From assembly GCF_000014785.1 (NCBI RefSeq), contig NC_008340.1, positions 3,060,001 to 3,092,000 on the forward strand: a stretch of 32,000 nucleotides of DNA, given 5' to 3'. Source of the stretch: Alkalilimnicola ehrlichii MLHE-1 (GTDB lineage Bacteria > Pseudomonadota > Gammaproteobacteria > Nitrococcales > Halorhodospiraceae). The notes beneath the pieces are model-generated. The model searched no databases and was not told the DNA's origin. It saw only the letters and a program-made list of their open reading frames with translations. Position numbers and translations under genes: made by a program. Positions 1 to 32,000 of the stretch are shown piece after piece. How positions within the stretch are numbered: position 1 is the stretch's first letter; each line of letters opens with the position of its first letter.

Positions 1-2229
1 ATCACCGCACTGGACAAACACACCCCCGACGGCCAGGTCTTCCGGGTCGACATGCGCCTGCGCCCCAACGGCGACAGCGGCCCGCTGGCGCTCTCCTTCG
101 CCGCCATGGAGCACTACTACCAGCACCAAGGCCGGGAGTGGGAGCGCTACGCCATGATCAAGGCCCGGGTGGTGGGCGGCGACTATCAGGCCGGCGAGGC
201 ACTGCTGGCCGATTTGCGCCCCTTCGTCTACCGGCGCTACCTCGACTTCGGCGCCCTGGAGGAACTGCGGGGCATGAAGGCCAAGGTCATGGCCCAGGTC
301 CGGCTCAAAGGCATGGAGGACAACCTCAAGCTTGGCCCCGGGGGTATCCGCGAGGTGGAGTTTATCGGCCAGGCATTCCAACTGATCCGCGGCGGACGTG
401 ATCGCCGGCTGCAGGAGCGCCGCATCCTGCATGTGCTGGACTACCTGCGGGAGATTCATCTGCTACCGGACTACGTGGTCAGCGAGCTGACCGAGGGCTA
501 TCGGTTTCTGCGCGAGGCGGAGAACCGGCTGCAGGCCATCGGCGACCGCCAGACCCACGAGATCCCGGACAATCCCCTGGACCGCCAGCGCCTGGCACTG
601 GCCATGGGCTTCGACGACTGGGCCGCCTTCCAGTCCCGGCTCGACCGGGTGCAGCACCAGGTGCACGGCCATTTCGAGCAGGTGTTCGCCGCCCCACAGG
701 CGGAGAGCGATGAGGGCAGTGAACCCAGTGCGCTGGACGTCCTGTGGCTGGGGGAACTGGAGCCGGAAACGGTCCGCGGGCAGTTGGGCGAACTCGGCTT
801 CGACGACGCCCAGGCGGTGGAGCGGCGCCTGCGCACCCTGCGCGAGAGCAGCGTGGCCCGCGCCCTGTCCCGCCAGGGCCGGCACCGGCTGGACCGGCTC
901 ATCCCGCTGTTGATTGGCGCCGCCTGCAATGCCGATCAGCCCGATCTTGCCCTGATCCGCAGTCTCGACCTGGTGGAGACCATCGCCCGGCGCACCGCCT
1001 ACCTGTCGCTCCTGGTCGAGCACCCCATGGCGCTGTCACAGCTTATCCAGTTGTGCGACGGCAGCGCCTGGATCGCTCGCTACCTGGCCCACCACCCCCT
1101 GCTGCTGGACGAGCTGCTGGACCCGCGCAGCCTCTACAAGCCGCTGGGCCGGGAGGCCCTGGCCGAGGAACTGCGGGAGTGGCTGCGCCCCATCGAAGAG
1201 CACGACCTGGAAGAGCAGATGGAGGCCTTGCGGCTGTTCAAGCAGACCAACACCCTGCGGGTGGCCGCGGCCGACATCAGCGGCGCCGTGCCGGTCATGG
1301 TGGTCAGTGACTACCTTACCGGCATCGCCGAGGTGGTGCTGGAGGAGGCGGTGGGCGTGGTCTACCGCCATCTGGTGGCCCGCCATGGCCGCCCCCTCTG
1401 CCGGATGGACGGGGAGACGGTGGAGGCCGGCTTTGCCGTCATCGCCTACGGCAAGCTGGGGAGCATCGAACTGGGCTACGGCTCCGACCTGGACCTGGTC
1501 TTCATCCACGACACCCGCGGTGAGGCGCAACAGACCGATGGCCCCCGCCCGCTGGACAACCCGGTCTTTTTCGCCCGCCTCACCCAGCGGCTGATCCATG
1601 TGCTCAATACCCAGACACCCGGCGGCGTGCTCTACGAGGTGGACACCCGCCTGCGCCCCAGCGGCAAGGCCGGCCTGCTGGCCACCAGTCTGGAGGCCTT
1701 CGCCCGCTATCAGCGTGAGGAGGCCTGGACCTGGGAGCACCAGGCGTTGGTCCGCGCCCGGGCGGTGGCCGGGTGCCAGGCACTCTGTCGCGCCTTTGAG
1801 ACGCTGCGCGAGGAGTTGCTCTGCCAGCCGCGCGCGCCGGAGCCGCTGCGCGAAGAGGTCCGCAACATGCGCGAGCGCATGCGGGACGAGAAGGCCAGTC
1901 GCGACCCGGGGCTTTTCGACATCAAACAGGACCGGGGCGGTATCACCGACATCGAGTTCATGGTTCAATATGCGGTTCTGGCAGCCGCCCACGAACACCC
2001 CGAACTGATCCGCTACCCGGACAACGTCCGGCTGCTGGGTGCGCTGGGGCGTTGCGGCTGGCTGCCCAACGGCGACGCCGACCGCCTGGCCGAGGCCTAT
2101 CGCGCCTACCGTGGCCGCCTGCACCGGCTGACCCTGCAGGAGGCCGGCGGCAGCGTCCCCGCCGAGGAGTTCCAGCAGCACCGGGAGACCGTGACCGCCA
2201 TCTGGGAGCGCCTGATGGGGGGCGACTGA
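1..2229 (+). CDS. glnE: Bifunctional glutamine synthetase adenylyltransferase/adenylyl-removing enzyme (5'-partial, continues upstream of the window)
   Basis: Frame 1 is open from base 1 (ITALDKHTPDGQVFRVDMRLRPNG...), so the ATG at 52 in the ORF track is internal. Two nucleotidyltransferase-type signatures are present: RVDMRLRP at the N-terminal edge, and GKLGSIELGYGSDLDLVFIH plus YEVDTRLRPSGKAGLL in the C-terminal half. This is the GlnE two-domain layout. Stop TGA at 2227-2229. Confidence 0.9.
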   Translation: MTALDKHTPDGQVFRVDMRLRPNGDSGPLALSFAAMEHYYQHQGREWERYAMIKARVVGGDYQAGEALLADLRPFVYRRYLDFGALEELRGMKAKVMAQVRLKGMEDNLKLGPGGIREVEFIGQAFQLIRGGRDRRLQERRILHVLDYLREIHLLPDYVVSELTEGYRFLREAENRLQAIGDRQTHEIPDNPLDRQRLALAMGFDDWAAFQSRLDRVQHQVHGHFEQVFAAPQAESDEGSEPSALDVLWLGELEPETVRGQLGELGFDDAQAVERRLRTLRESSVARALSRQGRHRLDRLIPLLIGAACNADQPDLALIRSLDLVETIARRTAYLSLLVEHPMALSQLIQLCDGSAWIARYLAHHPLLLDELLDPRSLYKPLGREALAEELREWLRPIEEHDLEEQMEALRLFKQTNTLRVAAADISGAVPVMVVSDYLTGIAEVVLEEAVGVVYRHLVARHGRPLCRMDGETVEAGFAVIAYGKLGSIELGYGSDLDLVFIHDTRGEAQQTDGPRPLDNPVFFARLTQRLIHVLNTQTPGGVLYEVDTRLRPSGKAGLLATSLEAFARYQREEAWTWEHQALVRARAVAGCQALCRAFETLREELLCQPRAPEPLREEVRNMRERMRDEKASRDPGLFDIKQDRGGITDIEFMVQYAVLAAAHEHPELIRYPDNVRLLGALGRCGWLPNGDADRLAEAYRAYRGRLHRLTLQEAGGSVPAEEFQQHRETVTAIWERLMGGD

Positions 2230-2317
2230 GCCGGCGCTGCCCGCAAGCCAACGGACAACAGAACCCACGCGGCCTATCCCTGACCCGGCGTCTGGCCGCC
2301 AATGGAGGAACTGCAGC

Positions 2318-3238
2318 ATGAGTATGGACGACCGCGACGGCGTCATCTGGCTGGACGGCCAACTCGTCCCCTGGCGCGATGCGCGCATCCACGTGCTCAC
2401 CCACACCCTGCATTACGGCATGGGGGTCTTCGAGGGCATCCGCGCTTACAACACCGAGCGCGGCACCGCCATCTTCCGCCTGCCGGAGCACACCCGGCGC
2501 TTTTTCGGCTCCGCGCGCATCCTGCAGATGGACATCGGCTACGACCAGGACACCATCAACCAGGCGATCGTCCAGTGCGTGCGCGAAAACAACCTGCAGA
2601 GTGCCTACATCCGGCCGATGAGCTTCTACGGCTCCGAGGGCATGGGCCTGCACGCCGACAACCTCAAGGTACACACCATGATCGCCGCCTGGGAGTGGGG
2701 GGCCTACCTGGGGGCGGAGAACATGGAACGGGGCATCCGTATCAAGACCAGCTCCTTCACCCGCCACCACGTCAACGTGACCATGTGCCGGGCCAAGGCC
2801 AACGGCAACTACATGAACTCGATGATGGCGCTGCAGGAGGCCACCCGCGACGGCTACGACGAGGCCCTGCTGCTGGACGTGGACGGCTTTGTCTGCGAGG
2901 GCTCGGGTGAGAACTTCTTCATGGTGCGCGACGGCGTGCTCTACACCCCCGAGCTGACCTCCTGCCTGGAGGGCATCACCCGCGACACCGTGATCACCCT
3001 GGCCGGGGAGATGGGCATCCCGGTGAAGGAAAAGCGCATCACCCGCGACGAGGCCTATCTGGCGGACGAGGCCTTCTTCACCGGCACGGCTGCGGAGGTC
3101 ACGCCGATCCGCGAGCTGGACAACCGCACCATCGGCGAGGGCTGCCGCGGCCCCATCACCGGAAAGCTCCAGCAGGCCTACTTCGATGCCGTGGAGGGGC
3201 GCAGCCCCGGTCACGAGGGTTGGCTGACCTTCGTCTAA
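2318..3238 (+). CDS. ilvE: Branched-chain-amino-acid aminotransferase (fold-type IV PLP enzyme)
   Basis: 306 aa. The sequence DGQLVPWRDARIHVLTHTLHYGMGVFEGIRAY...NGNYMNSMMALQEA...GSGENFFMV...EGITRDTV is a classic IlvE/BCAT pattern. GGAGG lies 10 nt upstream of the ATG. glnE-ilvE adjacency is common in gammaproteobacteria. Confidence 0.93.
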   Translation: MSMDDRDGVIWLDGQLVPWRDARIHVLTHTLHYGMGVFEGIRAYNTERGTAIFRLPEHTRRFFGSARILQMDIGYDQDTINQAIVQCVRENNLQSAYIRPMSFYGSEGMGLHADNLKVHTMIAAWEWGAYLGAENMERGIRIKTSSFTRHHVNVTMCRAKANGNYMNSMMALQEATRDGYDEALLLDVDGFVCEGSGENFFMVRDGVLYTPELTSCLEGITRDTVITLAGEMGIPVKEKRITRDEAYLADEAFFTGTAAEVTPIRELDNRTIGEGCRGPITGKLQQAYFDAVEGRSPGHEGWLTFV

Positions 3239-3253
3239 ACGGAGCCGGCGGCG

Positions 3254-3282
3254 GGGCCTGTCCGTTCATTCAAGGCAGGCCC
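3254..3282. terminator. Possible bidirectional hairpin between convergent ilvE and the 88-aa ORF
   Basis: GGGCCTG (3254-3260) pairs with CAGGCCC (3276-3282), giving a 7-bp GC stem. The loop is long (15 nt) and there is no U-tract, so this is weak. Confidence 0.2.
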
Positions 3283-3289
3283 TGCCCGT

Positions 3290-3556
3290 TCAATCCTGGA
3301 AGCCGTCCTGTCGGCCGGAGAGCACCCGCAACCGTTCCACACCCTTCTGCCGCTGGGCCCGGATAGCCCGGAGCTTGCCTTCGATCTCCTCACGGTCGTC
3401 ACGGTTGGGGTTCTCGTCCAGCTTGGCCTGAAACTTCCGCTGCTTCTCCCTGAGTTCGCGCAGGACCAGACGGATAGAATCCATCTCCTTTTCCTGCTCA
3501 CTCCGTTCTGCGTTCAGGAAGTCCCGTAATCTGGACAATAGCTTCTTGGTCTTCAT
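3290..3556 (-). CDS. Hypothetical small, highly charged coiled-coil protein (88 aa)
   Basis: ATG at 3556 is preceded by GGGAG with about 7 nt spacing. The protein is K/R/E-rich with a heptad-like pattern (LRELREKQRKFQAKLDE...IEGKLRAIRAQRQKGVERLRV). It lies 49 nt downstream of the Na/Pi-PhoU gene on the same strand. I recognise no family. Confidence 0.55.
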   Translation of the reverse strand: MKTKKLLSRLRDFLNAERSEQEKEMDSIRLVLRELREKQRKFQAKLDENPNRDDREEIEGKLRAIRAQRQKGVERLRVLSGRQDGFQD

Positions 3557-3605
3557 AGGGTTGCTCCCACCCGAAAGATCGCCGCCACCCCAACCCGCTC
3601 AGCCG

Positions 3606-5441
3606 TCACAACGTCCGCCCCTTGCTCTCAGAGGAGACCTCCTCGACAGCCGCCTGAATCTCTTCATCGCTGAGCGCGACCTGACTCTGCGCCAGGCGCA
3701 CCTCCTTTTCCTTGGCCACCAGCAAGATCTGCGCCGCCTCGATAAGCAGACGGGCAATATCATAGGCGTACCCCGCATCATTCATCAGCGAGGTGGCCTC
3801 GGCACCGCGCATGCGCCGCTCCCTGATCGCCTCCTCCAGCCGGGCGCTGAACCCCCGGTAGAAGCGCTCCACGCTGACCTTGTAGGCATCAAGCGCGAGT
3901 ACGGTGGAGGCTCCGGGTTCCTCCTGGCGCAGTTGCTCAATCTCGCGCAACAGCCCTGCAATCAGCAGCCGGATCTCGTCGTAGCGCTCGCGGATGGCGC
4001 GGTTACGGGACAGGCCAAGCCGCGACAGGTTCTTGTGCAAGTGCTTCATGTCCTTCACCGCCAGCACAATATTCTGGCTGGCGTGGCGCAGTTCGTAGAG
4101 CTGCTCGGTGGCGGCGGCCGGAGTATCACCACTGGTCCCGCTCTCGCTGATGAATTCCACGATGGCGCTCTGCAGGCTCTTGATCCGCTGCTCGTAATCG
4201 TCATCGATATCCAGCGGCATGATGCGCTGGGTACGGGCCACAGCGTCGCTCAACGACTGCTCGGAGCGAACCACCGTGCGCCGCAGACTGAGCCCGTGGG
4301 TGATCAGCGAAAAGGCATTCTCGTACAGGTGCCAGACCTCCTTGCGCACTGCGGCCACGGTGACCTCCGGCACCTTCAGCGCGTCCTTGTGCAGGAACTG
4401 CGGCCTGACCGTGCGCTTGGAGACGAATGTCACATAGTGCTCCAGCAGGCTGGCAAACTGCTTGGTGAAGGGCGCGAAGATCATCACGCCCAACAAATTG
4501 AACAGGGTATGGAACAGCGCCAGGCGAAGCAGAAAGTCGTCCTCGGCAAAGCCCAGCAGGTTGCCGCCGAAATCCACACCCAAACGGATCCAGTCCATGA
4601 ACGCCACCGCCACCACGGCGGTCACGATATTAAAGACCACGTGCGCCACCGCCAGCCGCTTGCCGCCCAGGTGCGCGGTCATGCCACCCAGGGCCGTGGT
4701 CACCGCCGTCCCCAGGTTGGCGCCGATGGCCAGGGCCAGGCCGTTCTCGTAGGTGACCTGCCCGGCCGCCAGGGCGGTGATCACCACCAGCAAGGTGGCG
4801 TGGCTGGACTGCATGATCACCGTGATGAGCATGCCGATGCCGATGTAGACCAGCAGCCCGGCCATCCCCTCCATGGAGTAGGCGGCCAGGTCGAAGGTCT
4901 CCTGGAAGGCGTCGAAGCCCTCCTTCATGTAGTGGATACCCAGGAAGAGAAAGCCGATGCCCAGCAGGATATTGCCCGCCCCCTTGGCCATCTTACCGCG
5001 CTGGAACATCAGCACGATGGCGAAGACCAGTAACGGCATGGCGTAGGCGGAGATGTTCACCCGCAGGCCCAGGCCGGCGATCAGCCAGGCACCCGTGGTG
5101 GTCCCCAGGTTGGTCCCCAGCACCACGCCGATGCCCGCGGCCAGCGGGATCATCTGGGCGCTGACGAAGGAGATGGTGACCAGCGAGACCAGGGTGCTGG
5201 ACTGCATCAGCGTGGTGCTGGCGATGCCGAAGCCCACGCTCTTCCACAACCGATTGGTGGAAGCCTCGAGCAGGGTCTCCAGGGTGCCGCCGGTAAAGGT
5301 GCGGAAACCCTGCTCCAGCGACATCATGCCGAACAGGAAGATGGCCACGCCGGCGGCGATCTCGGTGAAATCTCCACTCTGCCAGAAGCCCCAGGCCAGG
5401 ATGCCCAGGACAATGGCGAGCACCACCGCGCGGAGACTCAT
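3606..5441 (-). CDS. Na+/phosphate cotransporter family protein with C-terminal PhoU-like domain (NptA/YjbB-like)
   Basis: 611 aa. The N-terminal half is polytopic, with the duplicated Na/Pi-cotransporter motif (GGTLETLLEASTNRLW...MQSSTLVSL, then GANLGTAVTTAL...MQSSHATLLVV). The C-terminal ~220 aa is soluble and helical, of PhoU type. Confidence 0.88.
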   Translation of the reverse strand: MSLRAVVLAIVLGILAWGFWQSGDFTEIAAGVAIFLFGMMSLEQGFRTFTGGTLETLLEASTNRLWKSVGFGIASTTLMQSSTLVSLVTISFVSAQMIPLAAGIGVVLGTNLGTTTGAWLIAGLGLRVNISAYAMPLLVFAIVLMFQRGKMAKGAGNILLGIGFLFLGIHYMKEGFDAFQETFDLAAYSMEGMAGLLVYIGIGMLITVIMQSSHATLLVVITALAAGQVTYENGLALAIGANLGTAVTTALGGMTAHLGGKRLAVAHVVFNIVTAVVAVAFMDWIRLGVDFGGNLLGFAEDDFLLRLALFHTLFNLLGVMIFAPFTKQFASLLEHYVTFVSKRTVRPQFLHKDALKVPEVTVAAVRKEVWHLYENAFSLITHGLSLRRTVVRSEQSLSDAVARTQRIMPLDIDDDYEQRIKSLQSAIVEFISESGTSGDTPAAATEQLYELRHASQNIVLAVKDMKHLHKNLSRLGLSRNRAIRERYDEIRLLIAGLLREIEQLRQEEPGASTVLALDAYKVSVERFYRGFSARLEEAIRERRMRGAEATSLMNDAGYAYDIARLLIEAAQILLVAKEKEVRLAQSQVALSDEEIQAAVEEVSSESKGRTL

Positions 5442-5577
5442 AACCGCGCCATGCCCCCCGGCTGAAGCCCGACTCTGCCCAACTGGGCCTGCATCGGCAG
5501 CATTCCACTCCCCGATTAGGTATTCGTTACCCCTATCATGCGCCCGGTCACACAGGTAGGGTCAAGTGCCCGGGGGG

Positions 5578-8500
5578 TCAATCGTCCTCGCCCATGGCGA
5601 ACAGACTGGCGTTGCCACCGGCGGCAGCAGTGTTGACGGTCACGACCCGCTCGGCGGCGAAACGCAGCAGGTAGTGCGGCCCACCAGCCTTGAAACCGGT
5701 GCCCGACAGGCCCTCGCCACCAAAGGGCTGGCTACCCACTACCGCCCCCACCATGTCGCGGTTGACGTAGGCATTGCCCACCCGGGCGCGGTTCACCACC
5801 GCGGCGGCGGTCTCGTCCACCCTGCTGTGCACTCCCAGAGTCAGGCCGTAGCCCAGGCCGTTGATCCGGTCCACCAGCGCATCCAGCTCGCCGGCCCGCC
5901 AGGTCACCCAATGCAACAGCGGCCCGAAATGCTCCCGGCCCAACTGGTCGATACGGTCGAGACGGTAGAGGGCAGGGGCAACGAAGCTGCCCCGCTCACA
6001 CTCCGGTCGCAGCGGGGCCTGGTGCAGCAGGCGCCCCGCACTGACCATCCGCTCATGGTGGGCCAGCAGGCCATCCCGGGCGGCCGGGTCGATAACCGGT
6101 CCCACGTCGGTGGCCAGCCAGTGGGGATCGCCGACGGTGAGGGCGTCCATGGCCCCCTTGAGCATCGCCAGCAGGTCATCGGCAATATCCTCCTGCACGC
6201 AGAGCAGGCGCAGGGCCGAACACCGCTGGCCGGCGCTGTGGAAGGCCGAGCGAATGATGTCCACCACCACCTGCTCGGGCAGCGCACTGGAGTCCACCAC
6301 CATGGCGTTGAGCCCGCCGGTCTCGGCGATCAACGGCACAATGGGGCCCTCACGCTGCGCCAGCCCCTGCTGGATACGCCGTGCGGTGTCGGTGCCCCCG
6401 GTGAAGGCCACGCCGGAGATGCGGGGGTCCGCGACCAGGTGCGGGCCGATCTCGCCGCCGTCGCCGGGCAGCAGGTGCAGGGCAGTCTCGGGGATACCGG
6501 CCCGATGCATCAACGCCACCGCCTGATGGGCGATCAGGCTGGCCTGTTCCGCCGGCTTGGCGACCACCGTGTTGCCCGCGGCCAGGGCGGCGGTGACCTG
6601 GCCGGTGAAGATCGCCAACGGGAAGTTCCAGGGACTGATGCAGAGGAAGGTCCCGCGCGGGTGGAGGCGCAGTTCGTTACGCTCGCCGGTGGGGCCGGGC
6701 AGCACGGTGGCCTGCCCGAACAGGCGACGGGCCTGGTGCGCGTAGTAACGGCAGAAGTCGGCCGCCTCACGCACCTCGGCAATGCCGTCCTTCAGCCCCT
6801 TGCCCGCCTCCCGGGTGCACAGGGCCATCAGTTCGGCGCCATGCGCCTCGTAGAGTTCGGCGATCTGCTCCAGGGCCCGGGCGCGGGTCTCGGCCCGGGT
6901 ATTGGCCCAGGTCTCCCGACCGGCCACGGCCGCCTCCAGGGCGTGTTCCACGTCGGCATGCTCGGACCAGACCACTCGGCCCACCTGGCGCTCACGGTCC
7001 GCGGGGCAGTGCACCGCCTCACCCGCGCCCGCCTTGACCTGGCCGTCGATCAGCGGCGCGGCCCGCCAGGCATGTTCGCTGGCGGCCTCCATGGCCTCGG
7101 CCAGCCAGACCATCTCGTGGCGGTCGGAGAAATCCAACCCGATGCTGTTCAGACGCTGTTCGCCGTAGAGGTCCCGGGGCAGCGGGATGCGCGGGTGGCG
7201 CAGACTCTCGCGGGCGCGCAGGCTGGACGCCGGGTCAGCGACCAGGGCCTCCACGTCGCCCTCGTGGATACGGTTGACGAAGGAGGAGTTGGCGCCGTTC
7301 TCCAGCAGGCGCCGGACCAGGTAGGCGAGCAGTTCCTCGTGACTGCCCACCGGGGCGTAGATGCGGCAGGGGATATCCGGCCCGCCAGCGCGTCCCAGCA
7401 ACTGCTCGTAGAGCGCCTCGCCCATCCCGTGCAGCCGCTGAAACTCGTAGGGCTGGCGGCCGGCCAGTTCCATGACTGCCGCGACGGTATGGGCGTTGTG
7501 GGTGGCGAATTGCGGGTAGAGGTGCGGGCACTCGCTGAGCAGGCGCCGGGCGCAGGCCAGATAGGCGACGTCGGTGGCCGCCTTGCGGGTGAAGACCGGG
7601 TAGTCCCTCAGGCCCTGGACCTGGGTCTCCTTGATCTCTGTGTCCCAATAGGCGCCCTTGACCAGGCGCACCATCAGCGCGCGGTTTTGCCTGGCCGCCT
7701 GCGCCTCGAGCCAGCCTACCAGGGCATAGCAGCGCTTCTGGTAGGCCTGGATCGCCAGGCCGAAGCCCTCCCAGTCCGCCAGCCCCGGCTCGGCAAGCAC
7801 CGCCTCAATCACATCCAGCGACAGGTCCAGGCGCCAGGACTCCTCGGCATCCACACAGAGGGCGATGTTGTAGTCGCGGGCCAGTTCGCAGAGCTGCAAC
7901 AGCCGGGGCAGGACCGTGCCCATCACCCGTGCCTCCTGACCCGGCTCGTAGCGCGGATCCAGGGCGGAGAGCTTCACCGAGACCCCGGCCCGGTCGCGGA
8001 TGCGGGCCTGCGGGTCCACTGCCTTGCCGACCCGGTGGATGGCGTTGCGGTAGGCCTCGAAGTAGGCCTGGGCGTCGGCGTCGGTGCGGGCGGCCTCGCC
8101 CAACATGTCGTAGGAGTAGCGGTAGCCCTTGCGCTCGTTGGGGTGGGCCCGTTTCAGCGCCTCATCGATATCCCGCCCCAGGACGAAGGTGTCGGCCAGC
8201 AGGCCCATGGCCCGGCGCACCGCGGTGCGGATGACCGGTTCGCCCGCGCGCGCCACCATGTGGTGCAGGACCCCGCCCAGCCAGCGGTCGCGGTCATCGG
8301 TATCGATGATCCGCTCGGTGAGCAGCAGGCCCCAGGTGGCGGCATTGACGAACAGCGGCCGGTCCCGCCCCAGGTGGGTCTCCCAATGCGAGGCGGTCAG
8401 CTTGTCGTGGATGAGCTTGTCCGCGGTGTAGCGGTCGGGCACTCGCAGCAGGGCCTCGGCCAGACACATGAGCACGATGCCCTCCTCGCTGGAGAGGTCG

Positions 8501-8730
8501 TACTCGTGCAACAGCGCGTCCACCCCGAACTCCCCCTTTTGCGCGCTGATCATGCCCATGACCAGCGATCGGGCGTGCGCCTGGATGCGCCGGTTGGCGG
8601 TTTCGCCCAACGCGGCCCGCTCCAGCATGACCGATGTGACCTTGGCCTCGTCGGCGCGGTAGGCCTCGGCGAGGACGGCCCGCTCCGGGTGCAGCAAGGC
8701 GTCGGGTTGCGGGTGAACAAAATGGCTCAT
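5578..8730 (-). CDS. putA: Bifunctional proline dehydrogenase / L-glutamate-gamma-semialdehyde (P5C) dehydrogenase
   Basis: I place the start at ATG 8730 (MSHFVHPQPDALL..., 1050 aa). The 64 codons upstream in the ORF track are R/P/A-rich and overlap the divergent gene's promoter region. A PRODH barrel is followed by an ALDH domain (FTGGTDTARRI..., IAETGGLNAMVVDSSALPEQ, AGQRCSALR) and the typical tail AAAGGNASL. There is no N-terminal ribbon-helix-helix extension, so it is not the long E. coli-type regulatory form. Confidence 0.93.
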   Translation of the reverse strand: MSHFVHPQPDALLHPERAVLAEAYRADEAKVTSVMLERAALGETANRRIQAHARSLVMGMISAQKGEFGVDALLHEYDLSSEEGIVLMCLAEALLRVPDRYTADKLIHDKLTASHWETHLGRDRPLFVNAATWGLLLTERIIDTDDRDRWLGGVLHHMVARAGEPVIRTAVRRAMGLLADTFVLGRDIDEALKRAHPNERKGYRYSYDMLGEAARTDADAQAYFEAYRNAIHRVGKAVDPQARIRDRAGVSVKLSALDPRYEPGQEARVMGTVLPRLLQLCELARDYNIALCVDAEESWRLDLSLDVIEAVLAEPGLADWEGFGLAIQAYQKRCYALVGWLEAQAARQNRALMVRLVKGAYWDTEIKETQVQGLRDYPVFTRKAATDVAYLACARRLLSECPHLYPQFATHNAHTVAAVMELAGRQPYEFQRLHGMGEALYEQLLGRAGGPDIPCRIYAPVGSHEELLAYLVRRLLENGANSSFVNRIHEGDVEALVADPASSLRARESLRHPRIPLPRDLYGEQRLNSIGLDFSDRHEMVWLAEAMEAASEHAWRAAPLIDGQVKAGAGEAVHCPADRERQVGRVVWSEHADVEHALEAAVAGRETWANTRAETRARALEQIAELYEAHGAELMALCTREAGKGLKDGIAEVREAADFCRYYAHQARRLFGQATVLPGPTGERNELRLHPRGTFLCISPWNFPLAIFTGQVTAALAAGNTVVAKPAEQASLIAHQAVALMHRAGIPETALHLLPGDGGEIGPHLVADPRISGVAFTGGTDTARRIQQGLAQREGPIVPLIAETGGLNAMVVDSSALPEQVVVDIIRSAFHSAGQRCSALRLLCVQEDIADDLLAMLKGAMDALTVGDPHWLATDVGPVIDPAARDGLLAHHERMVSAGRLLHQAPLRPECERGSFVAPALYRLDRIDQLGREHFGPLLHWVTWRAGELDALVDRINGLGYGLTLGVHSRVDETAAAVVNRARVGNAYVNRDMVGAVVGSQPFGGEGLSGTGFKAGGPHYLLRFAAERVVTVNTAAAGGNASLFAMGEDD

Positions 8731-8750
8731 TGGTAAAGTCTGGACCACGG

Positions 8751-8779
8751 GCCTGTGGCTGCAAGGGAACCCGTATAAT
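8751..8779 (+). promoter_or_regulatory. Candidate sigma70 promoter for the Trx-membrane gene (perfect -10, poor -35)
   Basis: A perfect TATAAT sits at 8774-8779, 32 nt upstream of ATG 8811, which stands out in this GC-rich context. The hexamer 17 nt upstream (GCCTGT, 8751-8756) is a poor -35. Confidence 0.25.
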
Positions 8780-8810
8780 CGGACAGACCACCGTGCAGGA
8801 GGGGACCCCC

Positions 8811-10124
8811 ATGGAGCAGACGTCCGCCGCCCGCCAGCCGTCGGAACAGGCAGCCCGGCTGAGCGTCTGGGTGCTACTGCTGCTCGGGGCCCTCCTGCTG
8901 CAGCAACCCGTACCGAGTGCACAGGCCGCTGAGAACGGCCCCGCCGGGGCGGACACCATCACCCTGCATTTCTTCTGGACCCAGCAGTGCCCCCGCTGCA
9001 TTGCCGCCCTGCCCGCCGTCCGCCGGCTGGCCGAGGACTACGACTGGCTGGAGGTGCGCAGCTACAACCTCAGCGCGGAGCCACGGCACGGCCAGGTCTA
9101 CCGGGAACTGGCCAGCGCCCTGGGCGAGGAGGCCCGGGCGGTGCCGGGGTTTGTCTTCTGCGACGCCATGCTGGTGGGCTTCGATGACCACGGCCGGCAG
9201 GAGGCGCGATTGCGCCAGTTGCTGGAGACCTGTCATGCGCAGATCCAGGCCGGCGGGCCGCCGGTGCTGGAGCGTGCCCTTTGGACCGAGGCGGAACCCA
9301 TGCGGTTGCCGCTGCTCGGCGAGGTGCGGCCGGATGACCTCTCGCTGCCGGCACTGACCCTCCTGCTGGCCGGGTTCGACGCCTTCAACCCCTGCGCCTT
9401 CTTCGTGCTGCTGTTCCTGCTCAGCGTGGTGGTGCACAGCCGCAGCCGCGGCCGTATCCTGCTGATTGGCGGCATCTTCGTGACCATCTCCGGGGTCATT
9501 TACTTCACCTTCATGACCGCCTGGCTGAACGCCTTCCTGGTCTTTGGCGAGATGCCGCTGGTGACCCGGCTGGCCGGGCTGGTGGCGGTGACCATGGCGC
9601 TGATCAACATCAAGGACTACTTCTGGTTCAAGCGCGGCGTGTCACTGAGCATTCCGGACTCGGCCCGGCCGGGGCTGTTCCGGCGTATGCGCGCACTCAC
9701 CACCGCCGACAGTCTGCCCTGGGTGCTGGGGGCCACGCTGATCCTCGCCGTGGTGGTGAACCTCTACGAGATCCTCTGCACCATGGGCTTCCCCATGATC
9801 TACACCCGCATCCTCACCGCCCACGACCCGGGCGCGGTGGGATACTACGGCTACCTGCTGGCCTACAACGTGATCTACGTGCTTCCCATGCTCATCATCG
9901 TGGCGCTGTTCGCCTTCACCCTGGGCAATCGCAAGCTGCAGGAAGACGAGGGGCGGCTGCTGAAACTGCTCTCGGGGATGATGATGCTGGGTCTGGGACT
10001 GATGCTGCTGCTGCGTCCGGACCTGCTGGCCAACCCCCTGTTCGCCGTCGGCGTCATCTTCCTGGCCCTGCTGGCCACCGGGCTGGTCCGCCGTCTGTCC
10101 CCGCGAGGGTCAGGCGGTCGATGA
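8811..10124 (+). CDS. Periplasmic thioredoxin-fold domain fused to a CcdA/DsbD-like polytopic membrane domain (putative thiol:disulfide oxidoreductase)
   Basis: Start is taken at ATG 8811, with GGAGGGG 7 nt upstream. The N-terminus is a signal peptide (VWVLLLLGALLLQQPVPSAQA/AE). The Trx-like module has CPRC (codons at 8988-8999) in FFWTQQCPRCIAALP. About 6-7 TM helices follow. TM1 carries AGFDAFNPCAFF (compare B. subtilis CcdA GFLSFISPC). A later TM carries YEILCTMGFP (compare CcdA GWTPCTGP). Confidence 0.8.
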   Translation: MEQTSAARQPSEQAARLSVWVLLLLGALLLQQPVPSAQAAENGPAGADTITLHFFWTQQCPRCIAALPAVRRLAEDYDWLEVRSYNLSAEPRHGQVYRELASALGEEARAVPGFVFCDAMLVGFDDHGRQEARLRQLLETCHAQIQAGGPPVLERALWTEAEPMRLPLLGEVRPDDLSLPALTLLLAGFDAFNPCAFFVLLFLLSVVVHSRSRGRILLIGGIFVTISGVIYFTFMTAWLNAFLVFGEMPLVTRLAGLVAVTMALINIKDYFWFKRGVSLSIPDSARPGLFRRMRALTTADSLPWVLGATLILAVVVNLYEILCTMGFPMIYTRILTAHDPGAVGYYGYLLAYNVIYVLPMLIIVALFAFTLGNRKLQEDEGRLLKLLSGMMMLGLGLMLLLRPDLLANPLFAVGVIFLALLATGLVRRLSPRGSGGR

Positions 10125-10345
10125 CCCCGAGCAGGTTTGAGGCCGCGCCGGCGGGGCCCTGGGCGACGCACCTGGCGAATATTTACATGATTAGACACCG
10201 GCATTAGGACCTATACTTCTGCCGTGAGGAGATTTGTTAGATAAACCTGATCCGGTGGCCCGGTGCTTCCGGACAGCCCGCCGGGCGGCGGATAACCCGC
10301 TCCCACCTGCCGCCCGACAGCCCTATTCACCCGGAGGGCTGAGTC

Positions 10346-11065
10346 ATGCAAACACCACGAGTTTTGTTATTTTCAGTGCTGTTTGTCCTTTTGCTGATGG
10401 GTTGCGGGAATGAACAATCGGCGGACGACGACGCGGCACCGCTCGCCTCCAATAGGCCCGCATTGGAGGCGAGCGCGGTTGCCGATCTGTTGGTGCAGAA
10501 CTTCCATGATCAGACCGCGATTTTCGAGGAGATTGGTGATCGCATCCTGGCCATTGACGGGCAAGCCGCCGCCGAAGAGGTAGGCCGGCTCCTCGAGGGA
10601 GCCTACACGGACCGGGCGATTGCCGGGATTGAGGACATGGTCCAGTGGGCGGAAGAGTACCTGGTACCTCTCGATGCGGCGGAGCGTGCGGTACTCGCCG
10701 AGGAACTGGATGCGATCTTCGCGGCGGATGGCCGCCTAAAGGAAGCCGGGATGAGATTGGATCGGGCCACAGAGCGCGTTGACGGGAGTATCAACGCGCT
10801 GTTCCTGGCCAACCCGGGGCAGGCGCAAACGGTGCTCAATGGCGTGATCGCCTTTGGGGAAAACCTGGAGGCCTTCATGAACGATGAGCGGTGGCTGGCT
10901 CTGGACCGTCTTCTGGCACCGGAGCCGGCTCCCGAGGACGCAGCCCGCGGGTCGGCCGGGCAGATCGGTTCGCCTACCTGGTGTGAACGGATGGCCAACA
11001 CGCCGCAGTCCCAATGGACGATGAACGACGCCTTTGCGTTCGCGAACCATTGCACGGGCGGTTGA
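10346..11065 (+). CDS. Hypothetical lipoprotein, acidic and all-helical, with a C-terminal Cys-X22-Cys module
   Basis: The lipobox LLLMGC|G follows a hydrophobic signal sequence. GGAGGG lies 8 nt upstream of the ATG. The C-terminus GSPTWCERMANTPQSQWTMNDAFAFANHC resembles, from memory, the short 'WC...W...HC' lipoprotein module known as DUF3012. The gene has more A/T-ending codons than its neighbours. Confidence 0.7.
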   Translation: MQTPRVLLFSVLFVLLLMGCGNEQSADDDAAPLASNRPALEASAVADLLVQNFHDQTAIFEEIGDRILAIDGQAAAEEVGRLLEGAYTDRAIAGIEDMVQWAEEYLVPLDAAERAVLAEELDAIFAADGRLKEAGMRLDRATERVDGSINALFLANPGQAQTVLNGVIAFGENLEAFMNDERWLALDRLLAPEPAPEDAARGSAGQIGSPTWCERMANTPQSQWTMNDAFAFANHCTGG

Positions 11066-11238
11066 GCGCGGGCGGGTATCCGCAGGCCAGCCGGCCCCGC
11101 TCGGCTCGGCTGGTGTCACGGGCATGCCGGGCCATCCGTCCGATCTGAATGGGTCGGCACGGGCCCCTTTATCTGTGCAATCGGATATGCCAACATAGTG
11201 ATATCAGGATACGCGCACAATATTAGGAGACGAGCAAC

Positions 11239-11841
11239 ATGCACCGCAGAAACCCAACCCTCAAGGCAGCCGCGATCAGCGCTTTCATCGGCACGGCGGC
11301 CTTGACGTCACCCGCGCTCCACGCCGACCCCTTCGACGGCTTCTTCGCACCAGGGGACAACGGGGAGGCCTCCATCGCGCCGGTTGAGTCCTTATTCCTG
11401 ACGATCTACGAGGCTGCCGACGGCACCAGCGAGGGCTACGCCCGAGCTCTGACGGAAGCGATCAACTATCGCGTGGCCGCCATGCAGATCTTCGGCGACG
11501 ACTGGTTCAAGATTGACAGGGCACTGCGCAACGACTTCCTGGAGGTGTTCCCATCGGCCATACAGGACTACCTGGAATCGCTGGCGATCACCGATTTTCA
11601 CATTGAGTCCATCACGCCAACCGAGAGGGACACTGAGTTCGATGCCTCGGGCGAACTGGTGACGGACGCAACGCAAGACCCACTGCCGGTAACCTGGACC
11701 GTCAGGGTTCGCGGCCCGGAGGCCCGGATCATCCGGGCAGAAACCGCTGACGCAACCCTACTGCTACCTGAGCATGCACGTCAGCAGGTTGCCGACAATC
11801 CGACGGATCTTGAAGATATCATGGGTGGCCTGGGTTACTGA
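11239..11841 (+). CDS. Secreted hypothetical protein, possibly MlaC/Ttg2D-like lipid-binding protein
   Basis: AGGAGA lies 8 nt upstream of the ATG. The signal peptide is KAAAISAFIGTAALTSPALHA/DP. The central segment INYRVAAMQIFGDDWFKIDRALRNDFLEVFPSAIQDYLESL, followed by VTWTVRVRG..ARIIRAETADATLL, loosely follows the MlaC layout. The functional assignment is weak. Confidence 0.6.
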   Translation: MHRRNPTLKAAAISAFIGTAALTSPALHADPFDGFFAPGDNGEASIAPVESLFLTIYEAADGTSEGYARALTEAINYRVAAMQIFGDDWFKIDRALRNDFLEVFPSAIQDYLESLAITDFHIESITPTERDTEFDASGELVTDATQDPLPVTWTVRVRGPEARIIRAETADATLLLPEHARQQVADNPTDLEDIMGGLGY

Positions 11842-11885
11842 CGCGCATTGCCCCCGATACCGACCCGACTTACCGACTTACCGCA

Positions 11886-11905
11886 GGCGGGGCGCCAGCC
11901 CCGCC
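11886..11905. terminator. Perfect 8-bp GC hairpin between convergent genes (likely bidirectional terminator or RNA-stabilising stem)
   Basis: GGCGGGGC (11886-11893), loop GCCA, GCCCCGCC (11898-11905). It sits between the stop of the + strand gene (11841) and the stop of the thiolase gene (11915). There is no U-tract on either side. Confidence 0.45.
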
Positions 11906-11914
11906 ACGGCGGCC

Positions 11915-13105
11915 TCAGAGCCTCTCCAATGCCAGGGCGATCCCCTGACCTCCGCCAATACACAAGGTCACGATGCCGCGATGCCCCCCATCACGATGCA
12001 TGGCGTGCAGGAGTCGGGTCGTGAGTACCGCACCGGTGGCGCCAATGGGGTGTCCATGGGCGATGGCGCCCCCCTCGACATTAACCACATCCTCGCTGAG
12101 CCCCAGCTCTCGCAGGCAGGCCAGGGCAATGGCGGCAAAGGCCTCGTTAATCTCCACCCGATCCACGTCCCCAATCGCCCAGCCGGCCCGATCCAGGGCC
12201 TGTCTGACCGCAGGCACCGGGCCGATGCCGAAATAACCCGGCTCCACCGCGCCGACGCCAAAGGCCACCAACCGGGCCATCGGCACGACGCCCGCGGCCT
12301 CGGCCCAGGCCCGATCAGCGACCACCATCGCGGCCGCTCCGCTGTTGAGGCCGGGGGCGTTGCCGGCCGTGATAGTCCCCCCTTCGCGGAAGGCCGGTTT
12401 CATGCGCGCGAGCGATTCGGCGGTTACATCACCCCGGTTGTGCTCATCCCGCTCGAACGGTACAACGCCCTTGCGGGCATTGACCTCCACGGGGGTGATT
12501 TCCCCGTCGAAACGACCCGCCGCCTGGGCCTCGGAAAACCGCTGTTGCGAGCGGGCCGCCCAGCGATCCTGATCCTCCCGGGAGACACCGTAGCGACTGA
12601 CCAGATCCTCGGTGTGCCAACCGGAATGCTTGCCGCTGAACGCATCATTCAATCCGTCCGTCAGCATGCTGTCGAACAGCTTCGCGTCGCCCATCCGGGC
12701 ACCCCAGCGACCCTGCGGCATCAGATAGGGCGCCATGTCCATGTTCTCCATGCCCCCGGCGATGGCACAGTCCGTCATGCCGCTCCAGATCTCCATGGCG
12801 GCACTGGCGATGGCCTGAGCCCCGGAGCCGCAGACGCGGTTCACCGTGAGTGCCGGCACCTCCACCGGGAGACCTGCGTGTATGCCCACCTGCCGGGCCG
12901 GATTCATCCGGTTGCCGGCCTGGATAACGTTGCCCATCACCACGGACTGGACTTTTTCCGGCGCCAAACCGGTCCGGGAGAGGACGCTCCGCACGGCACA
13001 GGCCCCGAGCTCTGTGGCAGGCGTGTTCTTGAGCGTGCCCCCGTAGGTGCCGATCGCGGTACGGACGGGGGCGCAGAGCACAACCTCGCGCTGAGTCATA
13101 GCCAT
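11915..13105 (-). CDS. Acetyl-CoA C-acetyltransferase (biosynthetic thiolase)
   Basis: 396 aa. Thiolase signatures are present: VNRVCGSGAQAI (active-site Cys), NEAFAA, GGAIAHGHPIGATGA and LCIGGGQGIAL. The start could be ATG 13105 or ATG 13099 (MTQREVV), because the GAGG box is 3 or 9 nt upstream respectively. It is phaA/atoB-like, but no phaB or phaC is adjacent. Confidence 0.93.
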   Translation of the reverse strand: MAMTQREVVLCAPVRTAIGTYGGTLKNTPATELGACAVRSVLSRTGLAPEKVQSVVMGNVIQAGNRMNPARQVGIHAGLPVEVPALTVNRVCGSGAQAIASAAMEIWSGMTDCAIAGGMENMDMAPYLMPQGRWGARMGDAKLFDSMLTDGLNDAFSGKHSGWHTEDLVSRYGVSREDQDRWAARSQQRFSEAQAAGRFDGEITPVEVNARKGVVPFERDEHNRGDVTAESLARMKPAFREGGTITAGNAPGLNSGAAAMVVADRAWAEAAGVVPMARLVAFGVGAVEPGYFGIGPVPAVRQALDRAGWAIGDVDRVEINEAFAAIALACLRELGLSEDVVNVEGGAIAHGHPIGATGAVLTTRLLHAMHRDGGHRGIVTLCIGGGQGIALALERL

Positions 13106-13234
13106 TTACCTCGCTAGTGAAAACCGCACAAGAATAGGGTAATCGCACGATACCGCCAGCGCGCCCGAAACGACGTAAATCCGCGGTTCCGGGAAGCGCT
13201 TACCACCGGCCCTCAAACCGTTTACCAAGCCTGG

Positions 13235-14074
13235 TCAGCTCGCGGAAGTGGGACGCGCCGGCACCAAGAGCACGAGCTGGTGGCTATTACGGCAGACCGC
13301 CTCGGCGGTGCTCCCCAGCAGGAGTTCAGTTAACGGGTTGTGGCCGCGCCGCCCGAGCACCACCAAGTCCGCCTGCTGTTCCCTGGCCACCTGGCTGATC
13401 ACCTGGCTGGGCTTGCCACGCCCTACCAATACCGTCTGGAAGGTGTCCGCGCCTGCTTGATCGAGAAGGCCCCGGATATGCTGCTCGATCCGTACCCGTT
13501 CGCCATCCTCATCCTTGCGATCATCCCACCGGCCGACGGAGACCACGACCCCCCGACCACAATGGGGCAGCAGCTTGAGAAAGGCCGCCTCGGCGCCGGA
13601 GGCCGCCTCGGAGCCATCGGTGGCCAGTAGCGGCCGGCAGATACCGCCCGAAGGCAGGGACGCCTCGCCATTGATCGGCACCAGCAACAGAGGCCGGTCG
13701 GCCAGACGCGCAAGGTTCAGCACCGTATTGCCAAGGAGCAGTTCGTGGACAAAACCGTGCCCCTGGCTGCCGGCCAGGATGGTGCCCGCCTGGCAGGCCT
13801 CGGCGGCGGCGATCAGCTCCTGGGCCACGGCGCCGACCCGGATCGTCCAGTCCACGTCCAGCCCGGTGGCCTGTTTCAGTGCCTTCGCCGCCTCGGCCAG
13901 CTTTTCCTCGTAATAGGCCCGATGACCCAGCTCCGGGGCCTGGGTATACCCCTCGGCCATCACGTAGGCCAGGGTCACGCGCCGGCAGCCCAGCGCCGGC
14001 AGGCGGGCCAGTTGGGCCTCCAGTTGCGACCAGGCCGGTGAGAAGTCGATGGCGGCCAGTATATGCTTCAGCAT
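13235..14074 (-). CDS. Universal stress protein, tandem UspA-domain type
   Basis: 279 aa with two Usp modules. The first runs ILAAIDFS...ILAGSQGHGFVHELLLGNTVLNLARLADRPLLLVP. The second runs LLATDGS...DLVVLGRRGHNPLTELLLGSTAEAVCRNSHQLVLLVP. GGAGAAAGG precedes the ATG. It lies 30 nt downstream of the CC-motif ORF on the same strand, so it may be the last gene of the ars transcript. Confidence 0.85.
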   Translation of the reverse strand: MLKHILAAIDFSPAWSQLEAQLARLPALGCRRVTLAYVMAEGYTQAPELGHRAYYEEKLAEAAKALKQATGLDVDWTIRVGAVAQELIAAAEACQAGTILAGSQGHGFVHELLLGNTVLNLARLADRPLLLVPINGEASLPSGGICRPLLATDGSEAASGAEAAFLKLLPHCGRGVVVSVGRWDDRKDEDGERVRIEQHIRGLLDQAGADTFQTVLVGRGKPSQVISQVAREQQADLVVLGRRGHNPLTELLLGSTAEAVCRNSHQLVLLVPARPTSAS

Positions 14075-14104
14075 GTCCTTTCTCCGTTGGCTGAATCGCC
14101 AGAA

Positions 14105-14425
14105 TCATTGCCCTTCGGTTTTCGTGTGCCCCGCGGGGCGCCAGGGGCTGACGGCGCCCTCCACCACCAGGCGTTTCCAGCGCCAGAACCCTTCCACATC
14201 CACCCGGTAGGGGCCTTCGGAGAGCGCCCGGGCCAGGTAGACGGTGACGCCCTCCAGCGACAGGGCCTGGTAGTCCTCGCGGGCCTCCGGCACCCGGACC
14301 TCGGCCCGGGGCACGGCTGCGTGGCCGCCGCAGCAGCCATGTTGGGGGGCGGCACGCACAGTCAGTACGCCCCCCTGGGCCAGCACCCATGCCCGCGCCG
14401 CCGGGGTCAGGATGACCGGGGTCAT
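14105..14425 (-). CDS. Uncharacterised 106-aa protein with vicinal-cysteine HGCCGG motif, translationally coupled to acr3
   Basis: Its ATG (14425-14423) overlaps the acr3 stop codon in an ATGA junction (14422-14425). The CC codons are at 14330-14335. The N-terminal layout (ILTPAARAWV..GGVLTVR....GCCGG) is reminiscent of IscA/HesB-type scaffolds, but the C-terminal CxC is absent. From memory it resembles small proteins annotated 'CC/Se motif family (seleno)protein'; this is unverified. Confidence 0.7.
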   Translation of the reverse strand: MTPVILTPAARAWVLAQGGVLTVRAAPQHGCCGGHAAVPRAEVRVPEAREDYQALSLEGVTVYLARALSEGPYRVDVEGFWRWKRLVVEGAVSPWRPAGHTKTEGQ

Positions 14426-15537
14426 GCCTTGCCCGAGGCGGGGGCCAGCCCCGGCTGCGTCTCTTCCGGGAACCAGTGCTTGGTTTTATTGGCGATGCGG
14501 ACCAGCGCCAGCATCAGCGGTACCTCCACCAGCACGCCCACCACGGTGGCCAGCGCCGCCCCCGATTGCAGGCCGAACAGGGCGATGGCCGCGGCCACGG
14601 CCAGCTCGAAGAAGTTGCTGGCGCCAATCATGGCCCCGGGTGCCGCCACCGAGTGCTGCACCTTCCACGCCTTCGCCCAACGATAGGCAATGAAGAAGAT
14701 CAGGAAGGTCTGGATGATCAGCGGGATCGCGATCAACAGAATGTGCAGCGGGTTGTTCAGGATCACCTCGCCTTGGAAGGCGAACAGCAGGATCAGGGTG
14801 AGGATCAGCCCGATGGGCGTCACCGGCGCCAGGCGCTTCATGAAGACGTTGTCGAACCACTCCACGCCCTTGTGTTTGATGAGCATCACGCGGGTCAGGT
14901 AGCCGGCAGCCAGCGGGATGACGATGTACAGGAACACCGACAACGCCACGGTATCCCACGGCACCTGGATGTCAGAGATGCCCAGCAGCAGCACCACGAT
15001 GGGGGCAAAGGCGAACAGCATGATCAGGTCGTTCACCGAGACCTGCACCAGGGTGTAGGCGGCATCGCCCCGGGTGAGGTAGCTCCAGACGAAGACCATG
15101 GCGGTGCAGGGGGCCGCGCCCAGCAGGATGGCCCCGGCCAGGTACTCCCGGGCCAGGTCCTCCGGGATGAAGGGCTGGAAGACCACCATCAGGAAGAACC
15201 AGGCGATGGCGAACATGGTGAAAGGCTTGATCAGCCAGTTCACAGTGGTGGTGATCACCAGCCCCTTGGGCTGCCGGCGCACACCGAGGATGGCACCGAA
15301 GTCGATCTGCACCATCATCGGGTAGATCATGGCCCAGATCAGGATGGCGACGGGGATGGAGACCTGGGCGTACTCGAAGCGTGCAAGGGTATCCGGCACC
15401 ACCGGCAGAAACTGCCCCAGCAGCACGCCGGCGATCATGCCCAGCGCCACCCAAAGGGTGAGGTAGCGCTCGAACAAGCCCATACCCTCCTTGGTGGAGG
15501 GGGTGTCATTGGCGGCGGTCGGCTGCGAATCACTCAT
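14422..15537 (-). CDS. acr3: Arsenite efflux transporter, ACR3 family
   Basis: 371 aa. GLFERYLTLWVALGMIAGVLLG...GAAPCTAMVFVWS... is the canonical ACR3 sequence, including the conserved Cys in GAAPC. The ATG overlaps the arsA stop (ATGA at 15534-15537). Confidence 0.94.
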   Translation of the reverse strand: MSDSQPTAANDTPSTKEGMGLFERYLTLWVALGMIAGVLLGQFLPVVPDTLARFEYAQVSIPVAILIWAMIYPMMVQIDFGAILGVRRQPKGLVITTTVNWLIKPFTMFAIAWFFLMVVFQPFIPEDLAREYLAGAILLGAAPCTAMVFVWSYLTRGDAAYTLVQVSVNDLIMLFAFAPIVVLLLGISDIQVPWDTVALSVFLYIVIPLAAGYLTRVMLIKHKGVEWFDNVFMKRLAPVTPIGLILTLILLFAFQGEVILNNPLHILLIAIPLIIQTFLIFFIAYRWAKAWKVQHSVAAPGAMIGASNFFELAVAAAIALFGLQSGAALATVVGVLVEVPLMLALVRIANKTKHWFPEETQPGLAPASGKA

Positions 15538-17249
15538 GAGTAGTCTTCGCTCCAGGGTTCAATAATCAGTCGGCTGTGATGTTCGCTCACGATCTCGCGC
15601 AGCCAGCGGGCCTCCTGCGCCTGGCGGGCGCGCAGCACCGGGTCGGTCACCGCCAGCGGGGTCAGCGACTGGTTGACAATCCAGGCCGCCGGCTCGATCT
15701 CCGCCCGGCGCAGGTCCGCCTGCAGAGCTGCCGCCTCGTGCACGGGCGTGGCCTCCGGCAGGGTGCAGATCAACATGTGGGTGTAGTGGGGGTCACGCAG
15801 CCGGGGCAGCAACTGCTCCACCTCCGGCGCCACCTCCTGGCTCTGCCGGCCCAGCTCGCGGTGATAGGCCTGGGCGGCATCCAGCAGCAGGATGGTGTGG
15901 CCGGTGGGGGCGGTGTCCAGCACCACGATCTCGTCCTCGGCCCGGGCCACGGTACGGGCGAAGGCCTGGAAGACGGCGATCTCCTCGGTACAGGGCGAAC
16001 GCAGGTCCTCCTCCAGCAGCTTGCGCCCCTCCTCGTCCATGTCGGCGCCGGCGGTGGCCATGACGTGCTCGCGGTAGCGCTCGGTCTCGGCCTTGGGGTC
16101 CACCCGGCCGACCGTCAGCCCGGTGGGCAGCTCGCCGCCCACGGCAGCGGCCACGTGGGCCGCCGGGTCGGTGGTGGTCAGGTGAACACTGTGCCCGCGG
16201 GAGGCGAGCGCCACGGCGATCCGGGCCGCCAGGGTAGTCTTGCCCACCCCGCCCTTGCCCAGGGTCATGACCGCACCGCGGCCGTCGCGCTCCAGGCTGT
16301 CAATGAGTTGCTCGAAGGACTCGCCCTCGGGTGCGTCCTCCGCCGGCTGTTCGGGAATGTCGGGGGCCTGCTCGCCCAGCAGGATGCGCAGGCCGTCCAG
16401 GCCCATGGGCGCGTGCGCCCGCAGTGGCCGCTCGCTGCGCGGCAGCTCCGCCAGCCCGGCGGGCATGGCCTCGAGGGCGCGCTGGCCCCGCGCCTCCAGG
16501 GCCCGGGCCACCGGGTCGTCGGCGTCGGTGGCGCGAAAGACGCCGTTGACCACCAGATGCTGGTTTTTCACACCGAGGTCGCGCAGTTCTTCGCTGGTGC
16601 GGGCGGCCTCGTCCAGCGCGGCCCCCTCCGGCCGGCTGACCAGCACCAGGGTGGTGCGGTCGGCCTCCGCCAGCGCCTCCACCGCGCCGGCATAGACGTC
16701 CTTCTGGGCGGACAGCCCTTCCAGCGGGCCCAGGCAGGAGGTGCCGGAGGTGTTGGTCTCGATGTACCCGCTCCAAGCGCTGGGCAGGGAGAGCAGCCGC
16801 AGGGTGTGACCGGTGGGGGCGGTGTCGAACACCAGGTGGTCGTAGCCCTCGGCGGCGCGGGGGTCGCCCAGCAGGCCGGCGAAGGCGTCGAAGGCGGCGA
16901 TCTCGACGGTGCAGGCACCAGAAAGCTGCTCTTCCATGCTCCGCACGATGGCGTCCGGGAGCTGACCACGGTAAGGACCGACGACGCGCTCGCGGTACTC
17001 CTCGGCAGCCTTTTCCGGATCGATGTTGAGTGCATGGAGGTTGTCCACGCCATTGACCGGGCGCGGAGTACCGGTCAGGTCGGTCTCCAGCACCTCGTCG
17101 ATGTTGGAGGCCGGGTCGGTGGAGACCAGCAGGACACGCTTGCCCCGCTCCGCTAGGGCCAGCGCCGTGGCGCAGGCGAGGGAGGTCTTACCGACACCGC
17201 CCTTTCCGGTGAAAAAGAGATTGCGCGTGGCGTTTTCCAGAAATTGCAT
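15534..17249 (-). CDS. arsA: Arsenite-stimulated efflux ATPase ArsA (two-domain)
   Basis: 571 aa. The deviant Walker A is duplicated: GKGGVGKTS at the N-terminus and GKGGVGKTT in the second half. The signal-transduction motif DTAPTGHT occurs twice. Three metalloid-site cysteines are in the expected contexts (SGACTVEIAAFDAF, SGTSCLGPLEG, RSPCTEEIAVFQAF). Confidence 0.96.
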   Translation of the reverse strand: MQFLENATRNLFFTGKGGVGKTSLACATALALAERGKRVLLVSTDPASNIDEVLETDLTGTPRPVNGVDNLHALNIDPEKAAEEYRERVVGPYRGQLPDAIVRSMEEQLSGACTVEIAAFDAFAGLLGDPRAAEGYDHLVFDTAPTGHTLRLLSLPSAWSGYIETNTSGTSCLGPLEGLSAQKDVYAGAVEALAEADRTTLVLVSRPEGAALDEAARTSEELRDLGVKNQHLVVNGVFRATDADDPVARALEARGQRALEAMPAGLAELPRSERPLRAHAPMGLDGLRILLGEQAPDIPEQPAEDAPEGESFEQLIDSLERDGRGAVMTLGKGGVGKTTLAARIAVALASRGHSVHLTTTDPAAHVAAAVGGELPTGLTVGRVDPKAETERYREHVMATAGADMDEEGRKLLEEDLRSPCTEEIAVFQAFARTVARAEDEIVVLDTAPTGHTILLLDAAQAYHRELGRQSQEVAPEVEQLLPRLRDPHYTHMLICTLPEATPVHEAAALQADLRRAEIEPAAWIVNQSLTPLAVTDPVLRARQAQEARWLREIVSEHHSRLIIEPWSEDYS

Positions 17250-17357
17250 GGCCTGCCTTTGACGTTGATGGTTGATGGCGGATGGTTGAACCGATGGGCC
17301 CAGAGGTGCCTTTAGCGGTCGAATGCACGCCGGCTTCCATCAGGGGCTGTCATGCTG

Positions 17358-17735
17358 TCAACAGCAGCCGGAGCCCGGTGACTGATCGTTGCCACCACAG
17401 CCGCCAGCGGACTCGGTGTCAGCCGATTCGGCCTTGATGCCAACCCAGGCGGCCAGCGCCTGGCGATCCGGGTAGCTGCCCTGGCTCATCACCTCGCCGT
17501 CCACCAGGAAGACCGGCAGGGCGTCCTCGCCCCGGCGCTGGAGGATGTCCTTAACGGTCGCGTTCTCGACGAAGGCGCCGGGTTGTTGCGAGAGGTTGTA
17601 GCGGATGACGGACACCCCCTGTTTTTTCACCCAGTCCAGGTCGGCGGCCAGCTTCGAGAGCTTGGGATCGACACTCGGGCCACAGACACCCGTGGAACAG
17701 CACTGCGGCGGGTCGAAAACAGTCAGTTCGGTCAT
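17358..17735 (-). CDS. arsD: Arsenic metallochaperone / weak trans-acting repressor ArsD
   Basis: 125 aa. MTELTVFDPPQCCSTGVCGPSVD carries the Cys12-Cys13-Cys18 As(III) site. The C-terminus carries further Cys (GGCGG...GSGCC). AGAGGTG precedes the ATG. Confidence 0.93.
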   Translation of the reverse strand: MTELTVFDPPQCCSTGVCGPSVDPKLSKLAADLDWVKKQGVSVIRYNLSQQPGAFVENATVKDILQRRGEDALPVFLVDGEVMSQGSYPDRQALAAWVGIKAESADTESAGGCGGNDQSPGSGCC

Positions 17736-17809
17736 GTCAAAACACCTCTGCTACGAATGGATAAAACGCGAACCGCGACGCGCGCCTGACGACGCCCGCT
17801 CCGGGCGGT

Positions 17810-18232
17810 TCACTTCAGCGCGGCCACCAGATCAGCAACACGGCGCTTGATGTCATCCCGCACCGTCCGGAACTCCGCCATGATCTCATCCTCGGTGCCC
17901 CGGGCCTTCGCCGGATCGGGCAATGGCCAGTGGTGCTTCTCGATACCCACGGGCACCACCGGGCAGTGCTCGTCGGCATGCCCGCAGACGGTCACCAGCA
18001 CGTCGGCCCGGGCCAGCATCTCGTCGGTCAGGCGCGTGGAGGCCTGCTCGGCGATATCCACGCCGTCTTCGGCCATGACCGCGATGGCGCGCGGATTCTT
18101 GCCGTGGGCCTCGATGCCGGCGGACAGCACCTCCAGGTCGTCGTCTGCCATCGCGCGGGCATAGCCCTCGGCCATTTGCGAACGACAGGAGTTGCCGGTA
18201 CAGAGAAACAGCAGGGTCTTACGCTCGGGCAT
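17810..18232 (-). CDS. arsC: Arsenate reductase, LMW-PTPase fold, thioredoxin-coupled type
   Basis: 140 aa. LFLCTGNSCRSQMAEGY is the CX5R P-loop. VCGHADEHCP supplies the Cys82/Cys89-equivalent pair of the pI258-type ArsC. GAGG precedes the ATG. Confidence 0.92.
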   Translation of the reverse strand: MPERKTLLFLCTGNSCRSQMAEGYARAMADDDLEVLSAGIEAHGKNPRAIAVMAEDGVDIAEQASTRLTDEMLARADVLVTVCGHADEHCPVVPVGIEKHHWPLPDPAKARGTEDEIMAEFRTVRDDIKRRVADLVAALK

Positions 18233-18250
18233 GGTTGACCTCGAAGTTTG

Positions 18251-18595
18251 TCATGAAAGCGATGGCCGGTTGGGCATCCCGCCGAGACGCTGTTGCGCCG
18301 CCTTCCAAGGCACGCCGGTGCCCTCGCCGACGGCCTCGATAACCCGACGCACCCAGTCCGGCAGGCCATCCGCCAACCGATAATGGACCCACTGTCCCCG
18401 CCGCTCATCGGTCACCAGCCCGGCATCGCGCAATTGCGCCAGATGGCGCGAGATCTTGGGCTGGGAGACCTCCAGCGCATGGGTCAGCTCACAGACGCAC
18501 AACCGGCCCTCCGCGCGCAGTAGCAGCACGCTGCGCAGCCGGGTGGAATCCGACAGGAGGCGGAACAGTTTTTCAGGGGCTATGCTCATGGGCAT
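18251..18595 (-). CDS. arsR: ArsR/SmtB-family As(III)-responsive repressor
   Basis: Only the C-terminal ~112-114 aa of the 307-aa track ORF is ArsR-like: (MP)MSIAPEKLFRLLSDSTRLRSVLLLRAEGRLCVCELTHALEVSQPKISRHLAQLRDAGLV. It includes the CVC metalloid-binding motif and the wHTH. The start is ambiguous, with in-frame ATGs at 18589, 18595, 18607 and 18613. The remainder of the track ORF is antisense to the flavin reductase gene. Confidence 0.88.
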   Translation of the reverse strand: MPMSIAPEKLFRLLSDSTRLRSVLLLRAEGRLCVCELTHALEVSQPKISRHLAQLRDAGLVTDERRGQWVHYRLADGLPDWVRRVIEAVGEGTGVPWKAAQQRLGGMPNRPSLS

Positions 18596-18609
18596 GAATA
18601 TACGCATCT

Positions 18610-18621
18610 CCATATATCTGG
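18610..18621. promoter_or_regulatory. Candidate ArsR operator (imperfect palindrome) in the arsR / flavin-reductase divergent region
   Basis: CCATATATCTGG matches its own reverse complement at 10 of 12 positions. It is an AT-rich core in a GC-rich region immediately upstream of the arsR start codons. ArsR operators are AT-rich dyads overlapping the promoter. The assignment rests on position and symmetry only. Confidence 0.3.
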
Positions 18622-18718
18622 TCAAGCGGATGGCACCCCCTTCATGGGGCGCTTCACCATCCAGGCCACGATGCCAAAATACCCTGGTGAGCTTGACCCT
18701 GCCAGTAACGGAGCCCCT

Positions 18719-19390
18719 ATGAAAACACTGATCTTTGTCGGCACGTCCCGTCAGAGCACCCCACCCAGGCCGCCCCGGCTGGGTCTGCGGGTCGCCAGGG
18801 CCTGCCTGGCCTACTTCAATGAATGGCTTCCGGACCATCAGGTAGAGCTGGTCGACCCGCTGGACCTGACATTCGGTGCCGTGTTCAAGCCGCACTTCGC
18901 CTATGCGAGCCAGCAGGCCCCGGATCAGCTCCGCGCCCTCGCGGAACAGATCGAGGCGGCCGACAGCTATGTCATGGTCAGTCCGGAATACAATCACTCC
19001 ATGAGCCCGGTACTCGCCCACCTGCTGAACCATTTCGGGAGTTCGCTCTTCTCCTACAAACCCAGCGCGATCGTCACCTACTCCGCCGGACAATGGGGCG
19101 GGGCCCGGGCCGCGGTGGCGATGCGGACATTTCTCTCCGAGTTGGGCTGTCTCCCGGTCTCCGCAATGATCCACATCCCCAAGGCGCAGACGGTGCTGGC
19201 CGAGGACGGCTCATTTCTAGAAGGGGCCGACGACGAGGAATGGACGGGCTACATGGGCAGAACGCTGCAACAACTGAACTGGTGGGCGGCCGCCGCGCGG
19301 GCGCACCGGCAGCAGGCTGACCCGTTCGACCGGGCTCAAGCGTTCCAGCGCGACCCATCGCAACGGAACGCGCCGAAACCGCCGGAGTGA
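18719..19390 (+). CDS. NAD(P)H-dependent FMN reductase family protein (flavodoxin-like fold; not canonical ArsH)
   Basis: Start is taken at ATG 18719 (GGAG 5 nt upstream), giving 223 aa. MKTLIFVGTSR...ADSYVMVSPEYNHSMSPVLAHLLNH... matches the FMN_red family signature. It is divergently transcribed from arsR. Confidence 0.85.
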   Translation: MKTLIFVGTSRQSTPPRPPRLGLRVARACLAYFNEWLPDHQVELVDPLDLTFGAVFKPHFAYASQQAPDQLRALAEQIEAADSYVMVSPEYNHSMSPVLAHLLNHFGSSLFSYKPSAIVTYSAGQWGGARAAVAMRTFLSELGCLPVSAMIHIPKAQTVLAEDGSFLEGADDEEWTGYMGRTLQQLNWWAAAARAHRQQADPFDRAQAFQRDPSQRNAPKPPE

Positions 19391-19497
19391 CGCGGGGATT
19401 GACGGTCAGACCTGCCTGGATGCGGGTCTGGGCCCTCCCCGTGCAGTGCAGAACGCAGTCGCTTGAAAGGACAGGGAGGCCTGCCAACGGAGTGAAA

Positions 19498-20466
19498 ATG
19501 AGCCACGCGATCAAGGTAGAAGGGTTGGTGCGAGACTTTGGCGGCACCCGCGCACTGGATGGTGTGAGCCTGAGCGTGCCGACCGGCCAGGTGCTGGGCC
19601 TGCTGGGACCGAACGGCGCCGGCAAGACCACCATTGTCCGGACCCTGGCCACGCTGTTGGCCCCCACGGCGGGACAGGCGTGGGTCGGCGGCTTCGACGT
19701 CGTCCGCGAGCCCGCCCGGGTGCGCGAGATCATCGGGCTGACCGGCCAGTATGCGTCGGTGGACGAGAAGCTGACCGGTCGCGAGAACCTGATCCTGGTC
19801 GGCCGCCTGCTGGGACTGAAACGCGCGGAGGCGAAGGCGCGTGCGGATGCGCTGCTCGCGGATTTCTCCCTGGAAGAGGCCGCCCGGCGACCCGCCCAGA
19901 CCTATTCGGGCGGCATGCGCCGACGCCTGGACCTGGCCGCCAGCCTGGTCGGACGTCCCCGCATCCTGTTCCTGGACGAGCCCTCCACGGGGCTGGACCC
20001 GCGGGCACGGCGCGACCTGTGGCAGCGCATCCGCCAGCTACAGGCCGGCGGGACCACCGTGCTGCTGACCACCCAGTATCTCGAGGAGGCGGATGCCCTC
20101 GCCGACCTCATCGTGGTGCTGGACCAGGGCCGGGTGATCGCCGAAGGCACCTCCGCCCAGCTCAAGTCGCGGGTCGGTGCGCGCACCCTCTACGTGACCG
20201 TTTCCGACCCGGCCCTGGCCCCACGCACCGCGGAACGGGTGACCGCGGTCACGGGCGCGCAGGCGCAGGTGGACGGCGAACAGATCAGTGCACCGGTGCA
20301 GGACCCGGGGCTGCTGCCGGCGGTGTTGCGGGCCCTGGACCAGGCGGGCATCGAGGTCGCCGAGCTGGGCCTGCGCGGGGCGAGCCTGGACGACGTCTTC
20401 CTCGCCCTGACCGGCCACAGCGGCCAATCCGGGCCCAATGAAAATGCAGCGGAGGACGCTCCATGA
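19498..20466 (+). CDS. ABC transporter ATP-binding protein, DrrA/ABC-2 exporter type
   Basis: Start at ATG 19498 (ACGGAG upstream), giving 322 aa. Walker A is GPNGAGKTT, the signature is YSGGMRRRLDLA, and Walker B is ILFLDEPSTGLD. The C-terminal ~100 aa extension is typical of DrrA-like proteins. Confidence 0.9.
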   Translation: MSHAIKVEGLVRDFGGTRALDGVSLSVPTGQVLGLLGPNGAGKTTIVRTLATLLAPTAGQAWVGGFDVVREPARVREIIGLTGQYASVDEKLTGRENLILVGRLLGLKRAEAKARADALLADFSLEEAARRPAQTYSGGMRRRLDLAASLVGRPRILFLDEPSTGLDPRARRDLWQRIRQLQAGGTTVLLTTQYLEEADALADLIVVLDQGRVIAEGTSAQLKSRVGARTLYVTVSDPALAPRTAERVTAVTGAQAQVDGEQISAPVQDPGLLPAVLRALDQAGIEVAELGLRGASLDDVFLALTGHSGQSGPNENAAEDAP

Positions 20467-21227
20467 GCGGTCTGCAGCAGACACTCACGCTGGCCTGGCG
20501 CAGCCTGGTGCAGGTGCGGCGCAACCCCTGGGAGCTGGGTGACTACAGCATCCAGCCGATCCTCTTCCTGGTGCTGTTTCTGTACGTCTTCGGCGGGGCG
20601 ATCGCCGGCTCGCCGGACGACTACCTGGCATTCGTGCTGCCGGGGGTAATCGTGATGAACATGCTGTTCGTCACGGTCTATGTGGGCCATGGACTGAACA
20701 CCGACCTGACCAAGGGCGTGTTTGACCGCTTCCGCGCCCTGCCGATCCCGCGTTGGGCGCCGCTGGCCGGCCGCATCCTCGCGGACGTGGTCAAGCAGGC
20801 GCTTTGCATCGCGCTGCTGCTGGTCGTGGGCTACCTGCTCGGATTCCGTCTGGCCACCTCCGTGGTGCACCTGCTGGGCATGATCCTGCTGGTGCTGGTC
20901 TTCGCCGTCGCCTTCTCCTGGGTGATGGTGCTGGTGGGCGTGATGGCGCGGGACCCAGAGCACGTGCAGTTGTTCGGCTTCACGGCGCTGTTCCCGGTGA
21001 CCTTCGTCAGCTCCGCCTTCGTACCGGTGGAGACCATGCCCGAGTGGCTGCAGGGCTTCGTGTACGCCAACCCCGTATCCCTGCTCGCAGACGCCGCACG
21101 CGCATTGATGAACGGCGGTCCGGCCGCCGCCCCGGCGTCGTGGTCCCTGCTCTGGGCCCTGGGCATCGCGCTGGTGTTCGCGCCGCTATCCGTCTACGCC
21201 CTCAACCGTCGCCTGGCGCGTGGCTGA
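20463..21227 (+). CDS. ABC-2 type transporter permease (DrrB-like)
   Basis: 254 aa with six predicted TM helices. The ATG overlaps the stop of the ATPase gene (ATGA at 20463-20466), the standard coupling for DrrAB-like pairs. Confidence 0.86.
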   Translation: MSGLQQTLTLAWRSLVQVRRNPWELGDYSIQPILFLVLFLYVFGGAIAGSPDDYLAFVLPGVIVMNMLFVTVYVGHGLNTDLTKGVFDRFRALPIPRWAPLAGRILADVVKQALCIALLLVVGYLLGFRLATSVVHLLGMILLVLVFAVAFSWVMVLVGVMARDPEHVQLFGFTALFPVTFVSSAFVPVETMPEWLQGFVYANPVSLLADAARALMNGGPAAAPASWSLLWALGIALVFAPLSVYALNRRLARG

Positions 21228-21327
21228 CAGCGGCGCCGATGAACGCCGGGGCAAGAGGCAACTCGGGTCGAATGGGCACCAAGGCCCCCTCCCGCAGCGC
21301 GGTGATCCGGGGGTCGCCCGCCGGCCG

Positions 21328-21702
21328 CTATACGACGATCCAGCCGATCAGTAACCCGCCACCCAGCGCCATCAGGACAATCTGCGCCGACGCGAGCCCG
21401 CCGACGGTAAGCAGTCCGCCACCCAGCCGGTAGGCGGCAATACTCACGGGCCGCCCATCGCCCCCGGTCAGCGGCAGGCGTTCGACAACGGAAGCCAGCA
21501 CCCGGGTCAGAACGATGGCGCAGAGCACCGATAACGCGAAGGCGCTGATGGCCAGCACTAGCAGCAACCGCGCAACACCGCCGGGATCGGCGCTCTGCAA
21601 CACGACTACGCAGCCGGTCGCAGCGGCAAAATCCACTCCGATAAGCCACTTGCTCCAGTCCCGGAGGGAATCGATGGCGTGCTTCTGGCTGTCCTGGTCC
21701 AT
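21328..21702 (-). CDS. Hypothetical small membrane protein (about 3 TM helices)
   Basis: 124 aa. The N-terminus is polar (MDQDSQKHAIDSLRDWSKW), followed by hydrophobic spans. GC3 is lower than in core genes (many T/A-ending codons). The SD is weak (GGGGGGT). It lies about 195 nt from the 3' end of tRNA-Met. Confidence 0.5.
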   Translation of the reverse strand: MDQDSQKHAIDSLRDWSKWLIGVDFAAATGCVVVLQSADPGGVARLLLVLAISAFALSVLCAIVLTRVLASVVERLPLTGGDGRPVSIAAYRLGGGLLTVGGLASAQIVLMALGGGLLIGWIVV

Positions 21703-21897
21703 GGGCGACCCCCCGGGGCAGTAACCGGTGTGCGGGCTCCGTCAACAGGTCAGAGTATAGCTGGGAGCAACTAGGCGACGGCCCGACTGCTGAATGCTCG
21801 CCGCTGTCCTTGCGTCGCAAAGTGCTGCATGGGGACAACAAACTTGTCGCGGGGAGATAGGGGCGGCGCTGAAAGGAGGGTAACTACTTGAAAATAC

Positions 21898-21974
21898 TGG
21901 TGGCTACGGGTGGACTCGAACCACCGACCCTCGCATTATGAGTGCGATGCTCTGACCAGCTGAGCTACGTAGCC
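21898..21974 (-). tRNA. tRNA-Met (anticodon CAT), elongator type, with encoded CCA
   Basis: The reverse complement reads GGCTACG TA GCTC AGCTGGTCA GAGC A TCGCA CTCATAA TGCGA GGGTC GGTGG TTCGAGT CCACC CGTAGCC A CCA, a perfect cloverleaf. The acceptor stem and D-arm are identical to E. coli elongator tRNA-Met. The initiator hallmarks are absent (no C1:A72 mismatch, no GGG/CCC anticodon stem). A lysidine-modified tRNA-Ile2 cannot be strictly excluded from sequence alone. Confidence 0.95.
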
Positions 21975-21987
21975 ACTTGAGCGGCGA

Positions 21988-22016
21988 ATTCTCGCCCGCC
22001 GCCCTGCTGCTGTCAA
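21988..22016 (-). promoter_or_regulatory. Sigma70-type promoter of tRNA-Met
   Basis: On the minus strand: TTGACA (22016-22011), a 17-nt spacer, GAGAAT (21993-21988), then a GC-rich discriminator TCGCCGC. The mature 5' end lies about 13 nt downstream of the -10. This architecture is typical of stable-RNA promoters. Confidence 0.55.
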
Positions 22017-22084
22017 GGCCCGGCCGGATTGGCGGAACCCGCCGACACCCTTGGCGCCTACCGCCACGGCGAGCATTAATAACC

Positions 22085-22707
22085 AATAACTTTCACCATG
22101 GAACCACCCAAGGAGTACCCCAGAGCAACCATGGCACGCTGCAGGTGGCGGCAGCTTACAATGACGAAAAAAGCCAGATTCATTATATCTTCCAGACCGA
22201 CCAACCCAACTGGCATCACCAGTACTGGCGCTACGACGGCGGCGAATGGGTGCGCTATGGGTCCGGCGGTCCCATGCCCGCCCCCAGCGGCCTTTACGAA
22301 GACCGCATCTCCATACTTCTGGACGACGGATCGGTAGACGGTTTCGGCCGCTACGGCGGCTGGAAGACGGTCCACGAGGGCATGCGCACCCTGACCTCGG
22401 AGGTGGACAGCGACAGCGTTTCCTGCAGGAGCCGAGCGGCAGCCGCGGCACCATCCGCGCCGAGGGCGGTTACGTGGACGGCGATCTGGCGGACGCGGAA
22501 CTGGAATGGACGGAACTAACCGTGTTCCACCCGGGCCAGATCACCTGGCAGTTTCTGCACAGCGAGGACCACCCGGGCATGGCGGCTCTGCCGCCTCGGA
22601 GTAACGGAGTGCCTGCCCTCGCGCCCTTCCCGGCGATACCTCACCCTTCACTTTCTGCACGTTTTCTTATAGGGTATCGCGCCTTCTTGCAGCGAACGAC
22701 CTTGTAG
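22085..22707 (+). pseudogene. Decayed remnant of a gene for an ethylbenzene-dehydrogenase-gamma/DOMON-like haem-binding domain protein (N-terminally truncated and frameshifted; boundaries approximate)
   Basis: From about 22133 to 22410 one frame reads GTLQVAAAYNDEKSQIHYIFQTDQPNWHHQYWRYDGGEWVRYG...LYEDRISILLDDGSVDGFGRYGGWKTVHEGMR. This matches the core of the EB_dh-type haem domain as I recall it, with its CH..MR haem-ligand stretch reading VHEGMR here. No signal peptide or usable start precedes it, because the tRNA promoter occupies the upstream DNA. High-GC3 coding signal then jumps to another frame at the tandem hexamer GACAGC-GACAGC (22406-22417). It fades after about 22590. Confidence 0.45.
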
Positions 22708-22947
22708 AGCATGCCCATCCCCATGGAACACGTCAGTCCGCCCTAGCGGACAACTCGCTCTCTTCCGCCTCGCTGCGGCGGCATGGCCCTTACTCCTCAC
22801 CGGGTAGCGTCATGTGCCGCCACCCCAAAGATCACCATCACCGGTGCGCGGTAATGCCGCGCTTGTCCAGCGCCTGCTCAGGGGCGCGTGGCGGCGCCGT
22901 CAGCACCCATCCCGCACCGGCCCGCGATCATTCACACGGAAGCGCTC

Positions 22948-24441
22948 ATGAACTGGAAGAGACTGAAACAAGAGTGGTTCGGCAACATCCGCGGGGATGT
23001 GCTGGCCGGCATCATCGTGGCCCTGGCGCTGATTCCCGAGGCCATTGCCTTCTCCATCATCGCCGGCGTGGACCCGCAGGTGGGGCTGTACGCCTCCTTC
23101 TGTATCGCGGTGGTCATCGCTTTCACCGGCGCGCGGCCGGGGATGATCTCTGCGGCCACCGCCGCCATGGCGCTGCTGATGATCACCCTGGTGGCGGACC
23201 ACGGCCTGGAGTACCTGCTGGCCGCCACGCTACTCACTGGCGTGCTGCAGGTCATCGCCGGCTACCTGCAGGTCGGCCGGGTGATGCGCTTTATCTCCAA
23301 CTCGGTGATGACCGGCTTCGTCAACGCCCTGGCCATCCTGATCTTCATGGCGCAGATCCCGGAGTTGGTGGACGTGCCCTGGCTGGTCTACCCCATGGTG
23401 GCCGGCGGGCTGGCCATTATCTACCTGCTGCCCTACCTCACCCGTGCCATCCCCTCGCCGCTGGTCACCATTGTGGTGCTTACCCTGCTGGCCTGGGCGC
23501 TGGGCATGAACGTGCCCACGGTGGGGGATATGGGCGACTTGCCCGATACCCTGCCGGTGTTCCTGTGGCCGGACGTGCCGCTCAACCTGGAGACCCTCTG
23601 GATCATTCTGCCCTACTCGCTGGCACTGACAGTGGTCGGGCTACTGGAGTCCATGATGACCCAGAGCATCGTGGACGACCTGACCGACAGCAAGACCGAC
23701 CGCAACCGCGAGTGCCGCGGCCAAGGCATCTCCAACCTGGTGGCCGGCAGCTTCGGCGGCATGGCCGGCTGCGCCATGATCGGGCAGTCCATCATCAACG
23801 TGAAATCGGGCGGTCGCGGCCGGCTGTCCTCCCTGGTGGCCGGGCTGGTGCTGATCGTGCTGGTGGTCTTCCTCTCGCCCCTGCTCAAGATGATCCCCAT
23901 GGCGGCGCTGGTGGCGGTGATGATCATGGTGGCCATCGGCACCTTCAGCTGGGGCTCCATCCGCGACCTGCGCAAAAACCCCATGAGCACCAACATCGTC
24001 ATGGTCAGCACCGTGGCGGTCACGGTCATCACCCACAACCTGGCCATCGGGGTGCTCACCGGGGTGCTGTTGGCGGGGCTGTTCTTCGCCAACAAGGTCA
24101 GCCAGTTCATGCACGTCAGCTCCGACGTGGACGAGCACCCGGACGACCAGACCCTGCAGCGCACCTACCGCGTCGTGGGCCAGGTCTTCTTCGCCTCCAC
24201 CGAAAAGTTCATGAACACCTTTGATTTCGGCGAGGATCTGGATAAGGTGACCATTGATCTCACCCGCGCCCACTTCTGGGATATCAGTTCCGTGGCGGCG
24301 CTGGACCGGGTGGTCATCAACTTCCGCCGTGAGGGCACCGAGGTAGAGATCGTGGGCATGAACGAGGCCACGGCCACCATCGTCGACCGCCATGCCGTGC
24401 ACGACAAGCCGGACGCCATTGACCGGCTGATGGGCCATTGA
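22948..24441 (+). CDS. SulP-family anion transporter with C-terminal STAS domain
   Basis: Start at ATG 22948 ([41 protein letters not shown]), giving 497 aa. This is the canonical SulP N-terminal motif, followed by a polytopic core and then a STAS domain ([12 protein letters not shown]...[21 protein letters not shown]). Confidence 0.92.
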
Positions 24442-24478
24442 ACCGCGAGCCACACACCGACCAAGGAGCGACAACGCC

Positions 24479-25333
24479 ATGACTGAAAAGGTATTCGCCT
24501 GTGTGGACGGCTCGCGCTCGTCCGAGTCCGTCTGTGACCACGCCGCCTGGGCCTGCCAGCGCCTGGGCGCCCCGCTGACCCTGCTGCATGTCATCCGCAA
24601 TCCCCACGGGGAACGCGAGCCCGACTACAGCGGCAACCTGAGCCTGGGCAACCGGGAAGAACTGCTCCAGGAGTTGGTGGAGTTGGAGGAGAAGCGCGGC
24701 AAGCTGGCCCGGGAGCAGGGCAAGGCGGTGCTGGCCGACGCCATCGCGCGGGTCGAGGCGGCCGGGGTGGAAAACCCGGGCCGTCTGCTGCGCAACGGGG
24801 ACATCACCGAGGCGTTGGCCGCTTTGGAGGAGGACATGCGCCTGCTGGTGCTGGGCAAGCAGGGCAAGGATGGCGACGTGGTCACCCGGCATATCGGCAG
24901 CCACCTGGAGAACATCATCCGCACCCTGCACAAGCCCATGCTGGTGGTGCCGCTGCAATTCCGCACCCCGGAGCGCTTCCTGATCGCCTATGACGGCAGC
25001 CCCACGGCCGACAAGGTGGTGGACCGACTGGCCCGAAGCAGCCTGCTGGACGGGCTGGAGGCCCATATCCTGATGGTGGGTGCGGAGACCGACGCCAACC
25101 GCGAGAAACTGGAGGCGCCCCGGGCCCGGCTGCAGAAAGAGGGCTTCCAGGTGACCACGGCGGTGAAATCGGGCGAGGTGAACGAGGTGGTCTGTGACTA
25201 TCGCGAGGCCAACGACATCCACCTAATGGCGATGGGTGCTTACGGCCACTCGCGGCTGCGCCAGTTCTTCGTGGGCAGCACCACCACCCACATGATCATG
25301 CGCTCGCCGATCCCGCTGTTGATACTGCGCTGA
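24479..25333 (+). CDS. Universal stress protein, tandem UspA-domain type
   Basis: 284 aa with two Usp modules: VFACVDGS...LLVLGKQGKDGDVVTRHIGSHLENIIRTLHKPMLVVP, and FLIAYDGS...HLMAMGAYGHSRLRQFFVGSTTTHMIMRSPIPLLILR. It starts 37 nt downstream of SulP and is probably co-transcribed with it. Confidence 0.88.
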   Translation: MTEKVFACVDGSRSSESVCDHAAWACQRLGAPLTLLHVIRNPHGEREPDYSGNLSLGNREELLQELVELEEKRGKLAREQGKAVLADAIARVEAAGVENPGRLLRNGDITEALAALEEDMRLLVLGKQGKDGDVVTRHIGSHLENIIRTLHKPMLVVPLQFRTPERFLIAYDGSPTADKVVDRLARSSLLDGLEAHILMVGAETDANREKLEAPRARLQKEGFQVTTAVKSGEVNEVVCDYREANDIHLMAMGAYGHSRLRQFFVGSTTTHMIMRSPIPLLILR

Positions 25334-25343
25334 GCCCGGTAAC

Positions 25344-25374
25344 CCCGGGTGTCATAAAATAAGTGGCACCCGGG
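25344..25374. terminator. Possible hairpin between convergent usp and lpxD
   Basis: CCCGGGTG (25344-25351) pairs with CACCCGGG (25367-25374), an 8-bp stem around an A-rich 15-nt loop, followed by CCCGTTTAA. The loop is long, so this is weak. Confidence 0.3.
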
Positions 25375-25421
25375 CCCGTTTAACGCGTGCTTCATCGCAG
25401 TGGCAGGCGCCGGAACAACCG

Positions 25422-26480
25422 TTAATCGCCGTCGTCACCGCCATCACCTTCACCCGTTGATTGCGCGGCCTCCAGCCTTTTCACCCGGCGAAACAGGTCG
25501 TCCAGTTGGGTAAAGCGGACGCTGTTGCGGCGCCACTCCCGCACCGGCTTCGCCGGCAGCGGGGAGGCGTAAGCACCGGGCTGCTTGATCGAACCCGTAA
25601 CCCCGGTCATGCCCATCAGAATAACGCCATCAGCAATGCTGATATGGCCGGTGATGGCCGAGGAACCCCCGATCATGCAGTCACAGCCGATGGTGGTACT
25701 GCCAGCCACCACGGTATTGCCGGCGATAATGGTGCGCGCCCCAACACGCACGTTGTGGCCAATGTGCACCTGGTTATCCAGCTTCACCCCCTCTTCAAGG
25801 ACCGTGTCGTCGATCGCACCACGATCCACCGTGGTGTTGGCGCCTAAGTCCACGTCATCGCCCAGGATCACACGCCCGAGTTGGGGCACCTTGCGCCAGC
25901 CCGCCTTACCCGGCCCCTTGGCGAAACCGAAGCCGTCGGCACCCACCACCACCCCCGGATGCAGGATGACCCGGCACCCCACCACACAGCGATCCGCGAC
26001 CGTAACCCGGCCCATCAGGTGGCTGTCCTCACCGATCTCCACCCCGGTCCCCACGTGGCAGCCCGGCCCCACGATCGTACGTGCGCCGAGACGAGCCCCC
26101 GCTTCCACCACCGCGTGCGGGCCGACAGAGACAGCCTCACCCAAGGTCACGCCCTCCGCCACGACGGCCGTGGGATGCACGCCGGCAGGTGGCCGTTCCG
26201 CCGGATGCAAACGCGTGGCGACCGCGGCGTAAGCGTAGTAGGGATCATCCACCACCAATGCGGTGGTGGGACATTCCGCGACATGTTCCGCGCGGACAAT
26301 GACCGCGCCGGCACCGGTGGCACGCAGATCCTCCAAGTAGTTCGCGTTGCTGCAAAAGCCGATGGCGTCCGGACCGGCATCGCACAATGTGGCGACCCGA
26401 CGGATGACCCTTGTGGGCTTCCCCACCAGCTCAGCACCCAGCCCTTCCGCCAACTCGCTTACCGTTACCGTCTCTGTCAT
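25422..26480 (-). CDS. lpxD: UDP-3-O-acylglucosamine N-acyltransferase (LpxD-like), outside the canonical lipid A cluster
   Basis: 352 aa. The N-terminal uridine-binding domain is [14 protein letters not shown]...[22 protein letters not shown] long left-handed beta-helix hexapeptide region follows, then a C-terminal helix, and finally an unusual acidic tail ([12 protein letters not shown]). GGGAG lies 7 nt upstream of the ATG. Confidence 0.88.
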
Positions 26481-26770
26481 CTACCCGCTCCCACCTGATT
26501 CAACAACACTGCCGCCATGGCGACCGGACGGGGCTGCCACGCCGCAATAGGGTATCACCGAGCCGGGGGCCGGGGCTTGCTGCGCCGTAGCAAGGCGCTG
26601 AGCCAGGGCCCGGCTGCACAACTGTCACGGTTATTTCGCGACTCGCCGTCATGGTTATTGCCCGTCATATGGCGCGGAGGCCGCCCCGCATGGCCCATCT
26701 CGGCCTCGGCCCTGGCTGGTCACGATCTTGCATCCGGATAGGCCGGAAGAGCCAACGCAGGACCATCGCC

Positions 26771-27415
26771 ATGACCCAACGACAACCCCCCGGCCCGCTG
26801 ACACTGCTCCTAGTGGACGACCACGCCGTGGTGCGCGCCGGGTATCGCCGACTCCTGGAGCAGGCCAGTCGCTGCTGGCAGGTCACCGAGGCGGACAGCG
26901 GTGAGTCGGCCTACCGGGCGTGCGCACGGGAGCGCTTCGACGTTGTGGTCATGGACATCTCACTGCCGGGCATTAGCGGCCTTGAGACCCTCGCGCGGCT
27001 GCAACGCCGGGCACCGGAGATCAGAGTGCTGATCTTCAGCATGCATGAGGAACCCGTGTTTGCCGAACAAGCCCTATCGGGCGGTGCCGCCGGCTACATC
27101 ACCAAGTCCAGCGCCCCCGAGGTGCTGGTGGAAGCGGTCCAGCGGATCGCTGCGGGCGGACACTACCTGGGGCCGGATGTGCGGTGTCGGCACGGCGATG
27201 CCGACACCGCCGGCCTGCAATCGCTCTCGGCGCGGGAGTTTGAGATCTTCCGACTGCTGGCCGAAGGGTGTGGCTCCGCCGAGATCGCCCGGCTGCTGAA
27301 CATCAGCTACAAGACCGTGGCCAACTACGGCAGCGGCATTCGTGAGAAGCTGGCGCTGAACAACGTCGCGGAGATGACCCGGCTGGCGATCCGCGCCGGT
27401 GTGATCAAGGCTTGA
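26771..27415 (+). CDS. Two-component response regulator, NarL/FixJ (LuxR-type HTH) family
   Basis: Start at ATG 26771, giving 214 aa. The REC domain is LLLVDDHAVVRAGY...DVVVMDISLPGISGLE...IFSMHEE. The LuxR HTH is LSAREFEIFRLLAEGCGSAEIARLLNISYKTVANY. Confidence 0.9.
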   Translation: MTQRQPPGPLTLLLVDDHAVVRAGYRRLLEQASRCWQVTEADSGESAYRACARERFDVVVMDISLPGISGLETLARLQRRAPEIRVLIFSMHEEPVFAEQALSGGAAGYITKSSAPEVLVEAVQRIAAGGHYLGPDVRCRHGDADTAGLQSLSAREFEIFRLLAEGCGSAEIARLLNISYKTVANYGSGIREKLALNNVAEMTRLAIRAGVIKA

Positions 27416-27418
27416 ACC

Positions 27419-28879
27419 GTGCCCCTGCGCCTGCGCCTCAGCCTGCTCATCACCCTGCTCACCGCTGCCTTCCTGCTGGCCGGGGTCTTCCTGGTGGTGA
27501 ATGCAGCCCGCCACGACGTCAGGGCCGAGCTGCACTCGGCCACCAGCCTCACCGCTGAGTTGCTCCAAGCCTCCATTGAGGCGATGGGCGAAAAGCTGAA
27601 CCGGTCCGAGGTCCGCGACGCGATGATCAGCGGGCTGACTCAGCTCGGGGGGCACCGGCATATCGAAATCACGGCCTGGCACGGCGATAACCGGGCCGCC
27701 GCCCGCGCTGCCATGCCGCCGGCACGCACCGCCGGCGCGCCGGACTGGTTCATTCGGCTCGTCACGCCTGAGATGCAGGTACTTTATCGGGAGGTCTCGC
27801 TGGGCCGGCCAGACCTGGGGGGCGTGATCATCCGGGCCGAGCCGGCGGACGAGATCACCGAGGCGTGGGGCAGCACCCGCACCCTGCTGCTGTTGCTGCT
27901 CACCTTCGCAGTGGCCGCCAACGCCCTGATGTACTGGCTGCTGGGACGGGCACTGCGCCCGTTGGGCCACATCCTCAAGGGCCTGGACGCACTCCAACGA
28001 GGTCGCCTGGAATCGCGACTGCCACGATTCCGTGTCCACGAATTCGACCGGGTCTCCCGCCATTTCAACAGCATGGCCGATTCGTTGGCGACCAGCCACC
28101 AGCGCATCCAGCGACTGAACCGTCGACTGTTCGACGTGCAGGAGGCAGAGCGGCACACCCTCGCCCGGGAGCTGCATGATGAGCTGGGTCAGTGCCTGGT
28201 CGCCATCCGCGCCGACGCCATGATCATCGCCAATGCCCCGGACGCGCCCCCTGCCAACGTCCGTGCCAGCGCCGACGCCATCCGGCAGACCGCTGGCCAC
28301 GTCTACCAGTTGACCCGTCGGATTATGGGCCGGCTGCATCCGGCCGCGCTGGAACAGCTCGGGCTGGGGCCGGCGCTGCGCCAGATGGCGGGCGACTGGG
28401 CCCGCCGCCACCCCGATATCGCCGTGGCGATGGAGATCCAGGACACCCCCCGGGGACTCCCGCCATCCCAGGCGATTCACCTTTATCGGGTGGTACAGGA
28501 GGGCCTTACCAACGTCACAAAGCATGCCCATGCCAGGCGTGTCCGGCTGCGACTCCGCGATCGGGGCGAACACCTGTGGCTGGTAATTGGCGACGACGGC
28601 CACGGCCTCGGGACGCGGCGCGACGGTGACGGGATGGGCTTGATGGGTATGGCTGAGCGGATTCAGGGCCTGGGTGGCCGGCTGCGTTGCTTCAGCGGAC
28701 CGGCGGGCGGCACCACGCTGGTGGCCGCGGTACCGCTGCCCACCGCCTCTGCCCCGGAGCCCGTCGCCAGACCCGGACAACGGCCCCATGCCGCCCCCTC
28801 AGAAACGCAGGGTCAGACCGCCGATGACGGTGCGTTCAGCACCAGGCCGCAGCCCGTCCTGCACGTCGCTGATGTATAG
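27419..28879 (+). CDS. Sensor histidine kinase, HisKA_3 (NarX/DesK-like) type with HAMP domain
   Basis: GTG start 3 nt after the regulator's stop. TM1 is LSLLITLLTAAFLLAGVFLVV, followed by a periplasmic segment, TM2 and a HAMP domain. The H-box is ERHTLARELHDELGQ. The ATP-binding domain contains NVTKHA...GDDGHGL...GMGLMGMAERI. The last ~50 codons are P/A-rich and overlap the 3' end of the convergent receptor gene. Confidence 0.88.
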   Translation: MPLRLRLSLLITLLTAAFLLAGVFLVVNAARHDVRAELHSATSLTAELLQASIEAMGEKLNRSEVRDAMISGLTQLGGHRHIEITAWHGDNRAAARAAMPPARTAGAPDWFIRLVTPEMQVLYREVSLGRPDLGGVIIRAEPADEITEAWGSTRTLLLLLLTFAVAANALMYWLLGRALRPLGHILKGLDALQRGRLESRLPRFRVHEFDRVSRHFNSMADSLATSHQRIQRLNRRLFDVQEAERHTLARELHDELGQCLVAIRADAMIIANAPDAPPANVRASADAIRQTAGHVYQLTRRIMGRLHPAALEQLGLGPALRQMAGDWARRHPDIAVAMEIQDTPRGLPPSQAIHLYRVVQEGLTNVTKHAHARRVRLRLRDRGEHLWLVIGDDGHGLGTRRDGDGMGLMGMAERIQGLGGRLRCFSGPAGGTTLVAAVPLPTASAPEPVARPGQRPHAAPSETQGQTADDGAFSTRPQPVLHVADV

Positions 28880-30928
28880 CTTGTCGGTCAGGTTCCGGCC
28901 CTGCAGCCACAAGGTGGCGTCCGCCCCGCTGACCTGGGTGTGATAGCTGGCCCGGGCCGAGAGCAGCGTGCGGCTGGGCACCTGCCCTGCGTCTTCAGCG
29001 ATCTCAAGAGTGTTCTCGATATCGGAGAAGAAGTCCCCGAAGTGACTGACCGTGGCACTGACTTCCCAACCACTGAGGTGGTCCATGCCCAAGGTCAGGC
29101 TGCCGGCGTGGCGCGGGATCTCCGGCACCCGGTTGCCGTCCAGTGGTCCGGTGGTGAACTCGGCTTCCGTGTAGTTCCAGGCCACTTGGCCGAAGAAATT
29201 GTAATCGGAGCCGGTGAAGGGGGCGGAATCCACCCGCAGTTCCACGTCCAGGCCGTAGACGTCCGAATCCACCGCGTTGACGAACAGGGCGTCACCGAAC
29301 TCATCCACGTCGTCGCGGATCAGGGTGTCCTCGATGCGGTTATAAAACACCGCGACGTCGTAGCTCACACCCTGGAGGCCACGGCTGCGGACACCCAACT
29401 GGCTGTTGAGACCCTTCTCCGGCACCAGGGGGAACTCATCGGAGCGGGCGGGTGCAGGAGCGTAGCCCCGGTGCACACCGGCGTAGAGGTCCGCCTGATC
29501 CAGGCCCTGGTAGAGCAGGCTGATACCGGGGAGGTAGAGCGTGTTCCACTCGCTTTCCGTTACCCCCTCGTCATCACTGCCCGGACGAAAGCGTGTGGAC
29601 TTCTCCTGTCGGTAGCTCTCCACGCGCAGGCCTGGGGTAAGGGTCCAATCTCCCGCCTGCATGCGGTTCTGCAGGAACCCGGAGTACGCCTCGGCCTTGT
29701 AGGTGATCAGACGCCCGTCGCGGGTAAACCCGTCTTCTCCGGCAATCGCCCGCAGCCGTCCGCGATTGCCCTCGTCCAACCGCTCACCCGGACGCCCAAC
29801 CGGACGACGGTCGTCAAAATCGTGCTGCTCGAACCTTAGCCCCCCCTCGACGGTGTGCGTAACCGCACCGGTCTGCATGCCCGTAAAGGCGGCCCGCGAC
29901 TCGCCCCCGAAGACCTCGTAACGCCGGTCCCGCCCCTCCATCACTCGCTCGGCACGAGGGTCATCCGGGTTGCGGGACCGGAATCGGGGCCGATCCAGAT
30001 CAGAATAAAAGACCTTGCTGGAGAAACTCAGCCGGTCACTGGCCTGGAAGGCATGGGTGAGGTCCCACTTCCAGTAGTTCACGGAGATGTTGTTGTCCTT
30101 GCGCCCCTCACCGAGCCGGCGCTTGCCGCGCGGATCGATGGCGAAGTCCTCGGGGGAGAGGTTGCTCTCATCGTAACCGTCGGAGCGCTCCCGAAAGTGG
30201 AGAATCGACGTCCGCAGATCGTGCCGGGCATTCACGTCCCAGTCGAAGCTGGCGTAGAAGTCGTCGAACTGGTGCTCCTCGGTATCAAACACCCCGTCCG
30301 AATTGGCCCCGGTATAGGCCAGCACCACGCCCACGTCGTCCACGGTACGCCGGTGCATCAGGTGGCGTTTGAAAGTGCCCTGATTACCCCCCGCCAGTTC
30401 CACCGTGGTCTCCGGCGTGGGCGTGGCCTGCTTGTTGCGGAAGTTGACGATGCCGTGGTTGTTCAGCGGCCCATGGATCAACTGCCCCGCGCCCTTCAAT
30501 ACCTCCACCCGCTCCAGGCGCTGCATGGGCGGCGTGTAGTGGGCACTGGGGTCCAAGTAGTTGCTGGCGCTGATCGGCGAACCATCCTCCAGCAGCAAGG
30601 TCTTGCGGGAGCGCCGGGGCGGCGCGCCACGCACGCCGATGCCGCTACGCAGGCCCAGGGCATCATCATCAATGGTCCTGACGCCGGCGACGAAATCAAA
30701 GGCATCGTGCAGGGTGAACGGCCGCAGCGCCTCGAAGTCGAGATCGGTGAGCACCGAGGCCGCGCCGGGCGTATCAGCCACCTCATCGAGCAGCAGCGCA
30801 CGCACCTGCAACGGCTGCAGGGCGCGGACGGCGCCGGCGGTCTCGTCCTCAGCCAGGGCCGCGCCGGCGGCTGGCAACAGGCTCAGGCCGGCAGTCAGAC
30901 AAATCAGGGAATGGGTCTTGCGGTCCAT
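28799..30928 (-). CDS. TonB-dependent outer-membrane receptor
   Basis: Start at ATG 30928 (strong GAGGAGGAG upstream), giving 709 aa. The signal peptide is LICLTAGLSLLPAAGAALA/ED. The plug domain is VRTIDDDALGLRSGIGVRGAPPRRSRKTLLLEDG...VEVLKG. A long beta-barrel ends in the terminal aromatic ...GGLTLRF. The substrate is not inferable. Confidence 0.9.
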   Translation of the reverse strand: MDRKTHSLICLTAGLSLLPAAGAALAEDETAGAVRALQPLQVRALLLDEVADTPGAASVLTDLDFEALRPFTLHDAFDFVAGVRTIDDDALGLRSGIGVRGAPPRRSRKTLLLEDGSPISASNYLDPSAHYTPPMQRLERVEVLKGAGQLIHGPLNNHGIVNFRNKQATPTPETTVELAGGNQGTFKRHLMHRRTVDDVGVVLAYTGANSDGVFDTEEHQFDDFYASFDWDVNARHDLRTSILHFRERSDGYDESNLSPEDFAIDPRGKRRLGEGRKDNNISVNYWKWDLTHAFQASDRLSFSSKVFYSDLDRPRFRSRNPDDPRAERVMEGRDRRYEVFGGESRAAFTGMQTGAVTHTVEGGLRFEQHDFDDRRPVGRPGERLDEGNRGRLRAIAGEDGFTRDGRLITYKAEAYSGFLQNRMQAGDWTLTPGLRVESYRQEKSTRFRPGSDDEGVTESEWNTLYLPGISLLYQGLDQADLYAGVHRGYAPAPARSDEFPLVPEKGLNSQLGVRSRGLQGVSYDVAVFYNRIEDTLIRDDVDEFGDALFVNAVDSDVYGLDVELRVDSAPFTGSDYNFFGQVAWNYTEAEFTTGPLDGNRVPEIPRHAGSLTLGMDHLSGWEVSATVSHFGDFFSDIENTLEIAEDAGQVPSRTLLSARASYHTQVSGADATLWLQGRNLTDKLYISDVQDGLRPGAERTVIGGLTLRF

Positions 30929-31066
30929 ACGGGGTCTCCTCCTCTCACCCACGATTTCTGGTTTCGTATGGATTGAGTGTGCCCCCTGGAAGGCGCGCAT
31001 GACATAGGAGAAATTCCTGATCGCACAGATTGTTAAGGGGACGCACAGCGGTCTGGGGAAGGGCAT

Positions 31067-31094
31067 AAAAAGCGACGCACATCCCTGTGCGCCG
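31067..31094 (-). terminator. Rho-independent terminator downstream of the porin gene
   Basis: The minus-strand RNA is CGGCGCACA-GGGA-UGUGCGUCG, a 9-bp stem (one G-U pair) with a tetraloop. It is followed by C and UUUUU (plus-strand AAAAA at 31067-31071). A further GC hairpin, GGGCCCC/GGGGCCC at 31149-31167, lies between it and the porin stop. Confidence 0.5.
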
Positions 31095-31195
31095 TCAAAG
31101 GCACGGCGTGAGCCGGAAGCACCCGATACACCGGTCACGGACCCGTGTGGGCCCCAGGGCGGGGCCCGCCGCTTCACTAGGAGGAGCGAAGAGGA

Positions 31196-32000
31196 TCAGA
31201 AGAACAGAATGGCACCCAGGGCCACGTTGTCCTCGCGATTGTCGTCACCCGCATGGTTCTCGGCCTTGGTCCGGGTGAACTCGGCGACCAGGTTCAGGTT
31301 CGGCGTGATCGGATGGTACGCGCCCACGATCACCGAGCTGTTGCGGTCAAGCAGGGTATCGGGATCGCCGTTGTTTTGGTCCAGGTTGCTTTCCCCGTAA
31401 CTCAAACCGAGCTTGGTGCCCAATCCCGGCAGGGTGTAGGTGCCCTGCAGCATGAAGCCGTCAGAGTCGCGGCGCGTCCCATCCGCGGAGGCGGCTTGGT
31501 GGAGAAACGCCGTGGTGCCGATGCCCTTGCCTTCGTAGTAGTAGGCGACGCCCTCGAAGCCGGCGATGCCCGCCTTGACGCCCAGGTCGAACCCGGTGGC
31601 GCGGAAGTCATCGAAGCTGCCGTCCCGGTCATCCACCTTCTGGTTGATGAACCCGGCCCAGACGCGGCCACTGACATCCCGAGCCGTCCAATCGTAAGTG
31701 ACTTTGCCCTCGACCGCCGGGCTGGTCTTTTCCCCCACCGCAGCTAGGGAGTTGTCACCCGGCGCGACGGTGAAGGGATCGAAGGGATCAGTGGCGCCGA
31801 TCACAAAGCCAAAGCCGTTGAAATCGGGCGAGGCGTAGCTGATCTGCGCCTTCCAGTCCGCGTAGAGATAGCCGTTGCCGACCCGACCCAAGGAGGTGTT
31901 GCCACCCCCCAGGGTGATATCGGAGACCGTGCCCACCCCCAACAGGCTCATATCGGAGAGGATGGCATCGGAGCCGAAGATCCCCAGGTCACGCCCGAGC
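31196..32000 (-). CDS. Gram-negative general porin (5' end lies beyond the window edge)
   Basis: The reading frame stays open upstream of the track's ATG at 31951 (…LGRDLGIFGSDAILSDMSLLGVG…), so the gene continues past base 32000. It has alternating beta-strand amphipathic patterning and Y/G/D-rich loops. The C-terminal signature is ...NVALGAILFF with terminal Phe. Confidence 0.8.
   Translation of the reverse strand, partial: LGRDLGIFGSDAILSDMSLLGVGTVSDITLGGGNTSLGRVGNGYLYADWKAQISYASPDFNGFGFVIGATDPFDPFTVAPGDNSLAAVGEKTSPAVEGKVTYDWTARDVSGRVWAGFINQKVDDRDGSFDDFRATGFDLGVKAGIAGFEGVAYYYEGKGIGTTAFLHQAASADGTRRDSDGFMLQGTYTLPGLGTKLGLSYGESNLDQNNGDPDTLLDRNSSVIVGAYHPITPNLNLVAEFTRTKAENHAGDDNREDNVALGAILFF

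What the first reader, a model, noticed from the sequence alone, without database searches (positions are those of the whole stretch)
8811..10124. Signal peptide + CPRC thioredoxin-fold domain fused N-terminally to a degenerate CcdA/DsbD-like membrane core
The protein has a cleavable-looking signal peptide and a periplasmic Trx-like domain with CPRC. Its 6-7 TM core has exactly two membrane-embedded cysteines, in FNPCAFF and EILCTMGFP. These align with the two PC motifs of CcdA (ISPCCLP / TPCTGP), but the flanking prolines are partly lost. The implied chain is cytoplasmic reductant, then the TM Cys pair, then the fused periplasmic CxxC. That would be a self-contained one-polypeptide reductant conduit. 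The domain order (Trx first, then TM core) differs from DsbD (DsbD-alpha, TM core, Trx-like gamma). No cytochrome c maturation, copper (scs) or methionine-sulfoxide-reductase partner genes are adjacent, so the client is unknown. The two low-GC exported proteins immediately downstream, one with a C-terminal Cys pair, are possible clients.
Basis: partly seen in the sequence, partly recalled or inferred. Interest (0 to 1): 0.55.

Follow-up and report, generated by a model that had tools for sequence, protein, structure and literature searches.

The report
Glutaredoxin-fused membrane thiol relay, uncharacterised family
This gene encodes an exported glutaredoxin-like CxxC domain fused to a seven-helix membrane core with two invariant buried cysteines. 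It belongs to a very large, unnamed family that most likely carries reducing power across the inner membrane as DsbD/CcdA do, but it is not a recognisable member of that family.

Summary
ORF 8811-10124 (Alkalilimnicola ehrlichii, UniProt Q0A544) has a signal-peptide-like N-terminus and an exported CPRC redox domain. It also has a 7-helix core whose only cysteines, C195 and C323, sit at breaks in TM1 and TM4.

These two cysteines are kept in 146/147 and 149/150 representatives that share less than 50% identity. The family is huge: 4146 clusters at 50% identity, at least 589 species, and no Pfam model for the membrane part.

- The soluble domain is glutaredoxin/NrdH-type rather than classical thioredoxin.
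- The membrane core does not match the DsbD_TM or DsbD_2 models. Its only sub-threshold Pfam hits are to SfLAP/GAP and LysE, which are placed in the same superfamily as DsbD.
- Profile-profile alignment to DsbD is collinear with both cysteines in register, but it is not significant.
- CcdA is the best structural match by TM-score, but that match is not significant either.
- The downstream "client" ORFs are not conserved neighbours.

Instead, about 18% of related loci place the gene beside CDF metal-efflux or arsenic-resistance genes, and the window itself has an ars cluster 4 kb away.

Best reading (about 0.5): a new class of one-polypeptide transmembrane thiol-disulfide relay used under metal(loid) stress. 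The main rival is a thiol-lined metal(loid) transporter.

The parts
8797..8802 (+). Shine-Dalgarno AGGAGG, 8 nt before ATG 8811
   Evidence: Read directly from the sequence. It supports the 437-aa start that RefSeq also uses.
8811..10124 (+). Whole gene (437 aa plus stop): A. ehrlichii MLHE-1 Q0A544 / WP_049753607.1
   Evidence: ORF listing. 100% match to the A. ehrlichii protein.
8811..8927 (+). Signal-peptide-like N-terminus (residues 1-39, AQA|A); an uncleaved anchor is the alternative
   Evidence: Sequence features read directly. AF2 models a helix at residues 11-30. No dedicated signal-peptide predictor was available.
8952..9248 (+). Periplasmic glutaredoxin/NrdH-type thioredoxin-fold domain (residues 48-146)
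   Evidence: AF2 gives a beta-alpha-beta-alpha-beta-beta-alpha fold with pLDDT of about 86-96 across most of the domain. Foldseek matches thioredoxins at TMt 0.55-0.71. A family profile hits PDB 1fo5 at 3e-5. Pfam Glutaredoxin matches 63/101 relatives, best 2.9e-12.
8988..8999 (+). Active-site motif CPRC (C60, C63); the family consensus is CPHC
   Evidence: C60 is 100/101 and C63 is 99/101 in diverse relatives. Among 150 representatives CPHC occurs 66 times and CPRC 12 times.
9141..9146 (+). V111-P112, the candidate cis-proline loop of the thioredoxin fold
   Evidence: P112 is kept in 99/101 relatives. It sits just before beta3 in the AF2 model.
9159..9233 (+). C117 and C141 (codons 9159-9161 and 9231-9233), a clade-specific second Cys pair and probable structural disulfide
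   Evidence: Invariant in 37 close relatives. Each is Cys in only 19/101 diverse relatives, the same count for both.
9291..9344 (+). Conserved linker / beta-hairpin (LPLLGxxxPxxxSLP) between the redox domain and TM1
   Evidence: P167 is 77/101 and G170 is 94/101. AF2 models strands at 164-166 and 170-172.
9345..9440 (+). TM1 (residues 179-210), running out-to-in and broken at F192-N193; motif D190-A-F-N-P-C195 (Cys codon 9393-9395)
   Evidence: AF2 helices 179-191 and 194-210. D190 and C195 are 101/101, N193 100/101 and P194 98/101.
9714..9824 (+). TM4 (residues 302-338), running in-to-out and broken at 325; motif N317-x-Y-E320-x-L-C323-T-x-G-x-P328 (Cys codon 9777-9779)
   Evidence: AF2 helices 302-324 and 326-338. 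C323 is 101/101, E320 100/101 and P328 100/101.
9345..10097 (+). Seven-helix membrane core (residues 179-429): a 3+3 unit plus an extra TM7, with a cytoplasmic C-terminus
   Evidence: AF2 models. Positive-inside count of 16/75 inside against 1/36 outside. Many relatives are 6-TM variants that end after TM6.
14422..19174 (-). Nearby arsenic-resistance genes: ACR3 (14422-15537), ArsA (15534-17249) and an ArsR-type regulator (18251-19174). This is context, not shown to be co-transcribed.
   Evidence: Pfam SBF 1.7e-43, ArsA_ATPase 3.6e-93 and HTH_5 1e-14. Ars genes lie within 6 kb of the family in 10/85 loci.

Best explanation
The protein is a one-polypeptide transmembrane thiol-disulfide relay.

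**Proposed mechanism**
1. A cytoplasmic dithiol donor, presumably thioredoxin, reduces a disulfide between C195 and C323. These lie at the breaks of TM1 and TM4 in the centre of a 3+3 LysE-superfamily core.
2. The reduced pair then reduces the CPRC (family consensus CPHC) site of the N-terminal glutaredoxin-like domain. That domain is tethered on the periplasmic face.
3. The glutaredoxin-like domain reduces periplasmic targets.

**Shown here**
- The domain fold and the topology.
- The position and near-absolute conservation of the four cysteines.
- The size and distribution of the family.

**Inferred**
- That C195 and C323 form a redox pair.
- The direction of electron flow.
- The identity of the donor and of the clients.

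Gene context in relatives suggests the relay serves envelope thiol maintenance under metal(loid) stress. This would parallel ScsB or DsbD in copper islands, rather than a dedicated cytochrome c or Msr pathway.
For: **Fold and cysteine placement**
- AF2 places each membrane Cys at a helix break in TM1 and TM4 of a 3+3 core.
- The positive-inside count puts the redox domain outside and TM1 running out-to-in, as in DsbD.

**Conservation**
- The two TM cysteines are kept in 146/147 and 149/150 representatives of less than 50% identity, and in 101/101 of a diverse set.
- A CxxC lies upstream of the core in 124/150 representatives. Most of the exceptions are N-terminally truncated fragments.
- The soluble domain is a bona fide redox fold: Glutaredoxin HMM up to 2.9e-12, CPHC consensus and cis-Pro in 99/101.

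**Similarity to DsbD/CcdA**
- hhalign against a 43-sequence DsbD TM alignment is collinear over 200-234 columns. NPC aligns with TPC and LLCT with SPCT. It scores better than three unrelated TM families and a reversed control.
- Foldseek of the TM-only model shows CcdA 5vkv with by far the highest TM-score (0.40/0.47 against 0.27 or less for the others), probability 0.66 and 23% identity.
- Sub-threshold Pfam hits go to SfLAP and LysE, the superfamily that contains DsbD (PMC4608589).

**Gene context**
- Context recalls the known DsbD/ScsB habit of sitting in metal-resistance islands. CDF or ars genes occur in 15/85 loci.
- Plasmid-borne dsbD genes lie next to copper-binding, DsbA-family and TlpA-family genes.
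- A NapC/NirT multihaem cytochrome c gene lies upstream within about 370 bp in 6 loci, and 2.3 kb downstream in a seventh.
Against: **No significant link to DsbD/CcdA**
- Pfam DsbD_TM and DsbD_2 give no hit, even at E up to 10 for the window core and the family consensus.
- A DsbD HMM finds nothing among the family ORFs.
- The hhalign probability is about 1% or less, and the Foldseek E-value is 0.79.
- No internal-repeat signal was detected.

**Features DsbD/CcdA lack**
- An invariant acidic residue precedes each Cys (D190 and E320), and there are invariant tyrosines. In other LysE-superfamily families this pattern goes with cation binding.
- The Pro before the second Cys is missing.

**Context and missing measurements**
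- A DsbB homologue lies next to the gene in two loci, and the CPHC consensus is also the DsbA motif. The direction of electron flow is therefore not settled.
- No universally conserved partner gene exists.
- The Sgamma-Sgamma distance could not be measured, because model coordinates are not exposed.
Confidence: 0.5

Rival explanations
1. Thiol-lined metal(loid) transporter. The periplasmic CxxC domain would act as a metallochaperone. The intramembrane C195/C323 site, together with D190 and E320, would bind and translocate a soft or borderline metal(loid) such as As(III), Cd, Zn or Cu(I) by ligand exchange. This is MerP/MerT-like logic built on a LysE-superfamily fold.
For: - Invariant Asp/Glu sit 5 and 3 residues before each invariant Cys, alongside invariant Tyr and Asn in the membrane.
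- The LysE superfamily is dominated by metal and amino-acid carriers (PMC4608589).
- A CDF efflux gene lies close by on the same strand in 7 of the 9 loci that carry one.
- In beta-proteobacteria the gene sits in an operon: Met/Gly-rich secreted protein, CDF, target, ArsC, ACR3, ArsP.
- One relative is fused to ZnuA at the head of a znuCB-like operon.
- The window has ACR3, ArsA and ArsR 4-9 kb away.
- From general knowledge: ACR3 and ArsP use intramembrane Cys for As(III), and ArsD is a thioredoxin-fold As(III) chaperone.
Against: - The soluble domain keeps the full catalytic signature of a redox thioredoxin/glutaredoxin fold: CPxC at the N-terminus of helix 1 and cis-Pro in 99/101. It is not a known metal-binding fold.
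- 70 of 85 loci have no CDF or ars neighbour.
- Inward transport of a toxic metal(loid) makes little sense in a resistance operon, and an exporter would not need a periplasmic chaperone.
- DsbD and ScsB, which are reductases, are also found in metal islands.
Confidence: 0.2
2. Oxidative or isomerase module. The CPHC domain would work like DsbA, or like a membrane-tethered DsbC/ScsC, and would be re-oxidised by DsbB/quinone. The membrane core would be an anchor or regulator, with its cysteines serving another role.
For: - The family consensus CPHC with Val-cisPro is the DsbA active-site pattern (general knowledge).
- DSBA HMM sub-threshold hits occur in 15/101 relatives.
- A DsbB homologue (PF02600, 8.3e-28) lies directly upstream in L073. 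A member of the same cluster lies 1.4 kb downstream in L046.
Against: - The core has no periplasmic-loop CxxC and no quinone-site features of DsbB or VKOR. It has only single cysteines deep in TM1 and TM4.
- Invariance of those two cysteines in a mere anchor is unexplained.
- DsbB adjacency occurs in only 2/85 loci.
- The same CPHC motif occurs in the reducing M. jannaschii redoxin 1fo5, which is the best PDB sequence match.
Confidence: 0.12
3. GAP/LysE-type secondary exporter of a small thiol or lipid. The glutaredoxin domain would act on the exported molecule in the periplasm, for example in glutathione-type chemistry. The TM cysteines would be substrate-binding rather than a redox pair.
For: - The only Pfam hits of the core are SfLAP (8/101, best 8.9e-6) and LysE (2/101, 5e-4).
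- The soluble domain is glutaredoxin-type, with an SVP...G(Y/F)DD pattern reminiscent of glutaredoxin glutathione-site motifs (general knowledge).
Against: - All the hits are below the Pfam gathering scores.
- Neither the family consensus nor the window protein hits SfLAP.
- No transporter of this superfamily is known to need a Cys in each half.
- No glutathione or lipid biosynthesis genes recur nearby.
Confidence: 0.1

Closest known systems
CcdA (TC 5.A.1.2; Pfam PF02683; NMR structure 5vkv)
   Same: - A six-helix 3+3 core with one redox Cys in a kinked TM1 and one in TM4, and an N-terminus outside.
- It is the best structural match of the TM-only model by TM-score.
- It hands electrons to an extracytoplasmic thioredoxin-fold partner.
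   Different: - No HMM or significant profile match.
- Here the thioredoxin-fold partner is fused N-terminally.
- There is an extra TM7.
- The motifs are DxxNPC and ExxC...P instead of SPC and PCxxP.
- Invariant Asp, Glu and Tyr are present in the membrane.
DsbD / DipZ of E. coli (alpha-beta-gamma) and ScsB
   Same: - A single polypeptide that joins a Cys-pair membrane domain to periplasmic redox domains.
- Often encoded in metal-resistance contexts (PMC3322552).
   Different: - DsbD and ScsB have 8 TMs, an Ig-like or ScsB-type alpha domain at the N-terminus and a thioredoxin-like gamma domain at the C-terminus.
- This protein has one (in some relatives two) glutaredoxin-like domains at the N-terminus, 6-7 TMs and no alpha domain.
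- The Pfam DsbD models do not match.
Mycobacterial DipZ-type CcdA-thioredoxin fusions (from general knowledge and PMC3322552, Fig. 2 legend)
   Same: A two-module fusion of a CcdA-like core with a single thioredoxin-fold domain.
   Different: The domain order is reversed, with the thioredoxin domain C-terminal. That core is a recognisable PF02683 member.
SfLAP / GAP family (PF11139; TC 2.A.116; mycobacterial Gap, Sap)
   Same: - The only Pfam family that the core touches. P0346 residues 393-587 match model positions 3-178 of 213.
- 6 TMS in a 3+3 arrangement, within the LysE superfamily.
   Different: - All hits are below the gathering score.
- GAP proteins are about 230-aa stand-alone actinobacterial proteins implicated in glycolipid export.
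- They are not known to carry a redox domain or a conserved Cys pair.
VKOR-thioredoxin and DsbB/DsbA systems
   Same: A membrane redox module physically or genetically coupled to a periplasmic thioredoxin-fold CxxC domain.
   Different: - Those are oxidases, with a loop Cys pair plus a CxxC next to quinone.
- This core has neither.

Membership tests
DsbD/CcdA/ScsB membrane domain (Pfam PF02683 DsbD_TM, PF13386 DsbD_2; TC 5.A.1) | Sequence match to the family HMMs | tested here: not met
   There is no hit for the window protein, the TM-only segment, the family consensus or 37 close relatives. Neither model is among the 25 families listed for 101 diverse relatives. The E. coli DsbD TM control scores 1.4e-81 and 1.6e-8. 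A DsbD HMM finds no family ORF at E up to 10.
DsbD/CcdA/ScsB membrane domain | Two conserved cysteines, one in TM1 and one in TM4 of a 3+3 core | tested here: met
   C195 lies at the TM1 break and C323 at the TM4 break. They are kept in 146/147 and 149/150 representatives and 101/101 diverse relatives.
DsbD/CcdA/ScsB membrane domain | Pro immediately before each redox Cys (PC motifs) | tested here: inconclusive
   TM1 has N-P-C, with P194 in 98/101. TM4 has L-L-C with no preceding Pro, but has G326 and an invariant P328 at +5.
DsbD/CcdA/ScsB membrane domain | N-terminus outside, with TM1 running periplasm to cytoplasm | tested here: met
   Signal-peptide-like N-terminus. K+R count of 16/75 in the predicted inside loops against 1/36 outside.
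DsbD/CcdA/ScsB membrane domain | Significant profile-profile or structural similarity | tested here: inconclusive
   hhalign is collinear with both Cys aligned, but P is 0.11 (local) and 0.019 (global). The reversed control gives 0.2 and 0.055. Foldseek to 5vkv gives TM 0.40/0.47, probability 0.66 and E 0.79.
DsbD/CcdA/ScsB membrane domain | Electron transfer from cytoplasmic thioredoxin to a periplasmic thioredoxin-fold acceptor | not testable with these tools
   This needs redox trapping or reconstitution.
Glutaredoxin / NrdH-type thioredoxin fold (PF00462) | beta-alpha-beta-alpha-beta-beta-alpha fold with CxxC at the start of helix 1 and a cis-Pro loop | tested here: met
   AF2 secondary structure with pLDDT above 90. 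Foldseek matches thioredoxins at TMt 0.55-0.71. C60 is 100/101, C63 99/101 and P112 99/101.
Glutaredoxin / NrdH-type thioredoxin fold (PF00462) | HMM match above the gathering score | tested here: inconclusive
   The window protein itself has only weak thioredoxin/TraF hits. Several relatives pass: P0245 at 47 bits, P0368 at 41 and P0348 at 37, against a cutoff of 22.9. In all, 63/101 match at E up to 0.1.
SfLAP / GAP (PF11139) | HMM match above the gathering score (35 bits) | tested here: not met
   8/101 relatives hit at E up to 0.1, best 8.9e-6. P0346 scores 20.6 bits. The window protein and the family consensus have no hit.
DsbB / VKOR membrane oxidases | CxxC plus a loop Cys pair facing the periplasm, next to a quinone site | tested here: not met
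   The core contains only C195 and C323, one in each of TM1 and TM4. There is no PF02600 or VKOR hit.
MerT/MerP mercury uptake | Vicinal Cys pair in TM1 of MerT; ferredoxin-like GMTCxxC MerP | tested here: not met
   The cysteines lie on different helices. The soluble domain has a thioredoxin fold, not an HMA fold.

The most novel reading that the evidence does not exclude
This is the founding example of a fourth class of transmembrane thiol-disulfide (two-electron) carriers, so far uncharacterised. It has a GAP/LysE-like 6-7 TM core that carries a Cys pair at the same place as DsbD/CcdA, but it is too diverged, or independently evolved, to be recognised as one of them. It is permanently fused to an N-terminal periplasmic glutaredoxin-like domain. 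It occurs in at least 589 species, mainly sulfur- and iron-oxidising Proteobacteria, Caldilineae, cyanobacteria and Nitrospinales, and has been recruited repeatedly into arsenic and zinc/cadmium resistance operons.
Probability: 0.4. Interest if true: 0.7.

Novelty: new variant of a known kind. Interest (0 to 1): 0.58.

Why it matters
Only three classes of proteins are known to carry reducing power across the bacterial inner membrane: DsbD, CcdA and ScsB (PMC3322552).

This is a fourth candidate class that is widespread and has no Pfam model. It has a different partner domain (glutaredoxin-like) and a different domain order. If confirmed, it would change how envelope redox capacity is inferred from genomes of chemolithotrophs and other environmental bacteria. 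Many such genomes might otherwise be scored as lacking such a system.

Its repeated placement in ars and CDF operons offers a testable link between metal(loid) stress and periplasmic thiol maintenance. Alternatively, it could reveal a new thiol-based metal(loid) translocation mechanism.

The invariant Asp/Glu next to each cysteine is a concrete handle for mechanistic work.

Tried and rejected
- **Pfam and NCBIfam scans.** I scanned the whole protein, the TM-only segment and the family consensus. There were no DsbD, CcdA or SfLAP hits.
- **PDB sequence searches.** A single sequence and two profiles found only thioredoxins for the N-domain and nothing for the core. E. coli DsbD TM itself does not find CcdA 5vkv by phmmer. 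Absence of simple sequence hits therefore says little.
- **Foldseek of the full model.** It was swamped by thioredoxin hits. The TM-only model was refolded and searched, with nothing significant.
- **hhalign against a shallow enterobacterial DsbD alignment.** Not significant. After adding 11 plasmid DsbD/ScsB sequences the alignment became collinear but stayed non-significant.
- **Internal-repeat test of TM1-3 against TM4-6.** No signal.
- **Supplement of PMC3322552.** Its DsbD-superfamily sequences are not held.
- **Search for a conserved partner gene across 85 loci.** None was found. The four largest 'neighbour' clusters were alternative-frame ORFs inside the target gene.
- **Downstream window ORFs as clients.** Rejected.
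- **Five literature searches.** None found a description of this architecture.
- **Promoter and terminator scan.** Uninformative.
- **A DsbD/CcdA gene in the flanks of the related loci.** None found.
Full report
**1. What is there**

The window comes from Alkalilimnicola ehrlichii MLHE-1. The ORF product is 100% identical to ABI58043.1 / Q0A544, annotated 'conserved hypothetical / thioredoxin domain-containing'.

The finder's ATG at 8811 is preceded by AGGAGG at 8797-8802 and is the start RefSeq uses. The gene diverges from putA, whose start is at about 8733 on the minus strand.

The 437-aa product has these parts:
- An N-terminus with two Arg, a 14-residue hydrophobic stretch and AQA|A.
- A compact domain (residues 48-146) that AlphaFold2 models with pLDDT above 90 as beta-alpha-beta-alpha-beta-beta-alpha. 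CPRC sits at the start of helix 1, and V111-P112 sits where the cis-proline loop belongs.
- A conserved hairpin linker.
- Seven membrane helices.

There are six cysteines (60, 63, 117, 141, 195, 323). Only C195 and C323 are in the membrane part. TM1 is broken at 192-193 (DAF-NPC) and TM4 at 325 (YEILC-TMGFP), so each cysteine sits at a helix break.

The predicted cytoplasmic loops carry 16 K+R in 75 residues, against 1 in 36 for the periplasmic loops. This fixes the redox domain outside and TM1 running out-to-in. The finder's observation is therefore correct in every checkable detail.

**2. Conservation and family size**

A word-indexed search found more than 4472 clusters at 90% identity. An exhaustive HMM search with the TM-only profile found 4146 clusters at 50% identity with E up to 1e-3, and 810 with E up to 1e-30.

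These loci are mostly sulfur- and iron-oxidising Gamma- and Beta-proteobacteria (Thioalkalivibrio, Thiocapsa, Halothiobacillaceae, Gallionella, Sulfuritalea, Thiobacillus). Woeseiaceae, methanotrophs, Caldilineae/Chloroflexia, cyanobacteria and Nitrospinales are also represented.

| Set examined | Result |
|---|---|
| 150 representatives, <50% mutual identity | TM cysteines kept in 146/147 and 149/150 |
| 101 diverse relatives (15% mean column identity): 101/101 | D190, C195, Y231, C323, Y352, Y356, G389 |
| Same set: 99-100/101 | C60 and E320 (100); C63 and P112 (99) |
| Same set: other near-invariant residues | N193 100, P194 98, K268 100, N317 97, P328 100, K385 99 (all of 101) |
| 150 representatives | CxxC upstream of the core in 124; CPHC 66 times, CPRC 12 times |

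Most representatives without a CxxC are N-terminally truncated metagenomic fragments. Two length variants exist: 7 TM, as here, and 6 TM ending after TM6. Some relatives carry two redox domains in tandem.

C117 and C141 are each Cys in only 19/101 relatives. They are probably a clade-specific structural disulfide.

**3. The soluble domain**

The window protein gives only weak thioredoxin and TraF hits. However, the Pfam Glutaredoxin model matches 63/101 relatives and exceeds its gathering score in several (47, 41 and 37 bits). Glrx-like, NrdH, YruB and MJ0307-type models follow.

A family profile finds the M. jannaschii CPHC redoxin 1fo5 at 3e-5. Foldseek aligns the domain to thioredoxins at TMt 0.55-0.71.

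'Trx-like' is therefore right at fold level, but the domain is of the short glutaredoxin/NrdH type.

**4. Is the core CcdA/DsbD?**

*Sequence models say no.*
- PF02683 and PF13386 do not match the window protein, its TM segment, the family consensus or the 37 close relatives. They are not among the 25 families listed for the 101 diverse relatives.
- The E. coli DsbD TM control scores 1.4e-81 and 1.6e-8.
- A DsbD HMM finds none of the family ORFs.

*Pfam families the core does touch.* The only ones of note are SfLAP/GAP (8/101 relatives, best 8.9e-6; P0346 covers model positions 3-178 of 213) and LysE (2/101). All are below the gathering scores. Tsu and Saier place GAP, LysE and DsbD in one superfamily of 3+3 TMS proteins (PMC4608589).

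*Profile-profile comparison.* I used a 145-sequence family profile against a DsbD TM alignment, built from 32 enterobacterial sequences plus 11 diverse plasmid DsbD/ScsB sequences.
- The alignment is collinear over 200 (local) to 234 (global) columns. DxFNPC pairs with AFTPC, and ELLCT with SPCT.
- P is only 0.11 (local) and 0.019 (global). A reversed control gives 0.2 and 0.055.
- Three unrelated TM families give 0.24-0.9 over 8-25 columns.

*Structure search.* Foldseek with the TM-only model finds nothing significant. CcdA 5vkv nonetheless stands out, with TM 0.40/0.47, probability 0.66 and 23% identity. Every other chain has TM 0.27 or less.

*Calibration.* E. coli DsbD does not find CcdA by phmmer either.

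*Conclusion.* The core shares the architecture and cysteine placement of DsbD/CcdA and probably belongs to the same superfamily. Family membership is not demonstrated. It also has features those families lack: an acidic residue before each Cys, invariant tyrosines, no Pro before the second Cys, and TM7.

**5. Context**

In the window, the two downstream ORFs are:
- a lipoprotein (LMGC lipobox) with a C-terminal DUF3012 Cys pair;
- a cysteine-free exported protein with a weak MlaC hit.

Neither recurs beside the family in 85 loci.

No neighbour is universal. The four largest apparent neighbour clusters were alternative-frame ORFs inside the target gene.

Lineage-specific linkages do exist.
- **CDF efflux.** A CDF cation-efflux gene occurs in 9 loci. 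In 7 of them it lies close by on the same strand, upstream in some and downstream in others.
- **Beta-proteobacterial operon.** The order is Met/Gly-rich secreted protein, CDF, target, ArsC (LMW-PTP type), ACR3, ArsP. L082 (3519-9211) carries the whole set. Parts of it recur in L021, L036, L032 and L078.
- **Another ars arrangement.** L073 has ACR3, ArsA, DsbB, then the target.
- **NapC/NirT cytochrome.** A NapC/NirT-type multihaem cytochrome c gene lies upstream within about 370 bp in 6 loci that include Thioalkalivibrio and Ectothiorhodospiraceae MAGs. It lies 2.3 kb downstream in a seventh locus.
- **ZnuA fusion.** One relative is fused to ZnuA ahead of ZnuC/ZnuB.
- **Lipoate-type module.** One two-domain relative heads a GcvH-like / pyridine-nucleotide-disulfide oxidoreductase / radical-SAM / lipoate-ligase operon that ends in ArsR-ArsP.
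- **Cyanobacterial plasmid.** This copy sits between DsrE and katG.

The window itself has Usp, ACR3, ArsA and ArsR on the opposite strand, 3.1-9 kb downstream of the gene's stop.

Overall, 10/85 loci have an ars gene and 15/85 have an ars or CDF gene within 6 kb. This looks well above chance, but about half of these cases are related beta-proteobacteria.

**6. Mechanism**

The best-supported reading is a DsbD-like relay: cytoplasmic dithiol donor, then C195/C323, then the tethered periplasmic CPxC, then clients.

The fold, topology and conservation are shown. The disulfide between the TM cysteines, the direction of flow, the donor and the clients are inferred.

The metal(loid) context fits the habit of DsbD and ScsB of residing in copper or metal islands (PMC3322552). 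It fits the main rival equally well, in which Cys2/Asp/Glu forms a metal(loid) site in a LysE-type carrier. The CPHC/Val-cisPro pattern and the two DsbB neighbours keep an oxidative reading alive at low probability.

**7. Novelty**

Five full-text searches found no description of this architecture. Databases call the protein 'thioredoxin/glutaredoxin family protein' or 'hypothetical', and the core has no Pfam model.

It works like a known kind, the transmembrane thiol-disulfide carrier. Its domain order, partner domain and core signature are new, and I could not show family membership. I therefore rate it a new variant of a known kind, of moderate-to-good interest.

Noticed in passing
window 13235-19174 (minus strand): An arsenic-resistance cluster lies 3.1-9 kb downstream of the target's stop, reckoned from Usp (the ACR3 gene itself starts 4.3 kb away). 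It comprises Usp (13235-14074), an ACR3/SBF-family permease (14422-15537), ArsA ATPase (15534-17249) and an ArsR-type HTH protein (18251-19174).
   Followed up: partly
L082 3519-9211; also L021, L036, L032, L078: Beta-proteobacterial relatives sit in an apparent operon. The order is Met/Gly-rich secreted protein (GMGPG repeats), CDF cation efflux, target, ArsC (LMW-PTP type), ACR3, ArsP permease. L082 has the full set and the other loci carry parts of it.
   Followed up: partly
L073 5260-5766; L046 8585-9091: A DsbB homologue (PF02600, 8.3e-28) lies directly upstream of the target in a Rhodocyclaceae MAG. A member of the same ORF cluster lies 1.4 kb downstream in a Thiotrichales MAG. This bears on the direction of electron flow.
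   Followed up: no
L099 6001-9832 (protein P0254): One relative is fused in frame to a ZnuA periplasmic zinc-binding domain and is followed by ZnuC- and ZnuB-like genes. It could be a real fusion, with the ZnuA signal peptide acting as TM8, or a gene-calling artefact.
   Followed up: no
L101 5001-11659 (protein P0245): A relative with two redox domains heads an operon. The operon has a GcvH-like protein, DUF169, a pyridine-nucleotide-disulfide oxidoreductase, a radical-SAM enzyme and an LplA/LipB ligase, then ArsR and ArsP. It resembles the lipoate-binding-protein modules of sulfur oxidisers and could be an alternative cytoplasmic dithiol donor.
   Followed up: no
L019, L020, L031, L050, L080, L085 (upstream of the target); L076 (2.3 kb downstream): A membrane-anchored NapC/NirT-type cytochrome with about six CxxCH motifs lies upstream on the same strand, with gaps of 22-372 bp. 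The loci include Thioalkalivibrio and Ectothiorhodospiraceae MAGs. It is a possible client class, through CxxCH reduction.
   Followed up: partly
window 10346-11065 and 11239-11841: The first downstream ORF is a lipoprotein (LMGC lipobox) whose C-terminus is a DUF3012 domain (1.1e-16) with two cysteines. The second has a signal peptide, a weak MlaC hit (0.002) and no cysteine. Both have slightly lower GC (0.62) than their neighbours.
   Followed up: partly
L006 4803-10049 (Pseudanabaena galeata plasmid pPg_03): The only plasmid-borne homologue (468 aa, annotated 'glutaredoxin family protein') lies between a DsrE-family gene and katG, with cysK nearby.
   Followed up: no
L057 (contig WJMO01000005.1): One of the 80 best loci is labelled as a Candidatus Altiarchaeales archaeon MAG, yet it is 47% identical to the proteobacterial proteins. 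This could be mis-binning or horizontal transfer.
   Followed up: no
window 8294-9437 and 5566-8736: Long alternative-frame and antisense ORFs overlap putA and the target, as expected at 68-70% GC. The same artefact produced the four largest false 'neighbour' clusters in the synteny analysis.
   Followed up: yes

Follow-up and report, generated by a model that had tools for sequence, protein, structure and literature searches.

The arsenic resistance cluster of Alkalilimnicola ehrlichii MLHE-1 is already in print as arsR-arsC-arsD-arsA-acr3-(CC/Se protein)-uspA, i.e., Mlg_2713 to Mlg_2707 (PMC6620896). In Thioalkalivibrio jannaschii, exposure to 5 mM As(III) induces ACR3 along with its small hypothetical downstream neighbor and uspA. 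In Halomonas GFAJ-1, two FMN reductases with little mutual identity, ArsH1 and ArsH2, have been described (Wu et al. 2018, PMC5930303). The genes arsH1-acr3-2-arsH2 are cotranscribed, deletion of arsH2 produces no As(V) phenotype, and E. coli carrying acr3-2 together with either arsH1 or arsH2 becomes resistant (PMC5930303); the study defined neither a family nor an activity for ArsH2 (PMC5930303). Here, we compare these systems with the MLHE-1 locus, including a flavin reductase and an ABC-2 exporter encoded divergently from the operon. The window refers to the whole 32,000-nucleotide stretch of MLHE-1 DNA that was analyzed, and positions are counted from its first letter.

Results

The locus is a chromosomal arsenic-resistance island of MLHE-1, and all of its open reading frames were found at the positions given in an earlier note on this DNA. 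On the - strand lie the genes of the ArsR repressor (Mlg_2713, 18251-18595; NF007528, 112.6 bits against a cut-off of 97), which carries the CVC metalloid-binding motif within the sequence LCVCEL; the thioredoxin-coupled arsenate reductase ArsC (Mlg_2712, 17810-18232; TIGR02691, 183.5 bits, cut-off 174.3); the metallochaperone ArsD (Mlg_2711, 17358-17735; NF033727, 128.7 bits, cut-off 90; also PF06953); the pump-driving ATPase ArsA (Mlg_2710, 15534-17249; TIGR04291, 787.5 bits, cut-off 650); and the arsenite efflux permease ACR3 (Mlg_2709, 14422-15537; TIGR00832, 408 bits, cut-off 283). These components of a canonical arsRCDA plus acr3 operon all score above the curated NCBIfam cut-offs, are co-oriented and are tightly spaced, with arsA and acr3 overlapping by 4 bp. 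Across the locus, every open reading frame reaches its curated family cut-off except the ABC-2 permease discussed below. Two further genes continue on the same strand: a small CC/Se-motif protein annotated as hypothetical (Mlg_2708, 14105-14425; NF041239, 83.4 bits, cut-off 40), which overlaps acr3 by 4 bp, and the last gene of the operon, a tandem universal stress protein (USP) uspA with two Pfam Usp stretches (Mlg_2707, 13235-14074), whose start lies 30 nt past the CC/Se stop, exactly the spacing claimed previously. Together, these genes form a single ArsR-repressed operon encoding ArsR, a thioredoxin-type ArsC, ArsD, ArsA, ACR3 and two accessory proteins, in which ArsC reduces arsenate, ArsD passes As(III) to ArsA, and export proceeds via ACR3. 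The functions of the core ars genes are established; we infer those of the CC/Se protein and the USP.

The earlier note's assignment of the CC-motif and USP genes to the operon is borne out by the recurrence of the acr3-CC/Se pair and by the arsenite induction of the corresponding genes in T. jannaschii; the extension is real, yet it was already published for MLHE-1. An acr3-CC/Se adjacency is shared by five or more other lineages, where the CC/Se gene lies directly 3' of acr3 (loci L040/L085/L109, L084, L135/L139/L145 and L178; 33-49% identity), and four acr3-linked members all preserve the sequence HGCCGG unchanged. Genes for USPs likewise follow acr3 or arsC at loci L084, L013/L086 and L169. 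The MLHE-1 protein scores above the NF041239 cut-off and possesses the CC motif, and its production may be translationally coupled to that of ACR3. Similarly to ArsD, it is small and cytosolic, has a vicinal Cys-Cys pair and is encoded beside arsenite pump components; unlike ArsD, with which it has no detectable sequence relationship, it belongs to a family (NF041239) that includes selenoproteins. Its vicinal cysteines probably bind As(III) near ACR3.

Upstream of arsR, the shared control region, previously put at about 120 bp, measures 123 bp (18596-18718) and separates arsR from the FMN reductase gene, which is thus divergent from the ars operon rather than inside it. A promoter scan detected a - strand arsR promoter-like site (-35 TTGACC at 18620-18625, -10 TATATT at 18597-18602) that matches at 10 of 12 positions and is the only hit in 3.6 kb; the same scan found no consensus + strand promoter for the reductase. 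An AT-rich imperfect dyad, ATATACGCATCTCCATATAT (18598-18617), spans the -10 box through the spacer. This dyad, the only operator-like one in the intergenic region, is situated at the arsR end, ~100 bp from the reductase start. At locus L085, a similar operator-like motif is found directly upstream of arsR, between it and the reductase, placing the L085 reductase upstream of the regulated promoter.

The reductase itself, Mlg_2714 by position, is a non-ArsH NAD(P)H-dependent FMN oxidoreductase encoded on the + strand (18719-19390; PF03358, 93.2 bits against a cut-off of 24). The protein encoded in the window is 100% identical to that of MLHE-1, with agreeing gene order at the locus. An upstream ATG at 18644 was considered as its start and rejected, as homologues fix the start at 18719. 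Both its Pfam gathering score and its flavodoxin-like fold place it in the NADPH-dependent FMN reductase superfamily, and an AlphaFold model (pTM 0.73) matched YhdA, SsuE and ChrR in Foldseek. Its orthologues are 60-74% identical. Among 20 that were aligned, the stretches G-x-x-R-x-S, SPEYNHS and YSAGQWGG are invariant, which we read as three putative flavin-binding loops, and the MLHE-1 protein carries every invariant column. A subfamily signature was defined from an N-terminal F-x-G-x-x-R-x-S-x-P-P, SPEYNHS, YSAGQWGG and a C-terminal motif (consensus DPSQRNAP). The reductase belongs to a very conserved, unnamed, ars-associated FMN_red subfamily distinct from ArsH.

Its closest matches in the PDB, in both sequence (E ~1e-12) and structure, are class I NAD(P)H:quinone, azo and chromate reductases, i.e., Pseudomonas aeruginosa PA1204 (1RTT), Bacillus subtilis YhdA, E. 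coli YieF/ChrR and Paracoccus FerB. These enzymes have the SPEYN flavin-binding loop in common with the MLHE-1 protein, in which the SPEYN-type and SAGxxG stretches can be aligned with their PA1204 and YhdA counterparts. They are, however, only ~20-23% identical to it, are shorter (~170-195 aa) and lack its conserved 40-50-residue C-terminal extension. To our knowledge, they are not ars-operon genes.

The description of the reductase as not ArsH-like was confirmed: against the ArsH model TIGR02690 (cut-off 292 bits), the protein went undetected at a threshold as loose as E<=10, while the true ArsH encoded at locus L084 reached 402 bits in the same search. BLASTP aligned the reductase with this true ArsH at 25% identity over 116 residues, and no ArsH entry appeared among the PDB profile search matches at E<=0.01. 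The two proteins do share the flavodoxin-like FMN_red fold (Foldseek TM ~0.6), a similar size (~220-240 aa) and a location in ars operons. They differ in that identity in the Foldseek structural alignments is 12-18%, and that the reductase has neither the N-terminal extension of ArsH nor its YGSLRxRSxSR and SPERHG motifs, possesses a C-terminal WW-helix and an invariant C-terminal motif of its own, and often co-occurs with arsH.

We next consider how frequently this reductase accompanies arsenic genes. Linkage was defined as the presence of strict ars markers no more than 5 kb from an orthologue, and the counts cover sampled loci out of roughly 600 or more orthologues. Linkage was observed in 12 of 80 genome loci, 13 of 80 metagenome loci and all four plasmids (4/4), and in 18 of the 87 loci flanked on each side by 3 kb or more of sequence. 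Grouped at 80% identity, the reductases formed 45 lineages, 13 of which contain ars-linked members; these span the Alpha-, Beta- and Gammaproteobacteria. With assumed background rates of 1.5-5%, the binomial probability of such a count is ~1e-13 to 2e-7.

Most of the linked genes share the ars strand at short distance, often beside a true arsH. In Idiomarina, the reductase overlaps arsJ by 4 bp and is coupled to gapdh-arsJ, an arsenate pathway, whereas in Gemmobacter it overlaps arsH by 4 bp. In Chromohalobacter it lies 32 bp behind arsB, at locus L151 ~70 bp behind acr3, and at L135 and L153 90-115 bp ahead of acr3. In Janthinobacterium it is flanked by the organoarsenical genes arsH and arsN1. 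The comparative test called for in the earlier note was clearly positive for the reductase, whose linkage to ars operons was recovered in lineages and plasmids alike, mostly in operon-like arrangements. Given these recurrent ars markers near the orthologues, often beside a true arsH, we conclude that the association between reductase and ars genes is real, and partly known.

These data also bear on the possibility that the adjacency is fortuitous and that the protein is a general housekeeping NAD(P)H:quinone or flavin reductase with no arsenic-specific role. Such a role would fit the ~80% of loci that have no ars neighbors (e.g., in Nitrosomonas, where the neighbors are housekeeping genes, Marinomonas and Vibrio), the generic quinone, azo and chromate reductases that are its nearest solved relatives, and the divergent orientation in MLHE-1, where the gene is not obviously under the arsR operator. 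However, ars linkage in 13 of 45 lineages and in every plasmid copy, in at least 10 gene orders and often with stop/start overlaps, is far above any plausible background, and because of this we regard a purely fortuitous adjacency as rather improbable.

A second possibility, which corresponds to the enzymatic part of the earlier note's proposal, is that the reductase functions analogously to ArsH, namely as an NADPH/FMN-dependent oxidase of MAs(III) and Rox(III)-type trivalent organoarsenicals. The common superfamily fold and the location in ars operons are compatible with this, as are the Janthinobacterium gene order and the GFAJ-1 experiments, in which either arsH1 or arsH2 sufficed beside acr3-2 for resistance in E. 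coli, suggesting overlapping function; the GFAJ-1 phenotypes are weak, and the apparent need for an arsH gene in those constructs could, we infer, be an expression artefact. Yet the protein fails the ArsH model completely, its Idiomarina orthologue is coupled to the arsenate pathway, and at least nine architectures have a true arsH and the reductase gene in one cluster (L084, L125, L146, L168, L169, L174-L177 and L179). This co-occurrence points to a distinct rather than a redundant role, and since the reductase so frequently adjoins a true arsH, it is probably not the ArsH stand-in that its position beside arsR had brought to mind. Overall, we find an ArsH-like activity doubtful, albeit less so than a chance adjacency.

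The GFAJ-1 comparison further qualifies the suggestion that the reductase module is undescribed. The published arsH2 primers encode FLGSTRTSTP and HKAEQD; they match F, G, R, S and the first P, five of the six invariant N-terminal family positions, and end one codon short of the second invariant P. On the strength of three primer-encoded peptides (~17 residues), GFAJ-1 ArsH2 seems to fall within the reductase family, so that the suggestion is only partly right. ArsH2, like the MLHE-1 protein, is predicted to be an NADPH-dependent FMN reductase and shows little identity to canonical ArsH, and both organisms originate from Mono Lake. The GFAJ-1 gene adjoins acr3 in a cotranscribed ars operon, lying behind it, while the MLHE-1 gene is divergent from arsR.

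Downstream of the reductase, the + strand encodes, as Mlg_2715/2716, a DrrA-family ABC ATPase (19498-20466; TIGR01188, 343.7 bits against a cut-off of 312.45) and an ABC-2 permease, the partner of the DrrA-like ATPase (20463-21227; PF01061, 112 bits). As in DrrAB daunorubicin-type exporters, the two genes overlap; the ATPase, whose C-terminal domain is that of DrrA, exceeds the TIGR01188 drrA subfamily cut-off, and an ABC2_membrane domain is present in the permease. In contrast to those exporters, the permease passes Pfam ABC2_membrane but falls below the curated cut-offs of TIGR01247 (72.3 against 223) and TIGR00025 (93 against 146.9), and neither antibiotic clusters nor ars genes accompany the cassette in the haloalkaliphilic Gammaproteobacteria and Micromonospora that carry it.

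According to the earlier note, the reductase and this exporter could form a single module, under ArsR control, for modifying an organoarsenical or antimonial and exporting it. The two are indeed on the same strand and the reductase family is itself ars-linked, but the junction is not seamless: a 107-nt gap (19391-19497) between reductase and drrA holds a stable G+C-rich hairpin (19391-19443, + strand) directly 3' of the reductase stop codon. The 116-nt region around it (19385-19500) has a minimum free energy of -50.2 kcal/mol (z = -2.99), equaled by 1 of 200 shuffles, and the hairpin is unique in the window. It is possibly a transcript boundary or a stabilizer. The hairpin has no U-tract and was not called an intrinsic terminator, nor was a canonical one predicted between the two genes; drrAB may therefore still be co-transcribed with the reductase.

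Comparative data speak against the single module. A close DrrA/DrrB orthologue was found beside the reductase at none of the 164 reductase loci compared (0/164), leaving the pairing unique to the MLHE-1 genome, and five contexts of 73-89% identical DrrAB orthologues contain neither ars genes nor the reductase (contexts lacking ars genes include those in Thioalkalivibrio, Halorhodospira, Halovibrio and a second Alkalilimnicola). Permease orthologues 73-93% identical (Thioalkalivibrio, Halorhodospira, Halovibrio and others) always form a two-gene cassette, in unrelated contexts. Moreover, the T. jannaschii DrrAB orthologues are not arsenite-responsive: their log2 fold changes at 0.1 mM As(III) are 0.0007 and -0.03, and neither appears among the genes listed as induced at 5 mM As(III), while the ars cluster rises.

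Farther downstream, the + strand of the window encodes a SulP/STAS anion transporter (22948-24441) and a tandem USP (24479-25333), a widespread mobile pair. In Idiomarina, this SulP-USP pair lies directly 3' of the reductase, whereas in the window DrrAB and two small open reading frames separate them, which suggests that DrrAB was inserted in MLHE-1. With no conserved pairing, flat expression of the orthologues and the hairpin behind the reductase, we consider a joint reductase-exporter module very improbable, far more so than either alternative above. We judge the DrrAB-like exporter to be adjacent to the ars system yet not part of it; it would be an independent two-gene cassette that came by chance to lie between the reductase and the SulP-USP pair.

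Discussion

Taken together, these results make it probable that the locus consists of the published ars operon and a divergent, ars-associated accessory flavoenzyme subfamily, with the DrrAB exporter as an unrelated passenger. Evolution has repeatedly placed this subfamily inside ars operons, beside acr3, arsB, arsJ or arsH. The reductase would most likely serve as an accessory detoxification flavoenzyme, acting in parallel to ArsH. The activity we favor is a two-electron reduction, driven by NAD(P)H, of quinones or of oxidants arising from arsenic stress, with the oxidation of trivalent organoarsenicals being less likely. The family as a whole may have a general housekeeping role and be recruited to ars only sometimes.

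Results

The gene at 18719-19390 (+), whose start was fixed by homologues, encodes an FMN_red protein 100% identical to the MLHE-1 NADPH-dependent FMN reductase, and the entire surrounding gene order is present on the MLHE-1 chromosome. That this reductase is not ArsH, as the earlier note had claimed, was borne out: the ArsH equivalog model did not detect it even with E ≤ 10 allowed (the true ArsH of Halomonas gemina locus L084 scored 402 bits), and BLASTP aligned it with that ArsH at 25% identity over 116 residues. A search of the PDB with a family profile found PA1204, YhdA and ChrR/YieF and no ArsH. Similarly, the best structural match of an AlphaFold model of the reductase (pLDDT 71, pTM 0.73) was YhdA, whereas ArsH structures compared with the model at a TM of about 0.6 and 12-18% identity.

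The reductase family is unusually uniform, with 60-74% identity across distant genera. Its members share the invariant motifs G-x-x-R-x-S, SPEYNHS and YSAGQWGG, which we read as putative flavin-binding loops, and carry a private C-terminal extension that ends in an invariant motif (consensus DPSQRNAP). NCBIfam holds no model for the family, PGAP names its members 'NAD(P)H-dependent oxidoreductase', and our literature search found no paper mentioning Mlg_2714-2716. 'ArsW', considered as a possible FMN reductase, was set aside, as the literature describes an efflux permease; neither ArsZ nor ArsU is known as an FMN_red protein.

We assessed linkage of the reductase to arsenic genes in the best 80 genome loci (of more than 580 genome hits) and the best 80 metagenome loci encoding orthologues, scoring strict ars markers (Acr3, ArsB, ArsA, ArsD, ArsH and ArsJ) within 5 kb. 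Markers were present at 12/80 genome loci and 13/80 metagenome loci, and at 18 of the 87 loci flanked on each side by 3 kb or more. Clustering at 80% identity gave 45 lineages, 13 of them with ars-linked members (P about 1e-13 to 2e-7 at assumed background rates of 1.5-5%), a rate far above any plausible background. Moreover, all four plasmid-borne copies lie in or near ars clusters: arsR-arsC-acr3-arsH-reductase in Gemmobacter (with a 4-bp overlap), arsRCCBCH-reductase-arsN1 in Janthinobacterium, a reductase adjoining ynfA-arsR and arsBCCHC in Moraxella, and a reductase within a mer/ars island in Acuticoccus. For the reductase, the comparative test proposed in the earlier note was clearly positive.

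Other arrangements include arsCR-acr3-gapdh-arsJ-reductase in Idiomarina (again with a 4-bp overlap), arsB-reductase in Chromohalobacter, and the orders reductase-arsR-arsC-acr3-CC/Se, reductase-acr3-CC/Se, acr3-reductase and arsC-arsH-acr3-USP-reductase, where CC/Se denotes a small CC-motif protein. Gaps were short and genes co-oriented in nearly all ars-linked cases; such widely differing yet mostly co-oriented orders argue that the linkage arose repeatedly or survived much rearrangement. About 80% of orthologues lie away from ars genes (e.g., those of Nitrosomonas, Marinomonas and Vibrio); the family also exists apart from arsenic operons.

Some individual loci deserve mention. In a second Idiomarina arrangement (L048, L076), a gene for a 402-aa MFS transporter other than ArsJ is found some 1.2 kb upstream and stops 3 bp short of the reductase start; arsCR-acr3-gapdh-arsJ follow the reductase. 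Chromohalobacter sarecensis (L179, 5677-13645) carries a compact island of arsB-reductase, a divergent arsR, a second FMN_red protein of 236 aa (probably ArsH), arsC, gapdh and an arsJ-like MFS gene, with SulP at its end; as a genetically tractable system, it would suit tests of the reductase well. Two Nitrosomonas-like contigs (L034, ~8-265; L108, ~6595-6915) carry an ArsD-like ORF (50% identity to the ArsD of the window) immediately 5' of their reductase orthologue, and no other ars genes were seen on either contig.

Downstream of the reductase lie a DrrA-family ATPase gene (19498-20466, +) and an overlapping ABC-2 permease gene (20463-21227, +), which the earlier note had suggested could form with it an organoarsenical or antimonial detoxification and export module under probable ArsR control. 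The evidence speaks against such a unit. Neither a close DrrA nor a close DrrB stood beside the reductase at any of 164 reductase loci. A protein search found permease orthologues (73-93% identical) in Thioalkalivibrio, Halorhodospira, Halovibrio, Halospina and Natronospira, and in the five contexts examined the permease belonged to a self-contained two-gene cassette amid unrelated genes (e.g., MscL/GGDEF, PhaC, a TonB receptor/HAD and Sod_Cu), with both ars genes and the reductase absent from all five. In Thioalkalivibrio jannaschii, the DrrAB orthologues, picked by identical synteny (DUF3817-ABM-...-MscL-DrrA-permease-GGDEF-...-TetR), showed published log2FC values of 0.0007 and -0.03 at 0.1 mM As(III), and were not among the genes induced at 5 mM.

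The 107-nt gap between the reductase and drrA also bears on this point. Directly 3' of the reductase stop is a strong G+C-rich hairpin (19391-19443), unique in the window and lacking a U-tract; the 116-nt region spanning the gap has a folding energy of -50.2 kcal/mol (z = -2.99, with only 1 of 200 shuffles as stable), and the hairpin may mark a transcript end or processing site between the two genes. A six-genome alignment of drrA upstream regions for a cassette-borne promoter revealed no conservation. In Idiomarina, a SulP-USP pair comes immediately after the reductase; in the window this pair lies 3.5 kb downstream, so the DrrAB cassette looks inserted here. Separately, permease relatives 72-74% identical occur in Micromonospora (Actinomycetota), which, alongside those in haloalkaliphilic Gammaproteobacteria, points to recent cassette transfer between phyla.

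The SulP-USP pair itself (a SulP/STAS anion transporter and a tandem USP, 22948-25333) adjoins the reductase or an ars island in Idiomarina, on the Moraxella plasmid and in Chromohalobacter (SulP 64-71% identical). An ars-specific module was ruled out by SulP relatives on 1756 plasmid records and by the occurrence of the pair without ars genes in P. putida pTTS12. It appears to be a mobile pair of wide distribution, not an ars component, and is similar to the sup-uspA genes found in the AbaR islands of Acinetobacter.

ORF listing and profile searches established every ars-operon gene that the earlier note had named, all on the minus strand: arsR (18251-18595), thioredoxin-type arsC (17810-18232), arsD (17358-17735), arsA (15534-17249), acr3 (14422-15537), the CC/Se-motif protein gene (14105-14425) and a tandem USP gene (13235-14074). 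Overlaps of 4 bp join arsA to acr3 and acr3 to the CC/Se gene, whose stop lies 30 nt from the USP start. The extension of the operon by these last two genes is real, but already published for MLHE-1: Ahn et al. 2019 list Mlg_2707 uspA, Mlg_2708 hypothetical, Mlg_2709 ACR3, Mlg_2710 arsA, Mlg_2711 arsD, Mlg_2712 arsC2 and Mlg_2713 arsR (PMC6620896). In Tv. jannaschii, the ACR3-Hp1-uspA equivalents are strongly upregulated at 5 mM As(III) (ACR3 b = 1.58, Hp1 log2FC 2.75, uspA b = 2.37). The 'NQD' of the Thioalkalivibrio paper is not the window reductase; it is an NAD(P)H:quinone oxidoreductase adjoining a glutaredoxin-type arsC.

The CC/Se gene also lies directly 3' of acr3 in an Ectothiorhodospiraceae MAG (L085), H. 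gemina (L084), three related metagenome contigs (L135/L139/L145) and Halomonas sp. PA16-9 (L178). Across these loci, CC/Se proteins are only 33-49% identical, versus near 80% for Acr3, and all members tested passed the NF041239 model and kept HGCCGG. We infer that the protein would bind As(III) through vicinal thiols in the service of ACR3. As to its fold, a PDB-sequence profile search returned only chance matches, Pfam returned none, and a single-sequence AlphaFold model (pLDDT 49) was too poor for structure search; a HesB/IscA-like pattern was thus set aside as an impression without support. The order acr3-CC/Se-USP-thiolase (11915-15537) is common to H. gemina L084 (Acr3 84%, thiolase 78% identical), which suggests either block exchange between Ectothiorhodospiraceae and Halomonadaceae or that the thiolase is part of the unit.

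The arsR-reductase spacer measures 123 bp, and the sole consensus promoter in 3.6 kb is that of arsR (TTGACC, 17 nt, TATATT; 18625-18597, -); no plus-strand promoter was recognised for the reductase. An AT-rich imperfect dyad (18598-18617), recognised only by eye and through its resemblance to a motif immediately 5' of arsR in L085, extends from the -10 box across the promoter spacer; some 100 bp separate it from the reductase start. An exact-seed inverted-repeat search of the spacer found none. The -10 box of arsR (18597-18602) adjoins the first ATG (18595), which is followed by another in-frame ATG at 18589; arsR may have a leaderless mRNA, or the second ATG may be its translation start. In a gammaproteobacterial MAG from Salar de Ascotan (L086, 5790-5860), four tandem GATTAACTATGGA copies stand just 5' of arsR and may form an operator array.

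Of relevance to function, Wu et al. 2018 described an operon arsH1-acr3-2-arsH2 in Halomonas GFAJ-1 (PMC5930303). Translated, the primers for arsH1 yield LLTDRYS and VRERSD, which are canonical ArsH sequence from the C-terminus. Those for arsH2 yield two other peptides. FLGSTRTSTP matches the reductase family at five of its six invariant N-terminal positions (F, G, R, S and the first of two P residues), the second invariant P falling one codon beyond the primer sequence; HKAEQD, read over the junction of the in-frame deletion, fits the family's R-x-x-x-D-P region. Judged from these primer-encoded peptides alone, GFAJ-1 ArsH2 is very probably a family member. STRTSTP and HKAEQD were absent from all fetched proteins, the primers had no close match in any fetched locus, and a protein search for ArsH2 with L169, the orthologue most similar at the N-terminus, returned Marinobacter-like proteins, not GFAJ-1. 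The three genes are cotranscribed, acr3-2 plus either arsH gene makes E. coli AW3110 resistant, and arsH2 deletion has no As(V) phenotype (PMC5930303); we read this functional evidence as weak, because the constructs differ in the amount of upstream DNA.

Discussion

Taken together, these results leave the earlier interpretation half right: the reductase is a genuine recurrent ars companion distinct from ArsH, but forms no module with the exporter, which should not be annotated as arsenic-related, a false lead thereby prevented. Nor is it an ArsH replacement, since the two often co-occur. We favour an accessory NAD(P)H:quinone or oxidant reductase role over organoarsenical oxidation. More tentatively, the subfamily could be a genuine unnamed arsenic-resistance determinant with a biochemical role distinct from that of ArsH, given that it lies beside arsH in many operons and is translationally coupled to arsJ, arsB, acr3 or arsH according to lineage. 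One possibility is that it would serve as a redox partner backing efflux-based tolerance, as hinted by the unexplained arsH-dependence of Acr3-2 in GFAJ-1.

Unnamed ars-operon neighbours have yielded new enzymes before, once their function was asked after (e.g., ArsI, ArsJ, ArsN, ArsV and ArsZ). The present analysis shows an unnamed flavoprotein family recurring in ars operons, both chromosomal and plasmid-borne, of three proteobacterial classes. Its prototype has likely already been seen in GFAJ-1, where, as 'arsH2', it would have received its sole prior experimental look, and naming and assaying the family could help explain the odd result that the GFAJ-1 acr3 apparently needed an FMN reductase.

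What the first reader, a model, noticed from the sequence alone, without database searches (positions are those of the whole stretch)
14105..14425. Uncharacterised vicinal-cysteine (HGCCGG) protein translationally coupled to ACR3 inside the ars operon
A 106-aa ORF starts within the acr3 stop codon (ATGA at 14422-14425). That is the same coupling used at the arsA/acr3 junction, so it looks like a genuine operon member rather than a chance ORF. Its only cysteines are an adjacent pair (codons at 14330-14335) in the context AAPQHGCCGGHAAVP. The fold signature before the pair (ILTPAARAWV..GGVLTVR) recalls IscA/HesB scaffolds, but the C-terminal Cys ligands are missing. Vicinal cysteines are the As(III) ligands of ArsD, which in this same operon has C12-C13-C18. 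The protein does not look like ArsH, and its size and composition fit none of the other accessory ars products I can recall (ArsI, ArsJ, ArsN, ArsO, ArsP, ArsT). Hypothesis: it is a previously uncharacterised As(III)/trivalent-organoarsenical-binding chaperone or thiol-redox partner dedicated to ACR3. ACR3, unlike ArsB, has no well-defined partner apart from ArsA in some systems. From memory, similar proteins are labelled 'CC/Se motif family (seleno)protein', with the first Cys sometimes a selenocysteine. If correct, that would argue for redox or metalloid chemistry.
Basis: partly seen in the sequence, partly recalled or inferred. Interest (0 to 1): 0.72.

Follow-up and report, generated by a model that had tools for sequence, protein, structure and literature searches.

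The report
Acr3-linked vicinal-cysteine HesB-fold protein
A small, real but uncharacterised protein with two adjacent cysteines is encoded directly after the arsenite efflux pump gene acr3 here and in almost every related genome examined, which makes it a strong candidate for a new arsenic-resistance accessory protein.

Summary
The 106-aa ORF at 14105-14425(-) is real. It is Mlg_2708 of Alkalilimnicola ehrlichii MLHE-1, starts in an ATGA overlap with the acr3 stop, and its only cysteines are C31-C32. A confident AlphaFold model (pLDDT 84) has the HesB/IscA fold. The GCCGG motif forms a beta-hairpin tip where IscA has its first cluster Cys, and the C-terminal CxC ligands are absent.

The new result is genomic. 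Of 75 informative loci of the HGCCGG clade, 74 have acr3 upstream on the same strand (67 directly adjacent). This holds across more than 25 otherwise different operon layouts, and the Acr3 and CC distance matrices correlate (r=0.76). Distant clostridial family members are not ars-linked, and one carries Cys-Sec in place of Cys-Cys. The syntenic gene in Thioalkalivibrio jannaschii is induced by As(III) in published data.

Function is untested. The most likely role is a cytosolic trivalent-metalloid-binding partner or chaperone of Acr3. A thiol-redox role is the main rival. The family is already named, but its link to acr3 appears unreported. An 84%-identical Acr3 without the gene shows it is an accessory, not an obligate subunit.

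The parts
14105..14425 (-). Gene for the 106-aa CC/Se-motif family protein (Mlg_2708 of A. ehrlichii MLHE-1). HesB/IscA-like fold, cytosolic, no signal peptide.
   Evidence: ORF. NF041239 at 83.4 bits against a cut-off of 40. 100% identical NCBI protein. AF2 pLDDT 84.2. Foldseek top 9 hits are all IscA/SufA/HesB fold. dN/dS 0.24-0.34.
14330..14335 (-). Codons of Cys31-Cys32 (tgc tgc), the vicinal pair. They sit in the G30-C-C-G-G34 loop at the tip of the beta2-beta3 hairpin.
   Evidence: Sequence. Invariant in A1, A3 and A4. Present in most full-length representatives of an unbiased HMM search. C31 aligns to IscA Cys35. Sec replaces the second Cys in a paralogue.
14422..14425 (-). ATGA start/stop overlap between acr3 and the CC gene (translational coupling).
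   Evidence: In related loci the acr3-CC junction overlaps in about 19 of 67 adjacent cases and is under 100 nt in nearly all (gaps estimated from tblastn segment ends).
14422..15537 (-). acr3, the ACR3-family arsenite efflux permease (contains the GAAPCTAMV motif).
   Evidence: TIGR00832 at 408 bits against a cut-off of 283. PF01758.
15534..17249 (-). arsA, the arsenical pump-driving ATPase. Its stop overlaps the acr3 start (ATGA).
   Evidence: TIGR04291 at 787 bits against a cut-off of 650. Coordinates.
17358..17735 (-). arsD, the metallochaperone, with C12-C13-C18.
   Evidence: NF033727 at 128.7 bits and PF06953. Sequence.
17810..18232 (-). arsC, thioredoxin-coupled (LMW-PTP type) arsenate reductase.
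   Evidence: TIGR02691 at 183.5 bits against a cut-off of 174.3.
18251..18595 (-). arsR, an ArsR/SmtB metalloregulator with a CVC motif. The start is uncertain (in-frame ATG at 18613, 18607, 18595, 18589).
   Evidence: NF007528 and NF033788, PF01022. Sequence.
18597..18625 (-). Sigma-70-like promoter candidate for the ars operon (TTGACC-17-TATATT, 10 of 12 matches).
   Evidence: This is a consensus match only. No terminator-like site was found on the minus strand between 19000 and 12800.
13235..14074 (-). Tandem universal-stress-protein (UspA-domain) gene, 30 nt downstream of the CC gene. Probably the last gene of the operon.
   Evidence: PF00582, two domains. A homologue follows the CC gene within 250 nt in 32 of 84 related loci. 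uspA is induced by As(III) in Tv. jannaschii (PMC6620896).
18644..19390 (+). Divergently transcribed FMN_red-family NAD(P)H-dependent reductase. It is not ArsH. It recurs in the related acr3-CC clusters.
   Evidence: PF03358. No TIGR02690 hit. Only 26% local identity to a true ArsH. Homologues at 59-70% identity lie next to acr3 or CC in about 15 loci.

Best explanation
The ORF encodes a small cytosolic single-domain protein with the HesB/IscA (A-type carrier) fold. It keeps only the first cluster-ligand position of that fold and doubles it into a vicinal Cys-Cys pair on an exposed glycine-rich hairpin tip (H-G-C-C-G-G).

It belongs to a clade of the CC/Se-motif family that travels as a two-gene module with the ACR3 arsenite permease. 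In this window it is co-transcribed with the As(III)-inducible ars operon, translationally coupled to acr3, and made in the cytoplasm, where Acr3 picks up its substrate.

The most likely mechanism is as follows. The vicinal dithiol binds a trivalent metalloid, either As(III)/Sb(III) or a trivalent organoarsenical, which needs only two thiolates. It probably does so as a homodimer, as A-type carriers do, which would give up to four thiolates. The protein would then buffer the metalloid or hand it to the essential Cys-containing translocation site of Acr3, raising efflux efficiency at low free As(III). That would make it a functional analogue of ArsD for ArsA.

Shown: the gene is real; family membership; the fold; conservation of the CC pair; near-obligate acr3 linkage; As(III) induction of the syntenic gene in a relative.
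Inferred: metalloid binding, dimerisation, contact with Acr3, and any effect on resistance.
For: - Family and fold: NF041239 at 83 bits against a cut-off of 40. AF2 pLDDT 84, pTM 0.73, with GCCGG forming the beta2-beta3 loop. The nine best PDB fold matches are all IscA/SufA/HesB-type. hhalign against E. coli IscA gives probability 78%, E 1.7e-5, with C31 on IscA C35.
- Linkage: 67 of 84 loci have acr3 directly upstream on the same strand. Seven more have acr3 upstream with one gene or a gap between. Nine are uninformative. One contig starts too late to show acr3. A Halomonas 1.83-Mb replicon shows the same arrangement.
- Module behaviour: the acr3>CC core persists through more than 25 different surrounding architectures, and the Acr3 and CC pairwise-identity matrices correlate (r=0.76, Mantel p=0.001).
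- Direction of dependence: CC almost never occurs without acr3 in this clade, while 647 of 648 plasmid records with an Acr3 homologue have no CC. This is the pattern expected of an accessory that depends on the pump.
- Expression: in Tv. jannaschii the gene between ACR3 and uspA (Hp1, F816_RS0102070) is induced by As(III), log2FC 2.75, p=3e-10 at 5 mM (PMC6620896).
- Chemistry: in 60 of 81 clade members the pair provides the only cysteines. A paralogue has Cys-Sec at the same place.
- From established knowledge, not tested here: vicinal cysteines are arsenical ligands in ArsD (C12/C13), ArsI (C96/C97) and ArsP (C65/C66).
- Precedent: Halomonas GFAJ-1 Acr3-2 alone does not protect E. coli and needs a co-operonic cytosolic protein (PMC5930303).
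Against: - There is no biochemical, genetic or interaction evidence for this protein or any family member. Only one review lists the family, and it gives no function.
- Stable As(III) sites normally use three thiolates, and a monomer offers two.
- The wider family is not arsenic-specific. Clostridial members lie next to unrelated genes, so the CC/CU motif has a more general chemistry, possibly redox.
- An 84%-identical Acr3 (Halomonas pHAL1) has no CC gene or remnant, and most Acr3 pumps work without it.
- The invariance of the motif in the locus sets is partly circular, because the scans were seeded on GCCGG patterns.
- The identity of Tv. jannaschii Hp1 with this family rests on synteny, not on its sequence (one search did not retrieve it).
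Confidence: 0.45

Rival explanations
1. Thiol-redox partner. The vicinal Cys-Cys pair (Cys-Sec in relatives) cycles between dithiol and a strained vicinal disulfide or selenenylsulfide, as in the GCUG tail of mammalian thioredoxin reductase. The protein would keep the essential Acr3 cysteine or other thiols reduced under arsenite stress, or it would reduce As(V) or pentavalent organoarsenicals next to the pump.
For: A Sec form has U at the second Cys position. Sec is typical of redox catalysts (review PMC13188914). Distant members occur in non-arsenic contexts, including next to DsbD_TM, which suggests a general thiol chemistry. Several acr3-CC loci have no arsC within the fetched flank. GFAJ-1 shows As(V) resistance from an acr3 operon without an arsenate reductase (PMC5930303).
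Against: There is no thioredoxin-like fold and no CxxC motif. No reductase partner is conserved in the neighbourhood. arsC is present in this operon and in many of the related ones, so a reductase role would be redundant. Vicinal disulfides are rare and strained. There are no data.
Confidence: 0.25
2. Fe-S cluster protein. This would be a minimal A-type-carrier relative that binds a [2Fe-2S] or similar cluster across a dimer through four cysteines. It would protect or rebuild Fe-S proteins damaged by arsenite, and its co-expression with the pump would simply reflect arsenite being the inducing stress.
For: HesB/IscA fold with C31 at the IscA Cys35 position. UniRef labels relatives as HesB/YadR/YfhF-family or Fe-S cluster assembly proteins. 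From established knowledge, arsenite is known to damage Fe-S assembly.
Against: The two C-terminal ligands (CxC) that define A-type carriers are absent, and PF01521 is not matched. A general Fe-S repair role does not explain the strict position directly after acr3, the translational coupling, or the co-evolution with Acr3. No isc or suf genes are nearby.
Confidence: 0.12
3. Arsenite-sensing regulator. As(III) binding to the Cys pair would switch the protein's interaction with Acr3 or with the downstream tandem-Usp protein, gating pump activity or stress signalling instead of delivering substrate.
For: A tandem-Usp gene directly follows the CC gene in 32 of 84 loci and is co-induced. One contig has CC and Usp in a single ORF (L004). 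Cys-based arsenic-sensing domains that control ACR3 are described in plants (bioRxiv 10.1101/2025.04.13.648538, listed; not homologous).
Against: Usp is absent downstream in at least 36 loci that have enough DNA to show it. The L004 fusion is on a contig that also has frameshifted arsR and acr3, so it may be an assembly error. No regulatory domain is present.
Confidence: 0.1
4. Chance ORF or non-functional remnant in GC-rich DNA.
For: The window is GC-rich and full of long spurious ORFs.
Against: It matches a curated family model above cut-off. Homologues are spread over several gammaproteobacterial lineages (Ectothiorhodospiraceae, Thioalkalivibrio, Halomonadaceae and others) with conserved length, start and motif. 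dN/dS is 0.24-0.34. The structure prediction is confident. The syntenic gene is transcribed and induced.
Confidence: 0.02

Closest known systems
CC/Se motif family (seleno)protein (NCBIfam NF041239 'Moor_selen_rel'; Pfam PF28096 CC_Se_fam)
   Same: This protein is a member. It scores 83 bits against a cut-off of 40 over the whole 91-position model. It has the CC pair at the family position, and RefSeq already gives it this name.
   Different: The family has no assigned function, and the one review that lists it treats it as a predicted selenoprotein of unknown role. This protein has Cys-Cys, not Cys-Sec. It belongs to an H-G-C-C-G-G clade that, unlike the clostridial members, is tied to acr3.
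A-type Fe-S carriers IscA/SufA/ErpA (HesB fold, Pfam PF01521) and the Cys-less relative DsrR
   Same: The fold is the same: the nine best PDB matches, probability 0.82-1.0, TM about 0.4-0.5. Remote sequence similarity over the N-terminal 59 columns puts C31 on IscA Cys35. The size is also similar.
   Different: The C-terminal C-x-C ligands are missing. There is no PF01521 hit. A second Cys sits adjacent to the first. The genomic context is an arsenic efflux operon, not isc or suf.
ArsD, the As(III) metallochaperone of the ArsAB pump
   Same: Both are small cytosolic proteins encoded in ars operons beside the pump component they would serve, with a vicinal Cys pair as the candidate As(III) ligand. 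ArsD is present in this same operon with C12-C13-C18.
   Different: They are not homologous. ArsD has a thioredoxin-like fold (established knowledge), while this protein has a HesB fold. ArsD has a third ligand (C18) and partners with ArsA. The CC gene is linked to acr3 and occurs mostly without arsD or arsA.
Vicinal-cysteine arsenical sites of ArsI (C96-C97) and ArsP (C65-C66), and the Cys-Sec GCUG motif of mammalian thioredoxin reductase (from established knowledge)
   Same: Adjacent Cys-Cys or Cys-Sec in a glycine context, acting as a two-thiolate site for trivalent (organo)arsenicals or as a redox centre. The family has both CC and CU forms.
   Different: These proteins and folds are unrelated. 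The resemblance lies in the motif only and was not tested here.
HesB-like selenoprotein (TIGR01911)
   Same: A HesB-fold protein family that also has Sec and Cys forms (PMC1794560, PMC13188914).
   Different: It is a different curated family with a different motif (UxGP). The window protein did not match it at E<=0.1.

Membership tests
CC/Se motif family (NCBIfam NF041239) | Whole-protein score above the curated cut-off (40 bits) | tested here: met
   83.4 bits, E 9e-24, protein residues 6-91 on model positions 5-91 of 91.
CC/Se motif family (NCBIfam NF041239) | Adjacent Cys-Cys (or Cys-Sec) near residue 30, after the first long strand | tested here: met
   C31-C32. The same position holds a CC pair in most full-length representatives of the unbiased profile search. 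A Sec form, C-U, is seen in L095 and L096.
Pfam PF28096 CC_Se_fam | Match to the Pfam model | not testable with these tools
   The local Pfam copy lacks PF28096 (no hit). The precomputed annotation of the identical protein P0001 lists PF28096.
A-type Fe-S carrier (IscA/HesB, Pfam PF01521) | Match to PF01521 above the gathering score | tested here: not met
   No Pfam hit at E<=0.1. Only a remote hhalign similarity, probability 78%.
A-type Fe-S carrier (IscA/HesB, Pfam PF01521) | Three conserved cluster cysteines (C-x~63-C-x-C) | tested here: not met
   Only the first position is kept (C31 aligned to IscA C35). There is no Cys after residue 32.
A-type Fe-S carrier (IscA/HesB, Pfam PF01521) | HesB fold | tested here: met
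   Foldseek top 9 hits: 1x0g, 2d2a, 1r94, 1s98, 2apn, 1nwb, 2k4z, on a model with pLDDT 84.
ArsD metallochaperone (PF06953 / NF033727) | Sequence match to the ArsD models | tested here: not met
   No hit for the 106-aa protein, whereas the neighbouring true ArsD scores 158.8 and 128.7 bits.
ArsD metallochaperone (PF06953 / NF033727) | Three-cysteine As(III) site (C12, C13, C18) | tested here: not met
   Only two cysteines per chain.
ArsD metallochaperone (PF06953 / NF033727) | As(III) binding and transfer to the pump | not testable with these tools
   Needs biochemistry.
ArsH (TIGR02690) | Match to the ArsH equivalog model | tested here: not met
   No hit for the CC protein. The neighbouring FMN_red gene also fails it.
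Selenoprotein | In-frame UGA at the active-site position | tested here: not met
   The codons are tgc tgc. All 81 acr3-linked clade members read CC.
ars operon member | Same strand, no intervening terminator, coupled to neighbouring ars genes | tested here: met
   4-nt overlap with acr3. No terminator-like site on the minus strand, and a promoter-like site upstream of arsR.
ars operon member | Arsenic-dependent expression and resistance phenotype | not testable with these tools
   Indirect only. The syntenic Hp1 of Tv. jannaschii is induced by As(III) (PMC6620896). There is no phenotype for any member.

The most novel reading that the evidence does not exclude
The HGCCGG clade of the CC/Se family is the missing dedicated partner of ACR3-type arsenite permeases. 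It would be a HesB-fold, vicinal-dithiol metalloid chaperone (a new ars gene) that evolved from the Fe-S A-type-carrier scaffold. By extension, the whole CC/CU family, selenoproteins included, would be soft-metal(loid)-handling proteins rather than Fe-S proteins.
Probability: 0.35. Interest if true: 0.72.

Novelty: new variant of a known kind. Interest (0 to 1): 0.58.

Why it matters
ACR3 is the most widespread arsenite efflux permease, yet no dedicated cytosolic partner is known for it. ArsD serves ArsA.

- A protein that is tied almost exclusively to acr3, across haloalkaliphilic, hypersaline and marine bacteria, would add a new gene to the ars repertoire.
- It would give the first functional handle on a curated but function-less protein family that also includes selenoproteins.
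- It would show the Fe-S carrier fold re-used for metalloid handling.
- It is directly testable with standard tools: E. coli AW3110 complementation, metal binding and two-hybrid assays.
- In practice, the gene could improve the annotation of arsenic resistance in metagenomes and the engineering of arsenic efflux. It might also explain why some Acr3 pumps fail to work alone in heterologous hosts.

Tried and rejected
- Local Pfam scan of the ORF: no hit, because PF28096 is newer than the local copy.
- PDB sequence searches with the close (A1) and broad (A2) profiles: nothing meaningful. Only fold comparison showed the HesB relationship.
It was repeated with the 13-sequence A4. As a result the metagenome loci were seeded on HGCCGGxAx[VL], so motif invariance in that set is circular. 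I rely for conservation.
- Word-indexed homologue search with the broad profile: only 12 new proteins.
- Confirming by exact-sequence look-up that Tv. jannaschii Hp1 is a family member: many Thioalkalivibrio strains were found, but not ALM2. This stays an inference from synteny.
- 'ArsH-like' label for the FMN_red gene and its homologues: rejected.
- CC-Usp fusion in L004: considered as evidence for a functional link, then set aside because the same contig has frameshifted arsR and acr3.
- All-pairs dN/dS (median 0.54): not used because synonymous sites are saturated. Only the closer pairs are cited.
- Literature: no paper holds the terms Mlg_2707 to Mlg_2710, 'CC Se motif family', or HesB together with acr3.
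- Idea that the protein is an obligate Acr3 subunit: rejected because of pHAL1 and the 647 other plasmid records that carry an Acr3 but no CC gene.
- A dimer or Acr3 co-fold: could not be run, because the structure tool takes one chain only.
Full report
**Observation**

The window carries a minus-strand ars operon:

| Gene | Coordinates (minus strand) |
|---|---|
| arsR | about 18251-18595 |
| arsC, thioredoxin type | 17810-18232 |
| arsD | 17358-17735 |
| arsA | 15534-17249 |
| acr3 | 14422-15537 |
| 106-aa ORF under study | 14105-14425 |
| tandem-Usp gene | 13235-14074 |

- The ORF's ATG overlaps the acr3 TGA (ATGA at 14425-14422). The arsA/acr3 junction has the same 4-nt overlap.
- The protein has two cysteines only, C31 and C32 (tgc tgc, 14335-14330), in AAPQHGCCGGHAAVP.
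- ArsD in the same operon has C12, C13 and C18.
- A sigma-70-like promoter match lies just upstream of arsR, and no terminator-like site is found on the minus strand down to 12800.

**It is a real gene**

- The protein is 100% identical to an NCBI protein of Alkalilimnicola ehrlichii MLHE-1.
- In Ahn et al. 2019 (PMC6620896, Suppl. Table 3) the gene between ACR3 (Mlg_2709) and uspA (Mlg_2707) is listed as Mlg_2708, 'hypothetical protein'.
- Homologues at 36-78% identity share length, N-terminus and motif.
- dN/dS against the closer relatives is 0.24-0.34.

**Family**

- NCBIfam NF041239 'CC/Se motif family (seleno)protein' matches at 83.4 bits against a cut-off of 40, over the whole model.
- The precomputed Pfam assignment is PF28096 CC_Se_fam. 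The local Pfam copy lacks that model, which is why one search found nothing.
- The family is small. An exhaustive profile search of 1.84 billion representatives found 164 hits at E<=1e-3.
- In that search, which was not seeded on the motif, the CC pair near residue 30 is present in most full-length members, including very divergent ones. About 15 lack it.
- One paralogue (L095/L096) reads ...N-C-U-M..., with an in-frame TGA. Sec therefore replaces the second Cys.
- The only paper in the library that names the family is a 2026 review, which lists it as a predicted selenoprotein with no function.

**Fold**

- AlphaFold2 on a 37-sequence alignment gives mean pLDDT 84.2 and pTM 0.73.
- The model has a short strand, one helix and six more strands. 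G30-C31-C32-G33-G34 forms the loop between strands 2 and 3, and the tail after about residue 95 is disordered.
- The nine best Foldseek matches in the PDB are all HesB/IscA-type proteins: IscA 1x0g, 1r94 and 1s98; SufA 2d2a; HI1723; AQ_1857; DsrR. Probabilities are 0.82-1.0 and TM-scores about 0.4-0.5.
- A profile comparison of the family with E. coli IscA (sequence checked against PDB 1s98) gives probability 78%, E 1.7e-5 over 59 columns, and puts C31 on IscA Cys35.
- The C-terminal C-x-C ligands that define A-type carriers are absent, and PF01521 is not matched. The protein shares the fold but is not an A-type carrier.

**Genomic context, the main new result**

I fetched 21 loci from species-representative genomes and 63 from metagenomes, then mapped the window's ars proteins onto them.

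| Arrangement upstream of the CC gene | Loci (of 84) |
|---|---|
| acr3 directly upstream, same strand, under 200 nt (about 19 overlapping) | 67 |
| acr3 upstream with an FMN_red-family gene between | 5 |
| acr3 upstream with a 500-770 nt gap | 2 |
| Too little upstream DNA to judge | 9 |
| No acr3 on the contig (L073) | 1 |

- L073 begins inside the FMN_red gene that follows acr3 in sister loci.
- So 74 of 75 informative loci have acr3 upstream. A Halomonas 1.83-Mb replicon adds one more case.
- The hosts include Ectothiorhodospiraceae, Thioalkalivibrio, Spiribacter, Halofilum, Guyparkeria, Competibacteraceae, a Lysobacterales MAG and Halomonadaceae, plus soda-lake, hypersaline and TARA ocean contigs.
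- Around the constant acr3>CC pair there are more than 25 different architectures: arsRC upstream or not, arsDA present in only a few, arsC up- or downstream or convergent, the FMN_red gene before or after acr3, Usp present or absent.
- Acr3 is much more conserved than CC (median pairwise identity 0.80 against 0.41), and the two matrices correlate (r=0.76, Mantel p=0.001). The two genes move and evolve as a unit.
- At least 29 of 140 family representatives are 50% or more identical to a protein from an acr3-linked locus, and 45 more are 35-50% identical. This clade is therefore a large part of the family.

**Limits of the linkage**

- Distant clostridial members (about 20-28% identity) are not in arsenic contexts:
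  - In Alkaliphilus metalliredigens the gene lies near an HMA-domain P-type ATPase, an HMA protein and a truncated paralogue.
  - In Clostridium formicaceticum it follows lgt, with DsbD_TM nearby.
  - Others lie next to sugar, CstA or TetR/MFS genes.
- Conversely, 648 plasmid records carry an Acr3 homologue and only one has the CC gene.
- Halomonas sp. HAL1 pHAL1 has arsR-arsC-arsH-acr3 with an Acr3 84% identical to this one. A hairpin follows its stop, and there is no CC gene or remnant.
- In this clade the CC gene therefore depends on acr3, but Acr3 does not depend on it. That is the pattern of an optional accessory.

**Expression**

- In Thioalkalivibrio jannaschii ALM2 the gene in the same slot between ACR3 and uspA (Hp1, F816_RS0102070) is induced by As(III): log2FC 1.32 at 0.1 mM and 2.75 (p=3e-10) at 5 mM. 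ACR3 and uspA are induced with it (PMC6620896).
- The authors noted 'two hypothetical proteins' in the induced cluster and gave no function.
- I could not retrieve the Hp1 sequence. Many other Thioalkalivibrio strains carry the family member in that position, so the identification is by synteny.

**Mechanism**

Shown:
- The protein is a cytosolic HesB-fold protein.
- It has an exposed, conserved vicinal dithiol.
- It is co-transcribed with, and translationally coupled to, Acr3.

Inferred:
- The dithiol binds a trivalent metalloid. Two thiolates suffice for MAs(III) or PhAs(III). For As(III), a dimer, which is usual for this fold, would supply more.
- The protein buffers the metalloid or delivers it to Acr3.

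Supporting and limiting points:
- From established knowledge, vicinal cysteines serve as arsenical ligands in ArsD, ArsI and ArsP.
- A precedent that Acr3 pumps of this group can need a cytosolic helper comes from Halomonas GFAJ-1. There, acr3-2 alone did not protect E. coli AW3110 and required arsH1 or arsH2 (PMC5930303).
- The main rival is a thiol-redox role. It is favoured by the Cys-Sec relatives and by the non-arsenic contexts of distant members.
- An Fe-S role fits the fold but not the missing ligands or the strict acr3 coupling.
- A sensing or regulatory role with the downstream Usp is possible but not general.

**Novelty and verdict**

- The protein and its family are already named in RefSeq, NCBIfam and Pfam, so the sequence itself is not new.
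- As far as the searchable literature shows, two things are new: the near-obligate, co-evolving linkage of a large clade of this family to acr3, and the HesB-fold assignment with a doubled first-ligand cysteine.
- I class it as a new variant of a known kind: an ars operon with an uncharacterised, pump-coupled accessory protein.
Its interpretation is partly supported: all the computable predictions pass, and the biochemical role remains to be tested.

Noticed in passing
window 18644-19390 (+); homologues in L004, L062, L064-L069, L071-L073, L077, L078: The FMN_red-family reductase divergent from arsR is not ArsH: it has no TIGR02690 match and only 26% local identity to a true ArsH. Even so, homologues at 59-70% identity recur immediately before or after acr3 in about 15 related loci. 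This is a second non-canonical ars-cluster gene, which Ahn et al. 2019 call NQD.
   Followed up: partly
window 13235-14074 (-); second copy at 24479-25333 (+): A tandem-domain universal stress protein gene follows the CC gene 30 nt downstream here and within 250 nt in 32 of 84 related loci. Its Tv. jannaschii orthologue is the most strongly As(III)-induced gene of the cluster. A second tandem-Usp gene lies elsewhere in the window.
   Followed up: partly
L004 6001-7224 (Halofilum MAG): The CC domain and the tandem Usp are read as one 407-aa ORF. The same contig shows frameshifted arsR and acr3, so this may be an assembly error and not a real fusion.
   Followed up: partly
L095 5001-5610 and L096 4738-5347: Two family genes sit in tandem, a Cys-Cys form followed by a Cys-Sec form (in-frame TGA; motif N-C-U-M), between cstA and secE-nusG. 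No SECIS element was looked for.
   Followed up: partly
L022 1-5138 (Alkaliphilus metalliredigens): A second, apparently truncated or divergent CC_Se paralogue (GCCGG kept, C-terminal half unrelated) lies about 900 nt upstream of Amet_3264. A P-type ATPase with an HMA domain (E1-E2_ATPase) and a separate HMA protein lie about 4 kb upstream, a heavy-metal context for a distant family member.
   Followed up: no
L097 (Halomonas sp. HAL1 pHAL1) 3983-5494: An Acr3 84% identical to the window's is followed by a hairpin and 445 nt with no CC gene or remnant. The island also carries arsJ-gapdh and arsH.
   Followed up: yes
window 8730-10124 (+): A 464-aa predicted membrane protein has no Pfam or NCBIfam match. 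It has an N-terminal CPRC (thioredoxin-like CxxC) segment followed by several hydrophobic segments, one containing a Pro-Cys (NPCAFF). It may be a DsbD/CcdA-like thiol-disulfide transporter fusion.
   Followed up: no
window 10346-11065 (+) and 11239-11841 (+): Two small probable secreted or lipoprotein genes lie between the membrane protein and the thiolase gene. One has a C-terminal DUF3012 and the other has no family match.
   Followed up: no
PMC5930303 (Halomonas sp. GFAJ-1): The paper reports that acr3-2 alone does not confer As(III) resistance on E. coli AW3110 unless it is combined with arsH1 or arsH2. Whether GFAJ-1 also has a CC gene after its acr3 genes was not checked.
   Followed up: no
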